A stretch of DNA of 64,000 nucleotides from Rhynchopus sp. YZ270_cl-10 (lineage: Eukaryota), in contig OZ037836.1 of the NCBI GenBank assembly GCA_964035575.1, positions 682,001 through 746,000 of the forward strand. Direction: 5' to 3'. Shown piece after piece: positions 1 to 64,000 of the stretch. The notes under the pieces are model-generated. The model was given only the letters and a program-made list of their open reading frames with translations. It did no database searches and was not told the DNA's origin. The translations under genes were made by a program, and so were the position numbers. Each line of letters begins with the position of its first letter. Position 1 is the stretch's first letter.

Positions 1-309
1 GGGCATGATAAGAGATTCTTTGGTTCGATGAACCGAAGCCGCACCGTGCTGAGCACAAGCTAATACCAAGCAATGTATCCAGATACCTTTACTGGAACGG
101 TGATTACGTGATTAAAAAGGGGGTGGTGGTGGAATTGATAGAGTGGAGAGGGGGAAAATCTAAACGTCCACTCTCTGTTGATTCTAAAAATGGGTAGGAA
201 AAATCGCGAATAGAAAAAATGGGGAAAATGATGATAAATAAGAAACGAAATATTTTTTTCGTTGATCGCACCGTTTGTGAAGTGTGTAGAGACAAAATCA
301 AAATTTTAT

Positions 310-645
310 TTTTCCTTCCTTCAAAACTTCACACACAACGCTTTTGGTTTTTGGAAGACACACAAGGTGCCAGGTTCTATGATATGCACGGAACCACCCT
401 GCACCTGTTTGTCATATATATTGTTTCCCGTGCAATACATGAGGAAACGTTTCGCGTCGAAACTAGGGCTTTTTAAAGCTTTTTGATAAAAATTAGCGAG
501 ATACAAAAACCAGCGCGTGTGGAAGAAAAAAGGAGAGGAAGATATTTTTTCTGATTCAAAGTGGTGTTTACGTTTTGGGTACGGGGCGGAGAATAAAATC
601 TGTTCGATAAAAGAAACGCGAGCTTATTGTTTTATCTTGTTCAAA
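310..645. repeat. Dispersed repeat family A (ccttcaaaacttcacacacaacgcttttgg...)
   Basis: Near-identical copy at ~25855-26180; partial copies at ~36188-36340 and ~37520-37740/37905-37955. Confidence 0.85.
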
Positions 646-890
646 AAAAATTCTGGATAAGTTGTGTCGTGTTTACATCGCTCTCACCAAAAATTCGGGT
701 ACACACACACGATTTCATTTCCTTCCCTACAACCTTTGCAAGGCAGTTGTCTCAAATACAAAGTGACTTGAAATACAAAAAACCCCTTCTGTGCACTGGT
801 ACGTGACCAAGCACACTGGAATAAAGGAGAAGTTGAAAGTGAAAAAGAATGGCATTTGACCATTTTTGTTGTGATTAAAAAAAAGCTGTT

Positions 891-3800
891 CTAACGCTTG
901 CCACGAGAGTCAGACTTGGAGTACGACTTGGGTTCGGAGTCGGAGTGGGTGTGGTCAGGGGCACGGCGGCACTCACAGAAGGCCTCCCAGCTGTCCTGGG
1001 CCTGCTTCTGGCAGTCGGAGGTCTTGTCGGACTTCTCTGGGGTTGGTGTGGGTGCGTCGTCGGTGTGGGTGTGTCCGTCGTGGTCCTTGTTGCACAAGTG
1101 GACGTGGTGCTGGTTCCGCAGGTAGTACACCGGCTCAACAAGCTGGTCGTGGCTCCACACCACACCAAAGACTCCGTGCCAGCCCGCAACAGGGAGGTCG
1201 AGGAACTTGTGGATGGCCTTGGTCGCAAGGACGCCGTCGAGCGAGAGCTCGTTGAGGCAGGTGCCGTGGAAAGCACCGACATAGGCGGCGCGCAGGATGT
1301 CACCGATGTAGGCAAAGGCAGGGCGGTAGTAGATGCTGTCGACCCAGTGCTCCCTGTCCTGCACGCTGTCCTCCTTCAGGTTCTGCACAAGGAACACGTC
1401 GCGGTCTGCGCCCCCGGTGAGCTTGTCCTCATCGAAGGAGCGGTCGCGCTTCTCGTAGGCCTCCATGCGCTTCCAGTGGTCGCTGTCCAGCACAGAGAAG
1501 AAGGACCGGCGTGGCCGAACAATCGGGTCCGACACAAGGCTGTTGGTCTGGCGCCACATCGGCACCACCGCCACCCCGTTGCTGCCCGACAGCATGTCCT
1601 CCCCGTCCCCGCCGTGCATCTCGTCCGACTGCGACGCACTCTCAGGCTCGTCGTGGCCGTACACCCCGCGGCCCTTGTTGTGGTAGAAGGACAGGCCCTT
1701 GAGCGACGCGTCGAAGCTCACGTCGCCCAGCTCCTGCGCGCGTGACTTGAGTGCCGGGCGTGTCACACGGTCCTCAATCACCTTCTCCACAAAGTCGAGG
1801 TGCTCGTTCAGGGCCGTGTTGATTCCGCGCAGCCCGTACTCCGCCGACGGGTGGAACGGTGCGCCCTCAAAGGTGGCCACAACCACAAGCCCGTAGTCCC
1901 CCAGGAGCGAGTCCTTCCCGTCCCCGCCCTCAATCGTGTCGCAGCCCCACTTTGTGTACGGGAGGCTGTTCCACTCCCAGCGCTTCTTCAGGTTCCTGCC
2001 GTCAATCGCGTCCGACGCCCAGAAGTCGCGCTTCACGTGCATCGCAAGTGTCTCCTTCAGCGTCTCGAGGAGCTCCTTGAACTCGTCCTCGTCATCCTTG
2101 CTCTTGCTTGCGCTGTTCTTCCCAACCTGCGTGAAGTAGTTGCTGTCGTGTGTGTGGTTCAAGAAGAGCCCCTTCGCCATCAGCAGCAGCGAGTCACCCA
2201 CAACCACATCGTCACCAGCCCCGCCGTCCAGCTCGTCGTTCGACAGGAACAGCTGGACCACAGGCGCCACCTTGCCGCCACGCCTGTTTGCGTACAGCTC
2301 CTGGATGACCGAGTGGTGTGCCTCAAACAGCGCCATCCCCACGTCGACCGCCACAGTCTCGTAGTCCGCGTAGGTCAGCATCAGCTCCTTGACAGTCTGC
2401 TTCAGCCCTGTGTAGGCAAAGTGCTCGTGGTACACAACGTCCGTGAAGGCCTCAAGCCTGTCGCCTGCAAGCGTGTCGCTCCCGTTCCCACCCGCCAGCT
2501 TGTCGTTCCCGCTGTGCACAGCCGTCGCAAGGGCGGCCACAGCTGCCTCGTCCGTGTCGGCCAGGAACGTCCCCGCGTCGACAGACATGCGGGCCAGGCG
2601 GAACTGCAGCTCCCCCCAGCGCGCAGCAGTGCGCTCGCGCATCTCGTCCAGCGCATCGACACGCAGGTTCAGCAGGGCGTGGTGGAAGGCAGCGTCTCCA
2701 ACCACCACGTCGTTTCCGGCACCGCCCGATAGGTCGTCGTTTCCAGACACCTCCTGTGCATGGCGCAGCACGTCCGGAACAATCGCCGCAAACGGACGCA
2801 CCACAGCATCCGCCGCCACAAGCTCCAGGTCCCCGGCAGCCACAGCGTCAAGCATCATCATCATGTCCTCGGGCACAAGCGTCCCAAGTGCCGCGTCGTC
2901 AACAGGGCGCAGCACAGAGGCACGCGACGTCTGCTCAGGCGCAATCCACATCGGGATGTTTGTCACCGCCCCGTAGAAGGGGAGGTCCACCTTCCACGCC
3001 TCCTCGTCGCGCGCCGCACGCAGCACACGCACAACAGTCGTCACAAGCGGCAGGCACGAGTCGTAGTGGTACACAGACGACACAGTGTCACCGTACACAA
3101 AGTCGTCCCCGTCGCCCCCGTCCATCACATCATCTCCACGCTGTCCAATCAGCACGTCGTCCCCAGCGTCACCGTGGATCTCGTCGTTCCCAGACTCCAG
3201 CAGGCGCAGCCCCGCCAGCGCCGTGCGCCACGGCCTGCGTGTGCTCTCGAACTCAAACTTCTTCGTCTCCCCGTCGCGCTCGTAGCCACCGAGGGCCAGG
3301 AGCAGGTCTGCGTCCAGAAGAGCCGTTGCCTCCTCGGGCGTGAAGTGTGCGTCGCGCCATGTGTCCACCCACTGGTGCGTCAGCATCGCCTGCTCCTCAA
3401 GCACCACGTTCCTGTGCCACGCCCCGGTCTTCGTGTTCACACGCGGCTCCCCGTCCTCTGTGAAGGCACGCACCACGTGGCCCATGTCGCCAAGCACCAC
3501 GTCCGCCCCGGCACCGCCACGCAGCACGTCGCTCCCGTGCTCACCGAAGACCTCGTCCTCACCGTCCCCGCCGTCCATCACGTCGTTACCACGCTGTCCG
3601 TGCAGGATGTCGTCCCCGCCGTCACCGAGGATCGTGTCGTTCCCGGCCACCAGGTCCACGTCGTCATAACGCTGCACAAGGCGCACCACGTCTGCGTAGC
3701 GTGCTGCACCCGGGTAGCGCTGCCACTGCAGGTCGTTCACGTACGGCGGCGGCGACGCGTACATCTGCGGGTGTGCTGCAGGCACAGCCGTCGACGGCAC

Positions 3801-6800
3801 CGGTGTCGGCGCCGAGCACGCGTACGTCAGCTCAAACCCGAGGTCGTGTGTGTAGCCGTCGCTCGCGAACCGCACAAGCACGTCCTGTGTGTAGGTCGAG
3901 CTCTCGGGCAGGTCCCAGCCAGACAGCTCCCACTCAAGCGCAAGGGACCCGTTGCTGGCCACAGTGTACAGCGACACGGTGTCGTAGCGGCGCTCCGTTG
4001 CAAACCGCGACCACTCAATGTGCACCGAGTCGCCAATGCAGCCGGTCACCCAGCACTTGTTCTCGTTCGGGCCGTACTGTGCCTCGCCGTGGTCTCTTGT
4101 GTGTGTACGCGAGTCTGAGTCAGAGTCAGAGTCCGAGTTTGAGCTTGAGCTCGAGTCCGGCTGCGGGTGGTTCACCGCCCCCATCTGGTCCGCAAGCAGC
4201 ACGTAGTCGTCGCAGAAGAGCGGGCGCACCACAGGCGACGGCGTCAACGGCACAGGCACAGCCTCCGCACGCGGCACGTACAACGCACGGTCAATCAGAC
4301 CGTTGTCACCCAGCACCACGTCTGCCTCAGACCCACCGTGGATCACGTCGTCACCGTCCACACCGTCCAGCACGTCGTGTCCTCCGGTGATGTCGTCCTC
4401 ACCCTCGTCTCCGAAGATCACGTCCCCACCCTGCTGGCCGAGAATCATGTCGTCTCCCTTGCCACCGTGGATCGTGTCGTTCGCACCGGCGTCGCCCGCC
4501 TGCGTGAAGATCGAGCGGTACTGGTGCAGCACACGGAAGGACCCGTTGAAGAGCGCGTGGTCACCCAGAATCACGTCCTCGTCGTCGCCTCCGTGCAGCG
4601 TGTCGCTTGCAGTCCCACCGAAGAGGTAGTCCTCCCCGTTCTCACCGAAGATCGTGTCGTCACCTCCACGGCCCACCACAGGCGCCGTCGTCCGTGCCCA
4701 CAGGATCTCGTGGTCCGCACGGCGCAGCTCCGCCTCCGCATGGTCTCCAAAGAGCATGTCCATCCCGTCCCCACCCGAGATCGTGTCCGCCCCCTGCTGG
4801 CCCATCACAAAGTCGTCCTCCGTCCCGGCAGCAATCGTGTCGTCCCCACCGAACTCAGACTCCACGAATATCGTTGTGAACGTGCGTGTGCCGTACGTCG
4901 CATCGCGTGCCTGTGCAATGTGTCCACTGTCGCCGAAGATGAAGTCCTCGTCGGCCCCACCGAAGAGCGTGTCTGCACCCACACCACCCATGATGTAGTC
5001 CGCACCCTCGTCGCCGCTGATCGTGTCGTCTCCGCCCGACGTCTCCACCGTCGACGTGATGGTCTGCTCCTTGCGCAGCACCACGCGTCCCTGGTCTCCC
5101 AGCAGCCAGTCGTCCCCGGCGTTGCCTGTGATGTTGTCGTCTCCCTGCCCACCGAGCACAATGTCGTTCCCAGATCCAGCCACAATGTCGTCGTCCCCAC
5201 CGTTGAACTCCGCCTCCGTGAACAGCGACTCGAGCACCACGTCCCCCTTCGCCACAGAGTACCAGGTTCCGTGGTCGCCGAAGACAACGTCCGCATCTTC
5301 CCCAGAGTGCACGCTGTCCGCACCTGCGCCTCCAAACACGTGGTCCTCACCGTCCCCCGTCGTCACCACGTCGTCACCACCGTGCTCTGCCGAGATCGAC
5401 ACCTCGACAATCGGGAGCCCGCCCGCCGCCACAGTGATGCGACCAAAGTCGCCGAAGACAGTGTCTCCCCCGCCTTGCGTGTGCACAACGTCCCCAACCT
5501 GGCCACCGAACACGTAGTCGTCGTCCGCCCCGGTGTCAATCGTGTCCGCACCCCCGTTCTCTGCAGCCTCTGTCGCCGTGCTCTCGTACACAGCCCCGGT
5601 CACCGTCAGGTTGATCGCACCGTGGTCGCCGAAGACCACGTCCGCACCGGCTGCCGTCGTGATCTCGTCCGCACCCTGGCCACCGAACACATAGTCCGCC
5701 CCGGCGTGCGTGTCAATCACGTCCGCAGCCCCGTACTGCACGTCCGTGCTGTTCGCAACACGCACCGTCGTCGTCATGTCCAGCGCAAACAGCATCGGCG
5801 CCACGTGTCCTGCACGCGCACGCGAAGTCTCGCCGTCGTTGTCGTTCCAAAAACTAATGTCATCAAGCGTCGTTCCGTTCTGCGTGCCCCAGGCAATGTT
5901 CACAATCCCGTGGTCCCCGAAGACCCAGTCGTCCCCGTCCCCACCGGTCACGTTGTCAACGCCGCTTCCTCCGAAGATGTAGTCCGCATCGCCCTCACCG
6001 GCAATCGTGTTCGCACCCGGCACCACAGAAGCATTTGTAGACACCGCCACCGCGTGCGTCGCGTTTGCTGTGTACGACCCGTAGTCCCCGAAGAGCACGT
6101 CCGACCCGTCCGCACCGAAGATCTCGTCATCCGCGTGTCCGCCCATCACCACGTCGTGCCCGCCCTCGCCGTGCAGCACATCGTCGCCTCCGGCAAGCGT
6201 CGTCGTCGTGAATGCAGTCACCTCCGTCGAGATGCTCGGTGTCACAGACCCGCCAGCGTGGTCCCCGAACAGCCAGTCGCTCCCGTCGCCTCCCCACAGC
6301 GTGTCCACGCCCTGCCCACCGACCAGGATGTCGTCACCACGCTCCCCGAAGAGCACGTCCCCAGTCCCGGTCGCCTCCTCCATGTCCGTCTCCGACGACG
6401 CAAACGAGAAGTCCCCGGCCACAAGCGCCGTGTACACACCTGCGTCACCGAAGACCACGTCGTCGCCCTTGCCGGCGTACACAGTGTCCGCCCCGGCACC
6501 ACCAAGCACAATGTCCGCATCGTCCCCGGCATAGATCAAGTCGCCCTCACCTGCGTCGCGGATCGCCGTCGCCACAGACGTCACCAGACGCACCGCACCC
6601 GGGTACGCAAACACCACAGACCCGTGGTCACCCACCACAACGTCTGCCCCCGCCGCCGTGTTCACAGTGTCCACACCGTTTCCACCGAACACCACGTCGT
6701 GGCCCGCTGCCGTCTCGACCACGTCCGCCCCGCCCGCACTGCTGCAGGCAGACACCGCACGCGTTAGGTCCCCGTGCGTGAAAGCCGCATACCCGTAGTC

Positions 6801-9800
6801 CGCGAACACCACGTCCGCACCCTCATCTGTCGTGATCGTGTCGTTCCCGTCCCCACCAAACACCAGGTATGACGCAATCCCGACAGCTGTGATTGTGTCG
6901 TTCCCACCCGCAGCGCAGTGGTCCGTGAACGCAGACGACCGCAGCGACAGCACCCCGCTCTGCGCTGCCGTGCTTTCCTCAGGCACACCCACCGTGTCCT
7001 TGCCCCCGAGAATCACGTTCCCAGTGTCGCCGAAGATGATGTCGTCCCCGAGTCCGGCAAGGATGGTGTCGTCGTCGAACCCACCCACAATCACAAGCGG
7101 CAGCGTCGACGTCGATGCGTCCACCACGTCGTTCCCAGCCTCCGTGCCGACCACGAAGAATCCGTTCACCTTGTCCGCAAGCGCCACCGTCACGTTGTCC
7201 GCGCCAGCACCCGTGAAGAGCTGCGTGATCGTGCGCACGTCCTCCGCCACACTCACGTTTGCTTCAGACCCGTACGTCGACGACACCACAACCGTGTCCG
7301 CGTGGGGAGACAGCCACAGCGTCACCCCGCGCGAGTAGTCCGCACCCGTGTACACAATGTCTGCAGGCGCAAGGCCGGTGATCAGGCCCGCCGTCAGCGC
7401 CACAGCAGGCTTCCCTGTCGTCGCAACGCTGTCAGACACAAGCAGGCGCGTGCGTCCAGAAGACCCGCCATCCAGCGTCAGCAGCGCCTCCACGTAGTCG
7501 AGACGTCCCTCCACCTTCTGCACCGTCGTTGCCGCTGCGTTGTTCAGCACCAGTGCGTCCGACCCAACCACGAACGTGTCGTCCCCGGCATGCGAGCGCA
7601 CCACCGTCGGCACCGACGTTCCGCGGATGTTCAGAGTGTCCGCCAGGTCCGTTGCCAGGTCAATGTCCACAGACTCCACACCGACGTACAGCACCCCGGC
7701 CCGCATCGGGCGCGAGTCAATGCGCACAAAGTCCAGCAGCTCCTCCTCTGCCCCGACCACGTTCGTCGTGTCCAGCACCATCGCGCCCGCAGTTCCCTCC
7801 ACCGCAAGCTCACCGACGTAGCGCACCACGTAGCCCCACGGCAGCCTGTCCACGGCAAAGCTCTGCGCACACGGCCCGATACCCGCAGTTCCACAGTCCG
7901 CCACAGGGAACACCGCCGCCTGCAGGTCTGCCTCCATCGTCTCCGCAGACGTTCCGACGGCAAATGTGAGCGAGTGCGCCACACTGCCCACGTTGAAGCT
8001 CAGCGTGAACGACCCGCTTGTCCCGCGCACAGCCACAACCTGCACAATCACAGACGAGCTGTCGCGTGTTGCGTACATCCCAAGCCCGGTCAGCTCCGAG
8101 CGCGTCAGGAACCCGGCGTCCCCGAACGTGTTCCCCTGCGTGTTGTTCACCCACATCCAGTCCGTCCCCTCCCCACCGTACGCGACCACCATGTCCTTGA
8201 TGCCGCCCAGGAGGCCGTCGCCAGCCCCAAAGGTGAAGGTGTCGTTCCCAGAGGACCCGTTCAGCACAACCGGTCCGTGCGCAGCCAGCACCGTGAAGGT
8301 GTCGTCGTCTTTCCCGGCGTTCACGTAGGTCGCCCCCAGGTGGGTTCCGTTCACAACCACGTCGTCCTTTGCAGGGCCCAGGTTCACAACCACCACCTCC
8401 ATGCTTGTGTAGGTCACACCCCCGAGCACAGTTGTCCCCGCCAGCATGCGCGACTCTCCCATGCCCATTCCGGTGATGCGCCCCTCCGTCAGCGTCACTG
8501 TTGACGAAAGGAATCCGCCCGTGTTCTCCACCACAAGGCGGTCCACCTGCTGCTCCTCGCGCACCGTCAGCCACGGGTTCACCTGCACCGGGTAGGCATC
8601 GATGTCCACCTCCCCCGGGTACATCACCGCCTTCAGTGTTGTCACCGCACCGTCCGCCTCTCCGCCACCGACCGTCAGCGGACCTTGGATCTGGTACGCA
8701 AGCGCCGGCTGCGACGCGAACTGCTGTGTCGTGTCCCCCTGGTCAATGATGCCATCCTCTATCCCTTGCACAAACACCATCACAGACTCTGTGTAGTTCC
8801 ACACGTCAAACACAATCGACGAAGGCGACACAACAACCTGCTTGCGTGTCAGCGACGACTTCCCCCACACCTGTGACGCCACAACATTCACGTCGACCGT
8901 CACCGCCCCGACCGGCGCCTTCGTCAGGTACACGTAGTACGCATCCAGCCGTGACTCAAACAGCTCCGTCTTGCCTTGAGTCTCAAGCACCACAAGTGCA
9001 GGTGCGTCGTTGTCGAGGATCTCCACGTTCACCGCGTTCGCTGCCAGGGATGCAGAGCGGAAGAAGGTGTTCGACGCCGCCACCGTCACCTCGTGGTTCA
9101 GTGCCGCAAAGTGGAAGCCCTCCACAAGCATGTCGTTCACCGCAGTCACACGCACCGTCTGTCTGCACGGGTTCGCCGACTCGGCCGAGAACGAGAACGT
9201 TGCCGGCTCCACAACCACCTGCGCCGCGTCGTAGCGCACTGCAATGTCCACGTCCTGCGGGCGTGCCTTCGCCACACATGGGCGCAGCAGCACCTCGTAC
9301 TCGACGCTCGTCCCAACCTCCCCGAGCCCGCTCTCAGACACACGCATGCCCGTCGTCGTGTCCGGCGTCTCCAGGATGTACAGCTCGGCCTGGTCCGCGT
9401 CGATGATGCGCACCGGCACAGTCGGGATCTTCAGCGTGTCGTAGCCGTCGCGGTTCGACAGCTGCACCACAGTGTGTCCGACTTGCACCACCTCGTTCCC
9501 TTCGAGGGCGTGGTCCTGCACCACCGTCACCACAACCGTACGCGGCACATACCAGTTCTGCGCCGTGAAGATGATCGTGTTCGGCGACACCGTCACCGAT
9601 GCTGCCCCCGGGATCTCCGACGGTGCAGCAGGATTAGGAATCGTCACCGTGACACTGTCGTTCGCACCAGACCCGTTGATGCGGTGTGCCATGAGCAGCT
9701 GGTACTCACCCGTCAGTTCCCCAGACGACCCCTCCACCAGCTGGATCTCCGTCGGCACCATAACCGCAATCGACGCGACGTCCGTGTCTGTGATGTACGC

Positions 9801-12800
9801 CGTCACACCGTGCGCCTCAAGCCCGTCGTACGACGAGTCTGTGGCAGACGAGATCGCGTGCTCCACAATGCCGTTGTGTCCACGCAGGTCGTTGCTTGAC
9901 ACAGGCACCGAGTAGCGCGGTGTGATGTACACCACGTCGCTTCCGAGGCCGCCGAATACGTTCGTCTGCACGTGTGCCGCTGTCGACATCACGTAGATCG
10001 TGTCGTCTCCTGCCTGTGTGTTCAGCTCCACAGACTCAATCCCGACAAAAGTGATGTGCAGCCCAGCCCCGTAGATCCCGTCCTTCGTGATCACAAATGT
10101 GTCCTCCTCATTCGTTCCAATCGCCACCAGTGTGTCGAACCCAGGTCCCCCGTCAATAGCGACATTCGCGTTGATGGTGTAGAACACCACATCGTCGCCC
10201 TCATTCGTCGCAACATCCGTCTTCTTAAGCGCAGGGTCAGGCTCCACCGCATTCGCAAGCGCAAACGCACGCACCGTGAAACGGTCGTTGTCCACACCTC
10301 CGCGCAGCGACAGTGGACCCAGGTTCCGCATCACCACAAACGTGTCCTCACCGCTCTCTCCGTTGCAGGTCATTTGCTCCCCGTTTCCGTCGCTCAGGAA
10401 GCCCTCCGTCGTCTCGGTTGTGTCAAACGCGTCCTCCGGTATCGACATGCTCCCCTCCACACGCAGCGAGTTGTACAGCTGTCCAATCAAGAAGCGGTCG
10501 TTTCCGGCCCCACCGTTCTGCGTCACAGTCCCCACAGTTCCGTCCGTGATGAACGAGTCGTCGCCCGCAAGTCCGTTCACCGTGATGCCACCGTTGATCG
10601 TGCGGTCGATGTCCAGACGCTCCGCCTCAGACCTGTCCGAGTGCATCAGCGCAATGAAGTTCTTCCTGAACAGAAACGTGTCGTCCGCAGCAGTCCCGCT
10701 AACCACAAGCACGTTCACCTCTGCACCATTGTTGTTCGTGTACCCGGAGTCCGACAGCTGAATGCGCGACTGCCCTGTCCCAGAGAACCCGATGCTGTAC
10801 GCATCGTTTCCGTTCTGCCCGTCCAGGTGCAGCAGCTGCGAGATGCGGTTCAGCACAACGTCCCCCTCCGTCGTCACAGGCACAGTCATGTTGTCCTCGC
10901 CGCCCCCGGCGTTCACCCAGGTCTCTCCGCTCACACCGCTCACCGTCAGCGTGTCGTCCTTCGTTCCTCCCGTCAGCACAGTCTCCCCGCTGTGTGTTCC
11001 CGAGATCGTGAAAGTCGACGGCTGCTGCATCGGCAGCTTGACCTCAACCTTGACACAGGCGCTGTAGACCACACCGTCCGCAGACATCCCGAGCCCGGTC
11101 ACACGTGTTGCCGTCAGCTCCCCGACGTTTCCGGTTGCAGTGTCCATCGAGTCGTCAAGCACAAGGGTTGCCACGTTCGACCCCGACACCTTCACGGGCG
11201 ACACAATGTCCGACAGCGACCCGCTTCCGACAGTGATCGTGTCCGCACCTCCGGCCCCCTGCACCTCCACAGACGCACCAGCCGGTGTCGAGTCCACCAC
11301 AAACGTGTCCACGCCGCTCGTCAGCGTCACACGCAGCACATCAATCGTGCTGAAGGTAAGCTTCCCAGACATCCATGGGAGCAACACCCGGGTCGAGTAC
11401 AGCATGCCCGCACCACCCACAGACGAATGCACGTACAGCGTGTCCTGGCCGTTTCCGCCCACAACGTTCACGTCCCCGGCCATGGCCGCCCCCGTAGTCA
11501 CAACCACCTTGTCGTTCCCGCCGTTCAGGTACAGCGACAGCTTCGTCCCCGCCGTCGACCCGGTGATGGTCACCAGGTTCGCCTGGCCGTTCAGGTAGAT
11601 CGTCACCTCCTCAAAGTTGCTGTACTGGATGCCCGTCCCAGACATCCCGAACCCGGTGATCTTCCCATCCGAAAGCGTCCCTGCCGGAAGGTCGGTGGTG
11701 ACACCCGAGAAGTCGAGGATCAGCCTGTCGTAGCCGCTGTCGTCACCTCCGTCGAAGACTCCGCGCGACACAGGGTTCTCCACCAGGATCGTGTCCGAGA
11801 ACTTCCCTCCGCTTCCGGAGTAGGAGAGGAAGTCCGTGAACTCCTGAACCTGTCTGTTGTCGTCCTGCCCGGATGCCGGCGGGACGCCGAAGAGCACCTC
11901 GACCTCCTCCGACCCTGCCGCCCCGTTCACGTAGCGGATTGTGAAGTACTCGCCCTTGTCCGCCGTGTCGCCGGTCACCCTGCGCGCGGCACGCGGACCC
12001 ATGTTCAGCTGCAGCGTGTTGCTTCCCACAGTCGCCAGAATCGGCAGTGCCGGCGGCGTCGTGTCGAGCTCCAAGAAGCATTTCGACACAGAGAAGCGGT
12101 ACACACTCTCCCAGCGTCCACGCGGCCAGCAGCCGTACCACTTGCACTTCCAGTTCACGAACGGGTTGAACAGTTTGACGCTGAAGGAAGCGGACGCACA
12201 CATTTTGATCTTGATGTTGAAGATGTCGAGGAACGACCCGGCCTCAACAATGCTCTTGATCTCGCTGAAGCGGATCTTCCCGTCGTCGTTCGGGTCGTAT
12301 AGGTCAATGCTCCCTGTGAAGGACAGCTTCCCAGACCCACTCAGCTTCGCAAGCAGCAGGTTCAGTGTCGCTCCGACGCGCACAGTTCCTGCTGAGTACA
12401 GCTCGGGGATGTCGACACCGCCGGTTCCGGTCGGGATGTCCGTGTCGGACAGGAAGAACCCGTCAAGCGCCAGCTCCGGCTTGCCCTTCGCAATCGCACG
12501 ACGGATACCAGACGTGTCGTAACCCATCGACACACGCGCACGGAACTGGAACGAACCGTAGAAGTCGACCACAATGATACCTGCCGCAACTGGGAACCAG
12601 AAGTCAATCGTCACGTCAATCTCCATCACAGGTGTCTGCACCACAAACAGGTCCACGTCCTTGCCCGTGATGAGCCCCATCACTCCCAACGGAGACAGGA
12701 ACGGGAGGTTGAAGATGGCGTCCGGGTCCGTCAGCGTCGACATCAGTTTCTTCATCTTGGATGACCCGGTCGACGACGCACTTGACAGCGGCTTCTTGTC

Positions 12801-24800: not shown

Positions 24801-24965
24801 CTTGTTTTCATTCCACGAGCAAGAAAAAACCCCAGAGAGAGGAGGTTTCTCCTTCAAACATCCCCCCTCGGTTTTTAAACTCTCGCACGTTATCAAGCCC
24901 CCCTGTTCGTTTCTACGAACATAGCAATTGATCGCCACCGAAAGGCACGCAAGCAGCGGCAACAT
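891..24965 (-). CDS. Giant (8024 aa) secreted multidomain protein: signal peptide, His-Me/non-specific endonuclease-like domain, bacterial-type giant adhesin body, Calx-beta-like repeats, many RTX-like Ca-binding GGxGxD repeats, inserted CUB domain
   Basis: Uninterrupted 24-kb ORF with ATG at 24963-24965 and hydrophobic N-terminus (MLPLLACLSVAINC). Dozens of GGxGxD/D-x-I-x-G-x-x-G-x-D repeats (~1400-7200, 8200-11800). VSPNTIIFTAQNW...DHALEG Calx-beta-like units (~8750-9800). EWLH..GHSLAG...NLMLGT..TN motif at ~23195-23300. Confidence 0.93.
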   Translation of the reverse strand: MLPLLACLSVAINCYVRRNEQGGLITCESLKTEGGCLKEKPPLSGVFSCSWNENKKECTPSVCARSHKEGKWSQGPTNAFTIKHPKTSCFEQTKDSVGVCIAPKSMKGGSAEENAALYKDDVKTYIDDINTLSKTLIPTDDRDTFHEYNKVLITRFDFGYGHHEIPKGTRVTFTLESDVLAIHLHDNFSIKVGSKDLESGGLIFETVTLLKAMSRAEFKKHIQIEFTAGGRYDEARTFKAEWVQDNEVISALHDVEPRGYDFEKMFTTDDPDRFMTYVFPEVSNTIYFKTNDYFISLKALAALAKKKIANEPLDPPTTLKDMRKDEEPVMFWNPDGVYDIPFIGKVKAAPIVDKKFVDKVLTLPDAAYEQIITTFPEDVPASASSGGFSYNPFGRFASDAVIWVYLKIATDQQDKFKNDMKKRIEDAGYSNQLVEYLTEPQANQHPWVLVFTGQEFSIYQKNVVTDRYKAAPFNDEEDEDEMNFKTNVQQCKDIVTKLHSIVKVTKDRNKYVKTLEYNLDGKKGAKRIDTHKTMGGYSAKDVAEACSKNGAALNQKYEWLHRVGHSLAGRPTDNPNNLMLGTSHTNSHMITFETLLSQGYKNIVGPNRELVTKLWEGGARFAPKTLMYTIEAHTRVIAKQRFELMGTLRPAVMLNVYVHIYFKHLYEPKKTKHREAAVLSTDATDLETALGLKALTGLTAADRDTFASEYTAMLQLFPEMDTTFAAAEAKTGAAVATLASGNDVALTLHALVVGEYYFAVFRAQQGTAPLLPVLGGLTFEDQRLLVLHDTEGTAEVHISCTVGLGDVFTFVPELVSHVGGFAAPFAVTAVVPTWHSLNSLNFDAYLRFRAPLPLPSAVLLSSAGGVTLMLDSVTIGVGVFTAGTTKDVSPFFEAEGRLKWGTSAADEVALSVYGGAYAGGGGYFGAVVENWVHPFGIDVTVTQASLQFDLPLTEAQMHVSLDLCDISLSGVYSTTDGVALRGEATCDMQLADVAAWFEAQTGTTGLSIPSEMPDMTITSFGMSVCPPDGYVFAAGYSCSPGVQLWGTAVTPDGATIEVRASVDGGRLDFMVTVADFVVTDAIVLEKAHLGFSLGGGVPAAVTLSGALALSSVSLWLEGEYEAGSIFLKVGLDGVTLADVVALGAELPGGSLFSVPDVTLPNLELSVCTFKADARCKKGVSVRWVRSPVSPGSGSPNAESCTNVAVRYQQNIKEGVAAVNSALAGVKARMLSQKFTLVASAADLSFMNEPLDEMIGFTEGLSDQFDDLNDLTMADLTASLPNGISVGCQVDTTAFNLFLTVAVSATGNVSETVDLSELPAADLEALGLTFSDASVSLSGSVSVAGTISITVNPAGPVVSVSGLSAEVTATGAVATTVDWKDAGSVGIAGSVSVGMTVPVTFPTSTSLSDFVAKLGEVRIGSLTGELSASLAVAVAVDAVPVGQLPTPVLMVYDNNVFDAVPPVVTVDADITPMESTIVELLRQLGSFDIDLGALGLSGLELPNVDVSALVGGVPDMLKLAPVAEQYFLLFADEEASVDGSSFPTFSGLVTFLKENPAVPQAATSVSASGVNMTGGWFPEAGEVALNIRMELGSTLASESFGGSISSVLGDMQALTAVFDLIGATAPEQSLAVPDFSADVSFSGDVVLDFTVGLKTEFINNGDLTGSALAGNAFLRVNDLSAEVKVAVDPINFEADLLLSQFVVRDGSFEVALGLRADFSAAAAEEVPGAAVSASTVEAVTEITVLELLSGGSTAMLDFVKQLNLEVYATLDAVVPVELTAGFAGKDVSLSPIVELHDADLLSGGLPPFSLDIDLNFLVSSQPAGDGGKGDSGNELDSVTGALTDMLEGISGISLDTASIPKISNLLSGLSGKVSFSTVLAEYLDLQVKFRELANGLGPDLVLETVGAEALVSNTAFNTDLLGRLQARFPTVFVNFTSGLTDSNTGEDFSVLDYLRFVQVEFGLAETVSSADVAFGKNELVWYLAVDVDYSLTKKNAWALLNLLELTGYTSDSAGYPVDSLLARFDPAAHLVPLQLKLGLTSLSTFNLGTLGSYVANSAPTLGVNVNFNKAIFDLLVVAYPDFATKYGNVTVGDLLPMNPLTGVVFDWRNYLTEVGGVLGLSPTASLDVSSVAALFGKRPTVMGFVRFLKSRLLNGMSTGLTIGGSGTSFSADLITTGGRWELAATLGLHFDTGALKPTEVVTALEDALSGLFDAIGQDSVVGSIGSIGNSLVQRLSGLDTFLSFSAAAQVAVEAGIDIKPLIDGTGSPQLFLRVQQFNMSISAAITDFTTPMDFGGSFDFTSIVNGEIMFSAVASGVNASNPLVLLDTSAGVDDFTITPLTDAIRLGGSLVAEVELAGGPLDSSLFLGVEDLALFDSTAPKFTVDAEIPSKMMQVVRDGLVAMGDVGRDVNGFDALTTTLPLMNRTLNDVLKTGETGPNWGDFLIWDKVLDQLLADPAYAGCLDGSTSCPRARETVQMFTEGMANLTQGSFTSDTGDNGNGAPAAFVNGGMVGKEFQLAFGLNGNLEVLVTPPLSELIDDDDIDFTGTGVLAVRINFGFEFEVKVDTTNGATSVTTDDIKLCLNNFTMGLTIGADVSATASIGILSASVSDGTGVLAAHFEGSMNSGAPLKLSEVTKENFAFTKSATLDACLPFSAAVGSQDLGELAGATGAEKPQVCVNDSNLFDSTAPTVQTLYMDRFMDFRGLSPIQIMGIVRGLINVVQEYRESPVFDLALPFTDIDVGDMLDFADTLTAALSKKMVKVQDAGDRTTLELCLEGDALPTGWNVPETKESKAFRTSVSSKVMSLVLNEELEVEVALDTDVLAAAANVSMIAVHLNEKLYKAGLGQSAVASVAEDGTDALQLCTKASIKATDLRVQVKQKQTGNSAYTESDEAVAATTLLGFTSGDIKEAPRVAAFSSIPELVVVLAEAAGVPPELLSYTYGPSAADPSQYELLFALKLEVALPTPMTSLLLGAEVEPLFSVNASAEIALTTDVEIAFEIGARMGSSAGNLSVTANIPAAQQFANFTLASEQSFNLSLDRVLYTVVLRPADSFYDELVHQLGVLNATLGGAKQVWVRNYQNTTFLIQTLGVRRLEVTTSAEFEALTGLASDKAKALLFAPVVRNLAFTADMMLTVSEINLAATLAVLEAEAYGGSGYIGVTAIAAFGTSGTAMLLGDLRDAIIEDPFSQIAANATVSAELDVEVSVGIPSLGSVSGTVGVVMNPPFFVELKENFSLPNASTDFEVTIVGADLPDFKNLTLAEIVALVADGVDLIFGNTAADPPVEGLLSDLPLLEEEIPLISFTPRTMVTQVQTVLATLEVLLANETGSVERIELLIEEALGLPAQDGCTGSCLVGFTFADSKLLLEVNFEASPTLPQLSFDINLKEMMGWAGISIDNDLEELLGEFIDLEAQLAFALSGGASVTLQLGVDLSSRPYRMFVGGGTALQVNVLANATGSLTLTLGPVDFGVEDGFVSVTNGTDHHAAYLRYGLTEGQNYYLDEGFSNIVQSFSLTSAGMLRAELPITGIDTMVVEIPRLVDFLSKNESNGKVVVFPGPNINSILSSIASPLKDLNPIAAILKDKKALLKGVDGMFTKIDFAITAADGVLGSMNVPIVKNKIREVIQEDFIGKFQTQLRGELESALSQVSEDSSMAQILRDTMDEFFSDLGILKGDIPIVIRKKDGTVLPALEADGSLISGFPLSEADAVEWDVTLGKDILFAAPFDFDLALDELPLKLAAEGGVQLLVGWAFKLFFGMSVSRGFYLNVQETEMAVYASLKLPGLKATGDLFILEASVTNRDDTTVLLGQVAVDIGDVDGDGYLTFKEIKSGGASLVRANAAFEVVVGMDLSLGLSSSEGLPRFTTSLYTYYGATWEQKAKKGTAAGDTLALGTAKETVPDQGPAPGTLLMVDVGLDLGEFVTNILRPIFTKLNGFLGPFRPILEKLQKPLPVVSDLAGRDVSLLELPEILLNGLLGSGAPVRGSVKNVLAYLSAIVQVIDLTLAVVAVIEELETWQGNLKISFGNWQINKDGFSRYTGALPAGYTTTGRYAEVQDDKKPLSSASSTGSSKMKKLMSTLTDPDAIFNLPFLSPLGVMGLITGKDVDLFVVQTPVMEIDVTIDFWFPVAAGIIVVDFYGSFQFRARVSMGYDTSGIRRAIAKGKPELALDGFFLSDTDIPTGTGGVDIPELYSAGTVRVGATLNLLLAKLSGSGKLSFTGSIDLYDPNDDGKIRFSEIKSIVEAGSFLDIFNIKIKMCASASFSVKLFNPFVNWKCKWYGCWPRGRWESVYRFSVSKCFLELDTTPPALPILATVGSNTLQLNMGPRAARRVTGDTADKGEYFTIRYVNGAAGSEEVEVLFGVPPASGQDDNRQVQEFTDFLSYSGSGGKFSDTILVENPVSRGVFDGGDDSGYDRLILDFSGVTTDLPAGTLSDGKITGFGMSGTGIQYSNFEEVTIYLNGQANLVTITGSTAGTKLSLYLNGGNDKVVVTTGAAMAGDVNVVGGNGQDTLYVHSSVGGAGMLYSTRVLLPWMSGKLTFSTIDVLRVTLTSGVDTFVVDSTPAGASVEVQGAGGADTITVGSGSLSDIVSPVKVSGSNVATLVLDDSMDTATGNVGELTATRVTGLGMSADGVVYSACVKVEVKLPMQQPSTFTISGTHSGETVLTGGTKDDTLTVSGVSGETWVNAGGGEDNMTVPVTTEGDVVLNRISQLLHLDGQNGNDAYSIGFSGTGQSRIQLSDSGYTNNNGAEVNVLVVSGTAADDTFLFRKNFIALMHSDRSEAERLDIDRTINGGITVNGLAGDDSFITDGTVGTVTQNGGAGNDRFLIGQLYNSLRVEGSMSIPEDAFDTTETTEGFLSDGNGEQMTCNGESGEDTFVVMRNLGPLSLRGGVDNDRFTVRAFALANAVEPDPALKKTDVATNEGDDVVFYTINANVAIDGGPGFDTLVAIGTNEEDTFVITKDGIYGAGLHITFVGIESVELNTQAGDDTIYVMSTAAHVQTNVFGGLGSDVVYITPRYSVPVSSNDLRGHNGIVEHAISSATDSSYDGLEAHGVTAYITDTDVASIAVMVPTEIQLVEGSSGELTGEYQLLMAHRINGSGANDSVTVTIPNPAAPSEIPGAASVTVSPNTIIFTAQNWYVPRTVVVTVVQDHALEGNEVVQVGHTVVQLSNRDGYDTLKIPTVPVRIIDADQAELYILETPDTTTGMRVSESGLGEVGTSVEYEVLLRPCVAKARPQDVDIAVRYDAAQVVVEPATFSFSAESANPCRQTVRVTAVNDMLVEGFHFAALNHEVTVAASNTFFRSASLAANAVNVEILDNDAPALVVLETQGKTELFESRLDAYYVYLTKAPVGAVTVDVNVVASQVWGKSSLTRKQVVVSPSSIVFDVWNYTESVMVFVQGIEDGIIDQGDTTQQFASQPALAYQIQGPLTVGGGEADGAVTTLKAVMYPGEVDIDAYPVQVNPWLTVREEQQVDRLVVENTGGFLSSTVTLTEGRITGMGMGESRMLAGTTVLGGVTYTSMEVVVVNLGPAKDDVVVNGTHLGATYVNAGKDDDTFTVLAAHGPVVLNGSSGNDTFTFGAGDGLLGGIKDMVVAYGGEGTDWMWVNNTQGNTFGDAGFLTRSELTGLGMYATRDSSSVIVQVVAVRGTSGSFTLSFNVGSVAHSLTFAVGTSAETMEADLQAAVFPVADCGTAGIGPCAQSFAVDRLPWGYVVRYVGELAVEGTAGAMVLDTTNVVGAEEELLDFVRIDSRPMRAGVLYVGVESVDIDLATDLADTLNIRGTSVPTVVRSHAGDDTFVVGSDALVLNNAAATTVQKVEGRLDYVEALLTLDGGSSGRTRLLVSDSVATTGKPAVALTAGLITGLAPADIVYTGADYSRGVTLWLSPHADTVVVSSTYGSEANVSVAEDVRTITQLFTGAGADNVTVALADKVNGFFVVGTEAGNDVVDASTSTLPLVIVGGFDDDTILAGLGDDIIFGDTGNVILGGKDTVGVPEESTAAQSGVLSLRSSAFTDHCAAGGNDTITAVGIASYLVFGGDGNDTITTDEGADVVFADYGYAAFTHGDLTRAVSACSSAGGADVVETAAGHDVVFGGNGVDTVNTAAGADVVVGDHGSVVFAYPGAVRLVTSVATAIRDAGEGDLIYAGDDADIVLGGAGADTVYAGKGDDVVFGDAGVYTALVAGDFSFASSETDMEEATGTGDVLFGERGDDILVGGQGVDTLWGGDGSDWLFGDHAGGSVTPSISTEVTAFTTTTLAGGDDVLHGEGGHDVVMGGHADDEIFGADGSDVLFGDYGSYTANATHAVAVSTNASVVPGANTIAGEGDADYIFGGSGVDNVTGGDGDDWVFGDHGIVNIAWGTQNGTTLDDISFWNDNDGETSRARAGHVAPMLFALDMTTTVRVANSTDVQYGAADVIDTHAGADYVFGGQGADEITTAAGADVVFGDHGAINLTVTGAVYESTATEAAENGGADTIDTGADDDYVFGGQVGDVVHTQGGGDTVFGDFGRITVAAGGLPIVEVSISAEHGGDDVVTTGDGEDHVFGGAGADSVHSGEDADVVFGDHGTWYSVAKGDVVLESLFTEAEFNGGDDDIVAGSGNDIVLGGQGDDNITGNAGDDWLLGDQGRVVLRKEQTITSTVETSGGDDTISGDEGADYIMGGVGADTLFGGADEDFIFGDSGHIAQARDATYGTRTFTTIFVESEFGGDDTIAAGTEDDFVMGQQGADTISGGDGMDMLFGDHAEAELRRADHEILWARTTAPVVGRGGDDTIFGENGEDYLFGGTASDTLHGGDDEDVILGDHALFNGSFRVLHQYRSIFTQAGDAGANDTIHGGKGDDMILGQQGGDVIFGDEGEDDITGGHDVLDGVDGDDVIHGGSEADVVLGDNGLIDRALYVPRAEAVPVPLTPSPVVRPLFCDDYVLLADQMGAVNHPQPDSSSSSNSDSDSDSDSRTHTRDHGEAQYGPNENKCWVTGCIGDSVHIEWSRFATERRYDTVSLYTVASNGSLALEWELSGWDLPESSTYTQDVLVRFASDGYTHDLGFELTYACSAPTPVPSTAVPAAHPQMYASPPPYVNDLQWQRYPGAARYADVVRLVQRYDDVDLVAGNDTILGDGGDDILHGQRGNDVMDGGDGEDEVFGEHGSDVLRGGAGADVVLGDMGHVVRAFTEDGEPRVNTKTGAWHRNVVLEEQAMLTHQWVDTWRDAHFTPEEATALLDADLLLALGGYERDGETKKFEFESTRRPWRTALAGLRLLESGNDEIHGDAGDDVLIGQRGDDVMDGGDGDDFVYGDTVSSVYHYDSCLPLVTTVVRVLRAARDEEAWKVDLPFYGAVTNIPMWIAPEQTSRASVLRPVDDAALGTLVPEDMMMMLDAVAAGDLELVAADAVVRPFAAIVPDVLRHAQEVSGNDDLSGGAGNDVVVGDAAFHHALLNLRVDALDEMRERTAARWGELQFRLARMSVDAGTFLADTDEAAVAALATAVHSGNDKLAGGNGSDTLAGDRLEAFTDVVYHEHFAYTGLKQTVKELMLTYADYETVAVDVGMALFEAHHSVIQELYANRRGGKVAPVVQLFLSNDELDGGAGDDVVVGDSLLLMAKGLFLNHTHDSNYFTQVGKNSASKSKDDEDEFKELLETLKETLAMHVKRDFWASDAIDGRNLKKRWEWNSLPYTKWGCDTIEGGDGKDSLLGDYGLVVVATFEGAPFHPSAEYGLRGINTALNEHLDFVEKVIEDRVTRPALKSRAQELGDVSFDASLKGLSFYHNKGRGVYGHDEPESASQSDEMHGGDGEDMLSGSNGVAVVPMWRQTNSLVSDPIVRPRRSFFSVLDSDHWKRMEAYEKRDRSFDEDKLTGGADRDVFLVQNLKEDSVQDREHWVDSIYYRPAFAYIGDILRAAYVGAFHGTCLNELSLDGVLATKAIHKFLDLPVAGWHGVFGVVWSHDQLVEPVYYLRNQHHVHLCNKDHDGHTHTDDAPTPTPEKSDKTSDCQKQAQDSWEAFCECRRAPDHTHSDSEPKSYSKSDSRGKR

Positions 24966-25025
24966 GAGTGCACAGCACTCTACTCGTATGTGTTGTCTTG
25001 CAAAAGTGTTTCACAATATCGTGAC

Positions 25026-25085
25026 CTGTATGCAAAAGGGGTTTGTTGTGAGGCAGGAGAAGAGCTGGAAAGGGAAGAGGGGAAA
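25026..25085 (-). promoter_or_regulatory. Putative (trans-)splice acceptor with polypyrimidine tract for the giant gene
   Basis: Minus strand reads cccctcttccctttccagctcttctcc...ccccttttgcataCAG|gtcac, 60 nt upstream of the ATG. Function inferred from euglenozoan SL trans-splicing. Confidence 0.45.
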
Positions 25086-25161
25086 GATGTCAATAAAATA
25101 TAAATATTCCTTTTACAGCATCTTCCACGGCACGCCTAAAGTCCTCATCAACGCAAGCAAA

Positions 25162-25640
25162 CTGTTTCCTGTTGCGGTGTGGAGGACGGAACTGCAATCA
25201 GAAGGACAGCACAAAAAAGGCAGATCAACTTTTTTTTTTCCAATCATCATTCTTCAACACAAAGAGGAAGTCTACGTCCCTTAGGTGCCTGGAGCTGAAC
25301 AGAAAAGGCACCATCAGGGACACAACACCGTGCCAGTCCAAACAGGCCAAGAAGTGTTGGTACACGACTCGGCAGAGCTAAACAAAAAATAAGGACTAGC
25401 AAACAGTGCGAAAGTAAACAGAAGCAAGAAACAAATACGTTAAGGTTTGGATATCTACACCTCGTCAGGATGCAGGCACAGAAGAAACGATAAAGACAGG
25501 GCTTTGCACAGGAGGGCAACCACACCATTCCAAAAAGTTCCATGGTATACAGAAGAGCTTAACTAAGAAGTAGGGGGGTTTCCCACAACACCCATCGTCT
25601 TATCTTAGGAAATGCTTTATCTAAGGTCATAGTGAAAAAC
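25162..25640. repeat. Segmental duplicate of 29853-30322 (upstream module of the surface-protein gene)
   Basis: Long near-identical stretch (gaacagaaaaggcaccatcagggacacaacacc...cgtcttatcttaggaaatg); ORF track gives the same spurious translations at both loci. Confidence 0.9.
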
Positions 25641-25743
25641 TACCCGAGATCTTACTTCCTCAAAAAAAATAATAGATCTTTCCTAAGATTTTAAACAGGG
25701 GGGTTTTCACCCAGATCTGAGGTAAGATCTTCTGTATACCATG
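25541..25743. mobile_element. MITE-like element with CATGGTATACAGAAGA TIRs
   Basis: catggtatacagaaga at 25541 and tcttctgtataccatg ending 25743. Longer relative at 55294-55820 and a left end at ~30226. No clear TSD. Confidence 0.7.
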
Positions 25744-25854
25744 CAGTTATCTTTTATTTCCCAACCGAACAAAAATGATAAAGCGTGAAGACAATAAAAG
25801 CAAAGAAGAGTAAAATGAGGTTCTTGGGGGGGAGAATAACAACAGTTCCTTTTA

Positions 25855-26180
25855 TTTTCCCTTCCTTCAAAACTTCACACACAACGCTTTTGGTTTTTGG
25901 GAGACACACAAAGGTGCCAGGTTCTATGATAAGCACGGAACCACCCTGCACCTGTCATGTTGTTTCCCGTGCAATATGGAGAAACGTTTCGCACTCGAAA
26001 CTAGGGAAAGCTTTTTGATTAAAAAATGAACGAAGCACAAAAACCAGCGCGTGTGGAAGAAAGAAGAAAAGGGAAGATATTTTTTCTGATTCAAAGTGGT
26101 GTTTATGTTTTGGGTACGGGGCGGAGAATAAAATTTGTTCGAAAAAGAAACGCAAACTTTTTGCTTTATCTTGTTCAAAG
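25855..26180. repeat. Dispersed repeat family A copy
   Basis: Colinear match to 310-645. Confidence 0.85.
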
Positions 26181-28435
26181 AAAAGCTCCTGCGTCGGCTT
26201 CCTTTAAAAAATAATAAAACCTACATCCTCGAAACTTTTCTACACAAATGATTTCATTGAACGCATCCCCTACTCCAATTCAATTCAACACAACTGTAGC
26301 TTATTCCCTCTCGATCCCGTACTTAACCTCGTACTATCAAGAGCACAAAGGCCGAAGGACATAGAGTAAGGAAAGCTTTTAACTACAGGGAGGTGTGCGT
26401 CATTTAGCTGTTACTGTGTGCTGTAAGCTGTATTAAGTTGCCAGGAAAGAATAGGCATAACGGTGTAATATAGGTTGCCAACAGTGCACCACTCGGTCGC
26501 ACTGAGCACTACAATAAATTAAAAGCAACATCAGTACGCCATCCGACCGCACAGTAGCCCACGTCCCCGAATGGCCACCCAGCCATCGTGTGCAGCGTGG
26601 GTGTCGACGGAGGAAAGGGCCACCTCATATGTTATTAAAGTCTTAAAGTGCGTCGAAAAAATATTAAATTGCGCTGTAAAGCTGCGGTTATCTTATTGCC
26701 AGTAAAGAAAAGGCCTAAGGGTGTAATGTAGTGTACAACAGTGACCTGCACTGGCAACACTGAGCGTTGATGTGTAATCAAAAATCAAGCCCAGTGTAAC
26801 AATAAGTTATTTCGATCGCACTTTAAACGGTGGATACTACTTCTCATTCCTGAATGGCCACCCAGCTAATTCCACTGGCGTGTCGACAGAAAAAATTTGA
26901 GAGGCTGTATTCACACCGGAGGTAAGCACCTTTTGTCGTTACTCTTGTGTCTGCCTTGGAGGATTTTAATAGGCATGGTCATGACAGTAAGACAAAGCTG
27001 CGGGGCGACGTATGGCACTAAACTCAACTCGTAACCTTTTCGTTTATCAGACTGCACCTGTTAGTCTTAAGCGCTGCAAACCGTGCTCGATAAAAGATAG
27101 ACACAGTTGCAACGTAACGTGAAGTTGTTGTAGACAACAATGCGCCCGAGGGTCGCAGGTTGCTAGTATAAAGGATAAGAGGACGACAGTACAGAATAGT
27201 CGCTAATATGTGTAAACTTAAGACCTCACAGGACGACTTCAAGCGGCGAAAGGTGCGCTAAAATAGGAAGAAGTATTGAAAGATGATCCCAAGCCTCACG
27301 TGCCTAGTCACATCTAGAAGTAAAAATAAAAAATGGAGAAGAATTTCGCTTCAACCATTTTTTTTTTTTTTTTTTTTTCTAATTATTTATTTGAAACGCA
27401 GAGTTTGTTTTGGCCCCGTCTGTGAGTGTTGGTTGAATTGGAGTCGGGGAGCACAGGTTGGGGAGGAAAGAGAGAGAGGAAACAAATACAAGACTATCGA
27501 ATTATACACACGAATTCATCCTTCGATTCCAAAAAGGTCCGATCCTTACAGTTTGTATTATTTCCTAACAACCACTCCGTTGCACTGCGTTACGCTGCGT
27601 TACACTGCGTTGTTGTCTGCAAAAAAAACAATACTACTGGTGTGGCCGACGACCCCAAAATAGCAGAAAGTAGCACAAAAATAGCACCCTTTTTCAGTCA
27701 CACCAACTACAGTGTCAATAACTATCTTCACCCACACACAGGAACACGGGGAAACGAAACAGGGGAGAGTTTGTTAGTTGCACGCTTCCACCATTGTTAA
27801 CAAGGAATGATATGGGATACAAGATGTCTCTCGTGCACACACACCTCACAGCAGCACACACATCACAAGGAAAAATAATAGAAAAAAGCCTATAAGATGA
27901 CCCTAAGCCTCTCGTGCTTAGTCTTATCACATTCGTTATCGCGGAGCAACAGCTGCGCTGGTAAATACTAAAACGTACATTCTCGAACTTTTCTCCCGAC
28001 GTGATTTTCATTGGACGCATCCTCAAGACAACGAATGATGTATTATTATTGGTGTTAACTTATTAGGCTGTATTTCACGTACAGGTGGAAACAGCCCGAG
28101 GGGGAAGCATTTTCCCCAAGTGCCGTGAAAGGAAAGCGTGAAATAAAGTAGCCAAAAAATACAGGAAAATAAATTTCACGCACCCCTGGAAAAAAAATTG
28201 TTAGCCTAATAGGGCGTGAAACGCAGTGTCGCAAGCGTAGATAAAAACGAAAAACTAAATGTGGAAAGGGAGATAAACTTGTGGAGGATGCAAAACACCC
28301 TCTGCCGAGTGTTGGAACAGGCGCATGGACTGCGTTTAAATGACACAAACGACAGGGCGGGATTCAAAATGCTGAATCCGAGCCACGGCCGGTTGGGAAA
28401 GCGGGTGCACTAAAACGCTGCCACTACGCACTTCT

Positions 28436-29818
28436 CTATTCCTCGGTCAGGACTGTTTCCTCAGTAGGGCTTGCTGTGGGCATCTCTGCCCACATGCTGT
28501 TCCTCTTGACGTCGTTGGAGACCAGAAAGACGTACTTCGTCGGGTTCGTTGCTGTGGTGTCTTTGCTCTGCTTGGAGCGTTCGAGGCAGAGTAGCGCAAG
28601 GACAGCGAGAAGGCAACCGCACACGAGCGAGCCTGCGACTGTGAGCATGACCACGTTGTCCACAGGGTTGCGCTGTGTGAAGGTGATCTGCACAGACTCC
28701 TTGAACTTGTAATATACCGTATTCTTCCAAGATGTGGCATTTGCAGTCGACAACACATACAGATCCATCTCGCCCATCAGACACTCAAGCGTAACGTACA
28801 CGTAACCCTCCACTGTCACCATATTTGAAATGTGAACGCCACGTGGGTTCCATCGCCCGTACACTGCACTCAAAATTCGATCCTGCAACACTGACAGCCC
28901 AAAGGTTGTGCACTGCGGTGCGGTTGCGCTAACCGAGGAGCAGTAGAACACTGCAATGGTCCCATCCGCGAGAATGCTCAGCTGGTAGTTGACGTCTGTG
29001 GGGGCGGCAGAGTGGGTCGAGTTTTGTGACTTTGTGATCGTGCTGCTGATGTTTGCGACGTAACAACTGGCCACTCCGTAAGGCTTGCCCCCACCCTCAT
29101 AGACTCGCTGGTAGATGGCAGCGAACACATCATGATTGATGTCCCACGAATTTCCGCCGTTCATCGGGATAACCCCAATAGTATTCAAATTCGAATACAA
29201 AACAGTTGACAAGTAATAGACATGAACATTCTCCTGCACACCATCGAGCTACACGACGTGGACTGCAATGTGCACACCACCGTGAGTACCACTGCACTTC
29301 ACACCCACAATCTGCGCAACCGCGAAGTGTGACGCTGACATGCGTGTCGGGTCCTCCGGTGACGCAACGTCAACGACGAACAGCGCAGTGCCCACCCCAA
29401 CAAAAAGCATCCCAGGATGGTGTGCGATGAAAACCTCGCCACCACTGCCCGCACCGACGTCGAAGTACCTTGGGGCATCGTGCACCAACACCACCAAGGC
29501 AGACACAGCTGTGTCGTACACAGTCAGCGAGTACACATCGCTTTCGGTTTCACCCACACAGAAGACAAACGTGTCCGTCACCCCACTGGCACATTGTTGT
29601 GCATATCCACTCCTGAACTGCCCTTGAGGCACAAAGCCGGAACCACTGTACGTGTAAGCAACGTTCGAGGCGTTCCCTTCCTTTGTGGTGTTCCCATCAC
29701 CCGGGGTGGCAACAACAGTATAAGGGAATGCATCTGGTGTGCACCCCACCGGCAGCCCCTGCGACAGCACTGCTGCAGCAAAGAAGAGGACACTCTCTCT
29801 CCGGTGCGGCCACGACAT
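28436..29818 (-). pseudogene. Single-pass surface protein paralog 1 with in-frame TAG at 29249-29251
   Basis: Colinear with 38187-39548; GAG (Glu) in the paralog is TAG here, and the frame continues after the stop. Could also be a base-call error. Confidence 0.8.
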
Positions 29819-30895
29819 CGTGTGGTGGGGCAGGGTTTGTCTTCCTGCAGCCCTGTTTCCTGTTGTGGTGTGGAGGGTTCGTTGTGCAAACGGAAATGCA
29901 ATCAGAAGGACAACAAAAAAGCAGATCAACTTTTTTTTTTTGCAATCATCATTCTTCAACACACAAAGAGGAAGTGGAGATGAACAGAAAAGGCACCATC
30001 AGGGACACAACACCGTGCCAGTCCAAACAGGCCAAGAAGTGTTGGTACACGACTCGGCAGAGCTAAACAAAAAATAAGGACTAACAAGCAGTGCGAAAGT
30101 AAACAGAAGCAAGAAACAAATACGTTAAGGTTTGGATATCTACACCTCGTCAGGATGCAGGCACAGAAGAAACGATAAAGACAGGGCTTTGCACAGGAGG
30201 GCAACCACACCATTCCAAAAAGTTCCATTGTATACAGAAGAGCTTAACTAAGAAGTAGGGGGGTTTCCCACAACACCCATCGTCTTATCTTAGGAAATGT
30301 CTTAGCTGAGGTCATAGTGAAAATCAGGGTATTATATACGTATAGTAAAACTGGTCAGGCTGACCAGTTTTTGAAATTTTTGGGGGGAAAAAAAAAAAAA
30401 AAAAAAGAAGTGGGCTGGGTTTTTTTGGGGTTTCAGGACCACTTCTTCCACCCACCCAAAATCCTGCCGCACGAAAAGGAAGAAAAGAGGGAAAAAATTA
30501 TGCCCGAGCCTCCGAATTGGTCAAACGCCGAAGGAAAAGGAAGCATGCAGCATGGCGAAATAATAAAAGTAGCGTACCGTGCGCCTGCGGCGCAAGCTTG
30601 CAACCCACCCTTCCCATGACATAGTTTGGCAGTAAAAATGTGCAATTTTAAGCGCATTTTTTTTAAATGTTGCGTACCGTGGCTTCGCTTTGGGTGCCAT
30701 GGCCGCCCTTTCTTTGTTGTAAATGTACTGAGGTTACTGACAGTTCGTGTGCCTGGCCATAGAGTTGGATAACCGAGGAATTCTCACATTCCGCCGGAGG
30801 CCCCCAACTTGAGCTGGGTTGGGGACCCGGGCTCGACCGAGTTTCAACGAAAACCCCCGAAACCTATATAATCCCCTGGTGAAAATCTACCCAAA

Positions 30896-31010
30896 AAATC
30901 TTAACGTACACTCTCTGTTGATTCTAAAACGGGGGAGGGTAAAAAAGGCGTGAAAGGTAAATTGGGGAAGAGGTTGAAAAGTTGGAACGCTTCCTCACCC
31001 CAGATCACAC
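30896..31010. repeat. Dispersed repeat family B (aaaatcttaacgtacactctctgttgattctaaaacggggg...cagatcaca)
   Basis: Copies at ~31298-31413 and ~59872-59985; diverged heads at ~155-200 and ~48060-48092. Confidence 0.85.
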
Positions 31011-31083
31011 TACAATACAAAGGTTTGGGTTTGAATAGGGTGGGTTCTTCTGACGATGAAACCTACTCCCTTCTAAACTTTCT

Positions 31084-31300
31084 TTTTTTTTTTTTTTTTT
31101 TTTTTGAAAAATAAATAAAACTCCTCTCGAAATTGTTCAAGATTGAACTGAGAGAAAGAAGAAACCCCAAACCCTCCCAGACCAAACGGTCTAACCTGTT
31201 GTATTGACATAGTGTGTGGGGAGAATGAGGAGCACAAGAATCGTCTTCGCGCATACTAAAAGATTTCCTACGATATGTCACAAGTGTCATGTCACCGAAA
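31084..31300 (-). mobile_element. ~200-bp poly(A)-tailed SINE-like repeat (family C)
   Basis: Near-identical copies at 35909-36120 and 59986-60192, all bounded on the same side by a T-run (poly(A) on the minus strand). Confidence 0.6.
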
Positions 31301-32914
31301 AATCTTAACGTACACTCTCTGTTGATTCTAAAACGGGGGAGGGTAAAAAAGGCGTGAAAGGTAAATTGGGGAAGAGGTTGAAAAGTTGGAACGCTTCCTC
31401 ACCCCAGATCACACCCAGGACCCTTGGGACCCTCAAGGGACGCTACGCGAAAAAACTTCTTCAGCGAAACGGGATGATCCATCCAGGAGCGCGGGAGGAG
31501 CTCTGGCCCGAAATTGTTCTGTGTGGCTGCAAATAAATAGAGTAACTGCGTAAGGCACGTAATGCAGGGATTGAGATAAAAATGATATATGATGGCCCGA
31601 AGTCTCGCGTGCTTCGTCACTTTCCTTAGATACGTTCTTGCAACGCAGCAGCTGCGTAGGATACCACAAAGGCATTGTTCCGATGATGAAAATCCCCCAA
31701 CAGTAATTTAGGCACGCACGTTGTAGTGTTCACGTAATGAGCATGGTGTAGACCGGGTGCGTGAGAGATTGGACGATGGTCGTATTCACGAGTCTGGGTG
31801 CGGCAAAAGGATCGGCCCTGCAAAACAAGTGAACTTCTAACGGTCACCAGTTGTCTCTCTTGGAAAACAACAGTCCAGGTTGCCTCAACATCGCTAGCTG
31901 TGGTTTAGAAGCTTGCCTATATTTTGCAATCGGCGTCGAGTAATCGCTGTCGTGCGTCGGAAATCGCTTCGTCTACTATTTCGATGTTCCTGCACAACGG
32001 AGCGGAGGCTCTCTCTCTCGACTTCTTGTTGCTGCCTGCTCATCTTTGGTGTTGTACAGTGTCGGGGCACTCCGCGAAAACGCCAGCTTCGACATCTACT
32101 ACGATGCATGACGTTATTCCTGGTGTGGACTTGCGATTTCGTGTCCATGAAAATGCGGCTGTACAAGGTCACCCCACGCGTTGTACCCTCTGATTTCGTC
32201 AGTTTTGTCGAGCTTGGTCGCTTGCTCCCAAGGAAGCTTGTTGTATGCCCGCACGTAGTATTTCCACGTGTCATCTCCCATCACGAGGGCCGGCTGAATC
32301 GGTAACGCCCGTGTTTCTGAGAAGTGAAACTGCCCAGGTGTTCTCTGCAGCATCAACGTCCATTGTTCTTTGTTCTGTTGTCTTCCACCTCACCATGCGT
32401 ATCAATCTTCAGGGCTTCAGCAATGGAGACCTCTCTCGGAGGGCTTACAGTAAACTTTGCTGAGTACTTCACCTCTTAAACGAGAACCCTCAAAAGTTGC
32501 CTACTCCGGAGGACTTCGGTCGACAAAAGGTTTCCTCATCTTGAGGACTGCCGAATAGTGGCCTCCTCTAGGGGATTTCAGTCAAACAAAATACAGCATC
32601 GGCAGTAAGGTCACCACAAGTAAGTACTCCGCATTTCATGTAAACGAACTTGTATCCTCACGGGGAAGTCCTCGAAGGCGTCGGTCGTGGTCGCGAGCAG
32701 GTTGACGTCTCTCTGAAGCAGGTGGGCTTCTGTGGAGCTGTTGCTGCTGGTATGCACGGAAGCAGATAAGCGGCCCCCGCAGCTGGGTGGGAAGGTGTAG
32801 TGCCTGGTAAGTTCTTGTTGCAGACATCCTTCGGAGTGCTCACCCCGTCGTCCGTGAGTCTGTGTAGTAATGGTAGTAGTTGTCTCCAAGGAGCGCTCCC
32901 CTGCAGAAAAGATG

Positions 32915-33560
32915 GGTGTGCTTGTTCGTCAGACACTTCGGTGATGGTCTCACGAAACGACGCAACGGCTCGTAGATCTTCCACTTGACACAGTCATGTA
33001 GTCCTCCTGAAGATTCTTCAGACAGATATCAAAGCGAAGCTCTCCCGCTCCGGCGATGGTGTGTTCTCCCGACTCCTCAATCGAGCACTGCATAAGCGGG
33101 TCGGACTTCGGCAGACGCTTCAGTCCCTCAACAAGCTTGGGTAGGTCGGCGGGGGAGGAGCACTCCACAGCGACACGCACAGCGGGCGATACAGTGTACT
33201 TCATGTCCTTCAGGGGGTAGCACTCGCTCTCCTTCTCGTCGGTTGGTCGCAGTCTTCACAAATGTTACCACAGGGCACGTCCTCAACACGGCCTCCTGGT
33301 AACGCTCCATTCTGAGCAGGGTACAATCGCTGCGGCGCTGGATGTTCTTCACAGCCATGTCCTTCTTGGTTTCGGATTTGTAGTTGGGACCCCTGGTGCG
33401 TGCCTTCTGTCCGTCCTTGATCTTCCCAGAGAAAGACACGACCGAAACGCGGTGAAATGTGTCTTGTCTGCCGCGGAAACATCTTCGACACGTACATGAA
33501 TAGGGCGGAGGGTGATCAGTGCGACGGGGTCGTAGTTCTGCAGTCCCTGGAAATAGTTGA
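32915..33560 (-). pseudogene. EEF2: Degraded elongation factor 2 (eEF2) fragment, domains II-III
   Basis: Frameshifted pieces MYVSKM...FGRVF, GPNY...[34 protein letters not shown]...[16 protein letters not shown]...[34 protein letters not shown] match conserved eEF2 motifs. Confidence 0.92.
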
Positions 33561-34489
33561 CTGCACGGTAGAAGGTGCAGAAACTTTTCGACATCCGCAC
33601 ACCCCTTTTGGACTTCGGTGCATGTGGCACAGGCTCCAAAAAACCGCTTGCCATCATAGTTGAAAGTATGATGAGGCACACTGTCTCGTGAAGTCGATGT
33701 TGTAGTTTGGCAGGAAACGTAACTTTTTTGAATCCTGTCGTCTGTGTCGAGGACCTTAATCGACGGTACGAAGGAAAATGCCTGGACATCCTTGTGTTGA
33801 AACCATCTGGGCAGTAAAGCCTGTTGATGTCTGACACCGGTGGCCACGCAGGGCAGTCTGAGAGGATGCCGCCTTGGAAGTCGAGGGCGGTTCCTTCACA
33901 GGTCGCCGTTTGCGAGTGTCGCGCTCTGTGCACTTGAGTGGGCTTGGGTGGTCAGATGGGGTGGTCGGAGAAGGGAGCTGGCTGCCACCTCTAGGTACTG
34001 CGAGACAAACTTCTCTGGGGTGCGGGTGATTGTAAATGTACTGTGTCCGTGTTGGCAGATCTGGACAGCACATCCGGGAATCTCCACGTAACTGCTGTCC
34101 TCTGTGTATATCCCAGCATTTGAAGGCCTTTCGAAATTAATGCCAAACCCCGTAGGCCGGATGATGTCGTCAAAAAACGCTGACTGAACCCCTAAGGCTG
34201 ACTCTGGGCTGCGCGCAAAACAGCGTCGTAGAGCACGTTTTTCGCATACGCAGCGCGTGTGGGTGTTGTAACTGGCAGCATCTTCACAGACCAAAACTCC
34301 AAAGGGTGCCCTTCTTATAGGGACTTGAAACCCAAGTCAGCAGAGTGACCTTCCTTTTAGGGACTAGAACACGGCAGACCGGCGAGGGGTGCCCTTCTTA
34401 TAGGGACATTTGTCGGAGCGGCGAAAGAGTGTAGAATCAGGGGTTCCGCTACCGTATAATATTCAATTTGGTTGAGGGTCGAAGGTGTG

Positions 34490-35840
34490 GAAATAAACAA
34501 CAAATGGTTCTTATACCAAAGTTGTTGTGGCGGCGTAAGTGTATAAAATAAACAACAAGAGGTTCTTATACCTAGTTGTTGTAGCGGCGTAAGTGTTGAA
34601 AATAAACAACAAGAGGTTCTTATACCTAGTTGTTGTAGCGGTGCATGTGTATAAAATAAACAACAAGAGGTTCTTATACCTAGTTGTTGTAGCGGCGTAA
34701 GTGTATAAAATAAACAACAAGAGGTTCTTATACCTAGTTGTTGTAGCGGCGTAAGTGTTGAAAATAAACAACAAGAGGTTCTTATACCTAGTTGTTGTAG
34801 CGGTGCATGTGTATAAAATAAACAACAAGAGGTTCTTATACCTAGTTGTTGTGGCGGCGTAAGTGTATAAAATAAACAACAAGAGGTTCTTATACCTAGT
34901 TGTTGTAGCGGCGTAAGTGTTGAAAATAAACAACAAGAGGTTCTTATACCTAGTTGTTGTAGCGGTGCATGTGTATAAAATAAACAACAAGAGGTTCTTA
35001 TACCTAGTTGTTGTGGCGGCGTAAGTGTTGAAAATAAACAACAAGAGGTTCTTATACCTAGTTGTTGTGGCGGCGTAAGTGTATAAAATAAACAACAAGA
35101 GGTTCTTATACCTAGTTGTTGTAGCGGCGTAAGTGTTGAAAATAAACAACAAGAGGTTCTTATACCTAGTTGTTGTGGCGGCGTAAGTGTTGAAAATAAA
35201 CAACAAGAGGTTCTTATACCTAGTTGTTGTAGCGGCGTAAGTGTTGAAAATAAACAACAAGAGGTTCTTATACCATGTTGTTGTAGCGGTGCATGTGTAT
35301 AAAATAAACAACAAGAGGTTCTTATACCTAGTTGTTGTGGCGGCGTAGGTGTAGACAATAAACAACAAGAGGTTCTTATACCAAAGTTGTTGTGGCGGCG
35401 TAAGTGTATAAAATAAACAACAAGAGGTTCTTATACCTAGTTGTTGTGGCGGCGTAAGTGTATAAAATAAACAACAAGAGGTTCTTATACCTAGTTGTTG
35501 TGGCGGCGTAAGTGTTGAAAATAAACAACAAGAGGTTCTTATACCTAGTTGTTGTGGCGGCGTAAGTGTTGAAAATAAACAACAAGAGGTTCTTATACCT
35601 AGTTGTTGTGGCGGCGTAAGTGTATAAAATAAACAACAAGAGGTTCTTATACCAAAGTTGCTGTGGCGGCGTAAGTGTATAAAATAGACAACAAGAGGTT
35701 CTTATACCTAGTTGTTGTGGCGGCGTAAGTGTTGAAAATAAACAACAAGAGGTTCTTATACCTAGTTGTTGTGGCGGCGTAGGTGTAGAAAATAAACAAC
35801 AAATGGTTCTTATACCAAAGTTGTTGTGGCGGCGCAGGTG
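34490..35840. repeat. 54-bp minisatellite, 25 units, each with an internal imperfect hairpin
   Basis: Unit aaataaacaacaagaggttcttatacctagttgttgt(a/g)gcggcgtaagtgt(tga/ata). 25 occurrences of ggttcttatacc counted; 18-aa period in the ORF track. Confidence 0.95.
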
Positions 35841-35908
35841 TCCTCGTACGACGGAGAAGCGTCATGACAGTGAGAATACCTCACTTGTTCACATGTTCTG
35901 TACTTCAT

Positions 35909-36120
35909 TTTTTTTTTTTTTTTTTGAAAAATAAATAAAACTCCTCTCGAAATTGTTCAAGATTGAACTGAGAGAAAGAAGAAACCCCAAACCCTCCCAG
36001 ACCAAACGGTCTAACCTGTTGTATTGACATAGTGTGTGGGGAGAATGAGGAGCACAAGAATCGTCTTCGCGCATACTAAAAGATTTCCTACGATATGTCA
36101 CAAGTGTCATGTCACCGAAA
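35909..36120 (-). mobile_element. Family C poly(A)-tailed repeat copy
   Basis: Matches 31084-31300. Confidence 0.6.
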
Positions 36121-38186
36121 AAAAAAAAATCCTCCGAGATCTTACTAAGATCTTAGTACTTCCTCAAAATAATTAAAATAATATGTTCCCTTCCTTCAAA
36201 ACTTCACACACAACGCTTTTGGTTTTTGGGAGACACACAAAAGGTTCCAGGTTCTATGATAAGCACGGAACCACCCCGCACCTGTTTGTCATATTGTTTC
36301 CCGTGCAATACATGAAAAAATGTTTCGCACTCGAAACAAGGGAAATAATGACAGCACAGGTGCAGGGGCTTTTTGAATTTGATGCGTTTTTATTTTTTTC
36401 TGATTTATGACAAAGTACAAGGTATGTAAGAAGTGCAACACGCCGATTGGCTGTGTGCATGTATGCATGCCCCAGAGGGAGGGATCAGAGCGACGTCATA
36501 AGAAACGCCACGTCGAGCGTGGCAGAGATATCGTCAGAAGATCACATGAAAACGTTAGCAAGCATCCAGTACTCGATCCACTAAGAGAGCACTAGAGCAC
36601 TACTTAAGCGAAAAAACTCACTAACATTCATGGAACAGAGGGGGGGAAGGGTGCGCATGGCACCGTGAAAGAAACACGAAAAAAGACACCCGAGCAACTC
36701 TGTCCTACGAGAGACCACAAGATCACTTCCCAGGACAAGCGAGCCCATCAGTGCTCTGTCCAATCCACGAGATCAACCACGATCTTAACATAAGTACCAC
36801 AGGTACAGACTCATTTGACTTCATGCAGCAAAGAAGAGAGAGCAAACAGGGTGCAAACAGCACGGCGAGAGCATAAATAATAAAAACCGCCGTTCGTCTT
36901 TTGTTTAGTTGGTACGCTACCCACGTCATACACGTTTTCAAAAACACCCAGAATGGATGTCAAAAAGGAAATAACCCTTAACCTGAAGTACAGAAATGAG
37001 GTGAGTGCACAAAAATAGGGGGAATAAACAAAAATTCTCAGATGTTTTAATCATTTCCCACAAAGTATTTGTCCTGATATAAAAAAAAACATCCGAGCAT
37101 CAAATACTCAAGTCAAGCAAGAGACCACAAGAACTCTAATCTCGAACCCATCAAAGACGAGCCCATCCGGCACTCAGTCTCATCACCAGGGCTCGACCAA
37201 GAACTCTACTCAAGCAGGACCACCAAGTACAAACTCATTAATGTCCACGACGCAGGAAAAACAAACATAGTGAAAACAGCACAGAGAAACAAACATGAAC
37301 AACTTTTGCAACAACAAACACTCACAATCCACACAAGACTACAAGAGCTCTACATGACAGACGAGCCCATCCGGCACTCAATCTCATCACCAGGAACTCT
37401 ACTCAAGCAGGACTACCAAGTACAAATTCATTAATATTGTAACAGCACAACGGCTGAGTCTGACCAAGCAGGTAAGACAATCAAGCATAATTGAGGAGAA
37501 AAAAGCAGGGAACGGAGTGGGAAGCTTTTTGATAAAAATGAGCGAACACAAAAAACCAGCGCGTGTGGGAGAAATACTACGGGTGTCAATAACTATCTTC
37601 GCCCACACACAGGAAAAACGGGAAACGAAACAGGGGGAGAGTTTGTCAGTTGTACGCTTCCACGTTTGACCTATAAAAAAAACAGGAGAAGAAAACCATT
37701 CTGATTCAAAGTGGTGTTTGCGTTTTGGGTACGGTGCGGAGAAAGTGTCACATGTCGTTCCCTCACCCCCCCTTCTTGTAGTTGCTTGATACGTTGACGC
37801 TTCCACACACACTAAAAATCACTGTTGGGTGGTGGTGTTGCGGAGCACGGTTGGGTGAGTGAACGACGTGACACTTCCCGCTCACAAAGTAGTGTGCGTA
37901 AAAATAAAATCTGTTCGATAAAAGCAAGCGCGAGCTTGTTGTTGTATCTTGTTCATCTCGAACTAAGATCTTAGCTTTCCCTCACATCTTAAACAGGGGT
38001 TTCACCCACATCTGAGGTAAGATCTTCTGTATTTACCAACACAACCACAATGATCAAGCGTGACGACAACAAAATAAAAGCAAAGAAGAATAAATTGAGG
38101 TTTTGGGGTGGGGAGAATAACAACAGTTCCAAGTCACGGCCGGTTGGGAAAGCGGGTGCACTAAGCCACTGCCACTACGCACTTCT

Positions 38187-39548
38187 CTATTCCTCGGTCA
38201 GGACTGTTTCCTCAGTAGGGCTTGCTGTGGGCATCTCTGCCCACATGCTGTTCCTCTTGACGTCGTTGGAGACCAGGAAGACGTACTTCGTCGGGTTCGT
38301 TGCTGTGGTGTCTTTGCTCTGCTTGGAGCGTTCGAGGCAGAGCAGCGCAAGGACTGCGAGAAGGCAACCGCACACGAGCGAGCCTGCGACTGTGAGCATG
38401 ACCACGTTGTCCACAGGGTTGCGCTGTGTGAAGGTGATCTGCACAGACTCCTTGAACTTGTAATATACCGTATTCTTCCAAGATGTGGCATTTGCAGTCG
38501 ACAACACGAGCAGATCCATCTCGCCCGTCCGAGACTCAAGAAGTGTAAGGTACACGTAACCCTCCACTGTCACCATCTTTGCATTTTGAATCGTACGGTG
38601 TGTTTGCCCGTACACTCCTTTCAAAATTCGATCCTGCAACACGGACAGCCCAAAGGACGTGCTGTACTCTCCGCAGTTGAACACTGCAATGGTCCCATCC
38701 GCGAGAATGCTCACTTCGTAGATGACATCCATGGTGGAGGCTGAGTGGGTAGAGTTTTGTGACATTGTGACTGTGCTGCTGATGTTTGCGACGTAGCAAT
38801 AGAGCGTTCCGGAAGGCCTAGCCGAACTATGGACGTGCTGGTAGACGGCCGCGAACACACCTTGATTGATGTCCCACGAATTTCCGCCGTTCATCGGGAT
38901 TGCCCCAATAGTATTCAAATTCGAATACAAAGCTGTTGACAAGTAATAGACATGAACATTCTCCTGCACACCATCGAGCTCCACGACGTGGACTGCAATG
39001 TGCACACCACCGTGAGTACCACTGCACTTCACACCCACAATCTGCGCAACCGCGAAGTGTGACGCTGACATGCGTGTCGGGTCCTCCGGTGACGCAACGT
39101 CAACGACGAACAGCGCAGTGCCCACCCCAACAAAAAGCATCCCAGGATGGTGTGCGATGAAAACCTCGCCACCACTGCCCGCACCGACGTCGAAGTACCT
39201 TGGGGCATCGTGCACCAACACCACCAAGGCAGACACAGCTGTGTCGTACACAGTCAGCGAGTACACATCGCTTTCGGTTTCACCCACACAGAAGACAAAC
39301 GTGTCCGTCACCCCACTGGCACATTGTTGTGCATATCCACTCCTGAACTGCCCTTGAGGCACAAAGCCGGAACCACTGTACGTGTAAGCAACGTTCGAGG
39401 CGTTCCCTTCCTTTGTGGTGTTCCCATCACCCGGGGTGGCAACAACAGTATAAGGGAATGCATCTGGTGTGCACCCCACCGGCAGCCCCTGCGACAGCAC
39501 TGCTGCAGCAAAGAAGAGGACACTCTCTCTCCGGTGCGGCCACGACAT
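38187..39548 (-). CDS. Uncharacterised type I membrane/surface protein (453 aa), paralog 2, intact
   Basis: ATG of MSWPHRRESVLFFAAAVLSQG (signal-peptide-like) at 39546-39548, downstream of an ...acaacaaacag acceptor-like site. C-terminal TM VVMLTVAGSLVCGCLLAVLALLCL and a short cytoplasmic tail. Confidence 0.82.
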   Translation of the reverse strand: MSWPHRRESVLFFAAAVLSQGLPVGCTPDAFPYTVVATPGDGNTTKEGNASNVAYTYSGSGFVPQGQFRSGYAQQCASGVTDTFVFCVGETESDVYSLTVYDTAVSALVVLVHDAPRYFDVGAGSGGEVFIAHHPGMLFVGVGTALFVVDVASPEDPTRMSASHFAVAQIVGVKCSGTHGGVHIAVHVVELDGVQENVHVYYLSTALYSNLNTIGAIPMNGGNSWDINQGVFAAVYQHVHSSARPSGTLYCYVANISSTVTMSQNSTHSASTMDVIYEVSILADGTIAVFNCGEYSTSFGLSVLQDRILKGVYGQTHRTIQNAKMVTVEGYVYLTLLESRTGEMDLLVLSTANATSWKNTVYYKFKESVQITFTQRNPVDNVVMLTVAGSLVCGCLLAVLALLCLERSKQSKDTTATNPTKYVFLVSNDVKRNSMWAEMPTASPTEETVLTEE

Positions 39549-41216
39549 CGTGTGGTGGGGCAGGGTTTGTCTTCCTGCAGCCCTGTTTCCTGTTTCCTGT
39601 TTGTTGTGGTGTGGAGAATTCATTAGACAAACAGAAATGCAATCAGAAGGAAAACAAAAAGGTAAAGCAACCTTTGTTCCAATCACCCACGCCAATACTA
39701 TCAGGCCTACCAGGCCTGCTGGTGCTTAACTTCTCAAATCAGGCGGGATGACGTGTATTCACCAGAGTATGGCCGGATCCAATACTGAGCCAGGGTGGAA
39801 AACATGTGAACGGGTTGTTCGTGCCTTATCATTCTTCAACACAAAGAGGAAGTCTAAGGTTCCTGGAGCTGAACAGAAAAGAACGGTTCACGAGGTCGAA
39901 GTGACCAGGATCATGATGGTTTGGAGGCTCAAAAGCATCGCAGAAGTTAATGGAAGAAAAAGGGTAATGAGACTGCATAGGAGAGCTTCATATTGAAAAA
40001 AAAGGGTGGTAAAAAGGTGGGGATTCTGTCTCTTTTTTTAGCTAACACTCCTTTGTGGAAACAAGTATTTCAACCTATGCAAAATCAAGCATTGATAGCA
40101 GAGGAAGAGGGGATCAATAAAAATGATCCCATCTTTCTTTTGCAGTATGTTTTGCAAAACGTAAAAAGAAAAAGTAAATGCTTCATGCACAAAGTTGAAA
40201 CTTCAGTAGACTGGTTTCTGACATTAGCCCTGTTTCCTTTTACTTTCAATCCAGGAAACAAGAAAATAGAAAACGACTTCAGGATATGACAGTTAAATGA
40301 AAGAAGGCACTTTTCCGTCTATTGCACCGCAAAAGGTTTGTGTTTTTTCACATGATGAACGTGAGTGAGATGTGTATGTTAGTGGAAAAGCAATACGCTA
40401 AAGCGGGCACGCACCATCCGTCGTTTTCCATTTCTATTCGTCAATGCTTGATAACACACAAAAAAAAAATAAATAGGGGGGGGTCAAGGAGTTGATGATT
40501 CTGGCCAGCCCGCGCGCTCATTAAAAGGAGCCAAAGGACTATCTGTGGGTGTGGGTGGGGAAAACAAAAGGGAAAGTTGGGGTCAGGCACAAACCCTGTG
40601 TCAAAGCAAAAGAGAATGAGGGAGGGGAGGGAGGGGAGGGGAGGGGAGGGGGTGATATCTGAATTCTGTCTTTTTTCAGCCAATTGCAAACAACAACAGT
40701 GTTTCTGGTATGTCGACGGAAGCAACAGGGTTGCACCAAAAACAAAGTTGACTTGAAATACAACAGCCCGCTCGTGAACAGTGTACCTTGGTACAATGAC
40801 CGCACGGTGCGGTAGTCAGCAAAATGACAACCTAAATGACAACCTCAATGACATGTCATAATTATGACAACCCTATAGGTTGTCAGTGACAACCTAGGGG
40901 TTGTCAAATGACAACCTGAGGTTGTCAAATGACAACCTATAGGTTGTCATTTGACAACCTTATGCATGTGAAATGCCTTGCAACAGCCATTTTTATTGGA
41001 AATGTGGGAGGTTGGGGGGTTGGGAGGTTGGTGGTTACCTGTTTGATTGTTGATTGTTGAATGTCCATGCACTGTAAAAATTTATTTAAAAAAAAAGGAG
41101 GAGATGGGGGGGTGATTTCTGTTTTTGTTGATTTCATGATGATTTGGGTCCCTCACCCCCTTTGTAAAAATCCCGCCCATACACATATGCAGGGGTCAAG
41201 TGACTGACGTGCCTGA

Positions 41217-42149
41217 CTAGTGCCATTGAACACTCTCTTCGGAGTCCTCCTTGTTTGCCTCTGTGTCACTGGCCTCAGCAAGAGTCTCCTCAGGATCCTC
41301 AGGAGCCTCCTCAGGAACTTCGTCCTCCCCAAACACGGACATCCATGATGCCCCGTCCATTTTCACAGAGAGTGCGTTGGGGGCCCCCACGGGTATGTCC
41401 ACACGAGTAATTCCCACCTGCACCATCACGGAAGTCTCCCTCGTCGAATCAAGGGACAGAGTGCTGGGGACATCATACGTACCGTCGACCACCCCGATGC
41501 TGGCCCCGATGGCAAGGCGCTCCCGCTTCAACGCAAAGCTCAGCTTGTGACCCTGCAGCGTCGGGTCGGTGCAAAACACGGTGCAACCGTTTTCAATAAA
41601 AATTCGGTGCACTTTTCCACCCGGTGTCATCTTTTCCCCCATCACCGTGATGATAGGCCATACGGAAGCGCGGGGGCCTCTTTTGATGACCCCCTTGGCC
41701 GCCGCTGTCCCTGTTCCCTCGTTGACAATGGACGTGTACAAGCACGCCATGTCCATGTCCCCCAGCGACGCCCCTTCCCGAACTACAAGCGCCAGACGCT
41801 TGTACGCCTCCGTCTTCTTTGCGGCGTCCGATATCCCAGGCAACTTCCGCAGCACGAGTCCGCCAAACACAGTCTCCTTCACTGCCCCTCCGTTCCCTGA
41901 GATGCGGAGGCTGTACACACCTTTGGCAGCATCAGCCTCTGCCCTGTTCTTCGCCTGTGTGATGGTGAATTTTTTGCCAAGTTCAGCTGCCACTGAGCCA
42001 TCATTGGACTTGAAGTCCACCTTGAAACATTTCGAAATCAAGGCCCTCAGTGCAGGGTGACTTAAGGGGGTTGCACCGGCGGGGTTCTTCGCTTTGTACA
42101 CATAAACAGTACAAAAGTCGTTTGCAATCGTCGTCTGCTTGCTTGTCAT
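41217..42149 (-). CDS. Transposon accessory protein (310 aa), possible GNAT-fold acetyltransferase with acidic tail
   Basis: Intact ORF inside the TIRs. VFCTDPTLQGHKLSFALKRERLAIGASIGV resembles GNAT motif A; D/E-rich C-terminus. The ORF is solid, the function is inference. Confidence 0.7.
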   Translation of the reverse strand: MTSKQTTIANDFCTVYVYKAKNPAGATPLSHPALRALISKCFKVDFKSNDGSVAAELGKKFTITQAKNRAEADAAKGVYSLRISGNGGAVKETVFGGLVLRKLPGISDAAKKTEAYKRLALVVREGASLGDMDMACLYTSIVNEGTGTAAAKGVIKRGPRASVWPIITVMGEKMTPGGKVHRIFIENGCTVFCTDPTLQGHKLSFALKRERLAIGASIGVVDGTYDVPSTLSLDSTRETSVMVQVGITRVDIPVGAPNALSVKMDGASWMSVFGEDEVPEEAPEDPEETLAEASDTEANKEDSEESVQWH

Positions 42150-53284: not shown

Positions 53285-53886
53285 GGGGGGGTCAAATGGG
53301 TGATACAAACCCACTTTTTTCAGTTTTTGATAAAAACGCATTTCTAAGTGAATCTGACCCGAAAATGTGACACATATCGTGTGGAAAACTGTTTGTCGGT
53401 CGGTTTTGACCCATTTTTCGGGCCCAGGAGGTGCTAAAACGTGAAAATTGAAAAATTGCCCATGATTGGTACCCCACGTTAAGTCGTTAAGGATTTCCTT
53501 AACGATTTCCTTAACGATTTTCCAATTTTTGACTATTTTTGCATATTTTCACACGGAACTGCCCAAAATTAGAGAGTTTTGCCCCGAAAACAGGGTATCG
53601 TCAATTTTTGAGCAAAAAAATCGCAAAAGAAATGAAAAAAATCGGAATTTAACTCCTTAAGGAATTGGTGGGGCTGGTACCAATAATGGGTAAATTTTTT
53701 TTTTTTTTGGAATTTCACCATTCGGGGTGCATGTGATCCCCCTCTGGCGTGAAAACCACCCCCCACGATGTTTTTGAGAGGTTCTTGGTCAAAATTTCTA
53801 CTCAATCATCCAAAATAATGCGTTTTTATCAAAAACTCGAAAAAATGACGTTTGTATCGTTTTTTTTAAGTGCATTTGACCCCCCC
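53285..53886. mobile_element. TIR element with G7TCAAATG termini, TA flanks
   Basis: TA|GGGGGGGTCAAATG...CATTTGACCCCCCC|TA. Confidence 0.72.
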
Positions 53887-53888
53887 TA

Positions 53889-54707
53889 GGCATACTGTGC
53901 GGGCGAGTAAAAAAAACTCGCCTACTCGCCAAAAACTCGCCTAAAACTCGCCTATTTTTGGGGGGCGAGTTTTGGCGAGTTTTTTTTTTTTGGTAGGGAT
54001 TTTACCTTGGGAAAAGTGTACACACGAAAATATGAGGGAAATTTGAGTTTTGAAGAGAAAATTTTTTTCGTTCCACTTGAACAAGACCTCTACAGTTTGC
54101 TTTGTAGGCTTCCACAACCAGTACCACCAGTCCAGCTGTAGCTTCTGCGGATCCATGAAGCTTGCACAGATGGGTGCGATGTAGTCGTGGGGGTGGCCTG
54201 CAGGGTTGCCATTTACCGGCATGGCGAGGACATTGTTGTATAGCGAGTGTAGCCCCGGCTCATGTCTTCGTCATCCTCCGGATTGTAGCACGTCTTGTCC
54301 CCCGGGATCTATGGCACGCTTGGATCTTCCCCTGGAGCAAATGTTTACATACATGCCTGTCAGCCACTGCCGTGACATGGTTGCCTTTAGACGTACAAGT
54401 GACACAATTTCAATTTTTTTGTGTGTTTTCGAGTGGCATGTTGTCATCAGTCACCCCCGCCCTCCATTTTCACATCCTGGTGCACATTTTCACCCCCAAG
54501 GTGCGTATGTGCACCAGGATTTGCACCCAAATTGGGGCGAGTTTAGGCGAGTTTAGGCGAGTTTTTGGCGAGTTTAGGCGAGTTTTGGCGAGTTTTTGGC
54601 GAGTTTTGGCGAGTAATGGGCGAGTAGGGCGAGTTTTTGGCGAGTTTTTCCTGAAAATCAGGAAAACGAAAAACTCGCCTAAAAACGGCTCGCCTGCACA
54701 GTATGCC
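53889..54707. mobile_element. TIR element, GGCATACTGTGC termini, GGCGAGTT subterminal arrays, TA flanks
   Basis: TA|GGCATACTGTGCGGGCGAG...CTCGCCTGCACAGTATGCC|TA; related to 51173-52078. Confidence 0.8.
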
Positions 54708-55293
54708 TAGGGGGGGGGGGGGGGGGTACCACCCACCCCCCAAGGCCAACATCGGCCGAAAAATTACCCAGAGGCCTGATACCCCCCCTTCTTTATTTAT
54801 TCGTTGTTTGTTGTTTGTTGATCGCATCCATCCTTTACGGGTTTGCGGGTTTGCGGAAAACCCACGTCCTGAAGTACGGGGGAGAGGTGGAGCACAAAAG
54901 GGGGGAAGGGGAAACGGTAAGACTCATGGCAACCGAAGAAAGCATCTTTCATTTCCAGACGTATTGCATACTCGTACAAAAGTGATTTTTTTTTTTTATA
55001 TAAATTTTTTGTTGTTGTTGAACGAAATTTGTCAAAAGGCCTCTGTGTGGCGCAACTGATCATGAATCAAAAATGAAATACCCCCCCTTCTTTATTCGTT
55101 GTTTGTTGTTTGTTGATCGCATCCATCCCAACGTTGTTTTTGTTCTCGGGTGTTCAAATCACCTATCTCTTCAGGGACAGGGCTAAATAAAGGGTGGAAC
55201 TAGGATTCGGTCTCACTAACCGGATTTTGCCCCTAAAACCCGGTCCATGAATGCATAGTATGCCATGTGTTTTTTGTTTTTGTTTTCAATTTC

Positions 55294-55820
55294 CATGGTA
55301 TACAGAAGAGCTTAACTAAGAAGTAGGGGATTTTCCCAAAACCCCCCATCGTCTTATCTTAGGAAATGCTTTATGTTTTATGGAAGATCTTAATGAAAAA
55401 ACCACCTTAAAAACTAAGATCGTGAGATGGTGAAAACTCACCCCCTGAACAATTTTCATATTTTAAAAACTCGCCTCTTTGGTGCAATGTTGTTCAACTC
55501 GAAACTAGCTTTATTTGAAAGATCGGGAATCTGATCCAGAAAATATATTTTGGCCCGGCTTGCGGACTTGGCTCGCGAACCTTGATTCGCAATAGCCAAG
55601 TTGGCCAAAAGTCCCAAAAGTCCCAACTCTTGTACGGTCCAGCCCCTGTACAATGACGGTATATTTCGTTGGTTGGTACCTTCTCTCCATGCAGTAAGGC
55701 ATTGTCTACTAGGGCTTTTTCATTGTTTTGCGAACCTTTCGCTCGCGAAACCCACACAAAAACCAAAATCTTAAAGAACACGGTTTTCTTCCATATCTGC
55801 TAGATCTTCTGCATACCATG
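55294..55820. mobile_element. MITE of the CATGGTATACAGAAGA family
   Basis: Left end matches 25541 over ~75 bp; right end tcttctgcataccatg. Confidence 0.65.
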
Positions 55821-56343
55821 AAAACATTGCATATTCTCTGAAATTCTCTGTTTTGAAAAAAGAAAGAAGAGTCGTTGAAATGTGCTGAAAGCAAGAGGCA
55901 GTACCAGTGGCGCGGCTACCGATAATTACCGCGTAGTCAGCGTCACGCCTTCCCCGGTAGGTTCCAGTGAAAAGAGAAAAAAAAAGGAAAGAAAGAGTCC
56001 TTCTTATGTGCTAAAACACGGTCTCAGTCTTCGAAGAAATGTCTATTTTTTTTTCACCGGTAAATAATACATTCTATTATACTCCTTTTTCCCAAATGCG
56101 GAAAAGATTTTACTTTTTTATTTTGTCCCAGTAAAAGCAAGGAAACCATTGCACATTTTGGGATTGTTTTTAATGAAAAAATCTTGAGAGCGGGCATCGA
56201 AGAAAATAATGTGTGCACGCTATCCTAAACAAACAATAAGAAAGAAGAACAAAACAAACAAAACAAAAAAAAAAGAATAGTTATTGCTGCAGGCACCTCC
56301 GATTGACCAACCATCCGGATGAAAGCACAACAAAAATCAAAAC

Positions 56344-58230
56344 TGAGGTGATCCAGCGCACACTTTTCCACACCGTGAAAACGTGTGAAACCAAGGTGAA
56401 AATGTGTGAAACCAAGTGAAAACATGTGAAACCATGTGGGGGTGGCATCAAAACAAAAAACGCGGACAATGTCCGCGTTTTTGGGGGGGGAGGGGGGCGG
56501 GGCTGCAAGTATACGTATTATACGTATAATACGTTCCAACGTATATATACGTTCGGCTGGGGGAGGAAAAAGCTAAATATACGTTACCTATACGTTGCCC
56601 TTTGTTGTACTGTACCAGTCCCCTATGCGACGGGGGTTATCCCGGAATAAGCGCACTTCGAGAACGGCATCTCCAAGTGCCCGGGTCTCACCCTCTCCAC
56701 AAAAACGGAAGAGGAACACACACAGTGGCTTGAGGAGTTGGGGAGCAGCAGTGCACCGGCAGCAGAAGAAGGCGAAGACCTCCGCAAAGGGGGCAAAAGA
56801 GGTTGTCACCGGGCCTCTTGACGCTCATGTGCAGAGAACAATGATGGGTGCCCGCGTGATTGCCTCATGGTTGTTCTACACAGGACAACCCTGGACACCT
56901 CCTCTTCTGAGAGGATTCAGGAGATGATCGACACCGTGCGTCGGTTGCCGCCGCAGGCGGAGTACAAGGTGCCCCGACGGGACAAAGTCTCGGGGGGTTT
57001 GCTCGATGATGAGCACCACCGCTTTTTTGCTGTAGGAAATGGGTGCAACGTATAGATAGCGTATAACGTATATTTGAACGTATATATACGTAGCGTATAT
57101 ATACGTTCAAAAAGTGCCCGAGGTACGTATATATACAGCCCCGGGAGGGGGGGGGTCTGAAATTCCAGAAAACGCGGACATTTTGGGGTTTTTTTTTCCT
57201 CGAAAATTTTTTTCTTCACTGGGGTCGTACACGATTTTGACCAAAATTTATAAAAACTCGTCCATTTCGGCAAATTGACCCCACCACAGAACCGGCGGAT
57301 TCAGGAAATGCAAATGCCGGTGTTTTCGGGCAAAATAAAAAATACAAGATGCCCGCGTTTTTTTTGCAAAATGTACACGAATGGGGGGCCCTTAAACCCC
57401 TGCTACCATGTGCTTCTACAGGCAAACATTTGGACCCCTTTACCTTACACTGACGGGTTTTGACCAAAATCAAGAACTTGTCCATTTTGGCAAATTGACC
57501 CCACCACAGAACGGACGGATTCCGGAAATGCAAATGCCGGTGTTTTTGCACATTTTCATGGTTTCAGCATCAGAGAGAGAAAATCTGGGTTGTGGGATTT
57601 ACCTTGGCCCCTTTACCTTACACTCATTTTGACCAAAACCAAGAACTTGGCCATTTCGGCAAATTGACCCCACCACAGCGCGGACAGATTCCGGAAATGC
57701 CAATCGCGGCATATTTTGGGGCTGAAAAATTTTCACCTGAAAATTTTTTTCAGCAGCATTTTTTGGCCGAAAATGGGCCCCACGTATTAGTGACCGGGCT
57801 CATATTTTCAAAAATTTAAGTGGTCAAAAAATTGTCCAATTTTCGAGATTGACCCCACCACTTTCTGGACGGATTCCGGAAATGCCAAAAAACTGTGTTT
57901 TGGGTCACGAATTTGCACCCCGTCACCCAAAAACCAGCAAAAAATAGGGGAAAAAAAAACAAAAAATGTCCGCGTTTTGGGGGGGGGAGGGGGGGGTCTG
58001 AAATTCCCCAAAAACGCGGACATTGTCCGCGTTTTTTGTTTTGATGCCACCCCGTGAAAACACCAAGTTTTTTTTCTGGAGGAATCCACTCAGAGTGCGT
58101 GAAGCAGTTTTTTTTTCACTTTCGTACACACTTTTCACACTGTGAAACCATGTGAAAATGTGTGAAACCAAGTGAAAATGTGTGAAACCATGTGAAAATG
58201 TGTGAAAAAGCGTGAGACTGGATCACCTCA
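56344..58230. mobile_element. TIR-bounded composite element with GTGAAA subterminal repeats and internal ~170-220-bp degenerate tandem repeats
   Basis: TGAGGTGATCCAG...CTGGATCACCTCA; inner inverted block ggtggcatcaaaacaaaaaacgcggacaatgtccgcg; four attgaccccaccac units at 57230-57880. No clear TSD. Confidence 0.6.
56498..57143 (+). mobile_element. hAT deletion derivative with a frameshifted transposase remnant
   Basis: CGGGGCTG...CAGCCCCG TIR, ggagggggg on both flanks, TATACG subterminal repeats. Remnant IASWLFYTGQPW...QEMIDTVRRLPPQAEYKVPRRDKVSGGLLDDE resembles the hAT N-terminal region. Empty site at ~57965-58025. Confidence 0.75.
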
Positions 58231-58448
58231 AAAACAAAAAAAAAAAAAAACTGATCTCAGGATGGCACCGACCACGTGCACGCAACGGTACACCAATTAA
58301 GCTTGTTCCTCCGAATGTACGAGGAGGGGTACAGGGAAATAGAAACTTAACACTTATCTGGTGCTATAGGAAATGAGTCAACGACCTGTCAGCGACCTGT
58401 CAATATCGGGGGGGGAGGGTCATTTTTTGATAGTACTTTGCCATTTTT

Positions 58449-58581
58449 TCAGGTACACAGGTACACAGGTACACAGGTACACAGGTACACAGGTACACAG
58501 GTACACAGGTACACAGGTACACAGGTACACAGGTACACAGGTACACAGGTACACAGGTACACAGGTACACAGGTACACAGG
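58449..58581. repeat. (ACAGGTAC)n octamer microsatellite inside a small IR-bounded unit
   Basis: About 16 units between gggtcatttttt and aaaaaatgaccc. Confidence 0.93.
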
Positions 58582-59871
58582 CCACCAAAAAATCGCTAAG
58601 GGCCGTTAAAAAATGACCCCCCCCCTATGGCAACGACCTGTCAGCGACCTGTCAATATCGGCCCCCCCTGGAGCACCATTATCACTCAAAAAAAACAATC
58701 CCCAGTGAGAGGTTGTAGGGTGAAACGCACACACTTCGACCTGTTTGGTGAGGCGTGGCTCTGCAGCGCGCGGTTCGTCCCCAGAACCACAACAGTGTGT
58801 TCAAAATGCTTTGTTTCTATTTCCTCCTTCATTTCATGGGGCAAAAAATAACCCCCTTTTATTTTTTTCTGTACACCACAAACTTATTTCGGACACTTTT
58901 GAGGTAAAAAAAAGGCTTAACTAGCGTTCACCGTATTATGAACGCGGTCGGTAAGAAAAGAAGAAAAAAAAAAATATTGAAATACAAAAAAAAAAAAATC
59001 GTGACAGTGTACCTAAAGGTTCGCAACCCAGAACAACGGGAGAGGGGGTGGACCTGCAACCATGGTTTTTTTTGCCCTACATCCATTTCGTGGGTTCCAT
59101 TCTATGACACTCTTGTGACCTCCTTCCCGCTTTCGCTCATCTTTCAGATGAACGCGATCTTTGGAGCCAGAGCAATTAGGCGTGATGTAGGTTCAGTTGG
59201 GGTCTTCTTCCCCATGCTGAGTGGGAAAGGCATCAGTGGTAATCCCTGAGCCAGAAAAAAGGAAAATATATTGGTTGGGTTATTGACAGGAAAGTGTCCC
59301 TGCCACTGCTTTGTTTGAAAGGAGAGGAAAGGACGGTAAGGAAAAAATGATTAAGATATTATTTTCAATCGAAAGATGGAGTTTTTGTCCACCAGCGTCT
59401 CCTCTTTTTTTGTCTTTATTTGAAAACTTGGTTGTTTTAGTGTAGACACCCGAAGATGAACTCCACTATTTATTTATTTTTTTTGTTTTTTTTTTGCAAC
59501 TGAACAAACAGGGGATGAAAGGACGTGAGGGGAAAAAAAAAAAGAGAAAAAAATTGCTCGCGAGAGCCTAGGGTAAAGAGGGCACACACCTTTGAAAGAG
59601 GGTCTTCAGAAAAAGGGGGTGTCTAAAATCTGTCCCAATTTCCAGTGCTCTCAAGATCCTCCACGTAGGGGAGGATATTTCCTCCAGGGGCTTTTTTTTT
59701 TTTTTTTTCAGGCTTTTTTGGTGGAGGATTTCCTCCATTTTTTTTTTTTTTTTTGGCGGGCTCGGGTGGAGGATTATCCTCCTAGGGGTTTTATAGTGGG
59801 GAGTCACTTTGTCTCCCCCGAGGGAGCCAATATTTTCCCGAGCCTGTATGCACCGTACAGGGCTGCACCTT

Positions 59872-60192
59872 AAAATCTTAACGTACACTCTCTGTTGATT
59901 CTAAAACGGGGGAGGGTAAAAAAGCGCGAAAGGTAAATTGGGGAAGAGGTTGAAAAGTTGGAACGCTTCCTCACCCCAGATCACATTTTTTTTTTTTGAA
60001 AAAATAAATAAAACTCCTCTCGAATTTGTTCAATGATTGAACTGAGAGAATGAAGAAACCCCAAACCCTCCCAGACCAAACGGTCTAACCTGTTGTATTG
60101 ACATAGTGTGGGGAGAATGAGGAGCACAAGAATCGTCTTCGCGCATACTAAAAGATTTCCTACGATATGTCACAAGTGTCATGTCACCGAAA
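59872..60192. repeat. Adjacent copies of repeat families B and C
   Basis: Matches 30896-31010 and 31084-31300. Confidence 0.85.
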
Positions 60193-61511
60193 AAAAAATT
60201 TGCCTGCGGCGCCATTTTCATTTTTTGCTACTCAAAAAAAGGGTTCGTTGAGTGATTCTGTGTAAAAGGAAGCATTTTTACACCGTACCCTAATTTTTTT
60301 TCGCCTGCGGCGCCATTTATATTAATTTTTTTGCTCCGCAAAAAAATAGAGTTGGCAATGTCTTTGGATACCCTTGCATTTTTCAGCCAAAAAATACAAC
60401 TTGACCAAAGCTGCAAAAATTTTGTCGTTTTTTTTTAAATAACCCGCCGTTGCATCAGCCCCTGCTTCTGGAAGACGTATTGGTTTTGTACGGTTCGTGG
60501 AGCGTATGGTGCAAGAGAAAGGATTAGGTTTCCGTTTTTTATTATCTCGCAAAATTGACCGCCTCTCCGCTCTGTGGCTGTCAGGGAGGCGCGCGCGAAG
60601 CGCGCGACGACCGCTTGTTGCGGGGGGGAAAATTGTTTTTTTTGGGGGTTTTTTTGCAAAAATAAAATCCTCCTCATTTCGAAAATTCTGCTTTTTTCGT
60701 GGAGGATCTTGAGAGCCCTGCCAATTTCCCCTTTTTTTTTTTTTTTTTCGCATTTTTTGAAAACTTGGAAAAATCACGTGTCGCAACAGAATATATCCAC
60801 GCCACGCCCACCCTCCGCCCAGCTTACTTCCATTTCGCGGTCTACGTTGAGATGTCCTACTCCCGCTACCGCTCGTCAGTCAACGAAACGGGTATAATTG
60901 GAACACAAGGGAGCAACTCCTTGTGCGAAGTAAGTGGGCTCGGGGGGGCATTTTTTTCTCCTTTTTTTCCACTACTTTGTACATTTATGGTAAAGTGGAA
61001 AAAAAGGGAAAAGGTAACAAAGGCAAAGAGAAAAAGGGGAAAAAGGGAAATATAGACACCCTCCAAATGGTCATTAAAAGAAGAACAAAATTGGGTGAAA
61101 AAGGGGTAGGGGTGGGAAGTTAGGTTATCTGTAGTAGTCCAAGAAAACTTGGCGTACAAAATGAGACATTGGGTGGGGGTTTTTTGGGGTAATGTAACTT
61201 TTTTTTTTGTGATAAATTGGTAAATTGACACCGCGTAGACACCTCGCAAATATCGCCAAAGAAGGTGTGACATGTGGCAGTAAAAACACCGAGGTGTGAA
61301 GCTGACTACTGGTGGTTTCATGTTGTCATGACTCTACTCGTACATCCTGCTTTGTTTTGTTCTGGACTTGAACCCTCCAGAGATTTCCCCAAATCTTACT
61401 TCCAGTATAAAGTGCGAGCAAATACAACCACTGCCTTCTAGCTTTTTCAGAGATTTTATTGTGCCCCTTCTCAAGTTGTTTGAGAGGGTACAACTGCCAC
61501 TACCTACATGC

Positions 61512-64000
61512 CTAGTGCGTGATGTGCACATGCTCAAAGATTTTGTTGGCCCAAGCATCGCGGAAGCGTTCGTACACTGGACCCTCGCCTGTAGCAAAGA
61601 GCTGCTTTGCGTCCTTAATCAGTTCTTCTCCCTGTGTGTGTGAGGGTTTGAGAAACAGGGTGTGGGTTACGCCTAGGTATATAGAGCATAGTGTGTGTGA
61701 GTTTGTGTTGGAGCATCAGAACGAGAGAGATGGCATATACTATGTGGTGGGATATGATGCGAAGCTTCAAAAGACACTTTGGGACAAAAAAGACAGTAGA
61801 GTTGAAAATACAAAGCGCTCTCGTGAACAGTGTACCTTTGGTACAAATGACGCCTACATCCATTTCGTGGTTTACATTCTGAAAATATGCGAATATGCGA
61901 AGGTCAGGCAACTCGTTCCTGACAATGCTCGGGGCATTCCGTGCGGGAGTGGTTGTACGTATAATTATAACGTTACCAGTGGTGCCTTGTCCCTCTGTAA
62001 TAATGCGTATTAGGGTTTATGAGTCCTGCCCTGCACTAGAGAGAGTCGTATGGGCGCAAATAGTAGCGTGCTGAGCATAACACAGAGGTTGCGCTTCACT
62101 GACCATGTCAGCAGGCTGGCTACATACCTCGAACTTGCCCTTGAAAATGAGGGTCGTGACGTTGTTCCACAGTGTCGTAGGGTCCTTGCTGGCAGCCTCC
62201 TCCAGCTGGTACATCCACTCGTCCATCTTCGACACATCGCGCAGCTCCAGCAGTTCAAACAAACACATCGGCTTCGGAAGCTTTTTGAACTTCGCCCCTT
62301 CCACCACCTTCAACACAAACGACGTCTCCACCTCTGCATACACTACATGGTCCGTAAGCACACCAAACTCACGCTCCCTGCAGTACCGCTCCAGCGCATA
62401 TGCCCACGAGATTGTAGGTGACAGGAACGAAAACCTGCGCATCACAGACGTGCCCATGTTCCCGACACGTCCCTCCCCAGTCACAACTGACGCTGTTATT
62501 TCCACGCTGATCCTGCCTGCCATCTCACGACACATCTCAGCAGCACTGCACGCATACACTCGGTGACTTGCAACGTGTGTCGCGGCGTTGAACGAACACG
62601 CGAACCTGTCACCTGTGAACGGCTCCGTCACACCCTTCTGCTTCGAGAACACATTAACAAAGGCCTCCAGCAGGTTCGAGTGCAGCTCCAGCACCTGTGA
62701 ATCCGACTTCTTCGCACATTGTCCGTGGAAGTCCTTGATGTTCACGACTGTGTAGGAGAAGCGTTTCGAGGCGATTGCACACGTGAACGGATGCACAGGA
62801 GCCTTCTCTTTGCGGGAAGACGCGCCGCACTTACGCGACAGAGAGGAGGCTTTCGAGCGGTGTGAAGTCGAGAGTGAGTCACTCATCTTGCTCTTTGATT
62901 CATCCTCTTCGTCGCTCAACTCACTCAGTTCACCAAGCTGCACAGACTGCGGCATAAAGCTCTTGTACAGCTCCAGGTTCACAAGCATGCGCCCAATAGC
63001 ACGGTTCATCGTGCGCAGCTCACTGATGACCGACGTCTCGTCAGGAACGGTGCTGATCTTCAGCACCGCTGCCTTGGCCATAAGCACCGCAGTGTCCTCA
63101 AACGGACGTGTCAGCACGTTGTTGAAGAGCATGAACACCACAACAGACGCCATCACCAGCGCCACCATCACAAGGATCGTTCTGTTCGCCTTCTGCCGCA
63201 GTGCCTTGTTCGTGTTCTTCTCAAGAACGTCCAGATCCTGCAGTGTCCGCATGTTCGTCGCGTCGATCTTCCGCAGAATGTCCTCACGTGGGATCATCGT
63301 CGCAACGGTAAAGGGCTCCATCTCTCGTGTGTCGGAGTTTGTGTCAAACGTCCGTGTCTGCACAAGGAAGGACTTGCTCACGGGGTTGCGCCTCACTTCG
63401 TCAGAAGCATGCAGGAAGTGTGGCGTGTCTGGGAAGTACCTCCGCACAAAGGTCAGGCTGTCGATGCGACCCTTGAAGAACTGTCCCACGTAGAACGGGT
63501 TCGAATGCTTGCGTGTCCTGCTTCCCAGCTCTTCCCTACCACGTGAGTCAGTGCCGTAAGCATGAAGTGTGCCGTTCACGTACAAGCTGCAACGTCCACC
63601 ACCCATCACAGCTGTCACCGTTGTCCACGCACCCACAGGGAAGCCACGTCTCCCAAAGGCATCCACGTAAGGTGCTGTGCTGCACCCATACTGCAGAACA
63701 AACAGATAGATCTGCCCGTTCCCAAACAGACGGAAGTTCGTCTCCCCCACAAGCGAGTCTGTGAACAGACGAGGTGTGGTTGCACTTGGTGATGCTTCGT
63801 CGTACAGCACATCAGGCCTGATGCGCATGCTCACCATGAACTCCGTGTAGCGTGTGAAGTCTGGATGCAACATGCAATTTAGCACGGAGGCTGTGCTGCT
63901 TGAGTTAACACGCGAGGCAACACAACGACGTCCGTCTGCATGCACAAGCTCCGCATCGAACCCGTCGTACTTGCTCTTCCACGGCTTCCCTGCTGCACTC
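61512..64000 (-). CDS. Receptor-type class III nucleotide cyclase-like protein (LamG-like ectodomain, TM, HAMP-like linker, degenerate cyclase); 5' partial; predicted exons >64000-62128 and 61631-61512
   Basis: Frame is open to the window edge. WTTVTAVM...SLYVNG...FYVGQFFKGRIDSL (LamG-like); TM ILVMVALVMASVVVFMLF; YKSFMPQSV; FTGDRF; GNMG. Donor GAG|GTATGT at 62127 and acceptor cacacaCAG at 61632 give an in-frame 40-codon last exon. Confidence 0.85.

Follow-up and report, generated by a model that had tools for sequence, protein, structure and literature searches.

The acquisition of a partner gene by a RAG1-like transposase is central to understanding how V(D)J recombination arose, and a small open reading frame on contig OZ037836.1 of Rhynchopus sp. 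YZ270_cl-10 raises the matter in a new setting: what does the second gene of a probable RAG1-like transposon do when it does not resemble RAG2? In the window (the whole stretch of DNA that was analysed, 64,000 nucleotides long), this frame, ORF2, occupies 41217..42149 on the minus strand, with 310 codons open from an ATG. It lies 233 bp downstream of the 618-aa ORF1 (42383..44239) on the same strand, confirming in the ORF listing what the earlier note had described as an intact ORF downstream of the transposase.

Both frames belong to an element of 3,973 bp (40803..44775) that begins with CACGGTG and ends with CACCGTG, its limits being set by the alignment of the TIRs and by contig starts and loose ends in public runs. 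The left TIR (40803..41348, plus strand, 546 bp) takes in the final 43 codons of ORF2 with its stop; aligned with the right TIR (44264..44775, minus strand, 512 bp), it is identical at 481 of 493 columns, and both begin with CACGGTG. Contigs begin at 40803 in the public runs X1 and X8, and at 40802 in run X3. Loose ends with other flanks gather at both termini, on the left before 40803 (four runs, each with 3-4 contigs) and on the right behind 44775/44776 (1-2 contigs per run); because these flanks differ, copies are present at several sites and the element is multi-copy. The near-identity of the copies together with their varied flanks indicates that the element is young.

The window copy is inserted in a high-copy host repeat, which was seen at 40745-40802, 44776-44830 and 46426-46540, the last being a paralogous empty copy. 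Contigs that leave the window behind 40802 read on as GCTGTACCGGGG (48 contigs in X1, 43 in X6 and 2 in X8, with consensus agreements of 0.46, 0.55 and 1, respectively), and the filled site reads CG and then GCTGCACCGGGG after 44775. From these empty-site loose ends and the filled site, the simplest reading is an apparent 2-bp CG target duplication (left copy 40801..40802, right copy 44776..44777, both plus strand) at this one insertion; flanks of 3, 4 and 5 bp gave no match at the window insertion, the 5-bp pair being GACCG and CGGCT.

The overlap of the left TIR with ORF2 places the acidic tail of the encoded protein (aa 268-310; 41220..41348, minus strand) within a terminus. The E/D-rich tail reported in the earlier note is indeed present, with 16 D/E among the final 40 aa, and acidic tails recur in five of the six distant relatives described below (13-19 D/E per last 45 aa; P0049 has 6), so the TIR probably grew over an already existing ORF2 tail. 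According to the TIR alignment, the right TIR carries a copy of the tail codons (36 codons plus stop; 44264..44374, plus strand), which matches a 32-aa cluster (P0051/P0055, recorded on 1 and 12 contigs). Because the 3' end of ORF2 is mirrored in this way, sequence of the kind found upstream of the transposase also points into the element from the left end, where it could give rise to transcripts antisense to ORF2.

ORF1, the transposase candidate, is a probable RAG1/Transib-like member of the CMCT clade on the basis of language-model features, conserved residues and the termini of the element. In the ESM Atlas, its aa 1-480 retrieved RAG1 clusters at 0.91-0.94, with eight of the ten best named matches in one family; sequence searches gave no RAG1/Transib match, and the PDB returned C2H2 fingers or nothing. 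Six distant relative clusters share 30-47% identity with ORF1. A candidate catalytic triad, equated with that of RAG1 by eye (the single-sequence AF2 model has a pLDDT of 36), is invariant in the rows covering each residue: D96 in 7/7, D174 in 8/8 and E383 in 9/9. Before the catalytic E, H361-x3-H365 is present in 9/9 rows and agrees with the H(3-4)H motif; where a C(2)C motif would follow the second D, all 8 of 8 rows carry H190-R-S-A-F-C195, with Ser at the first Cys position, and H190 or H207/C209 may substitute for the missing Cys. Toward the C-terminus, C2H2-type zinc fingers (aa ~528-616; 42392..42658, minus strand) were indicated by PDB profile matches and by Pfam zf-C2H2_4 and zf-Di19, which were found in eight of nine ORF1 members at E up to 10, the window protein scoring below the curated cut-offs. 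A PHD finger considered by eye at this C-terminus was dropped, the matches being of the C2H2 type. A search of metagenome, viral and prokaryote contigs with the transposase alignment found no related locus.

The CACGGTG...CACCGTG termini and the CG duplication, the latter from one insertion, agree with the CMCT clade definition of 5'-CA..TG-3' termini and a TSD of 2-5 bp in the available text of PMC12730594. The element departs from the strict 5-bp TSD rule for Transib found in the accessible part of PMC1131882, a rule to which the portion available of 10.64898/2026.08.26.747230 admits exceptions, with TSD size varying.

The window ORF2 protein is exactly P0010, recorded on 8 contigs and belonging to a cluster of 14 near-identical members, and the gene is still intact in most copies. 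Nine matches came from a full HMMER scan, which covered 1.84 billion representatives; they comprise six distant relatives (P0045-P0050; 27-34% identity, E 1.4e-22 to 5.1e-6) and three close fragments. Those relatives that have a species name are from diplonemids: Diplonema papillatum, with two clusters and homologues such as KAJ9444679.1 and KAJ9435310.1, and Rhynchopus euleeides, represented by a transcriptome. Searches of Pfam, NCBIfam and PDB sequences with ORF2 and its relatives yielded no significant match, and the ESM Atlas yielded no usable match for ORF2. A search with an ORF2-family profile returned four proteins and missed four of its own six input sequences; the family is therefore under-reported in that index. 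Linkage to the transposase was seen in contig 12 of public run X3, which bridges ORF1 and ORF2, and of the 12 distinct longest-contig sizes in the ORF2 clusters, at least 9 are also found among the 15 listed members (of 19) of the transposase cluster. Among the distant relatives, for which pairing was judged by equally long contigs rather than by reading their DNA, P0047 and the transposase relative P0004 each derive from a 3,867-bp Logan contig, near the size of the element, and P0050 and the transposase relative P0006 each derive from a 7,446-bp ENA contig; P0048 shares its Rhynchopus transcriptome with the transposase relatives P0005, P0037 and P0039. ORF2 thus belongs to a multi-copy DNA transposon as its conserved second gene: the earlier view of it as a partner gene stands, with conservation across distant relatives in place of a one-off capture.

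The nature of this second gene was approached through its predicted structure. An AF2 model built on a nine-row alignment (7 distinct lineages) has a mean pLDDT of 70 and two domains, an alpha/beta domain (aa 1-146) and an all-beta domain (aa 166-254), separated by a low-confidence linker and followed by a low-confidence tail (aa 258-310); with a pTM of 0.49, the mutual placement of the domains is of low confidence. The all-beta part is predicted to form an alpha-crystallin/HSP20-like beta-sandwich (aa 163-257; 41379..41663, minus strand). All 29 Foldseek matches listed are small heat-shock or alpha-crystallin proteins, 20 of them at E <=0.001 and the best at E 1.7e-4, and in a VIA comparison against 48,161 chains the best ten matches are all small heat-shock proteins (sHSPs; Z 8.3-9.3 over aa ~163-263), with CS/p23 domains (Z 7.5-8.0) and further sHSPs below them. 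The predicted domain superposes on 4fei with Z 9.3 (rmsd 4.0, 87 aligned) and on 4ylb with Z 9.0 (rmsd 3.0, 88 aligned), and its best matches in a viral structure library were also sHSPs. At the sequence level, none of the seven ORF2-family proteins matched Pfam HSP20 at E up to 10.

The N-terminal domain is a probable winged helix (aa 2-103; 41841..42146, minus strand), with RFX5 as its closest listed match (8zjr_M; VIA Z 7.2, rmsd 3.0, 80 of 82 target residues). Since this is a single match below the caution line of Z 8, the assignment as a winged helix is held to be probable and the more specific RFX type is held with moderate confidence. The region is basic (16 K/R vs 7 D/E), and the Pfam RFX DNA-binding domain was matched by none of the seven family proteins at E up to 10. 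Four residues, R82, G219, P228 and G246, are invariant in the family; we take R82 to fit the RFX-wing pattern and the other three to fit that of sHSPs. Likewise, G-x-Y-x-x-x-Y-x-V-P (G219-P228) presumably corresponds to the sHSP strand-7 signature without the usual Arg, and the V-x-M/V/L string behind the last strand resembles, in our assessment, the IXI motif. The predicted architecture of ORF2 is therefore a winged-helix domain for DNA binding joined to an alpha-crystallin/HSP20-like domain. RAG2 consists of a Kelch propeller plus a PHD finger; the model instead holds a winged-helix-like domain and one ~90-aa beta-sandwich, and no kelch or PHD Pfam match was found in the ORF2 family, in agreement with the earlier statement that the protein is not RAG2.

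A predicted DNA-binding domain calls for sites, and candidates were found by sequence scanning of the termini. Four X-box-like palindromes, GGTTGTC-N3/4-GACAACC, lie at 40878..40959 in the left end and four at 44619..44700 in the right. The left TIR holds 11 occurrences of TGACAACC or its complement (7+4) and the right TIR 9 (4+5), on both strands; this sequence is absent from the 2,915-bp interior of the element and occurs once in the 35 kb of flanking window scanned. The half-sites each differ by one mismatch (1+1) from the X-box consensus GTNRCC(0-3N)RGYAAC, as it stands in the available text of PMC5752003. An equally good fit was obtained in 2.8% of 200,000 random palindromes with spacers of 0-4; because the comparison was made after the RFX match and the spacer was widened from 0-3 to 0-4 (a spacer of 3 is found in only one palindrome out of four at each end), the resemblance serves as a lead only. 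It would be equally natural for the C2H2 fingers of ORF1, rather than ORF2, to read these palindromes. By eye, no convincing RSS nonamer was seen in the element ends.

Combining the fold, the sites and the linkage to the transposase, we infer that ORF2 may be a TnpA-like accessory factor that would bind the palindromic repeats at both ends and oligomerise there, a proposal to which we assign an even chance. The basic winged helix would read the GTTGTC/GACAAC half-sites, with four palindromes per end, and the HSP20-like domain would dimerise and multimerise, the protein thereby coating and bridging the two ends. Coated ends could then help the transposase to assemble on the CACGGTG termini, regulate the transposase promoter, or both; ORF1 starts 24 bp inward of the right TIR, so this promoter must lie in or beside that TIR. 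The acidic tail would be a disordered activation or interaction region. Precedent for the separate steps can be found in the portions available of three sources: transposition of En/Spm requires TnpA, which binds subterminal repeats (PMC2613891), TnpA regulates its own element (10.64898/2026.08.24.746577), and the plant proteins ACD15/21 drive multimerisation on chromatin (PMC10651127).

Among known systems, the element is close to En/Spm (CACTA), which encodes TnpD and TnpA and which, according to the accessible text of PMC2613891 and PMC12730594, shares CMCT-type CAC...GTG termini, subterminal repeat arrays in both orientations and, as a second gene product, a non-catalytic protein for which binding to these repeats is proposed. 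In those parts of the sources, TnpA is made by alternative splicing and no HSP20 domain is reported for it, whereas ORF2 is a separate, single-exon-looking frame; the present element also differs in its apparent 2-bp TSD and in a RAG1-like-looking transposase with C-terminal C2H2 fingers. With Transib and RAGL elements (ProtoRAG, AanRAGL), it shares a RAG1-like core by language-model features and a heptamer-like terminus (CACGGTG is 6/7 identical to CACAGTG), and with AanRAGL it additionally shares a tandem arrangement of two genes (PMC9435367). In contrast to this group, the partner is not RAG2-like, the TSD is 2 bp rather than 5, the TIRs are ~530 bp long and overlap the partner gene, no clear nonamer is present, and H-R-S-A-F-C stands in place of C(2)C as the Zn motif. 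ESTA and Oriex likewise combine a RAG1/Transib-like transposase with a dinucleotide TSD, but the available text of PMC12730594 and 10.64898/2026.08.26.747230 describes TA duplications in fungi and insects, compared with CG here, and the ESTA cargo as a TET/JBP gene, compared with a predicted winged-helix/HSP20 gene here.

Outside transposons, the plant ACD15/21 and IDM2/3 proteins, in the source portions available, use the alpha-crystallin domain as a multimeriser on chromatin, as is proposed here, and RFX factors combine an RFX-type winged helix, predicted here with moderate confidence, with X-box palindromes, which those at the element ends resemble. Both are host genes encoding separate polypeptides, whereas ORF2 is predicted to unite the two folds in a single chain encoded by a transposon, and no sequence similarity of ORF2 to plant ACD proteins or RFX factors was detected. 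Two-gene CMCT/RAG-like elements are already known, including the tandem AanRAGL (PMC9435367). No paper describing a winged-helix/HSP20 transposon gene was found in a literature search that excluded Repbase Reports, subscription journals and bioRxiv supplements. One supplement of PMC9435367 has no entry for Diplonema, Rhynchopus or Euglen-, and the main text of the D. papillatum genome paper (PMC10161547) contains no occurrence of 'Transib'; the available part of the supplement to the latter paper lists four ORF2 relatives as hypothetical, species-specific gains.

A broader and more tentative proposal, which we consider to have appreciably less than an even chance, is that a diplonemid-associated RAG1-like lineage took on its own second subunit independently of RAG2, namely an RFX-type winged-helix/HSP20 fusion that would read X-box-like palindromes at the ends and pair them via sHSP-type oligomerisation. 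If this is true, the element would represent a new CMCT lineage, as well as a first example of transpososome assembly by means of a chaperone fold. The element looks like an independent solution to partner-gene gain in a distant eukaryote group and extends RAG1/Transib-like elements to euglenozoans. Additionally, the analysis offers a fold and a testable role for a family annotated as hypothetical and species-specific in D. papillatum, and an element this young may serve in biochemistry or as a genetic tool for diplonemids.

Several other roles can be weighed against the accessory-factor reading. The strongest of these, although unlikely in our judgement, revives on grounds of its own the anti-silencing/chromatin factor mentioned in the earlier note, and holds that ORF2 acts mainly as an anti-silencing or transcription factor that binds the ends and recruits or opposes the host chromatin machinery via its HSP20-like domain and acidic tail. 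The Foldseek and VIA evidence for the fold serves this explanation as well as the accessory factor, and the accessible portions of three papers supply context, with plant ACD proteins working in silencing and anti-silencing complexes (PMC10651127), TnpA and VANC being sequence-specific activators of their cognate elements (10.64898/2026.08.24.746577), and D. papillatum encoding DNA methyltransferase and RNAi homologues (PMC10161547). However, no chromatin-reader or enzyme domain is predicted in ORF2. Because TnpA does both jobs, this explanation overlaps with that of a TnpA-like factor.

An improbable alternative is that ORF2 takes the place of RAG2 through protein contact, as a dedicated transposase subunit or chaperone (an HSP20/CS-like client binder) for which DNA binding would be secondary. 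The closeness of the CS/p23 co-chaperone domains to the sHSP scores (VIA Z 7.5-8.0) is compatible with such a role, and the tandem two-gene layout of AanRAGL offers a parallel (PMC9435367). A spliced fusion of the two proteins would also be permitted by a possible acceptor, the AG behind a pyrimidine tract at 42177..42178 (minus strand), which lies 27 nt upstream of the ORF2 ATG and in frame; judged from the letters, it could be a trans-splice acceptor or serve splicing from ORF1. Co-folding of ORF1 with ORF2 aa 1-272 gave a score of 0.00, which says nothing either way on binding, as alignments were unused and the partner fold is uncertain. A subunit or chaperone role would, however, give no account of the repeat arrays or of the basic winged-helix-like domain. 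The window protein and four of the six distant relatives have G at position 223, which points away from an ordinary chaperone; we take this position to be the site of the canonical Arg in sHSP strand 7.

That ORF2 is a host gene picked up as a passenger, without a role in the element, is a highly improbable reading. The expectation that homologs always accompany the transposase was upheld in part: two of the six distant clusters are paired with a transposase by an equal-sized contig and one by transcriptome, but no transposase partner for the other three (P0045, P0046 and P0049) was found among the records returned, and the search for ORF1 relatives returned none from D. papillatum, although the index in question had missed four of six of its own query sequences in the ORF2 profile search. 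These three unpaired clusters speak for a passenger. On the other side, ORF2 is intact in most copies, the two D. papillatum clusters are multi-copy, with 10 and 12 contig records, and ORF2 relatives of ~30% identity are paired with transposases of ~45% identity. Moreover, no single-copy conserved host family for ORF2 appeared among the 1.84 billion representatives.

The GNAT-type acetyltransferase suggested in the earlier note can be given almost no credence, since a local P-x-x-Q-G string is set against an unconserved motif A, a strand-turn-strand in the model and alignment of the region with sHSP sandwiches. The supposed motif, FCTDPTLQGHKLSFAL (aa 192-207; 41529..41576, minus strand), departs from V-x-P-x-x-[RQ]-G-x-G by a T at the V position and a K at the last G, and no match to this pattern was found in any of the seven ORF2-family sequences; the looser (Q/R)-x-x-G-x-(G/A) occurs in two of the seven, at unrelated positions. 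Q199 is replaced by C, T, V, T, E and V in the six distant relatives, while the hydrophobic strand positions nearby and R209 are conserved in the alignment columns. GNAT motif A sits between a strand and a long helix. In the model, FCTDPTLQGHKLSFAL forms strands E191-199 and E202-209, a beta-hairpin of the HSP20-like domain, and there is no helix beyond aa 146. The structure prediction that had been proposed as a check on the GNAT fold thus matched the region to small heat-shock proteins; no GNAT entry was among the 29 Foldseek and 50 VIA matches listed, an absence that by itself does not exclude the fold.

The surroundings of the element in the window include several further features. Adjoining the transposon is an inverted repeat (44832-45957) with perfectly matched arms of 542 bp around a 42-nt loop, possibly a foldback or MITE-like repeat; very many contigs cover its left arm. 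A eukaryotic LSU rRNA fragment (46577-47150, plus strand) and a 5S rRNA-like match of 40.6 bits (39674-39780, minus strand) were also detected. A 478-aa ORF (38187-39623, minus strand) without a Pfam match has a likely signal peptide and a C-terminal membrane anchor, and a broken eEF2-like sequence (32950-34073, minus strand), of which an 84-aa piece matches eEF2 at E 7e-31, is probably a pseudogene. Together, the eEF2 and LSU rRNA fragments mark the host as a eukaryote. An uninterrupted ORF of ~8,020 aa (891-25010, minus strand) has a signal-peptide-like start, a GC3 of 0.79 and 14 RTX calcium-binding repeat stretches near its C-terminus (Pfam E 1e-77), and has the look of a giant protein that is secreted or sits at the surface.
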